Translations under genes and position numbers: made by a program
In this document: piece by piece, positions 1 to 64,000 of the stretch
How positions within the stretch are numbered: position 1 is the first letter of the stretch
How the letters are laid out: each line of letters begins with the position of its first letter
Origin: an uncultured bacterium
GTDB taxonomy: Bacteria; Actinomycetota; Acidimicrobiia; Spongiisociales; UBA5794
Direction: 5' to 3'
Length of the DNA stretch: 64,000 bases
Assembly: GCA_963801165.1 (NCBI GenBank)
Contig: CAWDDT010000005.1
Location: 224,001 to 288,000 of the forward strand
The notes under the pieces: model-generated
What the model saw: only the letters and a program-made list of their open reading frames with translations
Told to the model about the DNA's origin: nothing
Databases searched by the model: none

Positions 1-621
1 GGCCACCTGTTTGGCGAAGCCCATCTCGTGGGTGACGACGACCATCGTCATGCCCTCGTCGGCCAGCCCCCGCATCACGTCGAGAACCTCACCGATCAAC
101 TCGGGGTCGAGGGCGCTGGTGGGCTCGTCGAACAGCATCATGTCCGGGTTCATACACAGGGCCCGGGCTATGGCGACCCGCTGCTGCTGGCCACCGGAGA
201 GACGGGAAGGATGTTCTTCGACCTTGTCGCTCAGACCGACCCGGTCCAACATCGCGTTGGCCACGCGTCGCGCCTCCTCGACGTCCCGGCCGAGCACCCT
301 GCGCTGTGCGATGGTCAGGTTGCGCAGCACGGTCAGGTGCGGGAACAGGTTGAACTGCTGGAACACCATGCCGATGCGAGTGCGCAGACCGTCGACGTCG
401 GCCTCTGGCCCGGTGATGTCCTCGCCCTCTATCAAGATCGAGCCGGACGTCGGTTCCTCCAGCCGGTTCACGCACCTAAGCAGGGTCGACTTGCCGGACC
501 CGGACGGCCCGATCACGCAGACGACCTCACCTGTGCGCACCACCATGTCAATGCCGCGCAGGACCTCGAGAGCGCCAAAGTGCTTGTGTAGATCACGGAT
601 CTCGATCGGGTACGCACTCAT
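1..621 (-). CDS. Polar amino-acid ABC transporter ATP-binding protein (GlnQ family), 3' end outside window
   Basis: Read by eye on the minus strand: [16 protein letters not shown]...GPSGSGKST (Walker A), LSGGQQQR signature, MLFDEPT (Walker B). ATG 619-621 overlaps the permease stop (ATGA). Confidence 0.93.
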
Positions 622-1424
622 CGCTTCTCCGCCTCCGTCCTTCGTTCCAGCCTCCGCACGAGATAAGTCATCGGGAGCGTGATGACCAGGTAGACGAACG
701 CCACAACTATGAGCGGCGTTGCGTTGGTGTGATCGGCCATGGCGTCTCGAGCGAACTTGGTCAGTTCCTTGGAAACCGGTGTCGTGCCCAGTACGAAAAA
801 CAGCGAGGTGTCCTTGATGAGCAGCACGAGCTCGTTGGTGAGCGGCGGAATGATGATCCGGAATGCCTGAGGCAAGACGATTCGAGCCATGGCCGTTCCC
901 GGCGGCATGCCCAAAGAGCGGGCCGCCTCCATCTGACCGCGTGGAACCGCCTGGATTCCGGCGCGGATCGTCTCTGCCATGTATGCCCCGGCAACGATGC
1001 CCAGCCCGATGCATCCCTTGCCGAGGGTTCCACCCGGGATGCGCCACCCGAATGCCAGAGGCAGCCCGTACCCGACGAGCAAGATCGTGATCAGAGCCGG
1101 CAGGCCGCGAAACAGCTCGATGTATCCCGACGCAAACCATCGATACGGTTTGATCGTTGAGAGCTTCATCAGCGCCAGCATCAGCGCCAGCACCAGCCCC
1201 AGCAGGAATGAGAGTGCGGTGTACACCACTGTGTTTCGGGCCGCGATCGTGAAGACTCGCGGCCACATCTCCCGGATGATGTCCAGCTGAAAGAAGTTGG
1301 CGCCGATCTTGTGCCAGTCGGCGAAGAATACAAGGACCACGAGCAGCAGGACCCCGGATCCGTACACCGCGGCTCTCCCCATCCGCTGTCGTCTCCGCCG
1401 TTTCATCACCGCAGTGCTTATCAA
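618..1424 (-). CDS. Polar amino-acid ABC transporter permease (HisM/GlnP family)
   Basis: [36 protein letters not shown] (EAA loop), LIKDTSL. Exact start uncertain. Confidence 0.93.
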
Positions 1425-1445
1425 GCTCCCTCCCCGTCAATAGAA

Positions 1446-1473
1446 GTGGGGCGACTCCTGGGAGTCGCCCCAC
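1446..1473. terminator. Perfect 13-bp stem-loop between binding-protein and permease genes
   Basis: GTGGGGCGACTCC-TG-GGAGTCGCCCCAC. Position is typical of an mRNA-stabilising or attenuating hairpin after an SBP gene. Confidence 0.65.
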
Positions 1474-1512
1474 CGTTTTTTCATCGATTCGTCCGGCTAC
1501 TTCCGAGACGGC

Positions 1513-2364
1513 TCAGAACCACTTGTCGTAGATCTCCTGGTAGGTCCCGTTGTCCTTGAGCTTCGCCAGCTCGTCGTTCACCGTCGCCAGCAAACCCTCG
1601 GAGCCCTCCTCCTTGACCGCAAGCCCGTACTGCTCGTTGGTCGGGTAGGTCTCAACGATGGTGACGTCGTCGTGCGACAGCGCATAGTCAGCGTTGGGCA
1701 CGATGTCCTGGAGCACTCCTTCGATGTCACCGGCAGCCAGTGCCGTGAAGATGTCACCCGGATTCTCGTACGAGATCATGTTCGTATCGCTGGGCGCGTT
1801 GTCAGTGGCGTAGATCTCGCCGGTGGTGCCCGTTTGCACACCGAGACTCTTGCCGCTGAATCCGGCCAGATCGGTTATCCCCGAGCTGTTGGCAACTAGC
1901 AGCGACTGGTCGGCCGTGAAATAGGGGTCCGAGAAATCGATGTTCTCCTCCCGGTCCGCGGTGATCGTGATCGACGCGGCGGCGATGTCGCATTGATCTG
2001 ACTCCATCGCAAGACCGGACGTGATCGGATCGAAACCGGTGTTGTTGACCGTCAGTTGTAGACCCAGGTCGTCGGCGATGGCTCGCATCAGGTCCATGTC
2101 GAACCCGGTGTACTCACCGTTATCCTCGAACTCCATCGGTCGATAGGGAGCGTCGGTGCAGACGGTCAATGTGCCCGGGGCGATCAAGGTGTAGTCGTGG
2201 CTCACCATGGCCGTAGTCGTAGTCTCAGCCATCGCCGTAGTCGTAGTCTCGCTGGCCACGGTCGTCGTGGTCGCGCTGGTACCGCCCGTGTCGTCGCCGC
2301 CGCACGCGGTGGCGATCAGGGCGAACGCAAGTGCGAGAACAATCAAGTGAATGGTTCTTTTCAT
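1513..2364 (-). CDS. Amino-acid ABC transporter substrate-binding lipoprotein (SBP_bac_3)
   Basis: GGAGGA SD, signal peptide with lipobox IATAC, Thr-rich linker, GFDMDL and DFSDPYF motifs. Confidence 0.93.
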   Translation of the reverse strand: MKRTIHLIVLALAFALIATACGGDDTGGTSATTTTVASETTTTAMAETTTTAMVSHDYTLIAPGTLTVCTDAPYRPMEFEDNGEYTGFDMDLMRAIADDLGLQLTVNNTGFDPITSGLAMESDQCDIAAASITITADREENIDFSDPYFTADQSLLVANSSGITDLAGFSGKSLGVQTGTTGEIYATDNAPSDTNMISYENPGDIFTALAAGDIEGVLQDIVPNADYALSHDDVTIVETYPTNEQYGLAVKEEGSEGLLATVNDELAKLKDNGTYQEIYDKWF

Positions 2365-2538
2365 CCCCAATCCTCCTTCGGATCCGGACGGGTCAACCAG
2401 CCCGGTGCCGAAGAGCATAGGCAGAACGCACGGGTCCGCGTACTCGACACGCTCCGAGACCCTCTCTGGCAGCCCGAACTCCGTGGTCGCGAGCGTTGCG
2501 AACTTGCAGTATGTGCCGCCACACCCCAATATGGATTC

Positions 2539-2850
2539 ATGAGTTCGGTCAAGAACGAGATGGTGCGTCTGCATGCCCATATCTGCAAGGGTCTCGCCGA
2601 CCCGAAGCGGCTGATGATCATCGACCTCCTGCGCGACGGTGAGGTCACGGTCACCGATCTCGTTGATGCGCTGGAGATACCGCAGGCGAACGTGTCGCAA
2701 CACCTCGCCGTGCTCCGCGACAAGGGTCTCGTCACCTCGCGCCGCGACGGGCAGTGGGCCTTCTACTCATTGACCTCGCCGAAGACCGTGCAGGCGGTTG
2801 ATCTACTGCGCCAGGTAATGCAAGAGCAATTCGGGGCACTAGCCGAGTAG
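2539..2850 (+). CDS. ArsR/SmtB family transcriptional regulator
   Basis: KGLADPKRLMIIDLL...QANVSQHLAVLRDKGLVTSRRDG..YSL. Confidence 0.9.
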   Translation: MSSVKNEMVRLHAHICKGLADPKRLMIIDLLRDGEVTVTDLVDALEIPQANVSQHLAVLRDKGLVTSRRDGQWAFYSLTSPKTVQAVDLLRQVMQEQFGALAE

Positions 2851-2854
2851 CTGC

Positions 2855-2881
2855 CTGAACCGGGCCCGCGGCCCGGTTCAG
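2855..2881. terminator. Hairpin between convergent genes
   Basis: CTGAACCGGGCC-CGC-GGCCCGGTTCAG, perfect 12-bp stem just after the arsR-like stop. Confidence 0.7.
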
Positions 2882-2921
2882 ATCCGTGGTCCGCTACACA
2901 GTGGACAGAGCGATCCTTCGC

Positions 2922-3695
2922 TCAGCTGATCGGATTGGCCTGCGTATTCTCCACGGCCTCCACTGCCGCCTTCTTCTTGCGACGGGACATGGCCACGCCC
3001 CCACCGAGAAGGGCAGCCGCGATCACCGCGGCGCCACCGATCAGCAGCGCCGAGCTGCCCCCGGCCGTTGAGGACGCTGCTTCCAGCGCACCGCGCTGCT
3101 CATTGAGAGCGAGGTTCCAGGTCAGCGTGTTGCCGTTGACAGAATCGGCGTTGTTCTCCTTGATGGAGCCGGGCAACGTCAGGCTGAATCGCATGTCGAA
3201 CAAATCGGACAGCATCGACGTGTCGAAGCCCGAGGGCAGGTCCCCGCCGCCGGCCTGATCGAGCGTGCTGGTGAGATCCTGGCCCAGCCCGCTCACGTCG
3301 GCGTTGAAACGGAATTCGTCGCCCTCGTGGGTCAGCTTGAAGCTGTTCACCACATCGGCGCCCAAGGGGCTACCGCTATCGCTTCCAGCCTGGCTGAGGC
3401 GTGAGTTGAGCTCGTCGAACGAGCTGAAATTCCCCGAGATACGCGCTCCCTCAAACCCATCCTCGGAGTAATCCTCGACCGTGAATCCCTCCGGCACCTG
3501 GCCGGTCAGTTGGTCGACGATGTTGGTGTCCTCGCCGCCGCTCTGTGCGACCAGGTCTCGCATCTCCTGGTCGAGACCGATAAACACGGCAAATGTGCCC
3601 GATTCGTCGTCCTTGACATCCACGCCCATATCGAAGCGAATAGTGCATGCAGACAGAGCAAGCGCCAGCAGCATGAGCGGCATAAAGCGTTTCAC
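2922..3695 (-). CDS. LppM-like lipoprotein with C-terminal membrane anchor
   Basis: Lipobox LSAC, LTLPGSIKENNAD..GNTLTW motif, C-terminal TM helix followed by RRKKK. Confidence 0.7.
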   Translation of the reverse strand: MKRFMPLMLLALALSACTIRFDMGVDVKDDESGTFAVFIGLDQEMRDLVAQSGGEDTNIVDQLTGQVPEGFTVEDYSEDGFEGARISGNFSSFDELNSRLSQAGSDSGSPLGADVVNSFKLTHEGDEFRFNADVSGLGQDLTSTLDQAGGGDLPSGFDTSMLSDLFDMRFSLTLPGSIKENNADSVNGNTLTWNLALNEQRGALEAASSTAGGSSALLIGGAAVIAAALLGGGVAMSRRKKKAAVEAVENTQANPIS

Positions 3696-3789
3696 TTGGG
3701 TGACTCCTCGTTGGAACTTTCCCCATTATCGACGCCACCGACCGATTCTTGAACCCTCGGCAACGTCCCGGCGAGGATACGCTAGGCCA

Positions 3790-4368
3790 ATGAGCGACGT
3801 GACGGGTGTGATCCTGGCCGGCGGCAGCGCCAGCAGGATGGGACAGGACAAGGCATTTGTTCGCTTTCGCGGCGCCGCCATGGTCACCCACGTGGCCGCG
3901 AGCCTGACTGCGGCGGGTCTCGACGTCATCGTGGTCGGCCGGGGCGAACCGCTGAACGGGCTGGAGACGGTACCCGACGACGGCGTATCCGGTCGCGGCC
4001 CGATGGCGGGCATGGTGACGGGGCTGCGCACCGCGGGCACCGACATCTTTCTCGTCGCCGTCGACCAGCCCTTGCTACGGCCGGAGACGATCACAGCCAT
4101 CCTCCGGCTCCCCGGGGATGCAGTCGTGCCCCGGGCGGACGGTCATCCGCAGGTCACCTGTGCGCTCTATCGGCGAAGCTGTCTGGAGCCTGCCGTGACC
4201 TCTTTGGCGGCGGGCGAGTTGAAGCTGAGACGGATGCTCGACAAGGTGGCGACGAACTACATCGAGCCTGACGTGTGGTCCGGTTGGGGCGAGGATGGCC
4301 GCTCCTGGCTGAGCCTCGACACCCCCGATGCGGTCGCCGCAGCCGAGGTGCACATCGCAACCGAGTGA
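3790..4368 (+). CDS. mobA: Molybdenum cofactor guanylyltransferase
   Basis: ILAGGSASRMGQDKA, GPMAG, VAVDQP. TACGCT -10 element 6 nt before the ATG. Confidence 0.85.
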   Translation: MSDVTGVILAGGSASRMGQDKAFVRFRGAAMVTHVAASLTAAGLDVIVVGRGEPLNGLETVPDDGVSGRGPMAGMVTGLRTAGTDIFLVAVDQPLLRPETITAILRLPGDAVVPRADGHPQVTCALYRRSCLEPAVTSLAAGELKLRRMLDKVATNYIEPDVWSGWGEDGRSWLSLDTPDAVAAAEVHIATE

Positions 4369-4416
4369 ACGCTTTAAGGGGCCAGATTGCGATCGCTCTT
4401 CTACGCTGGGGTCATC

Positions 4417-5271
4417 ATGGACAGCTCCTACCCACAGTCGAACGTCATCTCGGTCGAGACGCAGAACCACATCGCCGTCTTGTGGTTGAACCGTCCCGAG
4501 AAACGAAATGCGATGGCACCGGAGTTCTGGACACGGTTCCCGGAGATAATCGATGCCCTCGGCGCAGACCCTGACGTGCGCGTCATCGTGATCGCGGCCA
4601 GGGGGCCGTCGTTCACCGTCGGCTTGGACCTGGTTGCCTTCGGCCCTGCCGTGATGGCCGGCGACATCGCTGCCATCGACGGATCTCAGTCCGAGTCCGA
4701 CGTGGCAAAGCGGCGCAACACATACCGGCAGATCAGATTGATGCAGAGGACATTCACGGCGATAGCCGCGAACCCGAAACCCGTGATTGCGGCGATCCAC
4801 GGCCATTGTCTCGGCGCCGGGGTCGATCTGGCGACCGCATGCGATATCCGGTTGGCGGCCAACGACGCCGTGTTCTCGGTCAGAGAGACCCGGATCGCCA
4901 TGGTGGCCGACGTCGGCACACTGCAACGGCTCCCCGACATCATCGACCCGGGGAAGGTCGCCGAGTTGGTGTACACGGGCAGGGATTGGGATGCCGCCGA
5001 GGCGCTCCGGATCGGATTCGTGTCCGCAGTCCACGATGACGCCGAGGCCGTCCAGCGGGCGGCGCTGGCGATGGCAGAGACCATTGCGGCCAACTCCCCG
5101 CTTGCCGTTCAGGGGAGCAAGGCGATCCTCAACGGACCACGAGAGCGCAGGATCCAGTCGGAGCTCGACACCGTCGCTCTGTGGAACGCTGCCTTCCTCT
5201 ATTCCGACGATCTCGCGGAAGCCATCCGCGCCTTCGTCGAGAAACGACCTCCGGAGTTCCAGGGACACTAA
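4417..5271 (+). CDS. Crotonase family enoyl-CoA hydratase / dienoyl-CoA isomerase
   Basis: LNRPEKRNAM, FTVGLDL, KPVIAAIHGHCLGAGVDLATACDIR, ADVGTLQRLP. Confidence 0.9.
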   Translation: MDSSYPQSNVISVETQNHIAVLWLNRPEKRNAMAPEFWTRFPEIIDALGADPDVRVIVIAARGPSFTVGLDLVAFGPAVMAGDIAAIDGSQSESDVAKRRNTYRQIRLMQRTFTAIAANPKPVIAAIHGHCLGAGVDLATACDIRLAANDAVFSVRETRIAMVADVGTLQRLPDIIDPGKVAELVYTGRDWDAAEALRIGFVSAVHDDAEAVQRAALAMAETIAANSPLAVQGSKAILNGPRERRIQSELDTVALWNAAFLYSDDLAEAIRAFVEKRPPEFQGH

Positions 5272-5361
5272 CTGCTAATCCCGGGTCCTTTGGTGACGAC
5301 GGGAGTACCGGCATAATCCGTCGTTGCCGGAGCTCGTGGAGTGCGCTTGTCGGAGTACAGG

Positions 5362-6597
5362 ATGTTGAGGGTGGCCGCAGTCAGCGTGGCGGTCGCTTTG
5401 CTTTCGCTACCGGTGGCGGCATCCGCCGAACAGCTCCCCCGGTTCACCGGCGAAGAGTTCAACGACATGTTCACCACAGCCGAGCTCGACAACCTGGCGC
5501 CAATCGGGCCTCCGCCGTCGATCACGGGCAGCGCGTCACTCGACAACCGCATCAGGGCGATCGCCGAAGGGCGTGGGTACATCAGGCGTCCGGTGGCCGA
5601 CGGCCCGCTGACATGGGTGAGCGGGCACCCGATGCAACCGGTCGCCGCCGAGGCGTGGATAGCCCTCCGCGACGCGGCCAAGCAAGCCGGCTACACACTG
5701 CTCCTGCAATCGACATACCGCAGCTACGGCGACCAGAGATACATCTTCCTGCGTCGCCTGCATTCCTACTCCGACTCCGCCATCGATACGCGGCTCCGCA
5801 CCGCCGCCGCCCCCGGCTACTCAAAGCACCACACCGGGTACGCGATGGATATCACCCAATCGGGCTACTCCTTCACGAGCTTTCGGTACACCCCGGCGTA
5901 CAAGTGGATCTCCGCCAACAACTTCGCCAACGCCAAGCGCTTCGGATGGATTCCGAGCTACCCGCCCGACGCACCGTCGCAGGGACCGGAGCCCGAGGCT
6001 TGGGAGTTCACCTACGTGGGTCTCGAGAACATCTACTGCTACGGCTTCACGGCGACGGACGGCAACACGTTCTGTGATGACTGGGGATCCACATTCCACG
6101 CCGACATCGAATGGCTCGTCGACGCCGGGATCACCTCAGGATGCAACGCCGCTGGTGATCGCTTCTGCCCGGACGAGGCCGTCACCCGCGGCCAGTTCGC
6201 GGCTTTCCTGCACCGGGCGGTCGGCGACTCGCTCCCCTCCGTCGGTACGGAGCACGGGTTCTCCGACACGGCCGATTCGGTGTTTGCGGGGGACATCGCC
6301 TGGCTCGCCGCGACGGGAATCACCCATGGATGCGGCCCGGACACGTTCTGCCCCGACGACCCGCTCACCCGGGGCCAGCTCGCGGCCTTTTTTGTCAGAG
6401 CGTTCGGGTACCAGGCCGACAGCGCAAGCGACCTGTTCCGCGACGACGACTACTCGGTGTTTGCCGACCAGATAGATGCCTTCGCCACCGCGGGTATCAC
6501 CCGTGGATGTAACCCTCCCGACAACGACCGATTCTGCCCTGACGACGAGGTGACAAGGGAGCAGATGGCAGCCTTCCTGCACAGGGCGCTCGGGTGA
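5362..6597 (+). CDS. Secreted VanY/M15B D,D-carboxypeptidase-like domain with three SLH repeats
   Basis: Signal peptide, STYRSY, PGYSKHHTGYAMD (SxHxxGxAxD). C-terminal GITxGC...FCP..VTRxQ SLH repeats. Confidence 0.85.
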   Translation: MLRVAAVSVAVALLSLPVAASAEQLPRFTGEEFNDMFTTAELDNLAPIGPPPSITGSASLDNRIRAIAEGRGYIRRPVADGPLTWVSGHPMQPVAAEAWIALRDAAKQAGYTLLLQSTYRSYGDQRYIFLRRLHSYSDSAIDTRLRTAAAPGYSKHHTGYAMDITQSGYSFTSFRYTPAYKWISANNFANAKRFGWIPSYPPDAPSQGPEPEAWEFTYVGLENIYCYGFTATDGNTFCDDWGSTFHADIEWLVDAGITSGCNAAGDRFCPDEAVTRGQFAAFLHRAVGDSLPSVGTEHGFSDTADSVFAGDIAWLAATGITHGCGPDTFCPDDPLTRGQLAAFFVRAFGYQADSASDLFRDDDYSVFADQIDAFATAGITRGCNPPDNDRFCPDDEVTREQMAAFLHRALG

Positions 6598-6821
6598 GGG
6601 CGTGGGTCCCGTCGGGCGCTGCCGTAGGAGCGAAACCGATCCGGCAACGTGCGATCAGGCTTGCCGCACCCACACTGTGGCGAGGTTCACCCACCATGGG
6701 CTATCTACACCCGGCGACCGCGCATTGTGGCTGCACCCCCACTGTATGTCTTGTAGTTTGTGGCGGGTGGTGAGGAACCGCCGTACTCTCTCTTCAGGAG
6801 GGACGCCGGGGGGGACACCAC

Positions 6822-8390
6822 ATGGGCAAGGGTCGCAATACAGGGGCGCGAGTGACCACCGCACGGGCTGGCAGGTTTGAACTCAATAGCGGGACGGCGG
6901 TCGCTGCTGCCGTCGTCTTTGGCGCCCTCGTCCGTCTCGTCGATATCGGCGCTCAGAGCTACTCCATGGACGAGATCTGGGAATTCACGGTAATCCGTCT
7001 CCCCGCTCGTGAGATCGTCAAGGCCGGTGATGGCTTCCCGCCGCTGTTTCACCTGATGATCCACGGCATGTTTGCCGGTGGTCTCGGGGACATCTCGGCC
7101 CGAGTCCTCTCGGCGATCCTGGGGATCGTCACGGTGTGGTTGGCCAGCAGGCTCGGCAGACGAATCGACCCGAAGCTCGGTGCCGCCGCTGCGTTTGCGG
7201 TCGCGGTCGCTCCGCTGCTGGTGCTCTTGTCCAAGGAAGGCAGGGCATATGGACTGTTCATCCTCCTCGCCGGCCTCCTCCTGCTGGCGACGTGGGATGT
7301 CATAGACACCAACACTCCCAGAGCGTGGTCCGGCTTCATCGTCGTCGCCGTTCTCGGCATGTACACCCACTACATGTTCTCGCTGGCTCTGGTGGCGGCC
7401 GAGATCGTGATCATCTACAACATGGGACGCGATCCCGCCCGATGGCGACGCTGGCTTCTCGGGCATTGTGTGCTCGCGGTCCTTCTCATCCCGCTCGTGT
7501 ACGTCGCCATCCCGGACTTCGGGCTCGATGCGTCCAACGACTATTCGCCAACGGTCGGCATCCTCGAGATCGGATATGCCGGTCTGTCGCTGTTCACCGG
7601 AACGACCCTCGGACCGTCAACCCGCGCACTGCACACCGCTGGCAGCATCGCGGCGATTCGCAGCGCCCTTCCCTGGGTAATCATGATCGGCGTGCCCGCG
7701 CTGTACCTCGCGTATCTGGGGTGGCGGGCTCTCTCCACCGACTGGCGGATCCGGCTGGGAGTCCCGTTCGTCGTTCCTGTCGTGTTGCTCAGCACCATCT
7801 CGGCGCTGGTCGGGACCGCTTTTCGAGTCCGCTATCTCTCCTGGCTGGTCATACCCCTTGCCCTATGGCTCGCTGCGGGATGGTTACGTGGCAAGGGGAC
7901 TCTCCGCCACATCGCCGTCGGCTTGCTCGTCCTGTCGAGTGTGATCGCGATGGTCACTCGTGACACGATCGACGACTACCGGGTCGAAGACGCCCGCGGC
8001 GCTGCCCATTACATAGCCGACCACCCCGATCTGCCTGCGGTCGGCATGGCCTGGTACATGACAAGGCCAATCGAGTACTACCTGGGCCTCACGAGCGCCA
8101 CCGCACTGCCCGCGACCGACGGACCAGACCGGTTCCTCTATCACCAGGAGCCGGACGACCGGATCGTTCCGCTTCCGAATCTGGAGGATGAAAGCCACGA
8201 TGTGACCGCCCAGGACGAGGTGCTGGACGCCGCTGTACCGTTAGGTCAGGAATACCTGTTCGTGGTCACCCGGCAATTCCACGCCGACCCCGACGGAACG
8301 TATCTCGATCACCGGGTCGCCGAAGACGGGCTAGTACCGGTTGCGCATTTTGCGGGAATCACCATATATAAGGGAGTGCGAGGTAGTTAG
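6822..8390 (+). CDS. GT-C fold membrane glycosyltransferase (ArnT/PMT-like)
   Basis: Polytopic protein with SMDE in the first loop, FPPLFH, EGRAYGL, YTHY and RY motifs. Confidence 0.8.
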   Translation: MGKGRNTGARVTTARAGRFELNSGTAVAAAVVFGALVRLVDIGAQSYSMDEIWEFTVIRLPAREIVKAGDGFPPLFHLMIHGMFAGGLGDISARVLSAILGIVTVWLASRLGRRIDPKLGAAAAFAVAVAPLLVLLSKEGRAYGLFILLAGLLLLATWDVIDTNTPRAWSGFIVVAVLGMYTHYMFSLALVAAEIVIIYNMGRDPARWRRWLLGHCVLAVLLIPLVYVAIPDFGLDASNDYSPTVGILEIGYAGLSLFTGTTLGPSTRALHTAGSIAAIRSALPWVIMIGVPALYLAYLGWRALSTDWRIRLGVPFVVPVVLLSTISALVGTAFRVRYLSWLVIPLALWLAAGWLRGKGTLRHIAVGLLVLSSVIAMVTRDTIDDYRVEDARGAAHYIADHPDLPAVGMAWYMTRPIEYYLGLTSATALPATDGPDRFLYHQEPDDRIVPLPNLEDESHDVTAQDEVLDAAVPLGQEYLFVVTRQFHADPDGTYLDHRVAEDGLVPVAHFAGITIYKGVRGS

Positions 8391-8425
8391 TGAACACCCA
8401 CACCGAGATTCAGAGAGGTCGCACG

Positions 8426-9007
8426 ATGATCGCAGACGATGCCCGTATCGAGCCAGGAGCCAAGATAGGCGAAGGTACACACATCTGGCATCGCGCACAG
8501 GTGCGGTCGGGTGCCGTGCTCGGCGAGCAATGCGTCATCGGCAGCGGTGCGTTCATCGATACCGGGGTCGTGATTGGTGACAGGTGCAAGATCCAGAACG
8601 CGGCGCAGATCTTCGCCCCGGCACGCCTCGGCGACGGAGTGTTCATCGGTCCGGCCGCCATCCTCACCAACGACAAGTCGCCCCGCGCCGTCAACGAGGC
8701 GGGGGAGCCGAAGTCGGCAACCGATTGGAACGCGGAGGCGGTGATCGTCGAGGAAGGAGCCAGCATCGGTGCAGGCGCTGTTGTCGTCGCCGGAATCACT
8801 ATCGGACGGTGGGCAATGGTCGCCGCCGGAGCGGTGATCACGCGAGACGTTCTCGACCACGAGCTCGTCGGCGGCGTTCCCGCAACCAACATGGGGTGGG
8901 TGGCCCGCAACGGTGACCGGATGGTACGCCACGGAGAGACGTGGCGGTCACCAGACGGTCGCCTGTATGTGACCCAGATCACCGGACTAGTGGAGGTCGA
9001 CGCATGA
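8426..9007 (+). CDS. Hexapeptide sugar N-acetyltransferase (WbpD/WlbB-like)
   Basis: IWH, CKIQN, VFIGP..LTND.SPR, GASIGA, GVPA..GWV. Alternative GTG start at 8390. Confidence 0.88.
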   Translation: MIADDARIEPGAKIGEGTHIWHRAQVRSGAVLGEQCVIGSGAFIDTGVVIGDRCKIQNAAQIFAPARLGDGVFIGPAAILTNDKSPRAVNEAGEPKSATDWNAEAVIVEEGASIGAGAVVVAGITIGRWAMVAAGAVITRDVLDHELVGGVPATNMGWVARNGDRMVRHGETWRSPDGRLYVTQITGLVEVDA

Positions 9008-10080
9008 TTCACCAGGCCTCACCGATCATCGGAGACGAGGAGATCGCAGCGGTGACCGCTGTGATGCGCTCCGGAATGCTCGCTCAAGGGGCGGAAGTAG
9101 CTGCCTTCGAAGATGAGTTTGCCACGGCATTCGACGCCGGTGCCGCCGCCGCCGTCAACAATGGAACCACGGCGCTCGTTGTGGCCCTCCAGGCAGCCGG
9201 GCTCCAGCCGGGCGACGAGGTCATCGTTCCCTCGTTCACGTTCGCCGCCACCGCAAATGCGGTTGCCCTCCTCGGGGCAGTTCCGGTGTTCGCCGACATT
9301 GATCCGGACACGTATTGCATCGACCCCGACGACGTGGCTGCGCTCGTTACCGATCGCACCCGTGCCGTGATCCCCGTCCACCTCTACGGACACATGGCAC
9401 CGATGCAAGCGCTCCGCCCGATAGCAACCGACCACGAGCTCATCCTCATCGAGGACGCCGCTCAGGCGCACGGCGCCCGACGCAACGGCCTCCCGGTGGG
9501 TGCGCTCTCGGATCTCAGCGCCTACAGCTTCTACCCGACGAAGAACATGACAACCGGCGAGGGCGGGATGATCACCGGCCATGAAGCCGCCCTCATCGAA
9601 AGGGTGCGGCTGCTCCGCAACCATGGGATGGCCCAGCGCTATCACCACGACATCATCGGCTCCAACGGCCGGATGACGGACATGGCGGCCGCAATCGGCC
9701 GGGTACAGCTCCGCAAGCTGCCGGGTTGGAACGACCGTCGTCGTGAGATCGCCGCCGTCTATGACCTGCATCTAGCCGGGGTGGTGCAGACGCCGCGGGT
9801 CGCCGACGACACAGTCCACGTCTACCACCAATACACGATACGCAGCGGCAAACGCGACAGCATCGTCGCCGCCTGCGGTGAAGCCGGCGTCGGGTTCGGG
9901 ATCTACTACCCGATCCCCTGCCACCATCAAGAGGCCTTCCGGCAATACGCGTCCAGTCGGGAGCTGGCGGTGACCGACGGGGCGGCCGCCGAGGTCCTGT
10001 CGCTGCCGATGAGACCAGATTTGACGGATACCGAAATCGAGCGCGTTATAGACGCGGTGACCAAAGGGGCGAAATCATGA
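9004..10080 (+). CDS. DegT/DnrJ PLP sugar aminotransferase (WbpE/WlbC-like)
   Basis: IEDAAQAHGA, SFYPTKNMTTGEGG, PVHLYG. Confidence 0.92.
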   Translation: MIHQASPIIGDEEIAAVTAVMRSGMLAQGAEVAAFEDEFATAFDAGAAAAVNNGTTALVVALQAAGLQPGDEVIVPSFTFAATANAVALLGAVPVFADIDPDTYCIDPDDVAALVTDRTRAVIPVHLYGHMAPMQALRPIATDHELILIEDAAQAHGARRNGLPVGALSDLSAYSFYPTKNMTTGEGGMITGHEAALIERVRLLRNHGMAQRYHHDIIGSNGRMTDMAAAIGRVQLRKLPGWNDRRREIAAVYDLHLAGVVQTPRVADDTVHVYHQYTIRSGKRDSIVAACGEAGVGFGIYYPIPCHHQEAFRQYASSRELAVTDGAAAEVLSLPMRPDLTDTEIERVIDAVTKGAKS

Positions 10081-11069
10081 CACTCAGGGTGGGGGTTCTG
10101 GGAGTAGGGGCGATGGGGCGTCATCACGCGCGGATTTGGCGCCAGATGGAGGGGGCGGAGCTTGTCGCCGTCGCTGATCCGGCCGGCGACCCCGGGCGGG
10201 CCGCGGTCGGGCTGCCCGTGGTTGCCACGTGCGAGGAGTTGCTGGACATCGGCATCGACGCCGCCTCCGTCGTCGTGCCGTCGAACCGGCACGAGGAAGT
10301 GGGTCTCAAGCTGGCCAGGGCCGGAGTGCACGCCATCATCGAGAAGCCTGTGGCCGACACCGTCGACGGTGCCCGGCGTCTCGCCAAGGAGTTCGACAGC
10401 GCCGGGCTGGTCGGCGTGGTAGGTCATGTCGAGCGCTACAACCCGGCCATCATCGAGATGCGCCGAAGGCTACAAGACGGTGAGCTCGGCCAAATCTACG
10501 CGATGTCGACCCGGCGGGTCGGCCCGTTCCCCACTCGCATCAGCGATGTGGGCGTCGTCCTCGACCTCGCAACCCATGACATCGATCTCATCAGGTCGCT
10601 CAGTGGGTCGTTCGCCACCTTGCACTCCGTGTCGCAGTCGGTAATCGCAGGTCCCAACGAAGACATCATCGAGGTCATCGGCGTGCTCGAGAGCGGGGTG
10701 ATCGCCACGATGAGCGTCAACTGGGTCAGCCCGGTCAAGGAACGAAAGGTGAGCGTCGTCGGCACCCGGGGGGCCTTCGTCGCGGACCTGCTGTCTGCGG
10801 ATCTGACGTTCTACGAGAATGGCGACGTGCGCACCGAATGGGACGACATCAGCCGGCTTCGCGGAGTCACCGAGGGCAACCGGATCACATATGCGTTCCA
10901 GAAGCGGGAGCCCCTCGTCACCGAGCTCGAGGCGTTCCGCGACGCTGTGCTCGGCGACACCGAGGCACAGATCGTGACCCTTGCCGACGGAGTTGGTGTC
11001 CTCGAGATGGCCGAAGAGCTGTTGGGTAAGCGCAGACACGACAACCCACCGTATTCCATATGCCACTGA
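10077..11069 (+). CDS. Gfo/Idh/MocA NAD-dependent sugar dehydrogenase (WbpB/WlbA-like)
   Basis: GVGAMG Rossmann motif, EKP, GHVERYNP, DLATHDID. Confidence 0.88.
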   Translation: MTLRVGVLGVGAMGRHHARIWRQMEGAELVAVADPAGDPGRAAVGLPVVATCEELLDIGIDAASVVVPSNRHEEVGLKLARAGVHAIIEKPVADTVDGARRLAKEFDSAGLVGVVGHVERYNPAIIEMRRRLQDGELGQIYAMSTRRVGPFPTRISDVGVVLDLATHDIDLIRSLSGSFATLHSVSQSVIAGPNEDIIEVIGVLESGVIATMSVNWVSPVKERKVSVVGTRGAFVADLLSADLTFYENGDVRTEWDDISRLRGVTEGNRITYAFQKREPLVTELEAFRDAVLGDTEAQIVTLADGVGVLEMAEELLGKRRHDNPPYSICH

Positions 11070-12163
11070 AGACGCTCACAGTTGTCGGCGCCAGGCCGGA
11101 GTTCGTGCAGACCGCCCCTCTGGCTAGGGAGATCGCACATCGGGATGGGATCACCGGTGGTCTCATCCACACCGGCCAGCACTACGACTATGAGATGTCC
11201 GAGCTGTTCTTCTCCCAGCTCGACCTCCCCGAGCCGCTCTACCACCTCGGTGTCGGCTCGGGCTCCCACGGGGTTCAGACCGGCGCCATGCTCGCCGCCC
11301 TCGACCGCGTGTATCTAGCTGAGCGTCCGGACATCGTGATCACACACGGTGACACCAACTCGACTCTGGCGGCAGCCCTGTCGGCTGCCAAGCTCGGAAT
11401 CACCGTCGCCCACGTCGAGGCCGGGCTGCGGTCGTGGAACCGGGTGATGCCCGAGGAGCTCAACCGGGTGGTCGCCGATCATCTCGCGGACCTGCTCTTC
11501 TGCCCTGGTGCGGCCGCCGCGGCGAATCTCGCCGGCGAGGGCATCACCAACGGCGTGCATGTGGTCGGCGACCTGATGCTCGACTCACTCAACTGGACGA
11601 TGAAGTCGGTAGACGCTGTAGCGACGCTCGACCGGCATGGCCTGGCGGCGGGCGAGTACTTCTTCGCGACTATCCACCGCGCCGAGAACACCGATGATCC
11701 CCACCGTCTCGCGGCGATACTCGAAGGGCTCGGCCGGGTGGGCAGGGACCACACGGTCGTGCTGCCTGCACACCCGAGGACTCGCCCGCGCATTCGGGAC
11801 CTCGGCGTACCCGCAGGCGTTCGCCTCATCGACCCGGTAGGACACCCGGAGGCGATGGCCCTCGTCCAGAACGCCCGGGTCGTGCTCACCGACTCGGGAG
11901 GGCTACAGAAGGAGGTCTACTGGCTGGGCACGCCGTGTGTGACGGTGCGCACCGAGACCGAATGGGTAGAGACGGTAGCCACCGGATGGAACCGCCTCGC
12001 CGATGCCGACCCGGCCGCCATCGAGCTTGCCGTCAAGATGGCGCTCACCGACACCCCACCGCATCCCGAGCTCTACGGCGACGGGCACGCGGCTCGCCAC
12101 ATCGTCGATCGTCTTCTCGCCCACGGCGCCGAACCCGAAAATCCCCTGGAGGAACGATGGTAG
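11060..12163 (+). CDS. Non-hydrolysing UDP-N-acetylhexosamine 2-epimerase (WbpI/WecB family)
   Basis: VGARPEF, HTGQHYD, GDTNST, HVEAGLRS, TDSGGLQKE. Confidence 0.92.
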   Translation: MPLKTLTVVGARPEFVQTAPLAREIAHRDGITGGLIHTGQHYDYEMSELFFSQLDLPEPLYHLGVGSGSHGVQTGAMLAALDRVYLAERPDIVITHGDTNSTLAAALSAAKLGITVAHVEAGLRSWNRVMPEELNRVVADHLADLLFCPGAAAAANLAGEGITNGVHVVGDLMLDSLNWTMKSVDAVATLDRHGLAAGEYFFATIHRAENTDDPHRLAAILEGLGRVGRDHTVVLPAHPRTRPRIRDLGVPAGVRLIDPVGHPEAMALVQNARVVLTDSGGLQKEVYWLGTPCVTVRTETEWVETVATGWNRLADADPAAIELAVKMALTDTPPHPELYGDGHAARHIVDRLLAHGAEPENPLEERW

Positions 12164-13491
12164 AAGGACCGACACGATGGGGGATCGTCGGCGGCGGTAT
12201 GCTCGGCATGGAACTGGCCCGGCAGCTGGCGCGGGCCCGAGGCGTGGTCACGGTCTTCGAGGCTGCGTCGGAACCGGGCGGTCTTGCTATGACCTGGGAG
12301 ATAGCGGGCACCCGGTGGGACAAGCACTATCACGTGATCCTTCCGACCGACACGCGTCTCGTCGCCTTGCTCGATGAGCTCGGGCTCGGTGGCGACATCG
12401 CTTGGGAGAAATCGTCGACCGGGCTCTTCGCCGGAGGCAAGCTCTACTCGGTTTCGAGCACCAGCGAGTTTCTCCGGCTGCCGTCACTTCGGCTCATCGA
12501 CAAGTTCCGGCTCGGAGTCACGATGCTGTACGCCTCCCGGGTCAACGATTGGGAACGGCTCGAGAAGATCTCTGCCGAGAAATGGCTGTCCCGCTGGTCG
12601 GGAGCCCGGGCCTACCGGGAGTTCTGGAGACCGCTGTTGCGGTCGAAGCTGGGCGGTAACGCGGATCTGGCGTCGGCGGCGTTCATCTGGGCGATCATGA
12701 AACGGCTGTATCGGGCCCGCACGTCGGGCGCCAAGGTCGAGAAGCTCGGGTTCGTACGCGGCGGCTACGCCCAGGTGCTTGACGCTCTGGTTGCGGCCAT
12801 CGCCGACGCCGGGGTCGAGCTACGCACCAGCGCCCCGGTGGAGCAGGTGAAGGCGAACAGCGACGGCAGGGTGACCGTCACAGAGAGCAACGGCACCCAG
12901 CACGAGTTCGACCGGGTTGTGGTAACCACGGCGGCGCCGCTCATCGGCCGCATCGTCGAGGGTCTGACCGCCACCGAGCGAGCCCGTCTCGATGGAATCG
13001 TCTACCAGGGCATCGTATGTGCGTCGCTGGTGTTCGACCGTCCCCTCGGTGGCTTCTACGTCACCAACATCACCGACGATGGGTTCCCATTCACGGGTGT
13101 CATCGAGATGTCGGCCCTGACCGGAACCGAGATCTTCGGTGGCAAGCACCTCGTATTCCTCCCCCGCTACACCACCGCCGACGACGAAGCGTGGAGCTGG
13201 AGCGACGACGAGGCCGTTGCCCGGTTCACCTCCGGTCTGCAACGCATGTACCCGGACCTCGCTCCTGATGCGATCGTCGAGGCCAAGGTCTCGCGGGTTC
13301 GCAACGTGCTCGCCGTCTCCACCATCAACCATTCTCAATCGATCCCACCGCTGTGGACCTCGGTCCCGGGAGTGGCGATCGTCAGCTCGGCGCAGATCCT
13401 GCACGGCACGCTGAACGTCGACGAGACGCTTGGTGTGATCGAGGCCGCGCTGCCCGGGCTTCTCGGCGACAAAGGAACCACAGATGACTAG
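12157..13491 (+). CDS. FAD-dependent oxidoreductase (amine oxidase/protoporphyrinogen oxidase-like) of glycan loci
   Basis: IVGGGMLG, FEA..EPGGLA, DKHYH. GGAGG SD and translational coupling within the operon. Confidence 0.8.
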   Translation: MVEGPTRWGIVGGGMLGMELARQLARARGVVTVFEAASEPGGLAMTWEIAGTRWDKHYHVILPTDTRLVALLDELGLGGDIAWEKSSTGLFAGGKLYSVSSTSEFLRLPSLRLIDKFRLGVTMLYASRVNDWERLEKISAEKWLSRWSGARAYREFWRPLLRSKLGGNADLASAAFIWAIMKRLYRARTSGAKVEKLGFVRGGYAQVLDALVAAIADAGVELRTSAPVEQVKANSDGRVTVTESNGTQHEFDRVVVTTAAPLIGRIVEGLTATERARLDGIVYQGIVCASLVFDRPLGGFYVTNITDDGFPFTGVIEMSALTGTEIFGGKHLVFLPRYTTADDEAWSWSDDEAVARFTSGLQRMYPDLAPDAIVEAKVSRVRNVLAVSTINHSQSIPPLWTSVPGVAIVSSAQILHGTLNVDETLGVIEAALPGLLGDKGTTDD

Positions 13492-14464
13492 GAAACCCGC
13501 CCCCCTCTCCCTCGACCTCGACAACAAGTGGTCGTATCTGAAGACTCACGGTGAAGATTCGTGGCAGTCGTTCCCGAGCTATCTCGACACCATCGTCCCC
13601 CGTGCGCTCGACATGCTCGCCGAGCGCGGGTGGAACATCACATGGTTCATCGTCGGCAAGGACGCCGACACCCCCTCCAACGGGGACGTCCTGCGGTCGA
13701 TCGTCGACGCCGGCCATGAGATCGGAAACCACAGCTACCTGCACGAGCCGTGGCTGCATCAGTACACGAAGGCCCAGCTCGTCGACGACCTGGGCAGAGC
13801 ACACGATGCGATCGCCAAGGCAACCGGTGCTGCGCCGGTCGGGTTCCGGGGCCCGGGTTTCAGCCTTTCGGAGAACACGCTCGAGGTGCTGAAGTCGCTC
13901 GGGTACGGGTTCGATGCCACCACGTTCCCCAACATCCTCAACCCGGTCAGCCGTCTCTACTACCTGCGCACCAGCAACCTCTCCGACGAGGAGAAGGAGA
14001 AGCGCAAGGCGCTCTTCGGGACCACCAAAGATGCACTCCGGGCCAACCGCCCGTACGAGTGGCTCCTCCAGAACGGGGAGAAGATCGCCGAGGTGCCGGT
14101 AACAACGATGCCGCTGTTCCGGGTGCCGATCCATTTCAGCTACGTCATATGGCTGAGCGGCAAGTCGATGTTCCTTGCCCGAACGTACTGGCGGATGTCG
14201 CTCGCCATGTGCCGCCTGGCCGGAACGGTTCCGTCGCTGCTCATGCATCCGCTCGACTTCCTGGGAAGCGACGACGAGCCGGAGCTCGGGTTCTTCCCCG
14301 GCATGGACATGCCCGCCGGAAGGAAGGCGGAAGTCCTCCACGAGCTGCTCGACATGTGGGCGGCGCACTACGAGGCGATGCCCATCGGCCGGTATGTGAA
14401 TCAGCTCAGCGGTCTCAAGACTCGTCGTCCTGATCTGATGAAAGCCGAGGCGGCAAGTCGTTAG
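13484..14464 (+). CDS. Polysaccharide deacetylase (CE4-like)
   Basis: SLDLD, TWFIVG, HEIGNHSYLH, GFRGPG, LMHPLDF. Confidence 0.85.
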   Translation: MTRKPAPLSLDLDNKWSYLKTHGEDSWQSFPSYLDTIVPRALDMLAERGWNITWFIVGKDADTPSNGDVLRSIVDAGHEIGNHSYLHEPWLHQYTKAQLVDDLGRAHDAIAKATGAAPVGFRGPGFSLSENTLEVLKSLGYGFDATTFPNILNPVSRLYYLRTSNLSDEEKEKRKALFGTTKDALRANRPYEWLLQNGEKIAEVPVTTMPLFRVPIHFSYVIWLSGKSMFLARTYWRMSLAMCRLAGTVPSLLMHPLDFLGSDDEPELGFFPGMDMPAGRKAEVLHELLDMWAAHYEAMPIGRYVNQLSGLKTRRPDLMKAEAASR

Positions 14465-15491
14465 TGCGGCTGAGGATTGAGGTCCCCAGGTGGAAGATCT
14501 CCTCGAAGTAGCGCTTCTGCTGCGCCGACATGATCCCGAGACTGACCAGCTGGATCGATACCAACAGTGAGATCCCGCCCACGATGAAGCTGTGCGGCGA
14601 GAAGGCATAGGCCCGGGCAACCGCGGCCGAGAACGAGGCCTCTGCTCCCGGGGGAACGTTGAGCAGCTGATGGATCGTGTGATACGCCGACCACCCGAGC
14701 GAGTACACCGCGGCAATCGCGACCAGCAACCCGGGAACGATGAAGTAGAAGAACGGACGGAACAGGAAGCTGGAGAAGCCCTGACCCAGGATGCCGCGCA
14801 AGATGCGGATGCTCGAGCCACGCTCGGGCACCTCCAACTGGTTGCTCCAGTCCAGGTGGGCGGGGATCTCGACTATGTGCGCCCGCAATACCTGGGCCTT
14901 GTAGATGATCTCGGTGTTGATCTCGAAGTCCCACGCTTTGAGGTTGAGTTTGTGCAGAAACACCGTGTCGTAAGCCCGCACCATCCCCGTGAGAGTCGAG
15001 AAGTTGCCCTTTGCGCTCAGCGAGAGAAGCTTGTTGGCCCAGCGGCTCAGCTTCTCCCGGAACCACGGCACCGCGGTGACCTTGCCACCTTTGATATATG
15101 GTGAGGCGATGACCACCTTCGCCCTCGTCTCGACGATGGCGTCGGCAAGAGCCCCAATGTGCTCGGGACCGTAGCTGAGGTCGGAGTCGAGGACGATTGT
15201 GTAGTCGCCGCGGGCATTGGCGAACGCGTACCGTAACGCCTGGCCGAGGTTGAAATTGGTGTGGTGGTGCAACGCCCGGATGCGGGCGTCTTTGGCGGCG
15301 TACTGATCGATGATCTCTCCGGTGTTGTCACGGCTGCCATCATTGATGGCGAGGATCTCCCACGTGTAGCGGTCTTCGATCCCGGTGAGATACGCGACGA
15401 CCTGATCGAGGGTGTCGGCGATCAGCGCCTCCTCGTTGTAGGCGGGCAACACGACAGTGAGCGATGGGAGCCGTCCGGGCTTGTCATTCAT
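14415..15491 (-). CDS. GT2 polyprenyl-phosphate glycosyltransferase (DPM1/ArnC-like) with C-terminal TM helices
   Basis: VVLPAYNEE, INDGSRD, LDSDLS. The 3' end overlaps the convergent deacetylase by 50 bp. Confidence 0.88.
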   Translation of the reverse strand: MNDKPGRLPSLTVVLPAYNEEALIADTLDQVVAYLTGIEDRYTWEILAINDGSRDNTGEIIDQYAAKDARIRALHHHTNFNLGQALRYAFANARGDYTIVLDSDLSYGPEHIGALADAIVETRAKVVIASPYIKGGKVTAVPWFREKLSRWANKLLSLSAKGNFSTLTGMVRAYDTVFLHKLNLKAWDFEINTEIIYKAQVLRAHIVEIPAHLDWSNQLEVPERGSSIRILRGILGQGFSSFLFRPFFYFIVPGLLVAIAAVYSLGWSAYHTIHQLLNVPPGAEASFSAAVARAYAFSPHSFIVGGISLLVSIQLVSLGIMSAQQKRYFEEIFHLGTSILSRTNDLPPRLSSDQDDES

Positions 15492-15685
15492 ATCCACACG
15501 ATCGTCATTCTGGCACTCGACCTTCACCATTCTCTCGTCCACCTATCGTTCCTGGGTCATCTTGTGTCAAAATGGCCCCCATGCGGACCAACCGGCCACA
15601 AGAACGACGACGCCAGCTCTTTGCGGCTCCCTGACGTTGCGCCGCGCAGTCCCTCTCGTTCTAATCCATCCGCAAAGGAGCCCCC

Positions 15686-16954
15686 ATGTCCGATCTGGTA
15701 TCACGACAAAGAGAAGTGATCGCCCCTCTGTTTGCATTCGAGACCGATGACGAAGTCATCGATTCCGAAGGCACCTGGCTGATAACCCGCAGCGGGAAAC
15801 GGCTGCTCGACTTCACGTGTGGCATCGCCGTCAGCAACCTCGGCCACCAGCCACCGCACGTCAAACGGGCCATCATCCAGCAGGTCAACGAAGTTTGGCA
15901 TTCCGGTTCGACCTTCCGCTACCGGTCACTCGTCGAGTGGGCGGAGAACCTGCGCAGCGTCACCCCCGACGGCATCGAGACGTTCATGCCTATGAACTCC
16001 GGCGCTGAGTCGGTCGAGGGTGCGGTGAAGCTGGCGAGAAAGACCAGCGGTCGGCAGGGCATCGTCGCCTTCCGCGGCGGGTTCCACGGCAGGACGATGG
16101 GCGCGGTCTCGTACACGACCTCCAAAGCCAAGTACCGGCAGGGCTACCACCCACTGGTGGGGTCTGTCTTCATTGCCCCCTACCCGTGGCCGTTCCGCTG
16201 GAAGCTGGATCAGGAAGCCGCGTCGGCGCGCGCTCTCGAGGAGCTCGACTATCTGCTCAAGCATGAGATCACACCCGGCGAGGTGGCCGCGTTCCTGGTG
16301 GAACCGATGCAGGGAGAGGGCGGCTATTACCCGGGCGGCAAGACGTTTCTCCAGGGTCTGCGGGACCGCGCCGACGAGCACGGCATCCTGCTGATCATGG
16401 ACGAGGTCCAGACCGGTTTCGGTCGCACGGGTGACTGGTTCACGTCGCAGATCTACGGGATCCGCCCCGACATCCTCGTGATGGGCAAAGGTATCGCCAA
16501 CGGTCTCCCCCTCTCGGCCTTCGGGGCTTCCAAGGAGCTGATGGCCTCCTGGCCGCCCGGCTCGCACGGAACCACCTACGGCGGCAACCCGATCGCCTGC
16601 GCCGCATCGGCGGCCACGATCGAGGCCTTGCACGGCGTGGTTCCCAACGTGAACAAGCTCTCCGACCATGCGTTCGATCGCTGGATCGAGCTGAAGGAAC
16701 AGCACCCGACGATCGGCGACGTCCGTGGTCTCGGTCTGATGATCGGTGTCGAGCTGGTCAAGAAGGACGGCCATACGCCCGATCCCGACGCCTTCCCGGC
16801 CATCGGCGGCTACGCCCGGGAGCACGACATGCTGATCCTCCCCTGCGGACCCGACACGAACATCATCCGCTTCATCCCCCCGCTCAACGTCTCGACCGAG
16901 GAGCTGGACATGGGGATCGACATCCTCGCAGACGCCCTCACGGATTATGAGTAA
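15686..16954 (+). CDS. Class III PLP aminotransferase (4-aminobutyrate aminotransferase-like)
   Basis: NSGAESVE, FHGRT, EPMQGEGG, DEVQTGFGRTG, GKGIANG, HGTTYGGNP. AAGGAG SD. Confidence 0.92.
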   Translation: MSDLVSRQREVIAPLFAFETDDEVIDSEGTWLITRSGKRLLDFTCGIAVSNLGHQPPHVKRAIIQQVNEVWHSGSTFRYRSLVEWAENLRSVTPDGIETFMPMNSGAESVEGAVKLARKTSGRQGIVAFRGGFHGRTMGAVSYTTSKAKYRQGYHPLVGSVFIAPYPWPFRWKLDQEAASARALEELDYLLKHEITPGEVAAFLVEPMQGEGGYYPGGKTFLQGLRDRADEHGILLIMDEVQTGFGRTGDWFTSQIYGIRPDILVMGKGIANGLPLSAFGASKELMASWPPGSHGTTYGGNPIACAASAATIEALHGVVPNVNKLSDHAFDRWIELKEQHPTIGDVRGLGLMIGVELVKKDGHTPDPDAFPAIGGYAREHDMLILPCGPDTNIIRFIPPLNVSTEELDMGIDILADALTDYE

Positions 16955-16963
16955 TACCGGGCG

Positions 16964-17830
16964 CTAGCCCCTAGGCGATACGACCGCGCATTGCCTTGCG
17001 AACTCGAAACCGACGGAGGTGTATAGCGTGCTCGATGCCGGGTTGTCCGGGTCCCAGGCGATCTTGATGTGATCTGCACCTGCGTCGGCAAGCAGGTTGA
17101 TCCCGGTTGTCAGCACATGGCGCGCAAGCCCGCGGCGCTGGTGGTCGTCCTCGGTGCGCATAGGCTCGACGAGACCCGTTGCGGTTTCGGGATCGAACCA
17201 GAACAACCCGTACGCCGCAGGTCTGTCGCAACCATCGAGAACCACGAGGTCGAGATCAGCTCGATAGAGCGACGTCTGACGAAGCCGCTCCTCGACGTCG
17301 GGACCATTTCGGAGTCCCATGTGATGAGGATTCGAAAGCGTATCGAGGCGCGTCGCGAGCCGGTAATCCGGGTGCAGTGTGCTGATCACCGGCCGATCGG
17401 CGGCGGCGAGCCATGAGTCGACGCCCACGTCCTTCGTGGTCGTGAAGCCGTGCCCCGCCAGCGCCTCGGTCATGACGTCGTCTGCGCGGTCGATCACGAT
17501 GTCGACCGCATCAAATCCTGACTCGCTCGCATGAGCGAGGCCACTCTCGACGACATGAGCAACCCGGTCAGGGCTTGCGTCTGGCATGACAATGGGATCG
17601 AGACCGATCGAATCGCCCCAATCGGTTGCGATCACGGCCGCTTCTGGTCGGCCGGCGTCGTCGAGCCAGAAGAGCTGTGGAACACTGTCGGTAGACCGGG
17701 GTTTGCGCCACCACCATTGATAGTCCGCAGCCTCATATACACCCACCGTCGGATGCGCAGTGCGCACGCGCTGCAGAAGGGTCGTCACCCCTTCGAGATA
17801 TCGAATGCCAACCCGGTGCTCTTCGCGCAT
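16964..17830 (-). CDS. GNAT family N-acetyltransferase
   Basis: EPMRTEDDHQRRGLA acetyl-CoA motif, LYTSVGF. TAGGCT -10 element 6 nt upstream. Confidence 0.85.
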   Translation of the reverse strand: MREEHRVGIRYLEGVTTLLQRVRTAHPTVGVYEAADYQWWWRKPRSTDSVPQLFWLDDAGRPEAAVIATDWGDSIGLDPIVMPDASPDRVAHVVESGLAHASESGFDAVDIVIDRADDVMTEALAGHGFTTTKDVGVDSWLAAADRPVISTLHPDYRLATRLDTLSNPHHMGLRNGPDVEERLRQTSLYRADLDLVVLDGCDRPAAYGLFWFDPETATGLVEPMRTEDDHQRRGLARHVLTTGINLLADAGADHIKIAWDPDNPASSTLYTSVGFEFARQCAVVSPRG

Positions 17831-17856
17831 CCTCGCAGCCTATCAAGGCGGACCGA

Positions 17857-18357
17857 TCAGCAACTGCCGCCCTCGGCCGAGGCCTTGATCCCGGCGAGAA
17901 CGGCCTCCATGTTCTTCCGCCACTCGCCGAGACGAGCGGAAACGATCTGCTCTTCCATCTCCGGATTGTGGTGTATGAGCAGGGTCACGCCGGATCGGCC
18001 GGGCCCCATCTCAGCCCGCATGGCGACCCTCATTCCACCCTCTGCAAGCGGCTCGATGTCGTAGCGCCAGCGGGCACCGGGCGAGGCGGGATCCCCCACC
18101 AGATAGCCAAAGGACCGCTTCGGATCAAACACGTCCACCGTGCTGATCGTTTCCCACTCGCCGATGAAAGCGTTGCTGTTGCGGCCGACGAACCGCGCCC
18201 CGAGCGCCGGGCCGGCGTCCAGCCATTCACCCCCCTGAAACTCGTCTGAGAAACACGAAGGGAAGTTGACGTCGGTGATCAGTGGCCAGATCCGCTCGGG
18301 CGGGGCGTTGACCACGACACTCGTCTCGACAGTCGGCAGGTCGGCGAAGCGAGCCAC
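17857..18357 (-). CDS. SRPBCC / polyketide cyclase-like protein
   Basis: APPERIWPLITD, GARFVGRN, C-terminal helix LAGIKA. Confidence 0.85.
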   Translation of the reverse strand: MARFADLPTVETSVVVNAPPERIWPLITDVNFPSCFSDEFQGGEWLDAGPALGARFVGRNSNAFIGEWETISTVDVFDPKRSFGYLVGDPASPGARWRYDIEPLAEGGMRVAMRAEMGPGRSGVTLLIHHNPEMEEQIVSARLGEWRKNMEAVLAGIKASAEGGSC

Positions 18358-18388
18358 GATGTCAGACTACCGCCACCGGAACCGTGCG

Positions 18389-19879
18389 TCAGATGCGCCG
18401 CTGCCGGAGACCGCCTTCTGGTCGTCCCGGCCCGGGTGTGAAGATGCCGGCGACAGCACCGGCCAGGGCGACGATCACCATCCAGTCGCCGAGCCTCGTG
18501 TAGAGGGTTGGCCCCGCGGCGCGGTAGTGCACTTCACCGTAGATGACCTTCTCTTCGAGAAGATCGGTCTTCTCCCCTACGTCGCCTTCGGCGGTGATGA
18601 ACGTCGACCTTCCTGTGATCGCCGCCAGGATGAGATCCTGACCCACCGCGGCCGCGTTCACCCGAGCCATCTCGATCAACTGATCCGATGCCGGAGCATC
18701 TGGACCGTAACTGCTCTCGTTGGTGGCAATCACCAGCAGCTGAGAGCCGGCCCTGGCCTCGTCACGTATGTTGCGGCTGAACGCTCCTTCGAACGAGATG
18801 ACCGAGCCGAGCACGCCGTGTTCTGGAATCTGAAAGACGACCGGCTCAGTACCGGGGATCATGTCCCGCGGCACCTGGTCGAGCTGAGGGATGAAGCTGA
18901 ACAGATCCCGGAGCGGCACGAACTCCCCAAACGGCACCGGATGACGTTTGTCGTACCGGCCCACCTCAGTTGCGAATCGCGAGTAAACGATGTTGGTGTT
19001 GACAAACGACTTCTCATCCACGACGTGGGTGCCACTTACGAGCATGTATGCCCGGAGACGCTGCGCCTCCACCTCGAGTTCCCGCTCGACATCCGGATTC
19101 CCGATCGGGTCGAACGGCGAGCCAAACGAGTTCTCCCCCCACACAACCAGATCGACGGTGTCCCTGGGTATCTGCCGGGTCAGCGCCAGATGCTGCTCGT
19201 AGATCCGCTGGTTCTCGTTCTGGCAATGCGTCTGTGGGCAGGGGGTACTCCCCTGGACGATGGCGGCGTTGACGACCGGGCCGTCGGCGTGCGGGGGAAA
19301 CAGGACACCGGCCATGACCAGGAGCAGGGCAACCACGGCGGGATCGACGAGCAGACGCCAATTGCTCGTATCTTCGATGACCAGCGTGATTCCTGCGGCG
19401 ATCCCTGCAGCTAGAACGGTCCACCCGGTCGGTCCGATCCACTGCACCGACCCGATGAATCCCGGATTGCCGGCGGCAGCGTACCCGAGCGAACCCCAGG
19501 GGAAGCCACCCCAGGGGAAGTAGCTCTTGACCAGCTCCCAAAGCGTCCAGCCACCGACTGCCACTATCCACCAACGTGCCGCCGGCCAGCCCCGGAACGA
19601 CCAGACGAGCAGACCGTATGCCGCGGAAAGCGTCCCGAGCCAAAGCGTCAGCGGGATCCAGGCCACCATGCCGAGAACACCGATCCACGAGAGCAGGAGC
19701 CCGAAGAAGACGGCTCCGTAGACAAAGCCGACGGCTATGGCAGTGGCCGCTGATTCCGCACGCCGCAGACCCCACAACAACGGGACCGGGGCGATGAAGG
19801 CCAGGATCCCGATGTCGAATGGCGGAAAGGAGAGCCACATCAAGATGGCCCCGCCGAGCGCGGCAGTGTAAGGAATCAT
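18389..19879 (-). CDS. lnt: Apolipoprotein N-acyltransferase (Ser at the catalytic Cys position)
   Basis: N-terminal TM region with GFPW, QG, WGENS, YDKRHPVPFGE, ISFE, TNES. Confidence 0.9.
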   Translation of the reverse strand: MIPYTAALGGAILMWLSFPPFDIGILAFIAPVPLLWGLRRAESAATAIAVGFVYGAVFFGLLLSWIGVLGMVAWIPLTLWLGTLSAAYGLLVWSFRGWPAARWWIVAVGGWTLWELVKSYFPWGGFPWGSLGYAAAGNPGFIGSVQWIGPTGWTVLAAGIAAGITLVIEDTSNWRLLVDPAVVALLLVMAGVLFPPHADGPVVNAAIVQGSTPCPQTHCQNENQRIYEQHLALTRQIPRDTVDLVVWGENSFGSPFDPIGNPDVERELEVEAQRLRAYMLVSGTHVVDEKSFVNTNIVYSRFATEVGRYDKRHPVPFGEFVPLRDLFSFIPQLDQVPRDMIPGTEPVVFQIPEHGVLGSVISFEGAFSRNIRDEARAGSQLLVIATNESSYGPDAPASDQLIEMARVNAAAVGQDLILAAITGRSTFITAEGDVGEKTDLLEEKVIYGEVHYRAAGPTLYTRLGDWMVIVALAGAVAGIFTPGPGRPEGGLRQRRI

Positions 19880-19961
19880 CGAATCAGGGAGAGTAGCCAC
19901 GGATCTTCGTTGTGCGGCGGGAAGACGGATAGAGAGGGCCCCGTGCCGTAGGCTGCCGCCC

Positions 19962-20750
19962 ATGAATGACCTGGAACTGGCTCTCGCCGCAGCCGCCGCG
20001 GGAGCGGCCATCGTCCGCGATGGATTCGACAGCACGCACACCATCGAACAGAAGGGCAGGCTCGATCCCGTCACCGAGATCGATCGGGCCTCGGAGGCGG
20101 CGATAGTCGCGCTGCTGGACGAGCATCGCCCCGAGGATGGCTTGCTCGGCGAGGAAGGGAGTACCCGCGAGTCGACCGGTCGGCGCTGGATCATCGACCC
20201 GCTCGACGGCACCGTCAACTTCATCCATCGCATACCCCAGGTGGGGATATCGGTGGCTTTGTGGGATGGAGACGAGCCGCTGGTGGGGGTGGTGGTCGAT
20301 GCCATCCGGGGCGAGGTGTTCGCCGCGGCCCGCGGCCGGGGAGCCACCCGCAACGGCGAGCAGATCGGGGTCTCCTCGACCTCAGAACTGCATCGGTCCG
20401 TGATCGTCACCGGCTTCCCGTACGATCACGACCGCTACGCAGCCGAATACGCGAGGGCTCTGGCTGCGGTGCTGGCGCAGGTGAACGGCATTCGCCGGCT
20501 CGGCAGTGCTGCGCTCGATTTCTGCTGGGTCGCCTGCGGCCGGTTCGACGGTTATTGGGAGTACTCGATCGGCCCGTGGGACGCAGCCGCGGGTGTGCTC
20601 ATCGCCGCCGAGGCGGGAGCGACCGTCACCGACGTCCACGGGAGACGCCCGACCAGGTCACTGCGACACGTCCTCGCCGCCAACCCGACGGTGCACGGGC
20701 AATTGCGCGAGATTCTCGAGCCGCTCATTCCCGAGCACGTCGACGGCTGA
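19962..20750 (+). CDS. suhB: Inositol monophosphatase family protein
   Basis: GEEG, WIIDPLDGTVNF, RRLGSAALD, WDAAAG. Confidence 0.88.
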   Translation: MNDLELALAAAAAGAAIVRDGFDSTHTIEQKGRLDPVTEIDRASEAAIVALLDEHRPEDGLLGEEGSTRESTGRRWIIDPLDGTVNFIHRIPQVGISVALWDGDEPLVGVVVDAIRGEVFAAARGRGATRNGEQIGVSSTSELHRSVIVTGFPYDHDRYAAEYARALAAVLAQVNGIRRLGSAALDFCWVACGRFDGYWEYSIGPWDAAAGVLIAAEAGATVTDVHGRRPTRSLRHVLAANPTVHGQLREILEPLIPEHVDG

Positions 20751-20768
20751 CCGCATAGGATCACGTGG

Positions 20769-22334
20769 GTGGCATTGCAGCTCTTTTCGGCACGGGCCGT
20801 CCGGACGGCCGACGGGGTCCCCGGCAACGCGGTTCTGGTCAGTGACGGTCTCATAGTCGCGGTGGGCAGCCGGGAGAGCCTCCCCGGCGATCATTCGGAG
20901 CGACGCTTCAGCGATGGGTTCCTTCTGCCCGGAATGCGGGATGCCCATCTTCATCCGGTGGCATATGCCGCGGCGCTGCGCGGGACCACACTCGCCACGT
21001 CTGCGGACTTTGCCGAGATCAGCGCCCGGCTCGCACACGCCGCGCGAGCGCGGCCGGATGCGCCCATAATCGGGATGCGTCTCAACGAGGAGACTCTCAC
21101 CGAGCGGAAGCTGCCAAACCGGGAGGTACTCGACCAAGGTGCCGGAAGTATCCCGGCGTTGGTGCACCGCTACTGCGGGCACGTCGCCATCGCCAGCAGT
21201 GCTGCCCTTGCGCTTGCCGGGATCACTGCGGACACACTGGACCCCGCAGGCGGCATTATCGACCGCGATGGTGACGGCAACCCGACCGGGGTGCTCCGGG
21301 AAACCGCCATCGAGCTCGTTGCCGAGCGGCTCGGCGCAGGCAACGAGGTGACGGACGACGAGCTCCTCGATGCCCTGTACCGCCTCGCCGGCACCGGGGT
21401 GACTTCCGTCGGAGCGATGCTGCGGACGGGGGCCGGCGCCTGGGCAAGCCTCGGCAACGAGGTCGACATCGCCATCGCTGCGGCCGACCGAGCCCCGATC
21501 AAGCTCGGGGCCTACGTCATCGAGGAGAGCGCGGCCGTGGTCGCGGCGACCAAGCAGAAGATCGACGTTGCGCCCGACCGCCTCCGCTGGCTCGGGATCA
21601 AGCGGTTTGGAGACGGCAGCTTCGGCGGCCACACCGCGGCGTTGCACGAGCCCTTTGCCGACGTGGCGACCAAGGGCACGCTCCGTTTGACGCGCGTCGA
21701 CAAGGAGATCGCCGAGGCGGCGTTGGAGCTGGGTGGCGGCGCCGCGATACACGCCATCGGCGATCGTGCCTGTGAGGCGGTCATCGACATGTTCGGCCAG
21801 TTGATTCTGCACGGGGCCCCTCCGGAGCGGCTACGGATCGAGCACGCCTCGGTTTTGACTGCCGACGAGGTCGACCGGATGGCACGCTACGGGATCGTTG
21901 TCGTGGTCCAGCCGCCGTTCCTGGGCTCTGAGGCCGGGTGGCTGGTGGACCGTCTCGGCGAGCAGCGGCTTCGGCGCACCTACCCGTTCGCCACATTGGA
22001 GGCCGCCGGCATCCCGCTGGCGGGGAGCTCCGACTGTCCTGTCGAGCCACCCGATCCGTGGGCGGGTATGGCCCTGGCCCGGGATCGTGCCGGCATGGTG
22101 CCCGAGGAAGGTCTCAGCGCCGAACAGGCTCTGGCCATGTACACGACGGGCGCCGCCAGGGCGCTCGGCGAGCCTCCCCCACTCGCCATCGGTAGCCCCG
22201 CCGACTTCATCATCGTCGACCGCGACCCGATGGCCGTCACCCCGGACGAGCTCAGAGCAACCGGGGTCATCGCCACCTTCGTCGACGGCGAGGAAGTCGA
22301 AGTAGACGGATCAAAACCTCTCTGGCTGGACTGA
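20769..22334 (+). CDS. Amidohydrolase 3 family (YtcJ-like) metal-dependent hydrolase
   Basis: PGMRDAHLH, KRFGDGS, HAIGD, RIEHA, GSSDCPV. Confidence 0.9.
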   Translation: MALQLFSARAVRTADGVPGNAVLVSDGLIVAVGSRESLPGDHSERRFSDGFLLPGMRDAHLHPVAYAAALRGTTLATSADFAEISARLAHAARARPDAPIIGMRLNEETLTERKLPNREVLDQGAGSIPALVHRYCGHVAIASSAALALAGITADTLDPAGGIIDRDGDGNPTGVLRETAIELVAERLGAGNEVTDDELLDALYRLAGTGVTSVGAMLRTGAGAWASLGNEVDIAIAAADRAPIKLGAYVIEESAAVVAATKQKIDVAPDRLRWLGIKRFGDGSFGGHTAALHEPFADVATKGTLRLTRVDKEIAEAALELGGGAAIHAIGDRACEAVIDMFGQLILHGAPPERLRIEHASVLTADEVDRMARYGIVVVVQPPFLGSEAGWLVDRLGEQRLRRTYPFATLEAAGIPLAGSSDCPVEPPDPWAGMALARDRAGMVPEEGLSAEQALAMYTTGAARALGEPPPLAIGSPADFIIVDRDPMAVTPDELRATGVIATFVDGEEVEVDGSKPLWLD

Positions 22335-22354
22335 CAACCGCTCGCTATCGGTCC

Positions 22355-22384
22355 CCGCCCGAGCGAAGAGCGAAGCTCGGGCGG
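22355..22384. terminator. Hairpin between convergent units
   Basis: CCGCCCGAGC-GAAGAGCGAA-GCTCGGGCGG, perfect 10-bp stem. Confidence 0.55.
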
Positions 22385-22495
22385 CTAGATCTTCGAGACG
22401 AGGGAGAGGGCGGAGGCGCAATCGGAGCAGAGATATCCGTCGATCGTGAATCGGGCCTCAGCATCGGCGGGCTGACCACAGAAACCACAAAGCAT
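22385..22495 (-). CDS. Putative 36-aa CxxC-x16-CxxC zinc-binding microprotein
   Basis: MLCGFCGQPADAEARFTIDGYLCSDCASALSLVSKI, with GGAGG 11 nt upstream of the ATG. Confidence 0.45.
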   Translation of the reverse strand: MLCGFCGQPADAEARFTIDGYLCSDCASALSLVSKI

Positions 22496-22629
22496 GGCGA
22501 CAAAGTCCTCCGCCATCGAGAGGAAGGGCCCGTCACCTCGAAATAGATCGCCGACGAGGACGGCGCTGCTGGTCCCGTTGTTCATGAGTGACGTCAGCTT
22601 ACCCAGCGCCGGGGCGCTACTGGAAAAGC

Positions 22630-23472
22630 TCAGCGCTGGGTTTCCGGGTCATGATCGCTGGGATTGGCGTCGGTGTGAATCGTCCGCTGCATGTGCGTGT
22701 GCCGCCCGGGGATCGGTATGTGTGCCGGGTCGTCGATGAACATCGTCCCTTCGTCTACGTGCAGCAGCGCATGGCCGTAGGCCGCAACCAGGTTCTCACG
22801 CGTGAGGATCTCGCCGGGAGGGCCTGCCGCGACCACCTTTCCTGAGAGAAGGACAACGAAGTCGGCGACGCTCGCCTCCGAAAGGTCATGTGTGGTCATG
22901 ATTACGGTGCACCCCTGATTGCGCTCGTCGTGGATGACCTCGTCGATCGCCTGAGCCGTGGGCAGGTCGATCCCGGTGAGCGGCTCATCGAGCATGAGGA
23001 TCGCGTGATCCTGAGCGAGACCCTGGGCCACAAAGACACGTTGCCGCTGCCCGCCGGACAGCTCGTGGAGATGTCTGCTGGCCAGTGGCTCGATCCCGGT
23101 GCGGTGCATGGCGGCGGCAACCGCCTGCCGATCGTCGGCCGTGAGCCTCCCGTAGAGGCCCAGCCCCGGATATCTCCCCATCGCCACGACCTCTCGTACC
23201 GTGATCGGCAGAGCATCGTTCACCTTCGTCGTCTGCAGGACGTAGGCGATGCGTCGCATGCCGTTCCGCCTCGCCGGAACATCTAGCGATCCTGCCAGCG
23301 GTTCGAGCAAGCCGGCAATCGCATTGAGCATGGTCGACTTGCCGGAGCCGTTGGGACCGATGACGGCGGTCACCGACCCCGCCGGGATCGCAAACGTGCT
23401 CGCATCGACTGCCACCTTGCCGGGATAGCCGAGCACGAGACGCTCGGCGATCACCGCCGATTTCAGCGACAT
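22630..23472 (-). CDS. Metal (Zn) ABC transporter ATP-binding protein (ZnuC/AztA-like) with His-rich tail
   Basis: GPNGSGKST, LSGGQRQR, LMLDEP, TTHD. C-terminus PAHIPIPGRHTHMQRTIH. Confidence 0.9.
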   Translation of the reverse strand: MSLKSAVIAERLVLGYPGKVAVDASTFAIPAGSVTAVIGPNGSGKSTMLNAIAGLLEPLAGSLDVPARRNGMRRIAYVLQTTKVNDALPITVREVVAMGRYPGLGLYGRLTADDRQAVAAAMHRTGIEPLASRHLHELSGGQRQRVFVAQGLAQDHAILMLDEPLTGIDLPTAQAIDEVIHDERNQGCTVIMTTHDLSEASVADFVVLLSGKVVAAGPPGEILTRENLVAAYGHALLHVDEGTMFIDDPAHIPIPGRHTHMQRTIHTDANPSDHDPETQR

Positions 23473-23903
23473 CTCCGGCACCGCCCTTCGATCTCCAGAA
23501 CATGGCTCGTCGGCGAGAACGACGCCAGATCGGAGATCTCGGTGACGACGGCGTGGACCCGTTGCTCGACCCCGCGGGGCACGTCTATGTCCTCGACCGC
23601 ACCACACTCGAGACAGACGAAATGGTGGTGGTGTCCGGTGATCCACTCAGCCAGCTCGTACCGGGTGAGCCCGCGGGCGCCAAAATGGGGGGCGATCACG
23701 TCGGCGTCCTCGAGAACTGCGAGAGTCCTGTATATCGAGGACAGCGGCACCTCGGAACCAACGATCTGGTGCAGCTCCGCGGCCGATTGGGGGCCGGCGG
23801 CGTCGGCAAGCGCGTGCACGACCGCCCGGCGTCCTCTTGTGTAGCGAACGTCGTTTCGCCCGAGACGCTGCTCCACATCCCTATCGAGGCTCGACATCGC
23901 CAT
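23463..23903 (-). CDS. zur: Fur-family regulator, probably Zur
   Basis: SSIYRTL, GHHHHFVCLEC, GRCRRC. Coupled to the Zn ABC ATPase, with a Fur-type box upstream. Confidence 0.75.
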   Translation of the reverse strand: MAMSSLDRDVEQRLGRNDVRYTRGRRAVVHALADAAGPQSAAELHQIVGSEVPLSSIYRTLAVLEDADVIAPHFGARGLTRYELAEWITGHHHHFVCLECGAVEDIDVPRGVEQRVHAVVTEISDLASFSPTSHVLEIEGRCRRCR

Positions 23904-23916
23904 TGGGTGAACTTTC

Positions 23917-23931
23917 TGATTATGATTATCA
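23917..23931. promoter_or_regulatory. Fur/Zur-type 7-1-7 operator in the divergent zur-aztA / aztB promoter
   Basis: TGATTAT-G-ATTATCA, one mismatch from TGATAAT-N-ATTATCA, in an AT-rich 59-bp intergenic gap. Confidence 0.75.
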
Positions 23932-23962
23932 ATACTGATCATAGTCGAGACGAGGCCCAAAC

Positions 23963-24805
23963 ATGGACTGGCTGACCACACCATTCGAGTTGGCGTTCCA
24001 GCAACGTGCGTTGATCGGCGGGTCGCTGGCGGCGATCGCGCTGGCGGTCGTCGGCACGTGGGTAGTCATCCGCGGCATGACTTTTCTCGGCGACGCGCTC
24101 GTCCACGGTGTGATACCGGGTATCGCTCTGGCGATCCTGCTCGGCTTCAACGTGATGATCGGGGCCTTGCTTGCAGCAGTGGTGATGATCTTCGGCATAA
24201 ACCTCGTCCACCACCAGACCACTTTCGCCGAGGACACCGGGATCGGTTTGCTGTTTGTCGGCATGCTCGGTACCGGGGTGATCCTCATCTCGCGCACCGA
24301 CTCGTACACGGGGAGCCTCACCGGGATTCTCTTCGGTGACGCGCTCGGCGTGAGCCCCGGCGACGTGTGGATGCTCAGCGCTATCGCACTCGTCGCCGTG
24401 GCCGCCACCGCCCTCTTGTACCGCCCGTTTCTGGTGCTGTCGTTCAACGATCACAAGGCCCGGCTGCTCGGCATGCGGCCTCGTCTCGCCCATGCGGCCC
24501 TGCTGGGTCTGATCATGGTGACCATCGTCGGCTCGTTTCAGACTGTGGGCACGCTGCTTGTCTTCGGCCTGCTGGTGGGACCACCCGCCACTGCCGCCCT
24601 GCTGGTGCGCAGGGTGCCTTCGATGATGGTGACCGCCGCCGCGATCGGTGTGCTGTCGGTGGCGTCGGGCCTAGTCATCAGCTACCACGCCAACACGTCG
24701 GGGTCGGCAACGATGGCGGTCGTTCCCATCGTTCTGTTCTTCGTCGTCCTGACGGTGCGGCGGCTCCTCGAGCGGTGGCGCAGACCCTCGCTGGTCCGGG
24801 GCTAA
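23963..24805 (+). CDS. Metal (Zn/Mn) ABC transporter permease (ZnuB/AztB-like)
   Basis: GDALVHGVIPG, EDTGIG, ILFGD, VGTLLV..LLVGPPATA. Confidence 0.9.
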   Translation: MDWLTTPFELAFQQRALIGGSLAAIALAVVGTWVVIRGMTFLGDALVHGVIPGIALAILLGFNVMIGALLAAVVMIFGINLVHHQTTFAEDTGIGLLFVGMLGTGVILISRTDSYTGSLTGILFGDALGVSPGDVWMLSAIALVAVAATALLYRPFLVLSFNDHKARLLGMRPRLAHAALLGLIMVTIVGSFQTVGTLLVFGLLVGPPATAALLVRRVPSMMVTAAAIGVLSVASGLVISYHANTSGSATMAVVPIVLFFVVLTVRRLLERWRRPSLVRG

Positions 24806-24817
24806 TCAGCGCACTTT

Positions 24818-25081
24818 CTAGTCGTTCGTCTTCGCGGAGTCGGTGACATCCCTCGTGATAGAGATCGTGCACTCGGTCACCAGAGCCGCAACCGCTCCTA
24901 TGGCGGCAGCAACGGGGGCGAACAACGCTCCGACAACGCCGATCGTGAGGGGGATCTCGAGCAACGTCCTGCCTTCCGAGTTCTTGATCGTGACCCTGCG
25001 CACATTGCCTTCTGCGATCAGCTCTCTGATACGCCTGAGCAGATCATCTCCCTTTACCGCGAATTCCTCTGTCTGATCCAC
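24818..25081 (-). CDS. DUF4342 family protein
   Basis: LLRRIRELIAEGNVRRVTIK..GRTLLEIPLTIG. AAGGAG SD before the GTG. Confidence 0.82.
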   Translation of the reverse strand: MDQTEEFAVKGDDLLRRIRELIAEGNVRRVTIKNSEGRTLLEIPLTIGVVGALFAPVAAAIGAVAALVTECTISITRDVTDSAKTND

Positions 25082-25187
25082 CGAGACTCCTTGTCGACAT
25101 CGGTGACAGCATCGCACAACCCGCCTCGCACTACCACCCGCGCCAACCCGGCGCTAGCGTCCCATCTCGCCAGGACAAGGAGGATCA

Positions 25188-25577
25188 ATGCCTGCCACCA
25201 TTCCCGACGACGTGCGTGCCATGCTCACCGAGCCCATCTTCTTCCACGCCGCCACGATCAACCCCGATGGATCGCCACAGCTTTCGGTGATCTGGGCCGA
25301 CCTCGACGGTGATCTGGTTCGCTTCAGCACGGCAGAGGGCCGGGCGAAGCCGCGCAACCTGCGCCGGGACCCGCGTATCGCCATCTCGTTCACAGCCCCC
25401 GACAACCTCTACCGCAACATCGTTCTACAGGGTCGCGCCGTCGAGATCGAGAACCGGGGGATGGATCTCATCGACCACATGGCTCGGAAGTACACGGGCG
25501 ACGATCGCTACCAGTGGGCTCGTCCCGGCGACGTACGGGTGGACGTCGCAGTGGAGATCGACCGGATCAGCGGGTGA
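25188..25577 (+). CDS. PPOX-class F420-dependent oxidoreductase
   Basis: ATINPDGSPQLSVIW, GRAKPRNLRRDPRI. AGGAGG SD. Confidence 0.88.
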   Translation: MPATIPDDVRAMLTEPIFFHAATINPDGSPQLSVIWADLDGDLVRFSTAEGRAKPRNLRRDPRIAISFTAPDNLYRNIVLQGRAVEIENRGMDLIDHMARKYTGDDRYQWARPGDVRVDVAVEIDRISG

Positions 25578-25627
25578 CGGCTGCTGAGTTGGGACGCCTG
25601 CCGGCTCGAGCGTTATCGTCGTAGCCC

Positions 25628-26506
25628 ATGACGCGATTTGCTGCCATCGAAGCCGGCGGGACGAAGTTCCGGGTCGCCATTGCCGAGGATCAGCTCATCG
25701 TCGCCGACACGACCATTGCGACCACGCTGCCCGACGAGACAATTACAGCGACGATCGACTTCATCCAGGCAAACGAGCCCGTCGCCGCAGCCGGGATTGC
25801 CGCTTTCGGGCCGCTCGACATGGACCCGGCGTCGCCCGGCTACGGGTCGATAACGGCGACACCCAAGCCCGGCTGGAGCGATACCCCCATACTCACCCGA
25901 TTCAGCGACGCGCTCGGCATCCCCGTCGCCATCGATGTCGACGTTGGTGGAGCCGCCCTCGGCGAGTGGAGATGGGGTGCCGCTCGAGGCTTGGAGCACT
26001 TCGTATACCTCACTATCGGTACCGGGATCGGCGGCGGCGCCTTCCTCAATGGGAAGGTACACCACGGTATGGGCCACCCCGAGATGGGTCACGTGGTCCT
26101 CGAGCGCGTCCCCGGCGACGGCTACCCGGGACATTGCCCGTTCCACGGCGCCTGTTTCGAGGGCATGGCGTCGGGCCCCGCCATCGAGGATCGATGGGGG
26201 GCAAAGGGTGTCGATCTGGCCGGTCGCGACGAGGTCTGGGACCTGGAGGCGACCTACCTGGCGCAGGCGTTGCGCACCTTCACCTACGTCGTTGCCCCGG
26301 AGCGTATTGTCATTGGCGGTGGTGTGATGCAGGTGCCCGGCCTGATCGAACGGCTCCGTGCCAAGCTCGTTGAGCAGATCGCAGGCTATGCGACGTCGCA
26401 GATCGGTACCGGCAACCTCGACGACTACGTCGTCTACCCCGAACTCGACCAGGATGCCGGCCTCTACGGGGCCATCGCCCTCGCCATGCAAGCGCACGGG
26501 ACCTGA
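25628..26506 (+). CDS. ROK family sugar kinase (fructokinase-like)
   Basis: IEAGGTKF, FGPLD, TPKPGW, TIGTGIGGG, HPEMGH, CPFHGACFEGMASG. Confidence 0.9.
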   Translation: MTRFAAIEAGGTKFRVAIAEDQLIVADTTIATTLPDETITATIDFIQANEPVAAAGIAAFGPLDMDPASPGYGSITATPKPGWSDTPILTRFSDALGIPVAIDVDVGGAALGEWRWGAARGLEHFVYLTIGTGIGGGAFLNGKVHHGMGHPEMGHVVLERVPGDGYPGHCPFHGACFEGMASGPAIEDRWGAKGVDLAGRDEVWDLEATYLAQALRTFTYVVAPERIVIGGGVMQVPGLIERLRAKLVEQIAGYATSQIGTGNLDDYVVYPELDQDAGLYGAIALAMQAHGT

Positions 26507-26581
26507 CCCGGGGCCGGTCCTTCAACTTCCGGCGTATACCACGCCGACATCCCGGCACCACGTACGCAAGAAGCGGGAGCG

Positions 26582-28264
26582 CTATTCGTCCGTGACGCAG
26601 CCTTCGGAGGCCGATTTGACGGTCTTTATGTAGCGATGGAGGGTGCCCCGCGTGGCCTTGAGCGGCGGCGCGGTCCAGGCGTCACGGCGCCGCGCCAGTT
26701 CCTCGTCATCGACCTCGAGCGTGAGCGTCCGGGCGGTCGCATCGATGGTGATGAGGTCGCCGTCCTCGATCAGTGCGATCGGCCCACCCTCCTGCGCTTC
26801 GGGGGTCACGTGTCCGATGATGAACCCGTGCGACCCACCGGAGAAACGGCCGTCGGTCATGAGGGCGACCTCGCCGCCGAGACCCGCACCGACTATCGCC
26901 GAGGTCGGGGTGAGCATCTCGGGCATTCCCGGACCACCCTTGGGGCCCTCGTAGCGGATCACAACGACGTCACCGGGGCCGATGCCGCCCTGCTGCAGCG
27001 CAGGCATCATGTCCTCTTCGCAGTCGAAAACACGGGCCGTGCCCGCAAAGAGCATCCCTTCCTTGCCGGTGATCTTGGCGACGGCACCGTCGGGGGCGAG
27101 GTTGCCGCGCATTATCTGGAGATGCCCGCTCTCCTTGATCGGAGCTTGCCACGGCTGGACGATCCGCTGCCCGTCCGCCAGACCGGGAAGCTCGGTGAGG
27201 TTCTCGGCAAGGGTCTTGCCGGTCACCGTCATGCAGCTTCCGTCGATGGCGCCGTGCTCCAGAAGCAGCTTCAGCACCGCTGGCGTCCCTCCCACTGCGT
27301 GGAGGTCCTCCATGACGTAGCGGCCGCTCGGCTTGAGATCGGCCAGATACGGAACCCGGTCACTGACAGTCTGGAAGTCGTCGATGGTGAGATCGACTCC
27401 GACGGCGCGCGCCATCGCGATGAGATGCAGGACGGAGTTCGTCGAGCCGCCGGTAACCATGACGATCGCCATGGCGTTCTCGAAGGCTGCCCGGGTCATG
27501 ATGTCGCTCGGCCGGATGTCCTGCTCGAGGAGGTTGCGGATGGCGGCGCCGGCATCGAAGCACTCCTGCAATTTGCCGGGATCGTTGGCCGGCGTCGACG
27601 CCGAATACGGCAGGCTCATGCCGAGGGCCTCGATCGCAGAAGCCATCGTGTTAGCGGTGTACATCCCGCCGCAGGCACCCTCCCCGGGGCAGGCGTTGCG
27701 CACGACGTCGCGCCGCTGCTCGTCGCTGATTCGACCGGCGATCCACTCCCCGTACGCCTGGAATGTCGAGACGATATCGAGCGGGGTCCCGTCGTCGAGG
27801 TGGCCGGCACGGATGGTGCCTCCGTAGATCATGAGCGACGGCACGTTGAGACGCGCCATGGCCATCACCGAGCCCGGCATGTTCTTGTCACACCCGGGAA
27901 GCGAGATGTTGGCGTCATACCACTGGGCTCGCATGACCGTCTCGATCGAGTCGGCAATCAGGTCACGAGACTGGAGCGAATAGCTCATCCCCTCTGTCCC
28001 CATGGCGATGCCGTCCGACACACCAATGGTGTTGAAGCGCATTGCCACCAAACCCGCGGCGAGCACCCCCTCCCTCACCCTGGCGGCGAGGTCGTTGAGG
28101 TGCATGTTGCATGAGTTGCCCTCGTACCACATGGAGGCAATGCCAACCTGGGCCTTGTCCATGTCCTCTTCGGTGAGGCCGGTTGCATAGAGCATCGCCT
28201 GGGAACCTCCCTGGGAGGCTTCCTGGGTGATGCGGCGGCTGACGCGATTCAGATTCTCACTCAT
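26582..28264 (-). CDS. ilvD: Dihydroxy-acid dehydratase
   Basis: [54 protein letters not shown] -10 element 7 nt before ATG 28264. Confidence 0.97.
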
Positions 28265-28382
28265 GCCGGCCATGGTAACCCTCAGGGAGGGGCCAGGCCC
28301 GGGCTATCCGGAATCTCGCATAATCCGCACGGTGGTTACACTTCCGGCTTGCAGCCAAACCCTATCTCGCTGCGAGGCCCAC

Positions 28383-29384
28383 TTGACCACTGAACCCGCT
28401 CCCCTACCCGCGCCCCGGTCGCGGCTGAGCACGCCCAAGAAGATCCTGCTTGCGGTGCTGATCGTCGGTGTCGTCGCCATCTTCTCGGCCATCGCATTCG
28501 TCTATTTCATCGACTCGAAGATCGAGAAGATCCCGAATGAGGTGCTCCCCTCGCTCACCCAGGAGGTGGAGGATCACGGCGTCACCAACATCCTCATCGT
28601 CGGCTCTGATAGCCGCGCCGGGCTCGATGATCTGACCAACTTCGGCGACTTCTCAGGTTCCCGTACCGACGTGATCATGGTTGCCCACCTGGTACCCGGG
28701 GGCGGGGCGCAGCTGCTCAGCCTGCCGCGTGATCTCAAGATGAGCATCCCGGGCGAGGGCACGAACCGGATCAACGCCGCCTATGTGTTCGGCGGGCCCG
28801 ACCTGCTGGTGCAAACCATTCAAAACAACCTCGGGATCCCGATCCACCACTATGTCGAGATCGACTTTGCCGGGTTCGCCAACGTCGTCGATGCTCTCGG
28901 CGGTATCACCAAGACCTTTGACCACCCCGCCCGCGACAGCAAGTCCGGGCTCGACGTCGACGCGGGCACCATCAAAATGGACGGCATGACCGCACTCGCC
29001 TACGCACGGTCTCGTCACTACCAGGAGCTGATCAACGGCTCCTGGCAGAGCGTCGACGGCAGCGATATCGGAAGAACCCACCGCCAGCAAGAGGTCCTGC
29101 TGCTGATGTTCGACCAGGCGACTTCGAAATCGTCGGCCTTCAATCTGCCGCACTTCGCCTCGACCCTGGCCGAGCAGATCAAAGCCGACGAGGGTTTCAC
29201 CGTGCAGGTGATGATCGATATGGGGCGGGCAGGCCTCAGCCTGTCATCGACCGAGATCCAGACAAGAACGCTGCCGGTGAAGAATCAGACCGAGGACGGC
29301 CGGGCCTACGTCGTCCCGATAGAGCCGGATGCCACCAACGTCATCAACGCCTTCCTAACCGGCGCCCCGTTCCCGGAGGAGTAG
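28383..29384 (+). CDS. LCP (LytR-CpsA-Psr) family protein
   Basis: N-terminal TM, NILIVGSDSR, RTDVIM, SLPRDL, RINAAY, YARSR, GRTHRQQ. Start approximate. Confidence 0.92.
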   Translation: MTTEPAPLPAPRSRLSTPKKILLAVLIVGVVAIFSAIAFVYFIDSKIEKIPNEVLPSLTQEVEDHGVTNILIVGSDSRAGLDDLTNFGDFSGSRTDVIMVAHLVPGGGAQLLSLPRDLKMSIPGEGTNRINAAYVFGGPDLLVQTIQNNLGIPIHHYVEIDFAGFANVVDALGGITKTFDHPARDSKSGLDVDAGTIKMDGMTALAYARSRHYQELINGSWQSVDGSDIGRTHRQQEVLLLMFDQATSKSSAFNLPHFASTLAEQIKADEGFTVQVMIDMGRAGLSLSSTEIQTRTLPVKNQTEDGRAYVVPIEPDATNVINAFLTGAPFPEE

Positions 29385-29674
29385 GTCAGACGGGCCGTCT
29401 CTCCCGAACGTTCCGCGTTGATTGGTCCTGCGTTCACAAGGCCCTCATCGCCTTCGTGCCGGCTTCGCCCTGTTCCCGCAGGAATAGTCAGGCCGGCCGT
29501 CTCTCCCGAACGTTCCGCGTTGATTGGTCCTGCGTTCACAAGGCCCTCATCGCCTTCGTGCCGGCTTCGCCCTGTTCCCGCAGGAATAGTCAGGCCGGCC
29601 GTCTCTCCCGAACGTTCCGCGTTGATTGGTCCTGTGTTCACAAGGCCCTCATCGCCTTCCGTGCCGGCTTCGCC
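29385..29674. repeat. Tandem repeat, 102-bp period, about 2.8 near-identical copies
   Basis: GGCCGTCTCTCCCGAACGTTCCGCGTTGATTGG... starts at 29393, 29495 and 29597. Lies between two convergent LCP stop codons. Confidence 0.95.
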
Positions 29675-29706
29675 GTCACGTCGGCACTTCTCCCAGAGGG
29701 AGAAGG
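29645..29706. repeat. REP-like double-hairpin element (CCCTCATC...CTTCTCCC-AGA-GGGAGAAG)
   Basis: GTGCCGGC/GTCGGCAC stem (29661-29687) followed by an 8-bp stem (29687-29705). Confidence 0.6.
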
Positions 29707-29716
29707 AAGAGATGGG

Positions 29717-31123
29717 CTAGCAGTTGTCGTCCAGGGTTTCGATGCCGAGGAGCTGACGGGCCTCGTCCGGGGTGTGGGTGATCACGGTCTGAACATCCTG
29801 CTTGATCAGCGCCACGTTCGGTATGTTCCCGGTCGCGGTCGAATCGAGGATGTAGTCGGGGGGGATGAAGCGGATCGAGATCATGTTGTCCTGATCGATC
29901 TTGGGGAGGAGATCGATAAGGTCCGGGATACGGCCGAGCGGGATGTCGGTCTCCATCGTGTCCTCCAGGACACCGGCGAGTTGGGGGTAGCCAAGGGCCA
30001 GCTTCACCGGGTCGGCCTCGGCGAGGACTGCGTTGAGTAGACACCGCTGCCGGCCCATGCGGGCGTAGTCGTCGGCGTGACGGCGAGCTCGGACATAGGC
30101 AAGCGCCAAGTGACCGTCGAGATGCTGTTGGCCCGCCTCGATCCGGAGGTTGTCGATGCTGACCCCGTCCTCGTCGGGGTAGGTCTCGTCGACGATCGTG
30201 AACGGGACGTTTATGTCGACTCCACCGAGCGCGTCGACCACACCGATAAACCCATCGAGGGTCACGAGGGCGTAGTAGTGGATCGGAATGCCGAGGAGCT
30301 GTTCGAATCCGGCCTTGACCGCATTGACGCTCGGGCTCTGCGAACCGGGGTAGGCCTCCGGGCTCTCGATACCGGATACGTACAGATCGTTGAGCATGCG
30401 GGGGAAGCAGTCACAGCCCCAGATGCCCATCTCTTTGGGCAGCGGCACCTGGATCATGTTTCTGGGAAGGCTGAACAGGGCGACATCGCCGCTGTCGGGG
30501 TCGATGCTCGCCACGATCATCGTGTCTGTGCGAATTGCGGTTCGGCCGGGCCCTGCATCGCCACCTAGTAGGAGGATGTTGAGCCGATCGAGACCGTTCC
30601 ACAGCACCGGGCCCGGCTCGGCCTCGAACAGCGTCGTCGTGGTCGTCCCACCCGCGACTGCCGGCTCAGCCGTAGCCGCCGTCGTGGTTGTGACCGGCTC
30701 CTCGGACGCAAACGTGGTGGTGATGAAGTCGTAGTGAACAATGTCGTAGTAGCCGGCCACGGCATGAGGACCGGCCAGCAGAACGGCGAGGATCACGCCT
30801 GCGAGCGGTGTGAACCTCCCCCGCCCGTTGAGCGCCGCTTGCCGGTAGGCGTCATCAGCCGCCCAGAGCCGGAACCCGAGCAGCACGATATTGCCCAGCA
30901 TGGCGCCAATGAGCACCCCGGGCCGGAAAGCGGCCTTGACTACCTCGAGTTTGTTGAAGAACGCCAACCCGGCCAGAGCGACAAGTGCCACGTCGACGCT
31001 GAGCAAAACCAGTGCGCGCCGACGCAGCCCCGCATACCACTGCCCGGTTCCGGGGAGGACGGCAGACAGCAGCGCAGCCAATACCGGGCGCTTTCGAGCC
31101 CGCGCCGCACCGGCAGACACCAT
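29717..31123 (-). CDS. LCP family protein with multi-TM N-terminus
   Basis: LSAVLPGTGQWY TM region, NILLLGGDAG, RTDTMIV, SLPRN, YVRAR, DYARMGRQR. Confidence 0.9.
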   Translation of the reverse strand: MVSAGAARARKRPVLAALLSAVLPGTGQWYAGLRRRALVLLSVDVALVALAGLAFFNKLEVVKAAFRPGVLIGAMLGNIVLLGFRLWAADDAYRQAALNGRGRFTPLAGVILAVLLAGPHAVAGYYDIVHYDFITTTFASEEPVTTTTAATAEPAVAGGTTTTTLFEAEPGPVLWNGLDRLNILLLGGDAGPGRTAIRTDTMIVASIDPDSGDVALFSLPRNMIQVPLPKEMGIWGCDCFPRMLNDLYVSGIESPEAYPGSQSPSVNAVKAGFEQLLGIPIHYYALVTLDGFIGVVDALGGVDINVPFTIVDETYPDEDGVSIDNLRIEAGQQHLDGHLALAYVRARRHADDYARMGRQRCLLNAVLAEADPVKLALGYPQLAGVLEDTMETDIPLGRIPDLIDLLPKIDQDNMISIRFIPPDYILDSTATGNIPNVALIKQDVQTVITHTPDEARQLLGIETLDDNC

Positions 31124-31243
31124 TTCTCCATGGTCGTAATCGGTTCTATCGCCGATCTCTCCGCCCTTCCCAGCTCGCAACGACGAAGTATCGTATGTGC
31201 CCAGCCGAGGAGCAACCGTAGGCAAGCAACGGCACAGAGGCGC

Positions 31244-33160
31244 ATGCAACGAGAACCCGCCGATCCGCTCCCCGAGGGGGCATCACCAGTAACCCGCACC
31301 CGGTTTGCCAGTCTCACCGAGGACGGAACCGGGCACATCCTTGCCGGCAGCCTGCTCGCCGGCCTAGCGGCGTACGCCTATCAGATCATCGGCGCGCGCA
31401 CGCTCGGCGCCACCGCGTTCGCCCCGGTATCGGTGTTGCTGACGATCCACTTCCTCACCTTCATCGTCTTCCTGCTCCCGGTCGAGCAACTGGTCGTCAG
31501 GCGTCTGACCCTCAATCGAGCCAACTCCGGGCTGCCCAAACAAGCAGTCTGGCTCTCGGCGTTCACCGTCGTTGCTGCGACGACATTCGCGTGGCTCGGT
31601 GTCAACCGGTTCCTCAACGGCGACAAGAGATTCATCGTCTTCACCGCGCTCACCGTCTCGGTCCACGTCGGGTATGCCGCAGCCCGTGGCCACCTGGCGG
31701 GCTGGCGACGCTTCCGCGAGTACGGCTATGCAAGCGGTGGCGCCAACATCCTCCGCTTGGTCGTGTCACTGCTGATTCTGGCGCTTCGACCGTCGGCGTC
31801 CGGGCTCGCCATCGCCCTCATCGTCGGACCGTTCATCACCCTGGTTTGGCATCCCTTCAGAAGGGTCGAGAGCTCTCGCAGCACATTGGCAGCCGAGGAG
31901 GCCGCCGCCGTGGGCGAGCGAGGCTTGCTCAGCGGGCTCGTTCTCTCCTCGGCAGCATCCCAGGCGCTCCTGCTCGCCGGACCGGTGGTTGCCGGCGTAC
32001 TCGGGGCGACCCAGGCGTCGATCAGCATCGTGTTTGCGACATTCACCCTGTTCCGGGCGCCGCTCACGTTCGGATACAACTTGATCGCCCGGGTATTGCC
32101 GCCATTCACCGAGATGGCGGCGCGCCAGCAGCGTCAGGAACTGGCCGCCTGGGCTCGCGGCATCGCCGCGGCAGGGGCGGGCCTGTCAACACTCGGCTTC
32201 TTGATGGGGTACTTCTTCGGCCCGTGGGTGGTTGCGGCGGCTTTCGGCTCGGATTTCCGACCCGAGCCGGGGCCGGCGGCGCTGATTGCAGGTGGCGTCG
32301 TCCTTGCTGGTGCCGGTTTGTTCGTGGCCCAGGTATTGGTCGCGCAAGGAAAGCCGGCGGCGCTCGGGACGGCGTGGGTGGTCGGACTCGTTGCCTCGGC
32401 TGCCGGCCTGCTCTTGTCCGGCGGCGACGCCGCGGCGCGGGTGGCGGTTGCGTTCGTGGCAGGCGAGGCGGTGGCGCTGGCATCGCTGGCTATTGGTGCC
32501 ATGGTCAAACCGGTCGGTGTCCAGGACCCCGCGGGAACCGCGTACAACCTGGCCAAGCGCACCATCGACATTGCGGTATCGGCCGTGGCGTTGATACTCA
32601 CGTTCCCGCTGCTGCTGGTCAGCATCGTCGCCATCAAACTCGATTCGAGAGGGCCTGCATTCTTCCGCCAGGAGCGAGTAGGGCGCAATAGGAAGCACTT
32701 TGCCATGATGAAGTTGCGCACAATGCGCGCCGACGAAGGCGAGAAACTCTTCGCCGAGCATCTCGAGCAGATGGAGGCAGCACTCCGCAACAACGAAGCG
32801 GCGGGCATCCGTATCGACGACGATCCCCGCATCACCAGAGTCGGCAAGTGGCTGCGCCGGCTCTCGCTCGACGAGCTTCCCAACCTGTGGGATGTACTGC
32901 TGGGGAGGATGTCGCTCGTCGGCCCCCGTCCACTCGTTCCCGCCGAGGCCGAGCTGATCGGCTGGGAGAACCCGAGGTTCACGGTCAAACCGGGCGTCAC
33001 CGGCCTGGCTCAGGTATCGGGCCGTGACCAGATAACCGCGGATCAACGGACGGCGTACGACAGCGAGTACGTGCGAACACGATCGCTTGCCCTCGATATC
33101 CGCATCATGCTGAAGACGGTTGCGATCGTCCTGGTCCCCGGTCGTTTCCGCCTACGGTGA
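31244..33160 (+). CDS. Fusion of a Wzx-like polysaccharide flippase and a phosphoglycosyl transferase (bacterial sugar transferase)
   Basis: About 430 aa of polytopic sequence, then KRTIDI, FRQERVG, KLRTM, DDPRIT, SLDELP, MSLVGPRP and KPGVTG in one frame. Confidence 0.85.
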   Translation: MQREPADPLPEGASPVTRTRFASLTEDGTGHILAGSLLAGLAAYAYQIIGARTLGATAFAPVSVLLTIHFLTFIVFLLPVEQLVVRRLTLNRANSGLPKQAVWLSAFTVVAATTFAWLGVNRFLNGDKRFIVFTALTVSVHVGYAAARGHLAGWRRFREYGYASGGANILRLVVSLLILALRPSASGLAIALIVGPFITLVWHPFRRVESSRSTLAAEEAAAVGERGLLSGLVLSSAASQALLLAGPVVAGVLGATQASISIVFATFTLFRAPLTFGYNLIARVLPPFTEMAARQQRQELAAWARGIAAAGAGLSTLGFLMGYFFGPWVVAAAFGSDFRPEPGPAALIAGGVVLAGAGLFVAQVLVAQGKPAALGTAWVVGLVASAAGLLLSGGDAAARVAVAFVAGEAVALASLAIGAMVKPVGVQDPAGTAYNLAKRTIDIAVSAVALILTFPLLLVSIVAIKLDSRGPAFFRQERVGRNRKHFAMMKLRTMRADEGEKLFAEHLEQMEAALRNNEAAGIRIDDDPRITRVGKWLRRLSLDELPNLWDVLLGRMSLVGPRPLVPAEAELIGWENPRFTVKPGVTGLAQVSGRDQITADQRTAYDSEYVRTRSLALDIRIMLKTVAIVLVPGRFRLR

Positions 33161-33606
33161 GCCGGATGCACATCGAACCGGAGACACTCCTCAAGGCGCT
33201 GCGCTCCCAGGGGCTGCGTATCACCAGGGCGCGGCGTGCGGTTTGTGCCGTCATCGCTGAGCGACACGACGAGCATCTCACCGCGGCGTCGATCCTGGCC
33301 GCGGTGGCCGCCGGCGACAACGCCCGTGCCGATCAGTCGACTGTGTACCGCACCCTCGATGCGCTCGAGCAGGCCGACCTCCTGGTGCACAGCCATCTCG
33401 GCCACGGTCCCGCCGTATATCACCTTGCCGCTGAGGCCGAGCACCAGCACGTCGTCTGCAGAAGGTGCGGTGCCACCGCCTCGGTGCCGACGACTGGCAT
33501 CAGCGATTGGCTCGAGCAACTGGAAGTAGCCACCGGCTTCGTCGTCGACCCCACCCATTTCGCAGTCACCGGCCTGTGCCCGCGGTGCGCCGCCGAGTCG
33601 AGCTGA
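33157..33606 (+). CDS. nur: Fur-family regulator, Nur (nickel uptake regulator) type
   Basis: STVYRTL, HSHLGHGPAVYHLA and THFAV resemble Streptomyces Nur (HAHLGHGAPTYHLA...KHFAI, recalled). Two CxxC motifs. Confidence 0.75.
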   Translation: MSRMHIEPETLLKALRSQGLRITRARRAVCAVIAERHDEHLTAASILAAVAAGDNARADQSTVYRTLDALEQADLLVHSHLGHGPAVYHLAAEAEHQHVVCRRCGATASVPTTGISDWLEQLEVATGFVVDPTHFAVTGLCPRCAAESS

Positions 33607-33777
33607 TCCGCACGACAAGTTTTCGGTTAGCTGCACACAAGGTCAAACCGATAGCACTAATCAATGTCGAGTTGGATCAATCGCGTCGAGATCTGGACCG
33701 AAGTGGGGGCATTCCCGTTGGTCGCAACCGGCGGGCACTGGACGTTGCGCAGACGTTCATGGAAGAGGAGGTAGGAG

Positions 33778-34206
33778 ATGCATGTCGTTTGGGGGGCCGT
33801 GGTTGCGTTGCTGTCGTTGATCGCGTGGGGTGGCCAGACGGTGTCCTGGTTGGCACCGCGCCGGGCACACCCTCTTGCGGACACGAGCATTCGGAGCGAG
33901 CCTGCCTACTGGATCGGGATTCGAGGAGAAGCACCGCTCGACGCCGTCACCCTATGGACGATGGTGGTCGCGGGCGTTCTGTTGACCCTCGGCATCGGCG
34001 CGTGGGCTTACTTCGGGTTGGTCGGAGGCGGGATGTATGTCTACTTCGCCGGCCGCGGTCTGCTCGACCACGTCGTCGCCGAGCGTGGGGGCGTCCCCGC
34101 TAACCAGCGAAGAAACCACACGATCGGGTACCTCATGCTGGTGGCATGGGCCGCGATGGGTTTGGCCATGATCGTGGCCGCGATGGTTGCGCTCTCGACT
34201 ACCTAG
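33778..34206 (+). CDS. Hypothetical 4-TM membrane protein
   Basis: Strong GAGGAGG/AGGAG SD and hydrophobic helices. Confidence 0.65.
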   Translation: MHVVWGAVVALLSLIAWGGQTVSWLAPRRAHPLADTSIRSEPAYWIGIRGEAPLDAVTLWTMVVAGVLLTLGIGAWAYFGLVGGGMYVYFAGRGLLDHVVAERGGVPANQRRNHTIGYLMLVAWAAMGLAMIVAAMVALSTT

Positions 34207-34229
34207 ACCTCGGAGGATTTCCGTTCGCG

Positions 34230-35393
34230 CTACCACTCGTTGACGAGCGTGTCGACCAGATGTGGGGTGTACAGGGCGGGCTCGAGCAGGAAAGAGTCGT
34301 GCCCCTTGTCCGAGTGGACTGTGATCCGGCGGTGGGGAACGTCGGCGTCCTTGAGAAGAAGCGCCAGCTCGGCCTGCTCCTCGGGGTAGAAGCACACATC
34401 GGAATCGATCGAGAACAGCATGTAGCGCTGGTTCTTGCATCGGGTGAAGACCTCGGCGAGGTCCCCTGCCTCCGCCTCAGCGACGAGATCGAAGTGCTGC
34501 CAGGCTTCGGAGATCCGGACGTAGCTGTTGGCGTCGAAACGGGCGACGAACTTTCGCCCCTGGTGCCACATGTACGACTCCATCGGATCGGCGATGCGGT
34601 AGGTGCCGGGGCCTTCGGTACGGTCGATCATCTCGCCCCTGGCCCGTTCCTGCATCGCTTCCAGGGAGACAAACGACTTGTGTCCGATCATCCTAGCGAG
34701 CATCAACCCGGAGTTGGGTGACGGGCCGCCGTAGTAGTCACCGTCACGGAAATTCGGGTCGTTCTCAATGGCTGTGATCTGCTCGAAGTTGTGGAGCGTC
34801 TGCAAAGCCGTAACCCGTACCCCCGAGGCAATCGGGATGACGATGTCGACCATCTCGGGGAAGCGAGTGGCCAGGCTCATGGTCAGCAGCCCACCGGTCG
34901 AAGCCCCGGTCACGGCGTGGAGCTTCTCGATCCCGAGGTGCTCGAGCAGCCGGACCTGGGTGTCGGCTATGTCGGCGAATGTGACTCTCGGGAACCGGGA
35001 CCCATACGGTTTTCCGGTTGCAGGCTCGATCGAGGAGGGGCCGGTGGAGCCGTAGCAACCGCCCAGGTAGTTGGCGGCGATGACGAAGAACCGATCGGTG
35101 TCGAGCGCCTTCCCGGGGCCGATGAACCCGTCCCACCATCCCGACTGGCATTCCTCGGTCCAGCGCGACTCCACACCGGGGACGGCCGGGTTGAAGCCGG
35201 CGGCGTGCTGGCTCCCGGTAAGGGCGTGAAAGACGAGGACGGCATTGGAGTGGTCATCGTCGAGTTTGCCGTATGTCTCGTATGCGATCGTCACTTCATC
35301 GAGCGTGCCGCCGGATCGCATCGCATACGGCTCGTTTGCGCTGCCGAATGTGAAGAACTGCGTCTCGGTGGTCCCCACGCTGTAACGGGTCAT
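34230..35393 (-). CDS. metX: Homoserine O-acetyltransferase (MetX family)
   Basis: HALTGSQHAAG, GGCYGSTGPSS, GASTGG nucleophile elbow, RFDANSY, GHDSFL. Confidence 0.92.
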   Translation of the reverse strand: MTRYSVGTTETQFFTFGSANEPYAMRSGGTLDEVTIAYETYGKLDDDHSNAVLVFHALTGSQHAAGFNPAVPGVESRWTEECQSGWWDGFIGPGKALDTDRFFVIAANYLGGCYGSTGPSSIEPATGKPYGSRFPRVTFADIADTQVRLLEHLGIEKLHAVTGASTGGLLTMSLATRFPEMVDIVIPIASGVRVTALQTLHNFEQITAIENDPNFRDGDYYGGPSPNSGLMLARMIGHKSFVSLEAMQERARGEMIDRTEGPGTYRIADPMESYMWHQGRKFVARFDANSYVRISEAWQHFDLVAEAEAGDLAEVFTRCKNQRYMLFSIDSDVCFYPEEQAELALLLKDADVPHRRITVHSDKGHDSFLLEPALYTPHLVDTLVNEW

Positions 35394-35458
35394 GGCATGC
35401 TCCGACGGTGAGCGCAAACCGTACTACGTCGGTAGTACCGGGTTTGTCGGCATCCTCC

Positions 35459-36664
35459 TCACAGCGACGGGGATGGAGCGATCGACACCGGGGGGCGGTC
35501 CATTCGCCGCCCGAGTATCGCCAGCAAGACGACGATGACGAAGAGGGCGGGCACCAGCCCGAAGGCGGCTCGGATTCCGGCTTGATCGGCGATCACGCCC
35601 AGGGTCAGCGGTGCCAGTAGCACGGCACCACCGGCTGAGATGTTCATGCGTGCCGCCGCGATGTCGGAACGTCCCCGCGCCGCGCCCATGGAGAGCGACA
35701 GGATCATGGGAAACTGCATCGAGATGCCGAGCCCGGCGCCGAGAAGACCGCAGACCACCGGTACGACCGAGCTGGAACCCCAGAACAGGAGGAAGCCTGC
35801 CAATCCGACCCCGGAGGTACCGAACAGCAGCGGGATCGGGCTCACGGTGCGGGCAACTCTCGAGCCCAGGAAACGGCCCATCACCATGGCTCCAAAGAAT
35901 GCCGTCATGAGGAAGGATGCGGTCCCCCGGGTGGTGCCTGCCACCTCTACCAGGTAGTCCGCCCCCCAGGCTCCGACCGACCACTCGGCGCCCACGGCCG
36001 GGATGAACGCCACCCACAATATCCAATAGGCGCCCGGGAGACGCCTGCGACGAGTCGTCGGCTCCTCGCGGGGAGCGGGCGGGAACGTCTCGCCGCGCAA
36101 CGCCAAACGGTGTCCGGCCACGATCAGAACCGGCACAAAGAACGCAGGCCGCCATCCGAGCCCGGCGGCGAGCGTTACCCCGATGAGCAAAGCCGGAATG
36201 ACGCTGCCGAGGCTCATGGCAGTGTTGACCTCGGTCAGAGCTATCGACCGGTGCGAGGGATGATGATCAGAGAGAGTGGCCTGGCTCACAGTCAGCATCG
36301 CCGCCCCGGAGATCCCGGCGAGCAGAGCTCCCATCAGCGTCACCGCCGGGTTGGGGCCGATGCCGATGAGCGCCGCTCCGGCGGCAACCCCGACACCGCC
36401 CAGCCAGAACACACGACGGCGCTCCCAGCGTCTGATGAGCCGTTCCACGACGAAGCCGGAAAGCACCGAGCCGGCAGCAAGTGCGGTGAAGTGGAGACCA
36501 CCCACCGTGCGGCTCATCCCCAGGTCCTCGCGCATCGAGGGCATTGCGGGCCCCATCGCGGCGACCGCAAAACCGAACGCCGTCGCCATCCCATACACGA
36601 GCAGGGTCAGTCGGTCCCGGGTGAAAGCCCCCGAGCCGTCGCGGTGGTGAGGGTGGCTGCTCAC
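35459..36664 (-). CDS. MFS transporter
   Basis: About 12 hydrophobic segments, GPAMPSMREDLG, MGRFLG, LGVIADQAG. GTG start after a GAGG SD. Confidence 0.88.
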   Translation of the reverse strand: MSSHPHHRDGSGAFTRDRLTLLVYGMATAFGFAVAAMGPAMPSMREDLGMSRTVGGLHFTALAAGSVLSGFVVERLIRRWERRRVFWLGGVGVAAGAALIGIGPNPAVTLMGALLAGISGAAMLTVSQATLSDHHPSHRSIALTEVNTAMSLGSVIPALLIGVTLAAGLGWRPAFFVPVLIVAGHRLALRGETFPPAPREEPTTRRRRLPGAYWILWVAFIPAVGAEWSVGAWGADYLVEVAGTTRGTASFLMTAFFGAMVMGRFLGSRVARTVSPIPLLFGTSGVGLAGFLLFWGSSSVVPVVCGLLGAGLGISMQFPMILSLSMGAARGRSDIAAARMNISAGGAVLLAPLTLGVIADQAGIRAAFGLVPALFVIVVLLAILGRRMDRPPVSIAPSPSL

Positions 36665-36744
36665 TGCGTCCTCTGAGCCTAGTGACGGCGTCGGTGTGCG
36701 GCGGCCCGGCAGGTATCTTGGCCGTGCCGCCACAGAGGAGCGTG

Positions 36745-37140
36745 ATGACCCGGTTCGTCGTCGACACCAGTGCTGTTCTCCACATCGTGAGCAACGAGAT
36801 CGACATCTCGGAGTCGCACAGGCTGCTCGCACCCACCCTGCTTCGTTCGCAAATGCTGTCTCTGCTGCACGAGGCGGTTGACCGCGGCGCAATGACGGCG
36901 GAGACGGCCCTTGACTACCTGACCCGCTATCGCAAGATCAGGATGCGCCTTCTCGGCGATGCCGTGCTGCAACGACAAGCGTGGAAGATCGCCGACCAAC
37001 TCGGCTGGAACTCCACCTACGACGCCGAGTACATCGCCCTCACCAAACTCCAGGCCGATGCCTTTGTCACGCTGGACGAGACGCTGGCGAGACAGGTACA
37101 GGGGATTGTGGTGACGGCGTCTATCCATGAGCTCTCATAA
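36745..37140 (+). CDS. PIN-domain (VapC-like) ribonuclease, no adjacent antitoxin
   Basis: FVVDTSA, YDAEYIAL, FVTLD. GAGGAG SD. Confidence 0.85.
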   Translation: MTRFVVDTSAVLHIVSNEIDISESHRLLAPTLLRSQMLSLLHEAVDRGAMTAETALDYLTRYRKIRMRLLGDAVLQRQAWKIADQLGWNSTYDAEYIALTKLQADAFVTLDETLARQVQGIVVTASIHELS

Positions 37141-37153
37141 CGGGGAAACGGCG

Positions 37154-37462
37154 CTACCGATGCGCCGCGAGCAGGGCGTCGAGCAGCTGCCGGCGAGTCG
37201 GGGAGCCGGCCAGGCCTCCCGGCGTCGCGTAGAGACGACAACTCAACCCGAGTGGCGCTTCGGGATCGGCGAACGGATCAACACCATCGATGAGGACCGT
37301 CGGCGAGCCACGGAACCCGAGCTCGATCGCACTCTCGGTCGTCTCGATGAGCTGGTAGCGACTTTCCGACGCCAGGTGATGCTCCTCGATCAGGTCACGG
37401 AGGTCAGCCGAGGTCGTCTCCCAATTCGGGCAGCCATCGAAGTACTGAAGTGTGATGTCCAT
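37154..37462 (-). CDS. Small thioredoxin-fold protein (DUF2703 / DF-family-like, Cys form)
   Basis: YFDGCPN, GFRGSPTVLIDGVDPF, LSCRLY. Confidence 0.75.
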   Translation of the reverse strand: MDITLQYFDGCPNWETTSADLRDLIEEHHLASESRYQLIETTESAIELGFRGSPTVLIDGVDPFADPEAPLGLSCRLYATPGGLAGSPTRRQLLDALLAAHR

Positions 37463-37584
37463 CGACGTGGTCCTTATCCGCCGGATCCAAGGCTATCTCG
37501 GAAAGCCCGGCTTCGCCCGAAAGAGCGTCACAGGCGCCTCAGCGCCGCCGACCTTCCCGCGGTCTCAGGTCGGAAACCGCGCTA

Positions 37585-37613
37585 TCCTTATTGCGAACTG
37601 TTTGCAATAAGGA
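37585..37613. promoter_or_regulatory. Nur-box-like palindrome overlapping the nikM ribosome-binding site
   Basis: TCCTTATTGC-GAACTGTTT-GCAATAAGGA. The core TTGCGA-N5-TTGCAA is one mismatch from TTGCAA-N5-TTGCAA. Confidence 0.75.
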
Positions 37614-37621
37614 GCGGGCCG

Positions 37622-38296
37622 GTGCACATACCGGACGGATTCATCAACGGCACCACGTCTGCGGGGTTCGGCGTCGCCGCAGCCGGCGGTCTCGGTGCCG
37701 CAGTCAAACAGACGGGCAAATACCTGAGCGAGCGGCAGATCCCGCTGGCCGGGTTGGTCGCTGCCTTCGTGTTTGCTGCTCAGATGGTGAACTTCCCGGT
37801 TATGACCGGAGTCAGCGGCCATCTCCTCGGCGGCGTTCTCGCTGCGGTCCTGGTGGGACCGTGGGCAGGGTTCGTGGTGCTCTCGGTCGTCCTCATCGTC
37901 CAGGGGGTCTTCTTTGCCGATGGCGGGCTCAGCGCGCTCGGGCTCAACATCGTGAACATGGCCTTCATCGGGGCCGTCGCCGGCTATGCGATATACCGGC
38001 TGCTGCTCCACATTCTTCCCCGCGACGGGCGCGGCGTCACCATCGCCGCCGGGATCGCTGCCGGCATCTCGGTCCCGCTGGCGGCCCTGGGGTTCGTCGT
38101 CGAGTTCGCCATAGGCGGCACCGCCGGGGTATCTCTCGGCACCGTGCTGGCGGCGATGCTCGGCACCCACGTTCTCATCGGGATCGGCGAAGGCCTCATC
38201 ACTGCTCTCGTCGTCGGGACGGTGGTGCGGAGCAGAGCCGATCTCGTCTACGGCGCCCCGCAGTTCGTAGGACAGCGAACCGAGGCACTGAGATGA
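37622..38296 (+). CDS. nikM: ECF Ni/Co transporter S component (NikM/CbiM)
   Basis: N-terminus MHIPDG (GTG start), FAAQMVNFP, SGHLLG, ADGG, IGEG. Confidence 0.88.
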   Translation: MHIPDGFINGTTSAGFGVAAAGGLGAAVKQTGKYLSERQIPLAGLVAAFVFAAQMVNFPVMTGVSGHLLGGVLAAVLVGPWAGFVVLSVVLIVQGVFFADGGLSALGLNIVNMAFIGAVAGYAIYRLLLHILPRDGRGVTIAAGIAAGISVPLAALGFVVEFAIGGTAGVSLGTVLAAMLGTHVLIGIGEGLITALVVGTVVRSRADLVYGAPQFVGQRTEALR

Positions 38297-38607
38297 GCAC
38301 GAAGCGCATCTTTCTCATCGGCGCGCTGGTCACCCTCGTCGTCGCCGTCGTCATCTCCCAATTCGCTTCAGCTTCCCCGGACGGCCTCGAGTACGTAGCG
38401 AACAAGCAGGGCTTCGCCGGCGCGGCAGCCGACCACAGCCTCTCCGACTCTCCCCTCGCCGACTACGGGGAGAACCTCACCGACAACAGCGGCCTCAACA
38501 CGGCGATCGCCGGTGGCGTGGGGATCGTGATCACGTTTGCGCTCGGCTACGGCGTCTTCTGGCTGGCCAAGAAGACAAACAAGACGCCGCCGGAGTCCAC
38601 CGGATGA
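38293..38607 (+). CDS. nikN: PDGLE-domain protein (NikN-like)
   Basis: ASASPDGLEYVA...SPLADY between two TM helices. ATGA coupling. Confidence 0.85.
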   Translation: MSTKRIFLIGALVTLVVAVVISQFASASPDGLEYVANKQGFAGAAADHSLSDSPLADYGENLTDNSGLNTAIAGGVGIVITFALGYGVFWLAKKTNKTPPESTG

Positions 38608-39368
38608 GCGGCGGTCACGTTCACGCCCTCTACCGGCACGGCGACACGATCCTCCACCGGCTGCGGCCGCAGGTGAAAATCGCCGCCGCGTTCCTGTTCG
38701 TCTTCGCTGTAGTCGCCACGCCCCGGGAAGCCTGGTGGGCGTTTGCCCTCTACGCGGTTGTCCTGATCGCGCTGGCCACCACTTCCCGGCTTGGTGGTCG
38801 GTTCGTGGCGACCCGGATGCTCATCGAGCTCCCGTTCGTCGTCGCCGCACTGGCGTTCCCGTTCTTCACCGCCGGGGACAAGGTCACCGTGCTCGGTTTG
38901 GAGCTGTCCCGAACCGGGCTTTGGGACATGTGGAACGTCCTGGCCAAGGCGACTCTCGGCTTGTTCACCTCGATCGTCCTGGCGGGCACGACCGACATCC
39001 CTTCGATGCTCAGAGGCTTCGAGAAGCTGCACGTACCGCGGACTCTGACGGCAATCATGGGCTTCATGATCCGCTACCTCGACGTCGTCCTCGGTGAGTT
39101 CCGCCGGATGCGGGTCGCCATGCAGTCCCGCGGGCACGACCCGACCTGGATCGGCCAGGCTGGGCCGTATGCTCGATCTGCCGGCCTGATCTTCATCCGC
39201 TCCTATGAACGCGGGGAGCGTGTCTACCTGGCAATGGCGTCACGCGGCTACAGCGGCCAGATGCCGGCAACCCCCGGGGACGAGGCGACCGCCGGCCAGT
39301 GGACGGCGGGGCTGCTGGTCGCGGCCTTCGCCTGGGTGGTGGCCGGTTCGGCGTGGTGGCTGCGATGA
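38604..39368 (+). CDS. nikQ: ECF T component (NikQ/CbiQ)
   Basis: HRLRPQVKI, RYL, AMQSRG, RSYERGERVYLAMASRGY. Confidence 0.9.
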   Translation: MSGGHVHALYRHGDTILHRLRPQVKIAAAFLFVFAVVATPREAWWAFALYAVVLIALATTSRLGGRFVATRMLIELPFVVAALAFPFFTAGDKVTVLGLELSRTGLWDMWNVLAKATLGLFTSIVLAGTTDIPSMLRGFEKLHVPRTLTAIMGFMIRYLDVVLGEFRRMRVAMQSRGHDPTWIGQAGPYARSAGLIFIRSYERGERVYLAMASRGYSGQMPATPGDEATAGQWTAGLLVAAFAWVVAGSAWWLR

Positions 39369-40108
39369 GCGTCCCGACGATCGCCGTCACCGCCCTCAGT
39401 TTCCATTACCCCGATGGGACGCCCGCGCTGAAGGATGTCGACCTGCACATCCACCCGGGGGAGACGGTTGCACTGCTCGGTCCCAACGGCGCCGGCAAGA
39501 CCACCCTCATCCTGCACCTCAATGGGATCCATATGCCACAGCACGGGACGGTTGCGGTCTCCGGTCTCGAACTCACCAGCGACAATGTGATGGAGATTCG
39601 CAGACGTGTCGGCGTGGTCTTCCAGGATCCCGACGACCAACTGTTCATGCCCACCGTGCGGTCCGACGTCGAGTTCGGTCCGCGCAACCTAGGGCTTCAG
39701 GGAGCGGAACTGGACGACCGGGTCGATGCCGCGCTGAACGCGATGGAGGTCGCCGACCTGGCCGATCGTCCCCCGAACCACCTCTCATTCGGCCAGAAAC
39801 GGCGGGTGGCGATAGCCGGGGTATTGGCGATGGAGCCCTCGATCATCATTCTCGACGAGCCGACGTCAAACCTCGACCCGGCCAGCCGGCGCGAGTTGGC
39901 CGAGGCACTCAAGGCGCTCGACACCACGCAGCTCATCGTTACCCACGACCTACCGTTTGCCTACGAGATGTGTGAGCGGGCCATTGTCATCGACCGCGGC
40001 GAGATCGTCGCCGAGGGATCAACCCCGGAGATCCTCGCCGACGACGCCTTGCTGAGACAGCACCGTCTGGAGCTGCCATACGGATTCTCGGTCCGCGCAG
40101 AGAGCTGA
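39365..40108 (+). CDS. nikO: ECF ATPase (NikO/CbiO)
   Basis: GPNGAGKT, FQDPDDQLFMPTV, LSFGQKRR, LDEP. Confidence 0.92.
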   Translation: MSVPTIAVTALSFHYPDGTPALKDVDLHIHPGETVALLGPNGAGKTTLILHLNGIHMPQHGTVAVSGLELTSDNVMEIRRRVGVVFQDPDDQLFMPTVRSDVEFGPRNLGLQGAELDDRVDAALNAMEVADLADRPPNHLSFGQKRRVAIAGVLAMEPSIIILDEPTSNLDPASRRELAEALKALDTTQLIVTHDLPFAYEMCERAIVIDRGEIVAEGSTPEILADDALLRQHRLELPYGFSVRAES

Positions 40109-40135
40109 GCGTGGCGTTCCACTAGATTCGGGGCC

Positions 40136-41092
40136 ATGTCTACCGGTGGCTCGTCCCGTGTCGTGATTGCCGCGTTCCTGGCGAACCTGGGTATCGCCAT
40201 CGCCAAGTTCATCGGGTTCATCTTCACCCGCTCCTCGTCGATGCTGGCCGAGTCAATCCACTCGGTCGCCGACACCGGGAATCAGGTACTGCTCCTGATC
40301 GGTGCCCGGCTCTCGAAGCGGCAGCCGGACGAGGAGTTCCAATTCGGATTTGCCAGGGAAAGCTACTTCTGGTCTTTCGTCGTTGCCATGATCTTGTTCT
40401 CGCTCGGCTCGCTGTTCGCTCTCTACGAGGGGATCGGGAAACTCAGGCATCCCCACGAGATAGACAACGTCGCCTGGGCGATCGTCATATTGATTTTGGG
40501 CGTAGTCCTCGAGGGGTCGTCGTTCCTGACAGCGGTGCGAACCTCGCAGCCGCTCAAGGGTGATCGCAGCTGGTGGCGGTTCATCCGCTCCTCACGTATT
40601 GCGGAGTTGACGGTGGTCCTGCTCGAGGATTTCGGCGCCTTGATCGGCCTCGGAATCGCGCTCACCGCGGTGACCGTGAGCACCGTAACCGGCGACCCGG
40701 TGTGGGACGCGATCGGCACCATCTGCATCGGTGTGTTGCTGGGCGCCATCGCCACGCTGCTTGCCGTCGAGATGCGGGGACTCCTGATCGGGGAGTCGGC
40801 TCAGCCGGGCGACTACGACAAGATCCGCACGGCCATGCTCGGGGCGCCTGACGTTGTAGACGTCATCCACCTCCGTACCCAGCATTTCGGGCCGGAACAG
40901 CTGCTGGTCGGCGCCAAGATCGCCTTCTCCCGCGACCTGTCGGTTCTCCAACTCGCCAACGCCATCAACGAGGTCGAGCGGCTGGTCCGGGAGGTGGTCC
41001 CGATCGCCCGTCCCATGTACATCGAGCCCGACATCATTCGTGACGTGGAGCCACAGCCCGGCGACTCCGGGGACTCGAACCCGGTATCTTGA
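40136..41092 (+). CDS. Cation diffusion facilitator transporter
   Basis: SMLAESIHSVADTGNQ, VLLEDFGA, WDAIG, HLRTQHFGP. Confidence 0.9.
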   Translation: MSTGGSSRVVIAAFLANLGIAIAKFIGFIFTRSSSMLAESIHSVADTGNQVLLLIGARLSKRQPDEEFQFGFARESYFWSFVVAMILFSLGSLFALYEGIGKLRHPHEIDNVAWAIVILILGVVLEGSSFLTAVRTSQPLKGDRSWWRFIRSSRIAELTVVLLEDFGALIGLGIALTAVTVSTVTGDPVWDAIGTICIGVLLGAIATLLAVEMRGLLIGESAQPGDYDKIRTAMLGAPDVVDVIHLRTQHFGPEQLLVGAKIAFSRDLSVLQLANAINEVERLVREVVPIARPMYIEPDIIRDVEPQPGDSGDSNPVS

Positions 41093-41097
41093 GGGCG

Positions 41098-42249
41098 ATG
41101 CGATTCCGAACCAAACAGATCCACGCCGGGGTGACACCCGATCCGACGACCGGTGCGATCCTGACCCCGATCCACCAGTCGACCACCTTCGTGCAGCCGT
41201 CCGTCGATGAGTACATGGCCACCGGGTACTCGTATTCGCGGTCGGGCAACCCGACCGTGCGGGCCTTGGAGATGAAGGTTGCCGCCCTGGAAGACGGCGC
41301 CGATGCAGCAGCCTTCGCCACCGGGATGGCTGCCACCAACGCAGTGATGCTGGCGATGCTCAACGCCGGCGACCATGTGATCTTCTCCGACGTCGTCTAC
41401 GGCGGTACCTACCGGCTGGCCACCCAGGTGTATCGCCGATTCGGCGTCGAATGCGAGTTCGTCGACACCTCGCATGCGGAGAACGTGGCCGCCGCTCTCC
41501 GGGACAACACCCGGCTGGTGTTCACCGAGACGCCGGCAAACCCGACGCTGAAGCTGACCGACATCGCCGCCGTCTCGGAGATCACGTCGGCCCGCGGCAT
41601 CCCCCACTGTGTCGACAACACCTTCCTCACCCCCTACTACCAGCGACCCTTTGAGCTGGGAGCCGACCTCATCGTCCACTCGACGACGAAGTACTTCGAC
41701 GGCCACAACGCGACCGTCGGCGGCGCCGTCGTGTCGAGGAACGACGAGTTCCAGGAAAAGATCAAGTTCATCCAGAACGCCACGGGGACCACCATGTCGC
41801 CGCAGATCGCCTGGCTGACCCTGCAGGGAACCAAGACCCTGTCGGAGCGGCTCGATCGGCAATCTGATAACGCCATGCAGGTCGCCCGGTTCCTCGAGAG
41901 CCACCCCAAGGTCGTCGAGGTCGCCTACCCGGGGCTGGAGTCGTTCCCGCAGCACGACCTCGCGAAACGGCAGGCATCCGGCTTCGGGGCGATGGCGTGG
42001 TTCGAGGTCGAGGGCGGGGTCGAAGCCGGGAAGAAGCTGATGGGTCTCGTGCAGTTGTGGACGCTGGCAGAGAACCTCGGCTCGGTGGAGTCGCTGATCA
42101 CACACCCCGTGACCATGACCCACGCCGCGATCTCGCGTGAGGAGCGGCTCAAGGTGGGCATAACCGACGGTCTGGTACGGATCTCGGTAGGGATGGAAGA
42201 CGTCGAGGACCTGATCGAGGACCTCGCCCAGGCGCTCGATCGGGTATGA
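41098..42249 (+). CDS. Cys/Met metabolism PLP enzyme (cystathionine gamma-synthase/lyase)
   Basis: YSRSGNPT, ETPANP, VDNTF, HSTTKYFDGH, AENLGSVESL. Confidence 0.93.
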   Translation: MRFRTKQIHAGVTPDPTTGAILTPIHQSTTFVQPSVDEYMATGYSYSRSGNPTVRALEMKVAALEDGADAAAFATGMAATNAVMLAMLNAGDHVIFSDVVYGGTYRLATQVYRRFGVECEFVDTSHAENVAAALRDNTRLVFTETPANPTLKLTDIAAVSEITSARGIPHCVDNTFLTPYYQRPFELGADLIVHSTTKYFDGHNATVGGAVVSRNDEFQEKIKFIQNATGTTMSPQIAWLTLQGTKTLSERLDRQSDNAMQVARFLESHPKVVEVAYPGLESFPQHDLAKRQASGFGAMAWFEVEGGVEAGKKLMGLVQLWTLAENLGSVESLITHPVTMTHAAISREERLKVGITDGLVRISVGMEDVEDLIEDLAQALDRV

Positions 42250-42734
42250 GCGACCCGGTGCTCACCACGATCGACGGCCTCGGCGTCGACTACGAGGTCA
42301 TCCCGTGCGACCCTCAGCTCGCAGATACCGCCCAGTTCTGCGAGGCGTACGGGTACTCGCCCGAGGACTCGGCGAACACGATCGTGGTGGTCGGCAAGGC
42401 CGACCCGAGGGTCTACGTTGCCTGCGTCGTGCTGGCCAGCACCAAGCTCGATGTGAACGGCACCGTGAAAAAGAAGCTCGGCATCCGACGTACCTCTTTC
42501 GCATCGGGTGATGAGACCGTCGCCGTCACCGGGATGACCATCGGCGGGGTCACCCCTTTCGGTCTCCCCAAAGACCTCCCCATCTGGATCGACGAACGGG
42601 TGATGGCCCGGGAGACGATCATCCTCGGCGGTGGCTCGAGGGACCGCAAGATCTCCGCCCCACCGGCAATCCTGACCGCCCTGCCCGCCGCCGAGGTGGT
42701 CACAGAGCTCGCCAAGGAATTCGAGCCGAGGTAG
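42246..42734 (+). CDS. YbaK/ProX (EbsC) aminoacyl-tRNA deacylase family protein
   Basis: TGMTIGGVTPFG, ILGGGSR. Confidence 0.85.
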   Translation: MSDPVLTTIDGLGVDYEVIPCDPQLADTAQFCEAYGYSPEDSANTIVVVGKADPRVYVACVVLASTKLDVNGTVKKKLGIRRTSFASGDETVAVTGMTIGGVTPFGLPKDLPIWIDERVMARETIILGGGSRDRKISAPPAILTALPAAEVVTELAKEFEPR

Positions 42735-42740
42735 CGAGCG

Positions 42741-42932
42741 ATGAAGACCATCCCCAACGAGCTCACCGCCGCGCTTGCAGCCAACCCCGAGGCGCAGCGC
42801 ATCTTCCTGGGCATGTCCCCGTCACATCAGCGCCAGTACGCGATGCACGTCGCCGAAGCAAAACGCCCGGAGACGCGGAGACGCCGGGCGGCACAGATGA
42901 TCCGCCTGATCCTCACCAAGGGCGACACGTAG
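42741..42932 (+). CDS. YdeI/OmpD-associated (OmdA-like) small protein
   Basis: IPNELTAAL..NPEA..F..MSPSHQRQY..HVAEAKRPETRRRR. GAGG SD. Confidence 0.8.
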   Translation: MKTIPNELTAALAANPEAQRIFLGMSPSHQRQYAMHVAEAKRPETRRRRAAQMIRLILTKGDT

Positions 42933-42961
42933 AGAGCTACGGCCGATACGTCAAAGGCGAC

Positions 42962-43125
42962 CACCGCTCGTCCTTCCCCCCTCGTCCGGCCCAAGAGGGC
43001 CGCCCGATCCCCCCGAAATGGGGGGATCACTACTTGCTTCCAGCTCACAGCGCACCGCTCGTCCTTCCCCCCTCGTCCGGGCTACGCCCGGCCGATCCCC
43101 CCGAAATGGGGGGATAGCTACTTGC
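42962..43125. repeat. Two direct copies of a REP-like double-hairpin element
   Basis: CACCGCTCGTCCTTCCCCCCTCGTCCG-[hairpin]-CCGATCCCCCC-GAAAT-GGGGGGAT..CTACTTGC at 42962-43037 and 43053-43125. Confidence 0.88.
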
Positions 43126-43214
43126 CCCCAACAGCCGTTCTCGGGCCGCAAGAATTCAGACCGGTGTCATGTTGCCAACATCTCTGTATCAAGTGGGCCC
43201 TCTACCGTGTCTCT

Positions 43215-43430
43215 TGTTAGGGGGACAGGGCATGGGATCGGCCGCCAAGACCGGTCCCAACGCCCAAGAGCGCTCCGGTGCCGCAACGCCGGGGGCTCCA
43301 GGAGACGGGTGGGCGATACGCTCCTCGCCCGGCGGGTACCGCACGACCTGCCGGCATCGAGGATCGCCGACCCCGGGTGGTAGGGCCGGTGACAGCCTCA
43401 CGACGTGAGGAAGTCACCGGCCGCTCCGTT
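43215..43430 (+). ncRNA. Candidate multi-hairpin small RNA
   Basis: Five consecutive stems with G-U pairs that work only on the + strand, repeated (C/A)CGC loops, an upstream TACCGT -10 element and a long terminal hairpin. Confidence 0.45.
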
Positions 43431-44516
43431 TCACACGTGGGTGATCGCCTGAACGTCACGCAGGGTCCGCCCATGGAACGCCGCGTACCGGGTGGCGACC
43501 TGCCGCAGCTCCCGGGTCTCGGCCACGGCGAGCGATCTGAGAAGATGTGCCTCGATGTCGATCTCGGAGCCGCCACGGCGCACTCGCCAACGACCGGCAA
43601 CCTCACCGTCGACGAGGATCATCCCCAACGGGAGGCCGCGGACATAACCGAGGGTCGATTCCCGACCCGTGGGATCGGAAATGTCCCGCGACTCCTGATA
43701 TCCCACGAGGTACTCGTCGTAGATCTCGACCAGATTCACGCGTGGCGAACGCATCGGTTGCGACGGGATCGGCTCGCCTGCCCAGTACGTCCGCCCGTCG
43801 TTTTCGATCTGGTGGAGCTGATCGCTCATCATGGCGATGCCCCGTCTGATGTCGGTGACCTTCAAGCCAGACCACCAGCGGAAGTCGTTGACTGTCGCCG
43901 GGCCGTGGCCGGTGAAGTAGCGCAGCGTCAGCTCGGCGAGTGCCTCGTCGGGGTCCGGTTGCGGTTGGGCCGGAAGGCGCTCGTCGAGGAGGGCGTATGT
44001 GGGCTGCTTGGCGCCAACGCCGCTGCACACGAGACCGGTCAATTCGGCGTGCATGACGATGTGAGCCAGCCGCAGACTGTCGGTGTCGATGCCGACGTTG
44101 GCGAGCTCCTCACCGATGGCGGCTCGGGAGAGCGATCGGCCCTGAAGTACGGTCGCGATTACGCGGTGACAACGCTCGAGTTCGTCGTTGTCGAGGTTGA
44201 CGTTGCGCATCTGCGACCCGGCCTGGATGAGAACCCTGGGCCCGGTGAGGGCAAGCCACGATCGCAGGTCTTCCGCGGCGACATAGTGCCAGGTGGGTCG
44301 GAGAACGTGGGTTCGGACCACAAGACCTCTGTCGAGCGACGCGGCGATATCGGTTGCGGTGGCGTCGGCGATGCGCTGCGCCATCGCCCAGGTCGCTGGC
44401 CCGATGTTCTGCGACTGGACCGCACCAAACCACGAGACTGCGTCATGGAAATCGGCGAATCGGGGGGCATCGAGACCGTGGACCGCCATTCGCAAGGCAG
44501 CGGGTTGAGGTTGCAT
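43431..44516 (-). CDS. HTH_42 winged-helix DNA glycosylase (AlkZ-like)
   Basis: AVQSQ (QxQ motif), RTHVLRPTWH, RYFTGHGPATVNDFRWWSGL, YDEYLVGY. Confidence 0.85.
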   Translation of the reverse strand: MQPQPAALRMAVHGLDAPRFADFHDAVSWFGAVQSQNIGPATWAMAQRIADATATDIAASLDRGLVVRTHVLRPTWHYVAAEDLRSWLALTGPRVLIQAGSQMRNVNLDNDELERCHRVIATVLQGRSLSRAAIGEELANVGIDTDSLRLAHIVMHAELTGLVCSGVGAKQPTYALLDERLPAQPQPDPDEALAELTLRYFTGHGPATVNDFRWWSGLKVTDIRRGIAMMSDQLHQIENDGRTYWAGEPIPSQPMRSPRVNLVEIYDEYLVGYQESRDISDPTGRESTLGYVRGLPLGMILVDGEVAGRWRVRRGGSEIDIEAHLLRSLAVAETRELRQVATRYAAFHGRTLRDVQAITHV

Positions 44517-44604
44517 CGTCGCACACTACCGGGAGGGTATGACGCGGTTCGGCCGGTGGTCCCACCAACCGTGAGGGACCACCGGCCGCGCCGTTTCCGT
44601 ACCA

Positions 44605-45369
44605 TCACATCGGTCCTTGAATCCTTCCGCGAGTGAGCGAGAGAACACTCAGCGACGTACGGGCCGCCAACTCGACGACGCTGGCTGCCAGCTTCGTCTC
44701 TTGGGTGGGTTGAGTTGGCTCGGTTGCGACGGGCGCCGGCCCGCCGGTCTCCGCTGCTCCGCTCGCCACCTCGGGGCCAGCCGGGGAAGCGTAGGGAACG
44801 GGATCATGGGCTACTGCCGGAGGCGTGGTTGGTGCGCCGGCCAGCCACCTCGAGACAAGTGCGGTCGTCTCCTCGGTGACGGGGATGCCACCTTCACCTG
44901 CGCCATGGATGGTGACGGCCATGGCTTCGGCGAAGTGTTCCGCCGGTGTTGCCGACCAGCCGGTTGCGTAGTCGAACCAATCACGGTCCTCTGGCAGATC
45001 TTGGGCGGCGTAGAAAGCTGTGGTGAAGTCCCCGTCGGCAAAGGCGCCGCATGCGAGGAAGGTGTGGTGGCTGAGCTCATGGACCACGATCGCAGCCATA
45101 CCCGACGTTGTATCGGTTGGGTCAATGACCACCTGACCGGTCTTGGTGCGATACTCGCCGCGGCGACCGTCGAGCTGCTCATACGTGATGGTCACCGACG
45201 AGGAACAGGTCTGGCGGACACCAAGGGAATCGAACCACTCGTCGTACGCCGTCGCGACGATCGATGTGACCTCTGTGGGGACTGCTGGAGAATCAGCAGA
45301 AGCGGCGGCTGGGGCTACGACGAGACTCGAGATCATCCCTAGCACCAGCAACGTCATCCATGACCGCAT
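44605..45369 (-). CDS. Secreted HExxH metallopeptidase-like protein
   Basis: Signal peptide ending AASA, VVHELSHH, downstream EHFAEA, Pro/Ala-rich tail. GAGGTG SD. Confidence 0.7.
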   Translation of the reverse strand: MRSWMTLLVLGMISSLVVAPAAASADSPAVPTEVTSIVATAYDEWFDSLGVRQTCSSSVTITYEQLDGRRGEYRTKTGQVVIDPTDTTSGMAAIVVHELSHHTFLACGAFADGDFTTAFYAAQDLPEDRDWFDYATGWSATPAEHFAEAMAVTIHGAGEGGIPVTEETTALVSRWLAGAPTTPPAVAHDPVPYASPAGPEVASGAAETGGPAPVATEPTQPTQETKLAASVVELAARTSLSVLSLTRGRIQGPM

Positions 45370-45501
45370 ATCACCTCGCCTTCCGTGGCTATGGGTGGCA
45401 TGTCGGCAGCGGTGGACTATGGATAAGTAGTTACATCGAGGTTTTCTTCATTAGTTACCCACAACGGCTTAATCGAGCTGGGCGCCTGCCGGACGTGACC
45501 G

Positions 45502-45708
45502 CTATGCGGTCAGCTCGATGGAGACGATATCGGTACGCGGTATGGACTCGGTACCGAAACGGTTGCGTAGGAGGAGCGCATGCTCGCCGTGCACGGCCTC
45601 CATCCCCAGGTACTCGCCAAGCGTGACACCGGTCGCCGTGGTCACACGGTAGACACCGCCACGGCGGAGGTGGTTAATAGGCATGTCATTCATTTCCAGT
45701 GCCGACAT
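45502..45708 (-). CDS. 68-aa hypothetical protein, possibly Sm/SH3-like barrel
   Basis: AAAGGA SD. Beta-rich pattern VYRVTT..G.TLGEYLG...LLL...IPRTDIVSI. Confidence 0.6.
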   Translation of the reverse strand: MSALEMNDMPINHLRRGGVYRVTTATGVTLGEYLGMEAVHGEHALLLRNRFGTESIPRTDIVSIELTA

Positions 45709-45930
45709 GTGGCGTCCTTTCTCCATTCGTCCCCGGAGTGCGAGGTGGGCACTACCGGTGCCGGGGCGAGCACGATGATGAATTGGCGTTTCGCCTCGGT
45801 GCGTCACCGTATCATCCATTCGGCAAAATGGGACGGGAATTTGAGCGGTATCGGCGGGTCACCCGGCTTCCCCTGCTCGCATGGGTAGAACGATCGATGA
45901 GTACGGCTGAACGCTGAAGAGATGTCGTCC

Positions 45931-48168
45931 CTAGAGGCCACGCAGACCGGGACGGCCCATGATCTTGGCCAGCGGCAACAGCGACAACCACGACTGGCTC
46001 TTGGGTCGCTGCGCATCATCCTCGATCAGGTCGGGGAACATGTCGAGCGGGGTGAACCGGATGTGGCCGTGTTGCAGGCCCATGAAGGCACTCTGGGGCT
46101 GGTCGCTCATCGCCTGCTCGATCAGGTAGTCGAGCGACTTGGATGCGAAACGGGTTGCCTGGATCCGGTCGAATGGGGACGGGTCACCGCCTTGCTGGAC
46201 GTGACCCAGGATGGCTTGACGGACGCTGAACAGCCCTTCGCTCTCTCGCTCGAAGAGGGCCTTGATGAAGCCACTGTCGTACACCGGATCGGCGCCCTCG
46301 CTGGTGATCACGAGCCCGAGCCGCTTGCCGTTCTTGAAGCCCTCTTTCAGGTTGCTCACATCCGACTCGAGGTCGTGCAGTGAGATCCCCTCCTCCGGCA
46401 AGTAGGTGCGCTCGGCACCAGTCGCCAGGCCGCTCATGAGAGCCAGATAGCCACAGTCGCGACCCATCACCTCGACGATGAAGCACCGGCCGGAAGCGAC
46501 GGCCGACTGCTTGATCTTGTCCACATCGGCAACGATGTTGTTGAGTGCTGTGTCCGCGCCGATCGCAACCTCGGAACCGGGTAGGTCGTTGTTGATGGCA
46601 GCCGGCAGGCAGACGATGGGGAGCCCGAGGGCGGGATGCTCGCCGGCATGTGTCCGCAACTGGTGAGCGACGACGTATCCGGCCCAGCCGCCGATGAGCA
46701 GCAGACCGTCGATCTGATACTTCTCGATGTTGGCGGCGATGTGCGCCAGCTGCTCACCACGCGGCTGGTGCCGGCTGATCCCCAGCTCGGCGCCGCCTCG
46801 CGATGCCCAGCCGTTGACACTCATCCAATCCATCTCTTCGATCTGCCCGGCCTCGAACCCGCGGAACCCGTTGCGGATGCCGTACATCATGTGGCCCTTG
46901 TCGATGCCGACCCGGACTGCCACCCGCACCGCCGGGTTCATTCCGGGTGCGGGACCGCCGGCGTGGATGATGCCGAGCCTGAGCCGCCGCTGTTCGGGGT
47001 CGGGTGCGTGCGGCTTGGCACGCACCATGGTCTTGATCATCTGGAACGAGTCGCGGAAGCTCCCACCCCTCATATCCATGGCGGTCCCATAGTCGCGCTC
47101 GGCGATCCGGTCCGCGACGGCCCGGGTCTGCTGGACGCATTCCATCAACGGGGAGCTGATGATCTGGTGCTCCCTCAGCCCGATGAGCTGCGCCTCGCCG
47201 CCGGGAGCCGTCACCACCTGTTCCACCGCGGCGTATCCGAGCACGGTGCTCAGGTAGCGGTCGAAGGCGCTGGGGGCGCCACCGCGTTGCACGTGGCCGA
47301 GACTGGTGACCCGGGTGTCCTCGCCGAGACGCTCCGACAGGACGTCCTTGACGTATTGGGCGGTGATCGGGTTGCCGTACTTGTCCTGGGCACCCTCGGC
47401 AACGATCACGATGTTGAGCCGGCGCCCGACCTCCCTGCCGGCGCGGAGGGCACCCATCATCGACTCTTCCCATTCGTCCTGCTCGGGCGGGCTCTCGGGG
47501 ATGAGCACCCAGTTGGCGCCGGCGGCGACCGCACTCATCAGTGCCAGATAGCCGCAGTTGCGACCCATCACCTCGATGACGAACGCACGTTGGTGGCTCG
47601 ATGCGGTGCTGTGAATGGCGTCGATCGCATCGGCTATCCGGTGCAGGGCGCTGTCGGCGCCGATGGTCATGTCTGTGCCGAACATGTCGTTGTCGATCGA
47701 CCCGACCATCCCGACCAGAGTGAGCCGTTGATGCGCCTCTGCCATCTCGGGCGTGATCTCCCCGGAGGAAGCCAGATCATCGATATGACCCCGCCATTCC
47801 TCCTTGAACAGGTTGGCACCGGTCAAGCTGCCATCGCCACCGATGACCACCAGGGCGTCGACGCCGAGCTCGACCAGGTTGCGGGCGGCGCGGCGGCGAC
47901 CTTCGGGAGACCGGAATTCCACCGAGCGGGCGGTGCCGAGCACCGTGCCGCCCTGGTGCAGGATGCCACCCACCGACTCCGAGGTCGCCCTCTTGATCTT
48001 GTTGCCGCCCTCTACGAGACCCTGGAAGCCCTCGTAGACGCTGTAAACGGCCAGGTCGGCGTCGAGCCCTGCCCGGACCACCGCCCTGACGGCGGCGTTC
48101 ATCCCGGCCGCGTCCCCGCCGCTGGTGAGCACCGCCAGACTGGTCGGGCGATGTGACATTTTCAGCAT
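45931..48168 (-). CDS. pfkA: ATP-dependent 6-phosphofructokinase, tandem two-domain (eukaryotic-type)
   Basis: N half: TSGGDAAGMN, GGDGSLTGA, GSIDND, EVMGR, LGHVQRGG. C half: AGGPAPGMN, GGWAG, AAINND, LGHVQQGG. Confidence 0.95.
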   Translation of the reverse strand: MLKMSHRPTSLAVLTSGGDAAGMNAAVRAVVRAGLDADLAVYSVYEGFQGLVEGGNKIKRATSESVGGILHQGGTVLGTARSVEFRSPEGRRRAARNLVELGVDALVVIGGDGSLTGANLFKEEWRGHIDDLASSGEITPEMAEAHQRLTLVGMVGSIDNDMFGTDMTIGADSALHRIADAIDAIHSTASSHQRAFVIEVMGRNCGYLALMSAVAAGANWVLIPESPPEQDEWEESMMGALRAGREVGRRLNIVIVAEGAQDKYGNPITAQYVKDVLSERLGEDTRVTSLGHVQRGGAPSAFDRYLSTVLGYAAVEQVVTAPGGEAQLIGLREHQIISSPLMECVQQTRAVADRIAERDYGTAMDMRGGSFRDSFQMIKTMVRAKPHAPDPEQRRLRLGIIHAGGPAPGMNPAVRVAVRVGIDKGHMMYGIRNGFRGFEAGQIEEMDWMSVNGWASRGGAELGISRHQPRGEQLAHIAANIEKYQIDGLLLIGGWAGYVVAHQLRTHAGEHPALGLPIVCLPAAINNDLPGSEVAIGADTALNNIVADVDKIKQSAVASGRCFIVEVMGRDCGYLALMSGLATGAERTYLPEEGISLHDLESDVSNLKEGFKNGKRLGLVITSEGADPVYDSGFIKALFERESEGLFSVRQAILGHVQQGGDPSPFDRIQATRFASKSLDYLIEQAMSDQPQSAFMGLQHGHIRFTPLDMFPDLIEDDAQRPKSQSWLSLLPLAKIMGRPGLRGL

Positions 48169-48222
48169 TTCAATCTCCTGGTGGAGGGAGACAAGTATCC
48201 CGCGAAACCCTATCCCATGCGA

Positions 48223-48278
48223 TGTCGTGTAATGAGTGTCGTGTAAGGAGTGTCATGTAATGAGTGTCGTGTAAGGAG
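48223..48278. repeat. Four tandem 14-bp repeats TGTCRTGTAAKGAG
   Basis: Units at 48223, 48237, 48251 and 48265 alternate AATGAG/AAGGAG. Confidence 0.92.
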
Positions 48279-48332
48279 TTCTTGTCAATCGTCGGCCGTT
48301 GTGCCGGATTGCGCAAACCTTTCTCGAGAAAG

Positions 48333-48371
48333 GGTCTTTACCCATACGGGACTGTATGGTATGTTAAGACC
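48333..48371 (+). promoter_or_regulatory. tetR promoter with overlapping palindromic operator
   Basis: TTTACC-N17-TATGTT (with TG extension) 6 nt before the ATG. CCATAC-N6-GTATGG palindrome in the spacer, with outer GGTCTT/AAGACC arms. Confidence 0.7.
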
Positions 48372-48968
48372 ATGATGCAAGCAGAGACCACACGAAGGGG
48401 CAGGCCCCGGGACCCGTCTGTAGACCAGGCGATTCTCGACGCGGCCCGTTCCGTGGTCGCAGCGAAGGGCTTCACAGGCGCCTCGATGGACGAGATCGCC
48501 CGGCGTGCCCATGTCGGCAAAGACACCCTGTACCGCCGCTGGAAGTCGAAGGAGGACCTGGTACTGCACCTGCTCACGGTCATGTCAGAGCAGAACGTCC
48601 CACCCCCAAAACTGGAGGATCCCCGCTACGGGCTCTTTCTGTTTCTTCAGGACATTCGTAAGGTGAACCTCGGCACCGACCTCGGCCCGATCATCGCCGG
48701 CATCGTCGGTGAGTGCGCCCGCAACGAGCGACTCGCCGAAGGGTTCCACAAGTATTGGAGGGAACGCCGCCGTCTGGCAGGCCTCGCCGTCCAGGAAATC
48801 GTTCCCTCGAACACGACCGACGAAGAGATCGAGGTAATCCTCGACCACATTCTCGGCCCGTTCTACTACCGCCTACTGCTCACGGGCGACCCGGTCGACG
48901 ATGAGTACCTCTGGGAGCTCATCGGGACGATCCCGTGGTCTCCAGAAGAGCAACTGAACCAGAACTGA
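48372..48968 (+). CDS. TetR/AcrR family regulator
   Basis: RRGRPRD, ASMDEIARRAHVGKDTLYRRWKSKEDL, GPFYYRLL. Confidence 0.93.
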   Translation: MMQAETTRRGRPRDPSVDQAILDAARSVVAAKGFTGASMDEIARRAHVGKDTLYRRWKSKEDLVLHLLTVMSEQNVPPPKLEDPRYGLFLFLQDIRKVNLGTDLGPIIAGIVGECARNERLAEGFHKYWRERRRLAGLAVQEIVPSNTTDEEIEVILDHILGPFYYRLLLTGDPVDDEYLWELIGTIPWSPEEQLNQN

Positions 48969-48993
48969 CATAGACAGAAAACTGAGGCCAGAA

Positions 48994-49407
48994 ATGAACA
49001 AAGAGCACACACTTACAGTCGTAGAACCAACGCTCGACGGCGACTCCGCCATCGACCTCGCCAAGGAGACCCGTGCCCGGGGCGGAGACACAACCATCGT
49101 GCTGCTGCTCGGTCGCGAGACAGTGGCCAACGTGGCGGCCTTCGCCAAGGCCGAGGACCTCGCCATAGCCGACGGACGGGAGATCTACTTCCAGCGTCTC
49201 ACCGAGACGTATGAGAACCTGTCCGGGGGCAAGGTCACCCTCGTCTTCGACGGCCCGACTGCCAACCGTTGGGTCTTCGATCAGGCCGCTCGCTCACACG
49301 CCACCTCCGTGGTGCTTCCGCAGCGTCTGGTCAATCGCCGCAACTGGAAAGCATCCGTATCCAAGTCACAGGTTCCGGTGCTGCTTGCTCCTCCCAAAGC
49401 CGCATAG
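48994..49407 (+). CDS. Universal-stress-protein-like hypothetical protein
   Basis: LTVVEP...SAIDLA N-terminus and SQVPVLLAP C-terminus resemble the USP fold. Follows tetR. Confidence 0.6.
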   Translation: MNKEHTLTVVEPTLDGDSAIDLAKETRARGGDTTIVLLLGRETVANVAAFAKAEDLAIADGREIYFQRLTETYENLSGGKVTLVFDGPTANRWVFDQAARSHATSVVLPQRLVNRRNWKASVSKSQVPVLLAPPKAA

Positions 49408-49449
49408 CACCGGATAGCTCGGCTCAATCCTCCTCCTGAGCCGTGAAAA

Positions 49450-49485
49450 GATGAAGCCGCCGGTTTCCCGCCTGGCGGCTTCATC
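49450..49485 (+). terminator. Terminator-like hairpin after the tetR-USP unit
   Basis: GATGAAGCCGCCGG-N8-CTGGCGGCTTCATC. Confidence 0.75.
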
Positions 49486-49589
49486 GCGTCCTGCCCGAGT
49501 GTCGATGTCGCGCTCCCCGCGACGATCCTATGATGCGGTCTGCGCCGCCGGCAGGTCCCGGTCGCCGCAGTTGGTCGAGCAAGGAGGCT

Positions 49590-49764
49590 GCGGTCAGTGA
49601 CCGCTGATAGTCCTAGATCCAAGGGTGCTGTCGCCCCCTGCCGCTCGGCCGTCTCGTCGATGGTGTGAGCTCCGCCGGGGTGACCACAGCACCCCGGACA
49701 CCGTGAAGGAGTTCACATGTCACGTGCATTGCACGCGTGCCTTTCTCGGGAGGTCGTGTCGTGA
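49590..49764 (+). promoter_or_regulatory. Structured mgtE leader with a 15-codon uORF
   Basis: 7-1-7 palindrome at 49590-49604, 72-nt hairpin at 49623-49694, AAGGAG-led uORF at 49717-49764 whose TGA overlaps the mgtE GTG. Confidence 0.55.
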
Positions 49765-51185
49765 CCGGGCCCAAGCTTCCCGGCCGCATGGTGCGGCGTG
49801 CGGTTCGCACGCCACGAGAGCTGGCCCGCTGGCTCCGGGCATTGGCACGCCGGGAACCACGTCAGGCTCAGGAGTACATCAGCACCCACGCCGGTGATTG
49901 GTCACTGGTCGCCGACGCGAGCCCGGCCGACGCAGCCGACATTCTGGAGGCGGTAGGGGAAGAAGCCGCCGGGGAGCTGATCGCCGATCTCGACCCTGAT
50001 CAGGCCGCCGACCTGTTCGAGGAGGTACGCGATCAGCTAGCTGCTGCGATCCTCGAGGAGCTCCCGGAGACCGGCGCCGTGCAGATCCTCGCGGAGATGG
50101 CTCCCGACGAGGCCGCCGACATCCTCGCGGCCCTCGACCCCGAGGTGAGCGACCGTCTTCTCGACGCCTCTGCCGATGAGTTCTCCGACGAGGTGCGTCG
50201 CCTGCTCGGGCACCACCCCGAATCGGCGGGTGGTCTGATGACCACCGACATTGCCTCGCTCCCCGTCGGGCTGAGCGTCGGCGAGGCGATGGAGCGGATC
50301 AGGCACCTTCGGGAGGAGTACGAGGACCTCTCCTACATCTACGTGGTCGACGACACCGAGCACCTGCTCGGGGTCGTTTCGTTTCGTGATCTCGTGTTCC
50401 GCCGACCTGGCGACAGTCTCGACCAGGCAATGGTGCAGCATCCGGTGGCGGTGGAGGCAGCCACCGACCGCGCCGTGGTCGCCGAACTCGTACAGCGGTA
50501 CCACCTGTTCGGGATTCCCGTCATCGACGACGAGGGCCGCTTGCTCGGTATGGTCACCACAGACGCCGTCCTCGAGGTGGTCCAGGAGGAAGCATCTGAG
50601 GACTTCGCCATTGCGGTGGGTACCACGGCCGAGGACTCGGTACATGCACCGGTGCGCCGCTCCATCCGGCACCGACTCCCCTGGATCGCATTCGACGTCG
50701 TCGTGTCGTCGAGCGTTGTCTTCGCCATCTCGCAGTTCAACGACATCCTCACCGCCTTCGTTGTCCTCGCTGCCCTCATGCCGCTGGTCGCCCGCATCGG
50801 CGGCGACGCCGGGGCGCAGACGCTTGCGGTGGTCATCCGGGGTCTGGCCACCGACGACATCCAGAAGGGCGATCGTCGGCGTGTGCTGGCGAGGGAGACG
50901 ACGATCGGGTTGGTGAATGGTTTCGTCGTTGGTGTCCTCGCCGGTTTGCTCGGTTACGGGCTGCAGTCCCTCCACGCCGGCCCTGATCCGCTTCGGGTGG
51001 CCGCCGCGGTCATGTTCGCCTCATGGACCAATATCGTGCTGGCGGGTCTAGCCGGGGCAGCCATCCCGCTCGGCCTGAAGCGGCTCGGTTTCGACCCCGC
51101 TCTCGGATCAAACCTGTTCCTCACCACCGCCACCGACCTGGTCGGCTTCGCCGGCTTCCTGGCGGTGGCGACCCTGCTCCTCTGA
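49761..51185 (+). CDS. mgtE: Magnesium transporter MgtE
   Basis: Acidic N domain, SAGGLMT, CBS pair, RLPW, GGDAGAQT, DPALGS, TATDLVG. GGAGG SD. Confidence 0.95.
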   Translation: MTGPKLPGRMVRRAVRTPRELARWLRALARREPRQAQEYISTHAGDWSLVADASPADAADILEAVGEEAAGELIADLDPDQAADLFEEVRDQLAAAILEELPETGAVQILAEMAPDEAADILAALDPEVSDRLLDASADEFSDEVRRLLGHHPESAGGLMTTDIASLPVGLSVGEAMERIRHLREEYEDLSYIYVVDDTEHLLGVVSFRDLVFRRPGDSLDQAMVQHPVAVEAATDRAVVAELVQRYHLFGIPVIDDEGRLLGMVTTDAVLEVVQEEASEDFAIAVGTTAEDSVHAPVRRSIRHRLPWIAFDVVVSSSVVFAISQFNDILTAFVVLAALMPLVARIGGDAGAQTLAVVIRGLATDDIQKGDRRRVLARETTIGLVNGFVVGVLAGLLGYGLQSLHAGPDPLRVAAAVMFASWTNIVLAGLAGAAIPLGLKRLGFDPALGSNLFLTTATDLVGFAGFLAVATLLL

Positions 51186-51257
51186 GGTAGCCCGATAGCC
51201 TGCGGCGCCGGTCCCACCGGTGTGGCATGATGCCTTGTCCTACCGGGAGGATTTGGC

Positions 51258-53588
51258 GTGAACGTGGTACGCAGCTTGATGAAAGCGCTCCTGGGGAAGC
51301 GGCTCCCCATCACGGAGGGGACCGTTCGAGTGCCAGGCATCACGGGGACCATTCGTATCGCTCGTGACGCACACGGCGTCGCCTACATCGACGCTGACAA
51401 CGACACAGATGCCTGGTTTGGCCACGGCTTCGTCCAGGGTCAGGACCGCGCCTTCCAGCTCGAATCGATCCTTCGTTTGGTGCGGGGCACGCTTTCCGAG
51501 CTGATCGGGCCGGACACCGTTCCGCTCGATCGTCTGTCACGTCGCATCGGCTTCCGGCGATCTGCGCTTGCCCAACTGGATGCGCTCGACGACGACATCC
51601 GCACCATGCTCGAGGCATTTGCGGCCGGTGTTACGCAGGGGGCAACGGTCGGCTCTTCAAAGGTTGCCCACGAGTTCACATTGCTGCGTAGCAAACCGAG
51701 CCGCTACGAGGTTGCCGACATCCTCGGTCTGATGAAGCTCATGCCCTTCCTGCTGGCATCGAACTGGGATGCCGAGCTGATGCGGTACAAGATGATCGCC
51801 GAGGACGGCGTGGAGGCGATGCTGGCGCTCGACCCCACCTACCCCGAGTGGCTGCCTGCAACGATCCCGGTGGGTAAGTCGGCGGGCCCCGCCATTGACC
51901 GGCTTTCCGCCGACCTCGAGTCGTTCACAGCGGTGACCGGGATGGGCGGCGGGTCGAACAACTGGGCGATAGCAGGGTCCCGCACTGCGTCGGGTCGTCC
52001 GATCGTGGCGAACGACCCCCACCTCGCCCCGTCTCATCCTTCTCATTGGCATCTCGCCCATGTGTCGACGCCGGATTGGCATCTTGCCGGAGCCGCCCTG
52101 GTCGGGGCACCGGCGTTCCCCGTCGGCTTCAACGGCAGATGCGCCTGGGGTGTCACCGCAGGGCTGATCGACAACACCGACCTGTTCCTCGAAGACATCG
52201 GCCCGGACGGCGCGAGCGTCCGCATCGGCGACGAGTTCGTTCGATGCACGGTGCACCGGGAGACGATCAATGTGAAGGGTGGCGAGCCCGTCGTCGAGGA
52301 GGTACTCGAGACACCACACGGCCCGATCATCAGCCCGGCGCTTGCCGAGAACGAGGCCGCCATCGCACTGCGTGCCACGTGGCTCGACCCGGTGCCCGGT
52401 CGCGGCATGCTCAGCCTGCAAACTGTCTCGACACCACAAGAGCTGAGCAACGCATACCGCCATTGGCCGAGCCTGCCGCTCAATATCGTTTCCGGCTACG
52501 ACAACGGGGATATCGCCTGGCAACTCGCAGGCGACACCCCGATCCGCAAGACCGGCAACGGCACCCTCCCTGTCGCCGGCTGGGATCCGGCCAATGGCTG
52601 GTCCGACGAACTCGTCGACATCACAGATCTGCCGCACGCCGTGAACCCTGAGACAGGCTACGTCGCGACGGCCAACAACAAGCCGCTTGCCGGGGACGGC
52701 GGCGCCTTCGTTGGTTACGACTTCATCGACGGCTACCGGGTGGCAAGGATCACCGAACAGCTTGCGGCACACGACAAATGGACCCTCGCCGACGTGGCTG
52801 CACTCCAGACCGATCGAACCACGATTCCCTGGCGAGAGATGCGCGACGTCGTCCTCGGTGTCACCACCGAAGACCCGGACGCGGCGATGGCGCAGGGGAT
52901 GCTCCGTGGGTGGGACGGGGTAGCTGGAATCGCTTCGATACCGGCAAGCGTGTACGAGCTATTCGTCGTCAACCTCGCCAAGCGGGTTGTTTATGCGAAG
53001 GCTCCGAAGACGGCAGAGTGGGCACTCGGGAAAGGGATGGATGCCCTGCATCCCGAGATGGGAGTCTTCACCCGCAGGACGGGTCATCTCTCCCGCCTCG
53101 TGCAGGAGCGTCCCGACGGTTGGTTCGACCAGGGATGGGATGCCGAGATTGCGAAGGCCCTCGCCGAGTCCGTCAAGCAGCTGATCGTGCTGCGAGGTCC
53201 GGACACGAAGCAATGGGGCTGGGGTGCAGTGCGGCCGCTGACCTTCAAACATCCGGTCGGCGAGAAGAAACCGATGGACAAGGTGTTCAACCTGGGTCCT
53301 TTCCCGTGGGGCGGCGACGCCAACACCGTCAGCCAGGCGGCCGTGTCGTTCCTGGACCCGACGGCCAACTCGGGATTCGTGGCATCAATGCGGATGTCGG
53401 TCGAGGTCGGACACTGGGACAGCAACCGGTTCGTGCTACCCGGCGGGCAATCGGGCAACCCGATGTCGCCGCACTATGCCGATCAGCTCGACCTCTACCG
53501 GACGGGTAAGTCGATTTCTATCGCCTGGTCACCCGAGCGGGTCGCGGCGGCGACGGTCGGCATGCTCGAGCTTCGACCCGGGACCTAG
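51258..53588 (+). CDS. Penicillin acylase family Ntn-hydrolase (S45)
   Basis: RDAHGVAYI, QDRAFQL, G-SNNW nucleophile, ANDPHL, TANN, PGGQSG..SPHYADQ. No obvious signal peptide. Confidence 0.93.
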   Translation: MNVVRSLMKALLGKRLPITEGTVRVPGITGTIRIARDAHGVAYIDADNDTDAWFGHGFVQGQDRAFQLESILRLVRGTLSELIGPDTVPLDRLSRRIGFRRSALAQLDALDDDIRTMLEAFAAGVTQGATVGSSKVAHEFTLLRSKPSRYEVADILGLMKLMPFLLASNWDAELMRYKMIAEDGVEAMLALDPTYPEWLPATIPVGKSAGPAIDRLSADLESFTAVTGMGGGSNNWAIAGSRTASGRPIVANDPHLAPSHPSHWHLAHVSTPDWHLAGAALVGAPAFPVGFNGRCAWGVTAGLIDNTDLFLEDIGPDGASVRIGDEFVRCTVHRETINVKGGEPVVEEVLETPHGPIISPALAENEAAIALRATWLDPVPGRGMLSLQTVSTPQELSNAYRHWPSLPLNIVSGYDNGDIAWQLAGDTPIRKTGNGTLPVAGWDPANGWSDELVDITDLPHAVNPETGYVATANNKPLAGDGGAFVGYDFIDGYRVARITEQLAAHDKWTLADVAALQTDRTTIPWREMRDVVLGVTTEDPDAAMAQGMLRGWDGVAGIASIPASVYELFVVNLAKRVVYAKAPKTAEWALGKGMDALHPEMGVFTRRTGHLSRLVQERPDGWFDQGWDAEIAKALAESVKQLIVLRGPDTKQWGWGAVRPLTFKHPVGEKKPMDKVFNLGPFPWGGDANTVSQAAVSFLDPTANSGFVASMRMSVEVGHWDSNRFVLPGGQSGNPMSPHYADQLDLYRTGKSISIAWSPERVAAATVGMLELRPGT

Positions 53589-53589
53589 G

Positions 53590-53659
53590 TCATGCTTCAT
53601 TGACGGGCACGACCGGCGGCAGGTCGAGCGCCTCCGCCCGGTACGCCAGCGTACGGCCG
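53590..53659 (-). repeat. Displaced duplicate of the 3' end of gene 54693-55025 (att-like direct repeat, copy 1)
   Basis: 65/70 identical to 54693-54762, with a 47-bp perfect core at 53606-53652. Encodes RTLAYRAEALDLPPVVPVNEA*. Confidence 0.9.
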
Positions 53660-53854
53660 GAAACTATTCGCTCGGTCCGACCACCCACGGTGGTGTCACG
53701 CAACCGACGGGAACGCAGAAGTGCATCGTTCAGGGGTACTTCCCCCTCTGAGCGGTAAGCGTCGCGATCGAGCGTTCCGTTCGCCCTCCCTCATCCGGTG
53801 CAGATCCACCTCCTGCCGCAGTTATCGAGAAGCCCCACGCGCCGTCATGTGGGA

Positions 53855-54466
53855 TCAAAGAGAGCGATCCGCCAAGAGATGAGCACCGACAAGCACAATC
53901 CAGGTGAGGTACACGAAGAGAAGCCCCCGCTGCACGAGTCCGGTGTTGGCAGCATCTCTCTGGAAGGCCAGAGCCGTCCAGACGGTCATACCGACACCAG
54001 CTACCGCCGTTGCCAACGTGTACCAAGCCCAGAAGGCGTCCAGTTGAAGCGCCACAGCCAGGCACGCCCCAAGGGCTGCCAGGAAAAGGACCGGACCACT
54101 AACGTTGTGGATCCGAGCGCTCCAGGAAGGCTCGGCTCGAGGTTCGATGGGTGCTCCAGGCGGATATCCGCGTACTGGGTCGGGGGCAAATACGCCTGAG
54201 ACGAACAGCCCAAAACCAAAGATCGCCAGCAGCCCAGCTCCGATGAGAGTGTCCAGAGCTTGATATATCGCGGCAGCAAAGGCGAACATCCCTAGTCCCA
54301 CGACAAAGAAGTTGGCTCGCTGCACCCAACCTCGCTCACCAAGCTCCAACTCGCTCCCGGTGTGGTAAACGGGGTTATACCCAACTCGGATCGCACCTTC
54401 GATGAGCACTACGGCGAGGAACAATACAGCCGTTGCCATCCCGACAATGAGTAGGACATCTAGCAT
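53855..54466 (-). CDS. DUF998 family membrane protein
   Basis: GYNPVYHTGSELELG..GWVQRANF, FAPDP..GYPPG, IHN, GLVQR. Visibly more A/T-rich than neighbours. Confidence 0.8.
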   Translation of the reverse strand: MLDVLLIVGMATAVLFLAVVLIEGAIRVGYNPVYHTGSELELGERGWVQRANFFVVGLGMFAFAAAIYQALDTLIGAGLLAIFGFGLFVSGVFAPDPVRGYPPGAPIEPRAEPSWSARIHNVSGPVLFLAALGACLAVALQLDAFWAWYTLATAVAGVGMTVWTALAFQRDAANTGLVQRGLLFVYLTWIVLVGAHLLADRSL

Positions 54467-54692
54467 GACCTAATCCTTCCTGCCCCGACCATAAATGAGT
54501 TGCCCGCACTCCCAGTCGGTCGCATCAACCGATGCGTAGCCCTCTTGCCCAGCGCCCGAATGAGCCGATGTCGCTCGGGTACTGAATCGGATCTTCCTCG
54601 CTCCAGAAGGGTGGTTCCGAGCACCAGGCGCCCCAGAACCAAACACCCGGCAGGTTGCCATCTCGTCGCCGCCAACCCTTGAAACCGCCCCT

Positions 54693-55025
54693 TCACACTT
54701 CATTGACCGGCACGACCGGCGGCAGGTCGAGCGCCTCCGCCCGGTACGCCAGCGTGCGGACGAAGTCGTACATGTCCCGGCCTTCCTCTGTAGCCAGCGT
54801 GCCTTCGTAGTTGTTCCTCTGATAGCTCGTGAGACCACCGGGGCGGAACCGCGTTATGTGCAGGTCTCGCTCGCCGCGCAACTCGGCGATGACCTGTGTG
54901 AGCACATCGGACAGGCTCTCTATCGCGCTCGCCGGAAAGTCATCGGAGGGCGACATCGCGCCGAGCGCCTCGTGCAACGCCAGCGCCCACTCGATCAGCT
55001 CTGTATCGGGTGGGATGGGCTCCAT
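54693..55025 (-). CDS. Hypothetical 110-aa protein
   Basis: AGGAGGA SD. Its 3' end is duplicated in frame at 53590-53659. Confidence 0.7.
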   Translation of the reverse strand: MEPIPPDTELIEWALALHEALGAMSPSDDFPASAIESLSDVLTQVIAELRGERDLHITRFRPGGLTSYQRNNYEGTLATEEGRDMYDFVRTLAYRAEALDLPPVVPVNEV

Positions 55026-55075
55026 CGCTTTCCTCCTGGACGCGCCCGGCCAATCATATCGAGTGAACCGCCACA

Positions 55076-55108
55076 TTGCACCCATATGTATGGGCCATAT
55101 GATATGGT
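55076..55108 (+). promoter_or_regulatory. vapBC promoter with tandem palindromic operators
   Basis: TTGCAC-N16-TATGAT overlapped by CCCATAT/GTATGGG (55081-55094) and CCATAT-G-ATATGG (55095-55107). Confidence 0.7.
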
Positions 55109-55115
55109 TCACTGT

Positions 55116-55358
55116 ATGAAGACGACCGTTGAGATCACCGATGAACTCCTCAGAGCGGCAAAGCACACCGCCGCCTTCCGCGGCACGACACTCCGGGACC
55201 TGATCGAGCGTGGCCTCCGCCACGAGCTCGACGAGGAGCGCGGAGGTTCGTTCACCCTCGTCGATGCTTCCTTCACGGGGTCGGGCACCCAGCAAGGAGT
55301 CGCAGAAGGCGACTGGACGACCATCCGGGAGCTGATTTACGAGGGCCGCGGCGGATGA
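55116..55358 (+). CDS. vapB: VapB-type RHH antitoxin (DUF2191-like)
   Basis: MKTTVEITDELLRAAK...TLRDLIERGLR. ATGA coupling to vapC. Confidence 0.88.
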   Translation: MKTTVEITDELLRAAKHTAAFRGTTLRDLIERGLRHELDEERGGSFTLVDASFTGSGTQQGVAEGDWTTIRELIYEGRGG

Positions 55359-55786
55359 TCGCCGTCGACACCAACATCCTTGTGTACGCACACCGGGGTG
55401 ATTCGGCCTATCACCAGCCGGCGCAGGAGACGATCCGAGACCTTGCCGAGGGAAGAAGATCGTGGGCAATCTCATGGCCGTCTATCCACGAGTTCCTGGC
55501 GGTGGTCACTCACCCCCGTATCTACGATCCGCCTACGCCTGCCGACATGGCCGTCGCCCAGGTGGAGGCATGGCTCGACTCGCCATCACTCGTCGTGATC
55601 GCTGAGGGGAATGACCACTGGGATCAGTTGAAGCCGATGATGACCACGGGCGCCACCGGACCACGAGTCCACGACGCGAGGATCGCTGCTCTGTGCAACG
55701 GGGCGGGGGTAACCGAACTGTGGTCGGCGGACCGCGACTTCACCCGATTCCCGATAAGGACCCGGAACCCGTTGATCGCCGGGTAG
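55355..55786 (+). CDS. vapC: VapC PIN-domain toxin
   Basis: MIAVDTNILVYAH, HEFLAVVTHPR, VHDARIAA, SADRDF. Confidence 0.93.
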   Translation: MIAVDTNILVYAHRGDSAYHQPAQETIRDLAEGRRSWAISWPSIHEFLAVVTHPRIYDPPTPADMAVAQVEAWLDSPSLVVIAEGNDHWDQLKPMMTTGATGPRVHDARIAALCNGAGVTELWSADRDFTRFPIRTRNPLIAG

Positions 55787-55818
55787 CGCGCCACCGACTG
55801 CCAGGTGAATGGCATTTC

Positions 55819-56196
55819 TCAGGGCTGCTCGGCCACCGACTGGAACGCCCGGCGAACACGCTCAACAACCTGATCGATGCTCAGCCCTAGCTGGTGTCCC
55901 CTGATTGCGAGCGTCTCGACGGCGCGGTCCAGGTCGGTGTCGTTGTGCTCGCCGACGTGCGGCTCCGAGACGAAACTCCCGTGTCTCCCCCGGGTCTCCA
56001 GAACGCCATCGCGCTCCAATTCCTGATACGCACGCGCCACAGTGCCGGGAGCGATGCCAAGGTCTCGGGCGAGCTGACGTATCGTTGGTAGCCGGGTGCC
56101 CACATCGAGCACTCCTGACACGGCCATTGCGGTGATCTGGCTCCGGATCTGCTCGAAGGCGGGGATCGGCGAATCCGCGTCGATCCGGATGATCAT
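55819..56196 (-). CDS. GntR family regulator, YtrA subfamily
   Basis: SPIPAFEQI, RLPTIRQLARDLGIAPGTVARAYQELE, GSFV. Short C-terminus. Confidence 0.92.
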   Translation of the reverse strand: MIIRIDADSPIPAFEQIRSQITAMAVSGVLDVGTRLPTIRQLARDLGIAPGTVARAYQELERDGVLETRGRHGSFVSEPHVGEHNDTDLDRAVETLAIRGHQLGLSIDQVVERVRRAFQSVAEQP

Positions 56197-57068
56197 GCTT
56201 CCCTCGCCCTCGGCACGATCCACTTGGTGTTGAGGCGCGGAAAGCCAAGCAGCATCCCCAAGCCGCCGAATAGAAGCAGGATGCCGAGCACACCGAAGAC
56301 CCAGGCAATCGGACTGTTCGTGGTCCTCGCCAGATCCCACGCCATCGCGGCAACCAGCCACATCGGACCGCCGTATCCCAGCCCGGCGAGGCCCTGGATC
56401 GACGCGCTGCGCATAGCGTCGTCTGCTTGTAGGTCATCGAGGTCGTCGAAGCTCTGGCGACGGCGTACGACAAACTCCTGAGCGATCCGCGTCGCAGCAA
56501 TGATGGAGAGCGCCGCCAGCGCTAGGCCTACGTACCAGATTGTGTCGTGACGTGTGGGGACGTGCTCGCCGGGAAGCCGAATGGTCCCGAGGGGAAGGAT
56601 GCTTCCGGCGCCGGCCATCAGAAGAGCGAGACCGGCGAGGATACAGTTGTCGATCCGCGTGAAGCCCGGCAGGTACTGACGCAGCTCTCGCGGCTCCACC
56701 GTCACCGAACCGCCGCTGGCGTGAGGACGGGTGACCTCAGCGAGAATGATGCCTGCGGCAAACCCAATCAGCCACCAGTAGGTGCCGAGATCGTCCATGC
56801 GATACGCGCTGCGCGTCACCCACATCCACACAAACGGGACGTTCCATCCAGCCAGGAATCCGATGGTGCGGATCCACCGGGTCCGCCTGAGATAGGCAGC
56901 AACACGGGGTCGGGTCTGTGCGCCTTTCCGTAGCCCGTGTCCGATCATCCACGAGTCGAGTGCCTTCTGGCTCGGATAAAGCACCGCACGGAGAATCCCG
57001 ACAACGGTGACCCCGCCGAAGAACATGAAGCTCACGATCAAGCTGTTGGTGTCATATCCATCTATCAT
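56193..57068 (-). CDS. Membrane protein translationally coupled to the YtrA-type regulator
   Basis: Multiple TM helices, PRELRQYLP, DDAMRSAS. ATGA overlap with gntR. Confidence 0.75.
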   Translation of the reverse strand: MIDGYDTNSLIVSFMFFGGVTVVGILRAVLYPSQKALDSWMIGHGLRKGAQTRPRVAAYLRRTRWIRTIGFLAGWNVPFVWMWVTRSAYRMDDLGTYWWLIGFAAGIILAEVTRPHASGGSVTVEPRELRQYLPGFTRIDNCILAGLALLMAGAGSILPLGTIRLPGEHVPTRHDTIWYVGLALAALSIIAATRIAQEFVVRRRQSFDDLDDLQADDAMRSASIQGLAGLGYGGPMWLVAAMAWDLARTTNSPIAWVFGVLGILLLFGGLGMLLGFPRLNTKWIVPRAREA

Positions 57069-57074
57069 GTCACT

Positions 57075-57102
57075 ATTGTATCAATGTATCGATACAATGC
57101 AA
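57075..57102 (-). promoter_or_regulatory. Leaderless promoter with YtrA-type operator
   Basis: Minus strand TTGCAT-N16-TACAAT, 6 nt before ATG 57068. Palindrome ATTGTATC-N8-GATACAAT at 57075-57098. Confidence 0.78.
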
Positions 57103-57118
57103 CAGAAATTTGTCCACC

Positions 57119-57163
57119 TCTGGCGTTGATTCTGGCCGTCTATGTGCGCGTATCAACGCCAGA
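57119..57163. repeat. Solo palindromic element (copy A of the DUF559-flanking repeat)
   Basis: TCTGGCGTTGAT-N21-ATCAACGCCAGA, with the same arms as 62123-62170 and 63109-63156. Confidence 0.88.
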
Positions 57164-57172
57164 ACTGAGCGG

Positions 57173-58552
57173 CTACACGCCGTCCCAGCCAGCGAGACGG
57201 GCTGACAACCACCAGAACGCCATGCCTTTGCGGCGACAGTTGAACGGATGGCTGTGGGCGCAGCTCGAACCGAGGTCGGCGCAATCGTCGGGATGGGTCG
57301 AGCACCAGGTGCTGCACCATTCGCAGGCGTCGCTGGCGTCTGGGTAGAAGTTGCCCGCCGGGTCGTATTGCTCGATGTCGGCGAAATCGAACAGCACTCC
57401 CCCGGTGTCGAGCACATGCTGACGAACCTTGTCGTTGTTGGCATCGAGCGATGCGCTGCCGCCGTCGAGATGCCCGGTCATGTAGACGAAGGTCACATCC
57501 GGGTATTCCGTCTCCAGGGTCGTCATCGCTTCGAGGTAGGCATCGACATCGGTGTAGTCGCCCGACATCTCACCGCACCACGACCAGGCGAAGGCGTTCG
57601 CTTCGGGCACGTCGGCGAGAACCGACCGGGCCTCGCCCAGGTAGGCGGAGGCGTTCCAGGACCACCCGGAGTCGTAGCCCATGCGTAGCTCCGCGGGGGT
57701 CGTCTGAGGACCGATCTCTCGATACCACTTCTCGAACGACAGCCCCAGCCAGTTGTCGAGGTCCTCGGCGCCGGTCCAGATCTGGGTGCCGTGCGATGTC
57801 GACCCGTATGCCCAGATCACATCATCGGCGGCGGCCTCGAGCCATATCTCGGGGATGGCGTCGATATCGGCGGCATTGTGGTCCACAACGATCGCATCCG
57901 GGGTCTCCGGCGGCGGTGGCGTGATCGGGTCGAGGTCGAGAGCTCGGGCGAAGAACGACGCCATCTGGTCACGCTTGACCGGCGCGGTGGGACAGAACTG
58001 ATCGTTGGCAGGTGGGTTGCAACCTGCAGTGACACCGGCCCCGGCGAGTGCGTTGATACTTGCCTGGAAGATCGACGTGTCATCATCTGTGAAGTAGCCG
58101 GTGGATGTTGCCGGGTAACTGAAAGCTCGAGTGAGGAAAGCTGCCATCTGTTCCCGGGTCACCGAGGCGTCGGGGCAGAAGAGATCATTGTCGGGCGGGT
58201 TGCATCCCTTGGTGATCCCAGCAGCCGCAACCGCGTTGATGTCCGCTTCGAATACCAGGCCGTCGTCGTCTGTGAAGTAGTCGGTCGAGACTGGAGCCAG
58301 GTCGAGGGCCCGCTTGAGGAACGCAGCCATCTGGCCACGGGTGACGTTGCCGCTCGGGCAGTAGCGATCGTTGACCGGCGGATTACAGCCCCTGGTGATC
58401 CCAACGTCGGCGATTGCCTCGATGTTGGCCTCGTGGACGTTCCCGTTGTCATCGGTGAACGTGCCGCCGGGCGGTAGGGCGGCCACTGCCACTCCCGCAA
58501 CCATCATGCTGGCCAGCACCAGGACGAGTGGGCTCAAGATCCTCGTACGCAT
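57173..58552 (-). CDS. Secreted SLH-domain protein with uncharacterised C-terminal alpha/beta domain
   Basis: Signal peptide, three GxTxGCNPPxNDxxCP SLH repeats, then [32 protein letters not shown]. Confidence 0.85.
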
Positions 58553-58728
58553 CGGCTCTCCTCAATCGCGCCATGGGTAACCCTGGCATAATCGACAGTT
58601 AGCCGCGATAGGTTTAGCCCAATTCCTACCGGATGTGTGGGCGGGCGGCGCCAACGACGATATGGTCTCCGGACAATTCCTCAGCAGGAGCTGGGAATTC
58701 CACAGGATCGAGCGCCGGCGCCGGCCAC

Positions 58729-59328
58729 CTATACGCCCGCCGTGAGAGCGCTTGTTCTCACGTGGGTCGCCTGGTCACGCAACGACGATGTGTCGTCGTA
58801 TGTCACCACTGCCCTCGTCTCGAGCCCGGTCGTTGGCTCCAGCAGCACCGCCAGAGTGTCCCCGGCGACGGTGGCTCCGAAACCCGCACGGGCGCCGGCG
58901 CCAAAGGCTCCCTGCTCGGCGTGCCACAGGAGCATGATCACCCGACTCGACCTCGTATCGGCCCAGTCCCCGGCGGTGACCCCGAGGCTGCGGTGGAACC
59001 CGGCGACGGCGGCGGCGGGAACCGATCCGTACTCACAGGTACCCGTCACCGGCGCGGATGCGTCAGCCAGAAACAGACGGGCAGTCTGGGCCAAGTAGGC
59101 ACATCCCGACGCCGGGTCCACGACCTCCTCGTATCCGATTGTCGTGACCGCGGTTGGCTCAACACCCGCCATCACCGCCGCCACCGCGGCGTGTTGCGCT
59201 CGATCGAGGTCGATCGCCGCCTCGGCATTCCCCGTGCCCTTGATCAGGGCGACGAGCAGCATCGCCACCAGGGTCGCTGCCACCACCACGATGCGAATCA
59301 CCACAGCCCGCATTGTTGCCCGGTCCAT
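58729..59328 (-). CDS. Hypothetical exported protein
   Basis: GAGGAG SD, N-terminal signal/TM helix ending AEA. Co-oriented downstream of the secA paralogue. Confidence 0.6.
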   Translation of the reverse strand: MDRATMRAVVIRIVVVAATLVAMLLVALIKGTGNAEAAIDLDRAQHAAVAAVMAGVEPTAVTTIGYEEVVDPASGCAYLAQTARLFLADASAPVTGTCEYGSVPAAAVAGFHRSLGVTAGDWADTRSSRVIMLLWHAEQGAFGAGARAGFGATVAGDTLAVLLEPTTGLETRAVVTYDDTSSLRDQATHVRTSALTAGV

Positions 59329-59436
59329 TCGTCGCTCCTCACCTGCCCGAGCCTCTCACATACTGTTCTCCGATGCCGCCGCCGCGGTTCCGGCGACCTT
59401 TGGGATAGGTGGGTTGCGTGAACGCCCGTTTCGGAC

Positions 59437-61849
59437 CTACAGGTGGCCACCCGATGCCGGACCGGGATCGATGAACACGGTCCGCCCATCGTCGGACAGG
59501 GCGACGCCATCGATCTCTCCCCCGGACGGATCGACGACCACAATCACCTCTTCGAACTCCGGGCCGGCAAAGCCCCTGAGCCAGTCAAGGTCGATACGGA
59601 GGCGCCTGTCCTGCGGATGGGTCGCCGGTTCGGGCAGTTGGGGCTCTCTGGTCGGCGCGACTACGTGGCGGTCGGGCTTCGCCTCGGGTACAGCCGGCTT
59701 CGGCTTGGGCCCGTGGACGATGTCGACCCCGAGCAGCCGAGTCAGGTAGTCGATCCCCGTGTCGTTCTGCATCTCGGCTACCGCGGTATCCGACCTTCTC
59801 CGCCACTCGGTGATCGGGAAGTTGCCGCCGAAGGCGACGAGGTTCACCCAGTTGCGCAGACCGTGCATCGTCTCGAGGACACGGGTCCAGCCTTCCTCGG
59901 TCACCGAGAACATCACCAGCCTCTGCACGTGGTCCCAGCGGGAGCCGGATTTGATGCGCTGTTCCTCCCAGTGGGTGAGCGCTCCACCGTCGAGGGACCC
60001 TGTCTCCATCTGTGTCTCGAAGCAACTCCCGGCTCCACTGGTCGAAGCCCGGTCCCATCACTATGTCTTCACGAAAGCGGCAGAGCGCGGCGTACTGACC
60101 GTCGAGGATCTCGTCGTACTCGTGGCTGGTGGCACGTAGGTCGAGGTCCCTGACCTCGTTGTTTTGCTGTGCGACATCAACCGCACGATGTGGTCTCGCC
60201 TGACCGCCTCGGACCGGGCGCGGGTTGCTCGGACCTTGGGTGACGACGATGTCGTCCTCGAGTGAGGCGAAGAACATGCTCTCGCCGGGGTCTCCCTGCC
60301 TACCCGCCCTCCCCCTGAGCTGATCGTCGACCCTACGGCTGGCGTGTCGCTCAGTGCCGATCACACACAGCCCTCCGAGCCGCACCACCGCGTCGTGCTC
60401 GGACTGGTCCGCACCGCCGAGCTTGATGTCGACGCCGCGCCCGGCCATGTTGGTCGCCACGGTCACCGCGCCGATCCGACCCGCCTCGGCGACGATGGCC
60501 GCCTCCGCAGCGTGGTGCTTGGCGTTGAGCACCTGATGTTTGATGTCGATGCCCCGCAGCCGGGCGCTCAGATACTCGGAGTGCGCCACCGTGGTCGTCC
60601 CGATCAGCAGAGGCTGCCCGGTGGCGTGTCTGGCGACGATCTCCTGCACAACCGCGTCGTACTTCTCCTCGGCGGATGCATACACCCGGTCCTCCTGGTC
60701 GACCCGGATCACGGGCCGGTGCGGAGGAATGGCCACGACGTCGATGCCGTAGGTGTCGCGGAACTCTAGATGGGCAGGCTGTGCAGTTCCCGACATGCCG
60801 ACCAGCGTCTCGTAGCGGGAGAAGTAGCTGCGGACGGTGATCTGCGCCAATGGCCGCGAGTCCTCCCGTATCTCGACGCCCTCTTTCGCTTCGACCGCCT
60901 GATGCAGGCCATCGGTCCACCGCCTCCCCGGGAGGACACGTCCGGTGAACTCGTCGACGATGCGGACCCGGCCACCCGTGACGACATAGTCCCGGTCACG
61001 ACGGACCGAGCAGCGCGCCCGCAGCGCCATGTGAATGTTGGCGCCTGCCGCAGAGCTCGGATCGGACATCGCTCCGGTACCGATCGATCGCTCGACCCTT
61101 TCGATACCCCTCTCTGTCAGCCATGCGGTGCGCTGCGCATCGTCGACCGCGAAGTCCACGCGGCGTACGAGGCCTGACACGATCCGGGCCGCATCGGCCA
61201 GGCCGGCAGGATCAACGGGCTCCCGCTTGGTCAACACGAACGGTATCCGGGCCTCGTCGAGCAGTATGAAGTCGATCTCGTCGACGAGTGCCGTGGCGTG
61301 GCCCCGCTGCATACGCGAGCCGGCCGTCAGGGTGTCGCGCAGATAGTCGAAAGCAAGCTCCCGGGCAGTGGCGTAGGTCACGTCACAGGCATACGCCGCC
61401 TGCTTGTCCAGCCGGCTCTTGGTGGGGCTGGTGACCCCGACGGTGACGCCGAGGTACTCGTAGAGTGGGCGCATCCACTCGGTGTCACGCCCGGCCAGGT
61501 AGTCGTTGGCGGTGGCGATGTGGACCGGGCCTTCGGGGACCAGGGCATAGGCCGCCAGCGCGGCGGCGAGCGTCTTTCCCTCGCCCGTGAGCATCTCGAT
61601 GGCGTGCCCCGAGGCAAGCGCCGCCGCACCCAGCATCTGCTCGTCGTGTGGTCGTTCGCCGATGGTACGGACGGCGGCGACTCGGGCACGCGCCAGTCGC
61701 TCGGCGAGATCGTTGGTTGGTGGTAGCAGCTGCAACTGCTGGTCGGTGAGTTTGGTCAGCTCAGGGGCGAGCTCGTTGGCATCTTCGAGCGTTCGGTAGA
61801 GCCGGCGTGGCGGCGGCCCGTTCAAGGCACGCCGGAAGTCGATGGGCAC
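59437..61849 (-). pseudogene. secA: SecA paralogue (SecA2-like) split by a frameshift near 60010
   Basis: EMLTGEGKT, NDYLAGRD, VDEID, GLHQAVEAKE, GMSGTA, TNMAGRGVDI, QLRGRAGRQGDPG in one frame. Scaffold-like helices (QRLVMFSVTEEGWTRVLETMHGLR...PITEWRR) are in the 59437-60009 frame. Confidence 0.75.
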
Positions 61850-62122
61850 AATGGTCTCCTCAGGTCGAGGCCCCAGCGGGGCGTCAGGCTGTTGCCGATA
61901 GAGGAGTGCCCGGTGGCGACGACAATCGCCGTGCCAGCCAGCTGCGCATGTGCTGAGCTGATGGGGTCTCGGCGGATTCGTGATCGCCGGACGTGATCCC
62001 GGGCCCCAGGAGAGGACGGCAGGAGTACGCCGCCTCCACATCGACCAGCACAAAGGCAATGGTCCAAAGTGCCGCGGCGACAGTGCGCACAACGGTGTTC
62101 ATCACGATCGCGAACCTAGCGC

Positions 62123-62170
62123 TTCTGGCGTTGATACGCGCGACGATCTCGGTCATTATCGACGCCAGAA
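62123..62170. repeat. Palindromic element copy B (left end)
   Basis: TTCTGGCGTTGAT-N22-ATCGACGCCAGAA. Confidence 0.9.
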
Positions 62171-62216
62171 CGGCAAGGGTATTCACTCTCTGTCGCCTCG
62201 ATGTCACTGTGGTGGA

Positions 62217-63164
62217 GTGTCGGGACGAGAAACATTGCTCAACGAGATTGCACGAGATCAACGAGGTATCTTCACCGTGGCGCAAGCGCGGGCTTGCGGG
62301 TTCGCTCGGCGTACCGTCGCTGCCAGGGCTGCTCACGGCCGGTACGAGCAAATACACCCCGGAGTGTACGGCCTCGCAGGATCGGAGGAGACCTGGCACC
62401 GGCAGGTTACTGCTGCGGTCCTGTCCGCAAAGGTGCCATCGGCGGCGTCACATCAGACAGCGGCCTTCCTGTGGGGCATGACCGACCGTTGCCCCGAGCA
62501 CATCGAGATTGTCACACGACGCCACGTGCGTTTGGCACGATCCGCATTCGTGGTCCACGAATCCAAGGACCTTGACGAAAGCGACATCCATCTCGTTGAC
62601 CGCATTCCCACAACATCTCCAGCACGAACTCTCGTTGACCTGGGCGCCTCCGCACGCCTGGGCGTGGTCGCCAGATGCTTCGACAGCGCGCTCCGTGCGA
62701 AGCTCGTGTCCGTTGCAGAGGTCGACCAGATGGTCCGACGGGTTGCCCGCAAGGGCCGCACAGGGGTTGGCACCATCCGCCCGCTCATCGAGGAGCGGCT
62801 CCGTTGGCAATCAATCACAGAGAGCAGCTTGGAGGATCGGTTCCGGGCACTGCTGGACGGTGCCGGCCTGCCGCTACCGACAAGCCAATACCAGCTCTTC
62901 GAAGCCGACGGCGATTTCGTGGGGCGGTACGACTTCGCCTACGAAGGGTGCGCGGCAATCATCGAGCTCGACAGCGAGCGCTTCCACATGGATCCCGGCT
63001 CATTCCAGCGGGACCGTGAGAAGCAAACCCGTGCCCAGATGCTCGGTTGGACCGTGTACCGCTTCACCTGGCAAGACCTCACCACCCGACCGGACATGGT
63101 CATCAGCGTTCTGGCGTCGATTCTGACCCGAAATGACGCTCGTATCAACGCCAGAAGCGGCTAG
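62217..63164 (+). CDS. AbiEi-like N-terminal domain with C-terminal DUF559 (Vsr-like) endonuclease domain
   Basis: ARDQRGIFT..QA..G...IHPGVY, SHQTAAFLWG, TSPARTLVDL, ESSLE, RYDFAY..IIELDS..FH..QRDREK...GWTVYRFTW. CACTGT 6 nt before the GTG. Confidence 0.88.
   Translation: MSGRETLLNEIARDQRGIFTVAQARACGFARRTVAARAAHGRYEQIHPGVYGLAGSEETWHRQVTAAVLSAKVPSAASHQTAAFLWGMTDRCPEHIEIVTRRHVRLARSAFVVHESKDLDESDIHLVDRIPTTSPARTLVDLGASARLGVVARCFDSALRAKLVSVAEVDQMVRRVARKGRTGVGTIRPLIEERLRWQSITESSLEDRFRALLDGAGLPLPTSQYQLFEADGDFVGRYDFAYEGCAAIIELDSERFHMDPGSFQRDREKQTRAQMLGWTVYRFTWQDLTTRPDMVISVLASILTRNDARINARSG
63109..63156. repeat. Palindromic element copy C (right end, inside the last codons of the DUF559 gene)
   Basis: TTCTGGCGTCGAT-N22-ATCAACGCCAGAA. 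Confidence 0.9.
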
Positions 63165-63841
63165 ATCAGGTCCAGAAGCTCCTCCAGGGTCTTGATCTCG
63201 TGGGTGATCGCGGCGTCCGGACCGGGTTGCTTACCGTCGGGGTTGTACCAGCAGGTGGCGATGCCGTAGTTGGCGCCGCCCTTGATGTCGGAGGCGAGGC
63301 TGTCGCCGACCATGAGCGCCGTCTCCTTTGGCGGATTGCCCAGCATGTCAAAGGTGATATCGAAGACTTCGGGATGTGGCTTGGCGACACCTACCTCGGC
63401 GGAGATGACGATCGCGTCAAAGAACCGCTCAAAGCCGAACCGGGCGATCTGCGGGCGTTTCACCTCGCTGAGCCCGTTGCTGAGCAGCGCCAGCGTGGCC
63501 AACGGCTCGAGCTTCTCGAGCACCTCGATCGTCCCCGGGTATAGGTCACCGAAGGTGGCGAGACCGGCGATGTAATCCTCCGCCATCTGCGCCACATCGC
63601 CGTCGCACCCGAGCTGTCTCACAAGTAGCTCGAACCGGCGCTCGCGCACCGCATCGGGTGGGATCTCGCTCTGCTCGACCTGCTTCCACAGACCGCGATT
63701 GATCTGCTTGTAGATCGGAAAGTGCTCCATCGGGTTGGAGACCCCCTGGTTGCGCAGCGTCACCGCAAAGGCTTTGCGCTCGGAGGCGGCGAAGTCGAGC
63801 AGGGTTGAGTCGAAATCGAGCAGAATCGTGGTGTAGGCCAT
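63161..63841 (-). CDS. HAD-family nucleotidase (YjjG-like)
   Basis: LLDFDSTLLDF, LSNG, KPHPEVF, MVGDSLASDIKGG. Confidence 0.9.
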   Translation of the reverse strand: MAYTTILLDFDSTLLDFAASERKAFAVTLRNQGVSNPMEHFPIYKQINRGLWKQVEQSEIPPDAVRERRFELLVRQLGCDGDVAQMAEDYIAGLATFGDLYPGTIEVLEKLEPLATLALLSNGLSEVKRPQIARFGFERFFDAIVISAEVGVAKPHPEVFDITFDMLGNPPKETALMVGDSLASDIKGGANYGIATCWYNPDGKQPGPDAAITHEIKTLEELLDLI

Positions 63842-63874
63842 CGGGTTGCCAGTGTGCCACAGCCCAGCGCGCTT

Positions 63875-64000
63875 CTAACCGGTGACAAGCTCGGCCGACG
63901 GATGACGCACGGCCACAGTGGCCGCCAGCAGAGTACAGAACCTATCCCGACCAGCACAGACAACCAGATCTCGCTCGATAGTGAGCACCTCGTCGTCCGC
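63875..64000 (-). CDS. Probable 3' end of a gene entering from the right edge
   Basis: Open frame ...ADDEVLTIERDLVVCAGRDRFCTLLAATVAVRHPSAELVTG*, too short to identify. Confidence 0.3.
   Translation of the reverse strand, partial: ADDEVLTIERDLVVCAGRDRFCTLLAATVAVRHPSAELVTG

Follow-up and report, generated by a model that had tools for sequence, protein, structure and literature searches.

A candidate structured small RNA restricted to part of one genus of uncultured Acidimicrobiia

The enterobacterial small RNAs (sRNAs) MicL, CpxQ and SdhX are embedded in 3′UTRs and end at the same terminator as the operon that precedes them. RNAs of the CsrB/RsmZ type have a layout of tandem hairpins, and GGA is the motif that serves as the ligand of CsrA. 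For the 6C RNA (RF01066), C-rich hairpin loops are the defining feature. According to PMC6486639, the 6C sRNA binds mRNAs via C-rich loops without the aid of chaperones and is conserved among high-G+C Gram-positive bacteria. For the class Acidimicrobiia, a full-text literature search, judged from titles and the openings of abstracts, returned no described sRNA.

The locus described here is located in a 64,000-nt stretch of DNA from an uncultured member of this class (G000:C5:224001-288000, in the following called the window; G000 is the genome carrying the studied copy). Its features are listed in Table 1. In our main reading, to which a probability of roughly one half is assigned, positions 43216-43431 (+) encode a single-copy structured sRNA of ~215 nt, which would base-pair in trans and occurs in only part of one genus of the Acidimicrobiia. 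From the comparisons given below, a genuine gene for a small non-coding RNA, present in a few related uncultured Acidimicrobiia, is the most likely identity of the tandem-hairpin stretch.

Table 1. Coordinates of the element and its neighbours in the window.
Feature	Position	Strand	Basis or remark
Cystathionine gamma-synthase-like ORF (metB-like), 386 aa	41089-42249	+	named by eye, no Pfam scan
YbaK/tRNA-editing-domain protein	42246-42734	+	ORF list, Pfam
OmdA-family protein, 63 aa	42741-42932	+	ORF list, Pfam
88-nt repeat, 1.8 tandem copies	42962-43125
Upstream box AGAATTCA	43151..43158	+	conserved among six homologues
-10-like hexamer TACCGT	43203..43208	+	family pattern TAC(C/T)(G/T)T; putative promoter element
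Putative 5′ end and G-run leader (GGGGGAC)	43216..43227	+	start site by inference
P1: outer stem GGGC 43228-31 / GCCC 43262-65 around 8-bp hairpin	43228..43265	+	MFE
P1 inner stem	43234-43241/43251-43258	+	loop CCGCCAAGA
P2: 12-bp hairpin, one bulged G, loop CCGCAA	43268..43298	+	MFE, covariation
Single-stranded linker CAGGAGACGGGU	43299..43310	+	mostly unpaired in partition function
H3, loop UACGCUCC	43311-43330	+	possible; MFE prefers longer rod ~43306-43375
H3/H4 rod	43311..43375	+	MFE; competes with short H3
H4	43329-43354	+	loop ACCGCACG at 43338-43345
Interrupted terminal stem of 16 bp	43384-43393/43413-43422 plus 43396-43401/43405-43410	+
Terminator-like hairpin GGCCGGUGAC...GUCACCGGCC, nested 6-bp hairpin, then CGCUCCGUUUC	43384..43431	+
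AlkZ-like gene, convergent on element	43431-44516; stop codon 43431-43433	-	Pfam
DUF6782-like gene	44605-45369	-	26.5 bits, just below Pfam 27-bit cut-off

With the 6C RNA, the element shares a multi-hairpin, G+C-rich build and an actinobacterial host. Furthermore, its relatives carry an anti-Shine-Dalgarno-like C-rich loop (CCCUCCCGCA) of the kind that 6C uses on mRNAs according to PMC6486639, and no Hfq could be found in G000, which resembles the chaperone-independent type. However, the RF01066 model matched neither the window nor the element region (E<=10) nor six homologue loci (E<=1), and the element is much longer (~215 nt) and has another architecture. The loops of the window copy (CCGCCAAGA, CCGCAA and ACCGCACG) contain no C-run, the C-rich loop being confined to the relatives. 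The distribution differs as well. Only a few species, all of one genus, have the element, while 6C is given as conserved across high-G+C Gram-positive bacteria (PMC6486639).

In the window, the element sits between convergent genes. The gene 3′ of it runs towards the element in the window as well as in G011, G001 and G010 and, judged from sequence, also in G005. A riboswitch or another cis-acting leader was therefore rejected, because no co-directional gene follows downstream and the arrangement is convergent in every locus examined. In G010 (C7, locus L059, ~880-1400) the convergent DUF6782-like gene is apparently split into a 92-aa N-terminal ORF and a continuation in another frame, for which a frameshift or a faulty assembly of this metagenome-assembled genome (MAG) may be responsible. 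The opposite strand of the AlkZ-like gene contains a 452-aa open frame (43278-44636, +). Due to the Pfam match of the AlkZ-like gene on the minus strand, it was rejected as a gene and is regarded as an artefact of the high G+C content.

When positions 43131-43430 were compared with G000, they matched themselves alone, and the element is consequently single-copy. For this reason a dispersed repeat or MITE was discarded. Multiple copies exist solely of the 88-nt repeat next to it. The unit of this repeat includes the hairpin GAUCCCCCCGAAAUGGGGGGAUC, and it accounts for most of the 60 genome-wide matches obtained in G000 with the whole intergenic region, often in arrays. In Rfam, this repeat gives a weak match to Whalefall-1 (18.8 bits vs a gathering score of 37).

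Folding of 43203-43430 resulted in -137.3 kcal/mol for the + strand, compared with a shuffle mean of -106.1 (z -6.24; 0/200 shuffles as good), vs a z of -3.38 with 1/200 shuffles as good for the minus strand. All seven homologous RNAs fold better than their shuffles (z -3.9 to -7.1), and in six of the seven the + strand is the better one. A reading made earlier from the sequence alone, in the following called the sequence-only reading, had named five hairpins, all of which were recovered at their positions in the sequence and in the MFE structure. It had also counted four G-U pairs in favour of the + strand. These were confirmed in the named hairpins (43238-43254, 43274-43293, 43279-43288 and 43334-43349), and within conserved stems such pairs become A-C mismatches if read on the opposite strand. 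A structured non-coding RNA on the + strand, ~215 nt long and with a terminator-like hairpin at its 3′ end, is supported as a prediction.

No Rfam family matches the element. Rfam 15 contains nothing that reaches the gathering score across the window; at E<=10, the region 42850-43550 gave chance-level sub-threshold matches only, and at E<=1 nothing near the gathering score was detected at the six homologue loci. A scan for tRNAs and tmRNA yielded none.

For the identification of homologues, 61 related genomes (G000 included) were searched with BLAST, which revealed one real match, located in G011 (75% identity, E 4.7e-23). A two-anchor pattern scan returned 15 loci, nine from metagenomes and six from genomes, which were scored with model R1. 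Three of these were recognised. L028 belongs to the same strain as the window (99.5% identical, with an identical RNA region and one copy of the 88-nt repeat fewer), L040 is the G011 contig, and the metagenome contig L031 is a G011-like variant (144.7 bits). The other 12 loci were set aside, being either contigs without a score or matches by chance in other phyla. Furthermore, the YbaK-like locus was sought in the genus and matched in 12 of 15 genomes. When these loci were searched with filters off, divergent homologues in G001, G009 and G010 were recovered by the covariance model. The homologues of the four congeneric genomes G011, G001, G009 and G010 occupy a syntenic site downstream of the YbaK-like gene. 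The homologues that the sequence-only reading had called for as a check could thus be found in G011, L031, G001, G009 and G010 and, in truncated form, in G005.

Model R3, which covers P1 and P2 and was built from six sequences, matches five of the 15 genomes of the genus (one of the five being G000). Among the 118 remaining genomes of the family it gave one weak, incomplete match only (G100, L065 1388-1457, 28.9 bits); this belongs to another genus, lacks the interior of P1 and is probably due to chance. The same was judged for a match of 30 bits in G006, which is located inside a 405-aa ORF, and for one of 26.7 bits in G033, where P1 is missing. Among 151 genomes of the order, model R1 found nothing beyond G000 and the G033 match. 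Six genus genomes with a ybaK-like gene have no homologue within ~1.5 kb of that gene. The patchy distribution among the genomes of genus and family indicates that the element is dispensable.

In the P1+P2 alignment of six distinct related sequences, which was fitted to the model so that its figures lean towards structure, 91.9% of the cells pair, vs 33.9-47.2% with the partners slid by 1-3 columns; six pairs are changed on both sides, and 0/500 column shuffles reach the covariation score. The covarying stems anticipated by the sequence-only reading are borne out in this alignment, with the restriction that its few sequences are related and model-fitted. Helices 1 and 2 of P1 are paired to 95.5% and 86.7% over the six sequences (two pairs changed on both sides) and helix 3 of P2 to 93.1%, with changes on both sides in 4/12 pairs (e.g., CG:3 / UA:3). 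H4 could be compared in the window, G011 and L031, where all stem positions pair and the loop is identical at 8/8 positions. Aligned by loop register, 6/7 pairs differ and four of them are changed on both sides; aligned by sequence register (by eye), the differences amount to a double substitution, a paired insertion and three transitions between GU and GC, with pairing kept throughout. The linker CAGGAGACGGGU is invariant in the same three sequences and absent in the G001/G009/G010 type, and the sequence of H3 is not conserved. Between G000 and G011, P1+P2 are 78% identical, vs 57% at 4-fold degenerate positions within the ybaK-like gene nearby.

The same comparisons bear on the coding potential of the stretch. 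A 58-aa ORF (43232-43408) overlaps the hairpins and could be read as a small protein gene, as its ATG lies 6 nt past the Shine-Dalgarno-like GGGGGA and begins a stop-free frame of 58 codons. Such open frames are, however, expected by chance at ~70% G+C. Moreover, the ATG at 43232 has only a displaced, out-of-phase counterpart in G011 and L031, and none in G009 and G010. The indels between window and G011 comprise 2, 1, 2, 1 and 5 nt, none of them a multiple of three, and break the frame. BLASTP between the products of the overlapping ORFs revealed no similarity (E 9.5 and 2.0), and a Pfam search of the ORF gave no match. It is accordingly not conserved as a protein, and a small protein gene is scarcely credible. 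Due to the preserved pairing, the indels that are not multiples of three and the dissimilar ORF products, the stretch is interpreted as a structured RNA.

The family has a modular build. Its modules are arranged in the order box, spacer, hexamer, G-run, P1, P2, variable middle, CCCUCCCGCA-loop hairpin and terminator, with P1 and P2 as the shared 5′ domain. The middle modules (linker, H3 and H4 with its ACCGCACG loop) are present in the window, G011 and L031, and the latter two contain an additional hairpin, H5. In G001, G009 and G010, P2 is followed directly by the C-rich hairpin, without the middle modules. The C-rich loop, positioned just before the terminator, is invariant in all six other sequences. 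The window copy is the sole member without this hairpin and retains H4. Elsewhere in G000, the number of pattern matches to the C-rich loop equals that of a reversed-pattern control, and the two exact matches are located within coding frames and form no hairpin. In G005, a short locus of ~100 nt (L043 1128-1266, minus strand) with the same omdA and alkZ neighbours is made up of the box, the hexamer TACTTG and the hairpin with the C-rich loop, followed by the terminator. It contains neither P1 nor P2 and represents the deletion complementary to that of the window copy.

The missing hairpin could mean that the window copy is a decaying remnant, disabled by the loss of its functional C-rich seed hairpin, with the other hairpins persisting for lack of time. 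The loop in question is invariant in the six other sequences and has no hairpin counterpart elsewhere in G000, and the family has been lost in many congeners, with the complementary deletion in G005. For a remnant, however, P1, P2 and H4 are perfectly paired, and the paired changes relative to G011 keep the pairing. The P1+P2 identity also exceeds that at the neutral-like sites (78% vs 57%), and neither the promoter-like block nor the terminator is damaged. Decay is therefore considered improbable.

A further reading, put forward tentatively and considered rather unlikely, is that of a modular sRNA in rapid evolution, with congeners exchanging its interaction hairpins. According to this reading, G001, G009 and G010 would combine the P1-P2 scaffold with the C-rich seed, and G011 would have both seed types. 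G000 would have the ACCGCACG and linker seeds alone, and G005 the C-rich seed without the scaffold. If true, this would be a natural case in which, inside a single genus, seeds turn over and regulons are rewired.

The region 5′ of the hairpins was compared in six homologues. The box AGAATTCA is followed by 49 gapless nt and the TAC(C/T)(G/T)T hexamer, and all 61 columns from box to hexamer could be aligned without gaps. TAC and the final T of the hexamer are invariant in 6/6 sequences (the short G005 locus has TACTTG), as are three in-phase TCA triplets after the box (alignment columns 14, 25 and 47). GGGG, 7-11 nt past the hexamer, is likewise invariant in 6/6. In contrast to the RNA body, which is rich in indels, the block from box to hexamer has none in the six sequences. 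Its identity between G000 and G011 is 61%, close to the 57% at 4-fold sites, and the case for a promoter therefore rests on the gaplessness and the invariant triplets. The sequence-only reading had suggested TACCGT as a -10 element. The hexamer does fit the family pattern and lies at a fixed gapless distance from the AGAATTCA box in the five other homologues; a sigma-70 consensus scan of 42700-43700 called no promoter. A regulon search of G000 for a second site of the upstream box revealed none that was convincing. On sequence grounds, the gapless block next to an indel-rich body favours a putative own promoter, located inside the ancestral ybaK 3′ region.

At the 3′ end, the G+C-rich stem of the terminator-like hairpin (16 bp) is kept in seven loci and is followed in the family by a short GUUUC-type tract. 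The terminator scan made no call at the terminal hairpin, which is explained by the weak U-tract. In G002 and G007, the same terminator hairpin occurs alone, directly after the ybaK-like gene.

The position of the element also allows for a structured 3′UTR of the upstream operon (ybaK-like, omdA), in which the hairpins protect the mRNA from 3′ exonucleases or tune termination, without an own promoter and without a function in trans. The terminator after ybaK in G002 and G007 points to an ancestral operon terminator. As the box begins 14 nt (G011) and 31 nt (G001) past the ybaK stop, ybaK transcripts must run into the element. The gene 5′ of the element is co-directional in all six loci, and the sigma-70 scan without a consensus promoter would agree with a 3′UTR as well. 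However, the identity of this gene varies by species. The window and G005 have omdA at this place, while G011, G001 and G009 have ybaK. An unrelated 388-aa ORF takes the place in G010, where this extra gene plus a hairpin is located between the RNA and ybaK. The upstream gene is thus separated from the element by one hairpin in G010, and by two repeat hairpins in the window. Furthermore, the gapless block differs from the indel-rich RNA body, and the H4 loop, the linker and the C-rich loop of the relatives are invariant against varying stems, which argues for sequence-specific contacts beyond bulk structure. A mere 3′UTR is for these reasons rather unlikely.

In comparison with 3′UTR-embedded sRNAs such as MicL, CpxQ and SdhX, the element is similar in that a co-directional gene ends 5′ of it and the operon terminator follows it, and that the same terminator directly follows ybaK in G002 and G007. 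It differs in its varying host gene and in the conserved promoter-like block outside the coding sequence.

In the main reading, the sRNA would be located at the 3′ end of a metB-like / ybaK-like (/ omdA) gene string and would use the conserved hairpin there as terminator. Its transcription would start from an own promoter, consisting of TACCGT at 43203 and the conserved upstream box, with possible read-through from the upstream genes as a 3′UTR. By analogy to 6C, it may act in trans by base pairing through the exposed loops and the single-stranded linker. Loops and linker are invariant against variable stems, which again implies sequence-specific contacts, and given a G+C-rich actinobacterium with no detectable Hfq, direct base pairing to mRNAs is the simplest reading. 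The stretch is best read as an sRNA that is specific to its lineage and probably base-pairs. The candidate interaction sites of the window copy would be the linker CAGGAGACGGGU and the H4 loop ACCGCACG, common to G011 and L031. The C-rich anti-Shine-Dalgarno-like hairpin, kept by most relatives, would have been lost from this copy. In the relatives, the CCCUCCCGCA loop would be complementary to a ribosome-binding site of the GGGAGGG type. The search of G000 for sites complementary to the linker resulted in 31 sites at <=2 mismatches, one of them the own locus, vs 11 in the control, and provided no lead. Two sites with one mismatch are located inside long ORFs, and no target could be found among them.

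The element is a genus-restricted sRNA candidate outside Rfam, supported by covariation. Its most interesting aspect is that hairpins are gained and lost modularly among congeners, and the family can serve as a small case study of the gain and loss of sRNA seed hairpins. A covariation-supported sRNA family with a modular history would furthermore provide an entry point to riboregulation in an uncultured but environmentally abundant class. The candidate is unsurprising in kind and has no bearing on a long-standing open question.

For the loops, the sequence-only reading had proposed a recurring CCGC core and, building on it, a multivalent protein sponge. In such an RNA, the loops (CCGC, or GGA for CsrA) would titrate an RNA-binding protein as in CsrB/RsmZ. 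The tandem-hairpin layout is common to both, CCGC is indeed present within three loops, and a CsrA homologue is encoded in G000 (PF02599, 92.9 bits, G000:C11:429832-429987). Yet the four CCGC in 228 nt are no excess over chance (2.7 +/- 1.4 in 1000 dinucleotide shuffles, of which 277 reach four). The core is also not conserved in the loops of P1 and P2. The P2 loops of the six homologues read CCGCAA, CCACAA, CCACAA, UACU, UACCG and UACCG, and the other homologues show GCAA or CGA at the apex of P1. Conservation is confined to the H4 loop (ACCGCACG, in 3/3 sequences having H4). GGA occurs five times (6.3 +/- 1.8 in shuffles), once mostly unpaired, and is enriched in none of the homologues. The Rfam Csr/Rsm models did not match in the window or the element region. 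With only four to five hairpins and no enriched or conserved repeated loop motif, the element differs from CsrB/RsmZ, and the sponge that had been suggested is left unsupported and seems quite improbable. The RNA may instead be a multi-seed one, the alternative given in the sequence-only reading.

The genomic context of csrA points in the same direction, as the gene directly follows FliW-like and flagellin-family genes, and the CsrA of G000 is thus linked to FliW. In Bacillus subtilis, which has a comparable gene arrangement, the antagonist of CsrA is a protein, and an RNA sponge is not known to take part. At G000:C11:428332-431487 (L100), a FlgL/flagellin-family ORF, a FliW-like ORF and the CsrA gene are arranged in a row, the FliW-like and FlgL-like identities having been assigned by eye and without a profile scan. 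By these assignments, the Acidimicrobiia MAG carries a predicted flagellum-linked CsrA-FliW module.

Follow-up and report, generated by a model that had tools for sequence, protein, structure and literature searches.

An AbiEi-DUF559 nuclease gene between cassette-specific palindromes in Acidimicrobiia points to an undescribed REP-like selfish element without the usual transposase

The window analyzed here, a whole stretch of 64,000 nucleotides, belongs to the 4.55-Mb metagenome-assembled genome (MAG) of an uncultured member of the Acidimicrobiia, designated G000. Near its right end, an intact gene of 315 aa (62217..63164, plus strand, start GTG, stop TAG) lies between two palindromes, neither of which is assigned a strand. 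The left palindrome, L (62120..62172; core 62123-62170), consists of 13-bp arms, TTCTGGCGTTGAT and ATCGACGCCAGAA, around a semi-palindromic inner part of 22 nt; the contigs of four public metagenome runs uniformly lack base 62142, so this loop may be 21 nt long. A spacer of ~45 bp (62173..62216, plus strand) leads from L to the start codon. The right palindrome, R (63107..63159; core 63109-63156), falls within the gene's final ~18 codons and ends 4 nt short of the stop codon of a HAD hydrolase gene. The whole cassette measures ~1.05 kb. Its neighbors are a SecA-like gene, the HAD hydrolase gene, and a 72-aa membrane ORF; a Pfam check of these neighbors found no adjoining AbiEii/DUF1814 toxin gene, and no cytosine methyltransferase stands beside the gene among its neighbors in the window.

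The first-pass annotation had described this arrangement as two hairpins around the gene, the left being the reverse complement of the right with loops matching at 13/22, the right supplying the last codons of the gene, with CTAG outside both ends and no adjacent AbiEii. Each of these observations was reproduced. A repeat search of the window recovered the inverted repeat (62120-62172 against 63107-63159, 53 nt, 83% complementary) and, within both L and R, a hairpin of 13-nt arms and a 22-nt loop. When the loops were compared by script, 13 of 22 positions agreed with one loop inverted and 5 of 22 without inversion. The single off-pair arm position reads T/G in L and C/A in R, which makes R the reverse complement of L. 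The CTAG words occupy 62116-62119 and 63161-63164.

A third palindrome of the L/R type, absent from the first-pass annotation, was found at 57118-57164 (no strand assigned). This lone copy, A, is oriented as R and sits 9 nt past the stop codon of a 459-aa gene (57173..58552, minus strand).

The protein is composed of a complete AbiEi-like winged-helix and C-domain module (residues ~5-200) followed by a Vsr/DUF559 nuclease domain of the EDxHD type (residues ~215-300). PADLOC AbiEi models match residues 6-176 (1.1e-33) and Pfam AbiEi_4 matches at 5.9e-11; the only other Pfam matches were AbiEi_1, MTES_1575, and DUF559, with MTES_1575 (26.2 versus 38.2) and DUF559 (18.1 versus 20.6) below their curated cut-offs. 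An NCBIfam search of the protein returned no family match. Foldseek searches with the AlphaFold model (pLDDT 90.3) related the first part to AbiEi (6y8q, 5.5e-7) and Rv2827c (1zel, 5e-4) and the nuclease part to I-Bth0305I (3r3p, TMt 0.78) and Vsr (1cw0 and 1vsr, prob 1.00), and an alignment profile search returned DUF559 3hrl (3.7e-4) and 3r3p (3.6e-3). Across 28 aligned homologues, R236, D238, E249, D251, and H256 are invariant, and D238, E249, D251, and H256 are the putative catalytic residues. A homodimer prediction scored 0.41 against a mark of 0.42. The gene family is very large: a search at E ≤ 1e-10 gave about 10,000 clusters (50% identity).

Within G000, L, R, and A are the only copies of this palindrome. 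The exact arm occurs five times in the 4.55 Mb, always within these three hairpins, and the reversed control gave no occurrence, which indicates more than chance; with up to one mismatch allowed, 21 matches were found genome-wide, paired at the same three sites only. The genome-wide count proposed by the first-pass annotation thus shows a repeat not common enough for chance flanking, and a high-copy REP of this subtype in G000 was ruled out by the same three copies. For the other two cassettes of the genome, matching lone copies number about 11 and at least 6. For the p11-type palindrome the loose pattern was unspecific (14 matches versus 35 in the reversed control), and 13 of the 14 matches were counted since they share the exact 36-bp length and a GCCGG-N4-CCGGC core. 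In addition, G000 holds two lone copies of the GTCCA type for which it has no cassette.

Relatives were gathered with an 8-row alignment of closer homologues, a query with the single protein having given none. A cassette-specific palindrome common to both flanks, defined by an upstream-versus-downstream repeat score of at least 36, was present at 55 of 61 usable homologue loci, mostly from Acidimicrobiia MAGs. Cross-paired flanks reached this score in 26 of 721 cases, and random genome positions scored above 35 in 5 of 400. The layout is therefore a property of the gene family. Across these loci the palindromes keep a fixed distance from the gene on either side: the median end of the upstream copy is -49.5 relative to the aligned start (position range -100..-50), and the median beginning of the downstream copy is +14.5 counted from aligned residue 300. 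The four half-sites are alike within a cassette, and palindrome sequence varies between cassettes: at arm positions 9-13, identity was 0.83 between the two palindromes of one cassette and 0.43 between cassettes. Selection of the palindromes for pairing inflates the identity within a single palindrome and leaves the upstream-versus-downstream figure unaffected. In a phylum-wide sample, a flanking repeat was seen at 8 of 21 homologue loci and none at the other 13, so members of the nuclease family evidently occur without palindromes as well. The expectation that each homologue has its own flanking palindrome agrees with the cassette-specific subtypes and fails for these 13 loci.

Other elements of the layout are less uniform. 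Among the 55 loci, the direct score was higher in 36 and the inverted score in 18, with one tie; the inverted arrangement seen here is not a general feature, and the mixed orientation of the two copies means that the unit is not a classic terminal-inverted-repeat (TIR) element. Stem mismatches showed no strand bias (G:T versus A:C, 17:12 upstream and 14:13 downstream), leaving a strand-specific single-stranded hairpin intermediate unsupported. In folding of the G000 cassette alone, L folded better on the plus strand and R on the minus strand. The suggestion that CTAG is a target duplication did not survive comparison, as CTAG flanks both sides in just 1 of 38 cassettes. The right CTAG is the stop codon of the HAD gene and is also found in a related contig of G000 lacking the cassette (C12), and the left word, as CTAG or CTAC, is kept 14-15 nt before the ATG of the small ORF in both C12 and the sister species G005. 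No consistent target duplication was visible in the 38 cassettes, where other shared flank words looked chance-like by eye.

The spacer after L carries the AAGGG(G)TTC-like motif that aligned spacers of 38 cassettes show to be family-conserved directly 3' of the palindrome; judged by eye, the spacer may hold promoter and leaderless-start signals. A promoter-like TTGATA-17-CATTAT lies inside L (62131-62159).

Comparison with relatives revealed presence and absence of the unit as a whole. In the genomes carrying loci L095 and L075, palindrome, gene, and palindrome occupy a position where the G000 counterpart is a ~50-bp intergenic spacer without a palindrome; both flanks of the two sites are 71-79% identical in nucleotide sequence to the empty sites, with clean edges. 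The closest homologue of the G000 protein (71%, in G010) stands in another context, where G000 carries different genes. At the SecA-HAD site itself the picture differs. C12 preserves SecA-HAD synteny without the cassette, the space between the two genes being taken up by about 750 bp of another tandem repeat, and no truly empty SecA-HAD site was found. The HAD gene was detected in 9 of 14 congeners (E ≤ 1e-30), with SecA beside it only in G005. There the cassette is syntenic with that of G000, and the flanking proteins are 60-75% identical, which implies a position unchanged over a long period. The empty sites that the first-pass annotation anticipated in relatives were seen in G000, opposite both relatives' cassettes compared, and no truly empty one was found at SecA-HAD. 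Its refuting alternative of a fixed, syntenic gene is contradicted by presence and absence of the unit between species and partly borne out for the G000 copy. That copy is old and low-copy (three palindromes), and it may be largely quiescent or domesticated. Contigs of four metagenome DNA runs contain the cassette in place only, and no excised joint skipping it was found in them; because contigs drop rare variants, this says little.

Lone palindromes vary from about 0 to 57 copies among members of the genus. A strict pattern counted 12, 28, 57, 2, and 3 in five genus genomes (28 in G005 and 57 in G006), versus 2, 1, 1, 2, and 0 in reversed controls. At the site of copy A, a palindrome is present in G000 and G005 and missing from G006, G002, and G004, and its subtype differs between G000 and G005. 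The orthologous cassette of G005 has GTCCAW-type arms, and the same 89%-complete assembly holds about ten GTTGAT-type lone copies and no GTTGAT-type cassette. Cognate matching of lone palindromes and cassettes is thus imperfect. A search for the HUH/Y1 transposase (PF01797) was negative in all five genus genomes examined, with the control search positive in 6 of 14 known genomes.

It might be asked whether chance or faulty assembly produced the flanking repeats, given that G000 is a MAG with an estimated contamination of 5.6% and that one base of L differs from the contigs of four runs. Those contigs, from four studies, show the same junctions, and one of 3109 nt covers both palindromes; together with an arm confined to three sites genome-wide and a layout repeated in 55 of 61 loci, they already refute this reading, to which we assign a negligible probability. 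A more substantial alternative is that the gene is an ordinary resident, for example in defense or repair, encoding an autoregulated single-chain AbiEi-nuclease whose upstream palindrome is an operator, whose downstream palindrome is a terminator or roadblock, and whose lone copies mark a regulon or terminators. Members of the AbiEi family, Rv2827c among them, bind inverted repeats and thereby repress the promoters of their own genes (PMC7319586), and the upstream palindrome is fixed right before promoter-like motifs. The synteny of the G000 cassette in G005, the phylum-wide homologues without repeats, and the placement of lone copies no farther than about 10 nt from stop codons, the expected place of a terminator, also fit. 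Left unexplained are the cassette-specific sequence shared by the downstream copy, the unit-sized presence and absence with palindrome-free empty sites, the swings from 2 to 57 copies between congeners, and the copy A site, where the palindrome differs in subtype and is missing from three genomes; moreover, no T-tract terminators were found. We therefore consider this account unlikely as a whole, although autoregulation is compatible with, and part of, the explanation that we prefer.

Alternatively, the palindromes could be autonomous repeats, similar to REPs or miniature inverted-repeat transposable elements (MITEs), that are moved by another host enzyme, with AbiEi-DUF559 genes homing into them or becoming trapped between them. 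Lone copies do outnumber cassettes, some subtypes lack a resident cassette, the nuclease domain resembles the homing endonuclease 3r3p, and the commoner, direct orientation would be expected if a palindromic target had been duplicated. Yet both empty sites examined are free of a palindrome, which argues that the palindromes arrived together with the gene. The fixed palindrome-gene distance on both sides and the subtype-specific arm bases that follow the cassette also speak against this possibility, as does the lack of a transposase in the five genomes, in a screen that covers the Y1/HUH class only. On balance, it appears improbable.

Taken together, the gene-plus-palindrome unit points to an undescribed REP-like selfish element without the usual transposase. 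Our preferred explanation, to which we give a probability of roughly 0.55, is a cassette family with its own palindromes, functionally analogous to REP/RAYT and built on an unrelated enzyme. The idea of a REPtron-like system without a known transposase thus retains its support from the genome pattern (shared flanks, empty sites, dispersal, and no HUH enzyme in five genomes) and loses the CTAG duplication and the general inversion. Each cassette consists of a 44-48-bp palindrome, ~45 bp of presumed expression signals, the AbiEi-nuclease gene, and a second palindrome copy. The palindromes form a REP-like superfamily with a conserved outer arm (TTCTKGCGT), 4-5 subtype-specific bp, and a moderately AT-richer center, members of which also occur alone beside the 3' ends of genes. 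We infer that the winged helix may let the protein recognize the palindromes of its own cassette; the upstream one would probably double as an operator for autoregulation, in the manner of AbiEi proteins. The nuclease domain would then nick or cut at or near the bound, possibly extruded, palindromes, and break repair or replication could place new copies of the palindromes, more rarely of the entire cassette, at other intergenic sites. That these cassettes constitute a second, independently evolved "palindrome plus caretaker" class of selfish elements in Actinomycetota, whose dispersed palindromes would be recognized, maintained, and spread by a winged-helix-Vsr-type nuclease acting on double strands or cruciforms and not by an HUH single-strand transposase, is a tentative proposal that we hold at somewhat short of even odds.

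The REP/RAYT case rests on single-strand HUH chemistry, and the original descriptions are reportedly those of Nunvar (2010) and of Bertels and Rainey (2011). To our knowledge, REP repeats and RAYT genes are the only described bacterial short-palindrome family with a dedicated, flanked enzyme gene, and we know of no REP systems described in Actinomycetota. As in the REP/REPIN elements and RAYT genes ("REPtrons") treated in PMC5581495, PMC3479197, and PMC3733652, a single gene is flanked by palindromic repeat copies, gene lineages have their own repeat variants, and the gene, present in few copies, is often passed on vertically. Extragenic dispersal, typical of REPs, is seen for the palindrome superfamily as a whole, whereas the subtype of the present cassette has three copies in G000. 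The enzyme, however, is an AbiEi winged helix with a Vsr/PD-(D/E)xK-type nuclease, as opposed to an HUH Y1 (IS200/IS605-like) transposase, and the host belongs to the Actinomycetota (Acidimicrobiia). The palindromes are also longer (44-48 bp), their flanking orientation is mixed, and their stems lack a strand bias that would suggest single-strand chemistry.

The AbiEi antitoxins of type IV AbiE systems, represented by Streptococcus agalactiae AbiEi (6y8q) and Mycobacterium tuberculosis Rv2827c (1zel) (PMC7319586), share fold and sequence family with the N-terminal two thirds of the protein and likewise have an inverted repeat just 5' of their own promoter, which in the cassette is a predicted one. 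The cassette differs in having no adjoining AbiEii/DUF1814 toxin gene, a nuclease domain fused C-terminally, a second repeat copy at the 3' end of the gene, and more copies scattered over the genome. The C-terminal ~90 residues share the fold and the conserved acidic and His residues of Vsr, DUF559 (3hrl), and the EDxHD homing endonuclease I-Bth0305I (3r3p), which PMC3424549 treats as one group; the cassette departs from them in carrying a repeat of its own at either end and in having no cytosine methyltransferase as a neighbor in the window. Like homing endonuclease genes, the unit is a small, selfish-looking insertion, but it is intergenic, not in an intron or intein, and nothing but a spacer of ~50 bp marks its empty sites. 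TIR-bearing insertion sequences and MITEs resemble it in size, in repeats at both ends, and in scattered gene-less derivatives, whereas the cassette has no known transposase family and no visible target duplication, and each of its ends is itself palindromic, inverted here and direct in most relatives. Our search of the literature outside subscription journals found no paper describing an AbiEi-DUF559 nuclease gene with flanking palindromes.

The locus thus follows the same genomic logic as REP/RAYT with an unrelated protein, a DNA-binding module derived from a toxin-antitoxin regulator joined to a Vsr-like nuclease. Experiments can address it directly, since enzyme and presumed substrate come together in each cassette. 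Action of the protein on the palindromes would give the very large set of hypothetical "AbiEi/DUF559" proteins a testable function, explain a source of intergenic repeats in GC-rich actinobacteria, and make available a new family of sequence- or structure-specific nucleases with naturally diversified specificities. Should the caretaker reading prove true, it would reveal a new mechanism of DNA mobility and give a function to many DUF559/AbiEi_4 proteins.

The 315-aa nuclease ORF (GTG 62217 to TAG 63164, + strand) lies between two palindromes of ~53 nt, delimited by repeat search and sequence: L, upstream, at 62120-62172 and R, downstream, at 63107-63159. The first-pass annotation had described mirrored palindromes with 13-bp arms, and this held up. 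L and R were 83% complementary in the repeat search, each folds as an internal hairpin (13-nt arms around a 22-nt inner part), the lone non-pairing arm position is mirrored between them, and the loops match at 13/22 positions inverted versus 5/22 direct. R also supplies the gene's last codons, as had been noted, with the final ~18 falling within it. A third, lone copy, A (57118-57164), lies 9 nt past the stop of a 459-aa gene and precedes the AT-rich region that holds the promoter of the next operon. Across the 4.55 Mb and 13 contigs of G000, the MAG containing the window, the exact arm occurs five times, always within hairpins L, R, and A, and the reversed arm gave no match in the whole genome; allowing one mismatch gave 21 matches and no paired site beyond these three. 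The repeat is therefore real, beyond chance, and not high-copy in G000. The same L and R junctions are present in contigs from four public metagenome runs (four studies), one 3109-nt contig covering both palindromes. All four runs lack one nucleotide at base 62142, in a CG run of the inner part of L, where the window sequence may carry a 1-nt assembly difference. Each flanking palindrome also holds a sigma-70-like TTGATA-17-CAnnAT match pointing into the gene (62131-62159, +; 63148-63120, -), two observed in the scan versus 0.2 expected from shuffles.

This layout recurs among related loci. We sampled 30 loci from 41 related genomes and 59 from public MAGs, which carried an Acidimicrobiia or Actinomycetota label in nearly every case, and kept 61 after dropping one without a match, 7 duplicates, and 20 with short flanks or partial matches. 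Upstream and downstream flanks had a common repeat scoring at least 36 at 55/61 loci (54/60 without L013, a locus from a genome marked unpublished), compared with 26/721 cross-paired flanks of different loci; 5/400 random G000 positions scored >35. The geometry is constant among cassettes: the proximal upstream palindrome has its end at a median of -49.5 relative to the aligned start (IQR -58 to -46), and the downstream palindrome begins at a median of +14.5 past aligned residue 300 (IQR 6.5-21.5). Some cassettes have two tandem palindromes per side. The spacer 3' of the upstream palindrome holds a conserved AAGGGGGTTC-like motif and, a few bases ahead of the start codon, a CAYRGT-like motif; read by eye, these may be promoter signals of a leaderless mRNA. 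Within G000, the paralogue on contig C11 sits between two copies of its own, different 36-bp palindrome, and that on C9, a gene with two frameshifts, has a third palindrome type upstream. A lone 36-bp GCGTAG-type palindrome, the type flanking the C11 cassette, occurs 142 bp ahead of the window start (C5:223824-223859). In the wider phylum, the family was found in 25/81 sampled genomes (a tally including three unpublished), with flanking repeats at just 8/21 usable loci (unpublished excluded). Thus, the palindrome association, strong in this lineage, does not extend to the whole protein family.

Palindromes of the TTCTKGCG type stand on both sides of 38/61 cassettes, and in these the two palindromes resemble each other in a cassette-specific manner. 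Identity between them at arm positions 1-8 was 0.92 within the same cassette versus 0.81 between different cassettes, and at positions 9-13 it was 0.83 versus 0.43; within-palindrome identity is biased by the selection rule, and this upstream-versus-downstream figure is free of that bias. Positions 10-13 had 26 different majority tetranucleotides, and at least three of four arms were identical there in 16/38 cassettes versus 26/5000 random sets. Therefore, the four half-sites of a cassette change together. Either a co-evolving protein that recognizes them or frequent conversion between the copies would fit this; common descent by itself would not keep four half-sites alike.

The protein is part of a large family, with 9,961 clusters (50% identity) matching at E<=1e-10; among the matches listed, most are full length at ~300-315 aa. 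Pfam returned AbiEi_4 (5.9e-11), with AbiEi_1 at threshold and MTES_1575 and DUF559 below it; PADLOC AbiEi models covered residues 6-176 (1.1e-33), and an NCBIfam search gave no family match. R236, D238, E249, D251, and H256 are invariant in a 28-sequence alignment, whose profile matches the DUF559 structure 3hrl (3.7e-4), I-Bth0305I (3r3p, 3.6e-3), and AbiEi (6y8q, 5.6e-3). In a confident AlphaFold model (pLDDT 90.3), Foldseek matched the first ~200 residues to AbiEi 6y8q (5.5e-7) and M. tuberculosis Rv2827c (5e-4), and the C-terminal domain to Vsr and I-Bth0305I (TMt 0.78). By these matches, the gene encodes a complete DNA-binding module of AbiEi type joined to a nuclease of Vsr/EDxHD type. 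The absence of an adjacent AbiEii toxin gene was confirmed. The neighbors are a SecA-like gene, a conserved membrane ORF of 72 aa, and a HAD hydrolase gene that has CTAG overlapping its stop codon. The 72-aa ORF (61884-62102, -) has a single hydrophobic helix, immediately precedes the SecA-like gene, and is kept at 54-56% identity in the congener G005 and on G000 contig C12. Because its ATG is just 18 nt from L, its promoter must overlap the cassette.

Copies without a cassette are also dispersed. A strict superfamily pattern found 12 sites in G000 (reversed control, 2), 28 in G005 (1), 57 in G006 (1), 2 in G002 (2), and 3 in G010 (0). In G005 and G006, many copies are 44 bp long and perfectly palindromic, with AT-rich centers; AT makes up 56% of the central 6-7 nt in 66 cassette palindromes versus 41% elsewhere. 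From these data, the 22-nt "loops" of the window are degenerate inner halves of such palindromes. Lone copies in G000 are close to stop codons (about 10 nt or less) and often lie between convergent genes. The inner sequence of copy A has near-identical copies in G005, where the orthologous site holds a palindrome of a different subtype; G006, G002, and G004 have none there. For the two other cassette types of G000, matching lone copies number about 11 and at least 6. Cognate matching is imperfect, as the G005 cassette has GTCCAW arms, yet lone copies of GTTGAT type number about ten in that 89%-complete assembly, which has no cassette of this type. Beside copy A, the AT-rich promoter region (57069-57110) precedes a membrane-protein gene (56193..57068, -) and a GntR-like gene (55819..56361, -; family name from reading the translation). 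The near-perfect palindrome within this region, TGTATCGATACA (about 57085-57096), resembles an operator for the GntR-like regulator. Two overlapping small ORFs at 54858-55786 (+) look like what we take to be an antitoxin/PIN-domain (VapC-like) toxin pair, by an N-terminal "AVDTNIL" motif.

Empty sites were found in G000 for two cassettes of other species, whose counterparts there are ~50-bp spacers with both flanks at 71-79% nucleotide identity. The occupied sites carry palindrome, gene, and palindrome 1-10 nt from a neighbor's stop codon. Because both empty sites are palindrome-free, the palindromes in these two cases travel with the gene rather than being a pre-existing target. The closest relative of the window gene (G010, 71%) has other surroundings; at the corresponding place, G000 carries a PadR-like gene and a membrane gene. 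G005 has the same order of HAD, cassette, small ORF, and SecA, so the window insertion is older than the G000-G005 split, which counts against recent mobility; the cassette and SecA genes of G005 both have frame changes that may be assembly errors. On C12 (HAD 85-86% and SecA 85% identical), ~750 bp of unrelated tandem repeat occupies the place of the cassette. This 6463-bp contig (loci L041 and L047) is a second version of the SecA/small ORF/HAD region, with 85-86% protein identity, and points to a second strain in the MAG or to contamination (estimated at 5.6%). Its SecA-HAD spacer is filled, in the form of a ~330-bp tandem duplication, by a second, unrelated dispersed repeat family of double-hairpin units such as CGGACGGCC..GGCCGTCCG then TCCCCCC-GAAA-TGGGGGGA, located at C12:4362-4943 (L041 ~800-1440) and window 42969-43115, with 63 blastn HSPs in G000.

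Among known systems, REP/RAYT comes closest and follows the same genomic logic; here, however, the enzyme is unrelated and the orientation of flanking copies is mixed. No Y1/HUH transposase, the class that defines REP/RAYT, was found in five genomes (G000, G005, G006, G002, and G010) by a search that was positive in 6/14 control genomes. Likewise, there is no AbiEii as in AbiE, and neither transposase nor duplication as in an IS. The literature searched, mostly at the level of listings, gave no account of such a nuclease gene with flanking palindromes. As a genomic pattern, the earlier REPtron-like reading is thus supported by layout, cassette-specific palindromes, empty sites, dispersal, and lack of HUH, and it fails in two details. 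Inverted orientation is not general: among 55 loci, direct scores were higher at 36 and inverted at 18, with one tie, orientation being undefined for near-perfect palindromes. Nor is CTAG a target duplication, as it flanks both sides of only 1/38 cassettes. At the window locus the right CTAG coincides with the stop codon of the HAD gene and is kept in cassette-free C12, and the left CTAG/CTAC lies 14-15 nt ahead of the small-ORF ATG in G005 and C12 as well; the HAD-side palindrome of G005, 65 bp from the HAD stop, has no neighboring CTAG.

These data establish the layout and its recurrence, the concerted change of half-sites, gain or loss of whole units, dispersal, and the lack of HUH in the five genomes searched, and a mechanism may be proposed around them. 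Stem mismatches had no bias of G:T over A:C on either side, and thus no sign of a strand-specific single-stranded intermediate as used by RAYTs; our guess is a double-stranded or cruciform substrate. The winged helix would bind the palindromes, and the upstream one is probably an operator, by analogy with AbiEi and Rv2827c, which are described as binding inverted repeats in their own promoters (PMC7319586). The nuclease domain could then nick or cut at the palindromes, and break repair or replication may spread their copies.
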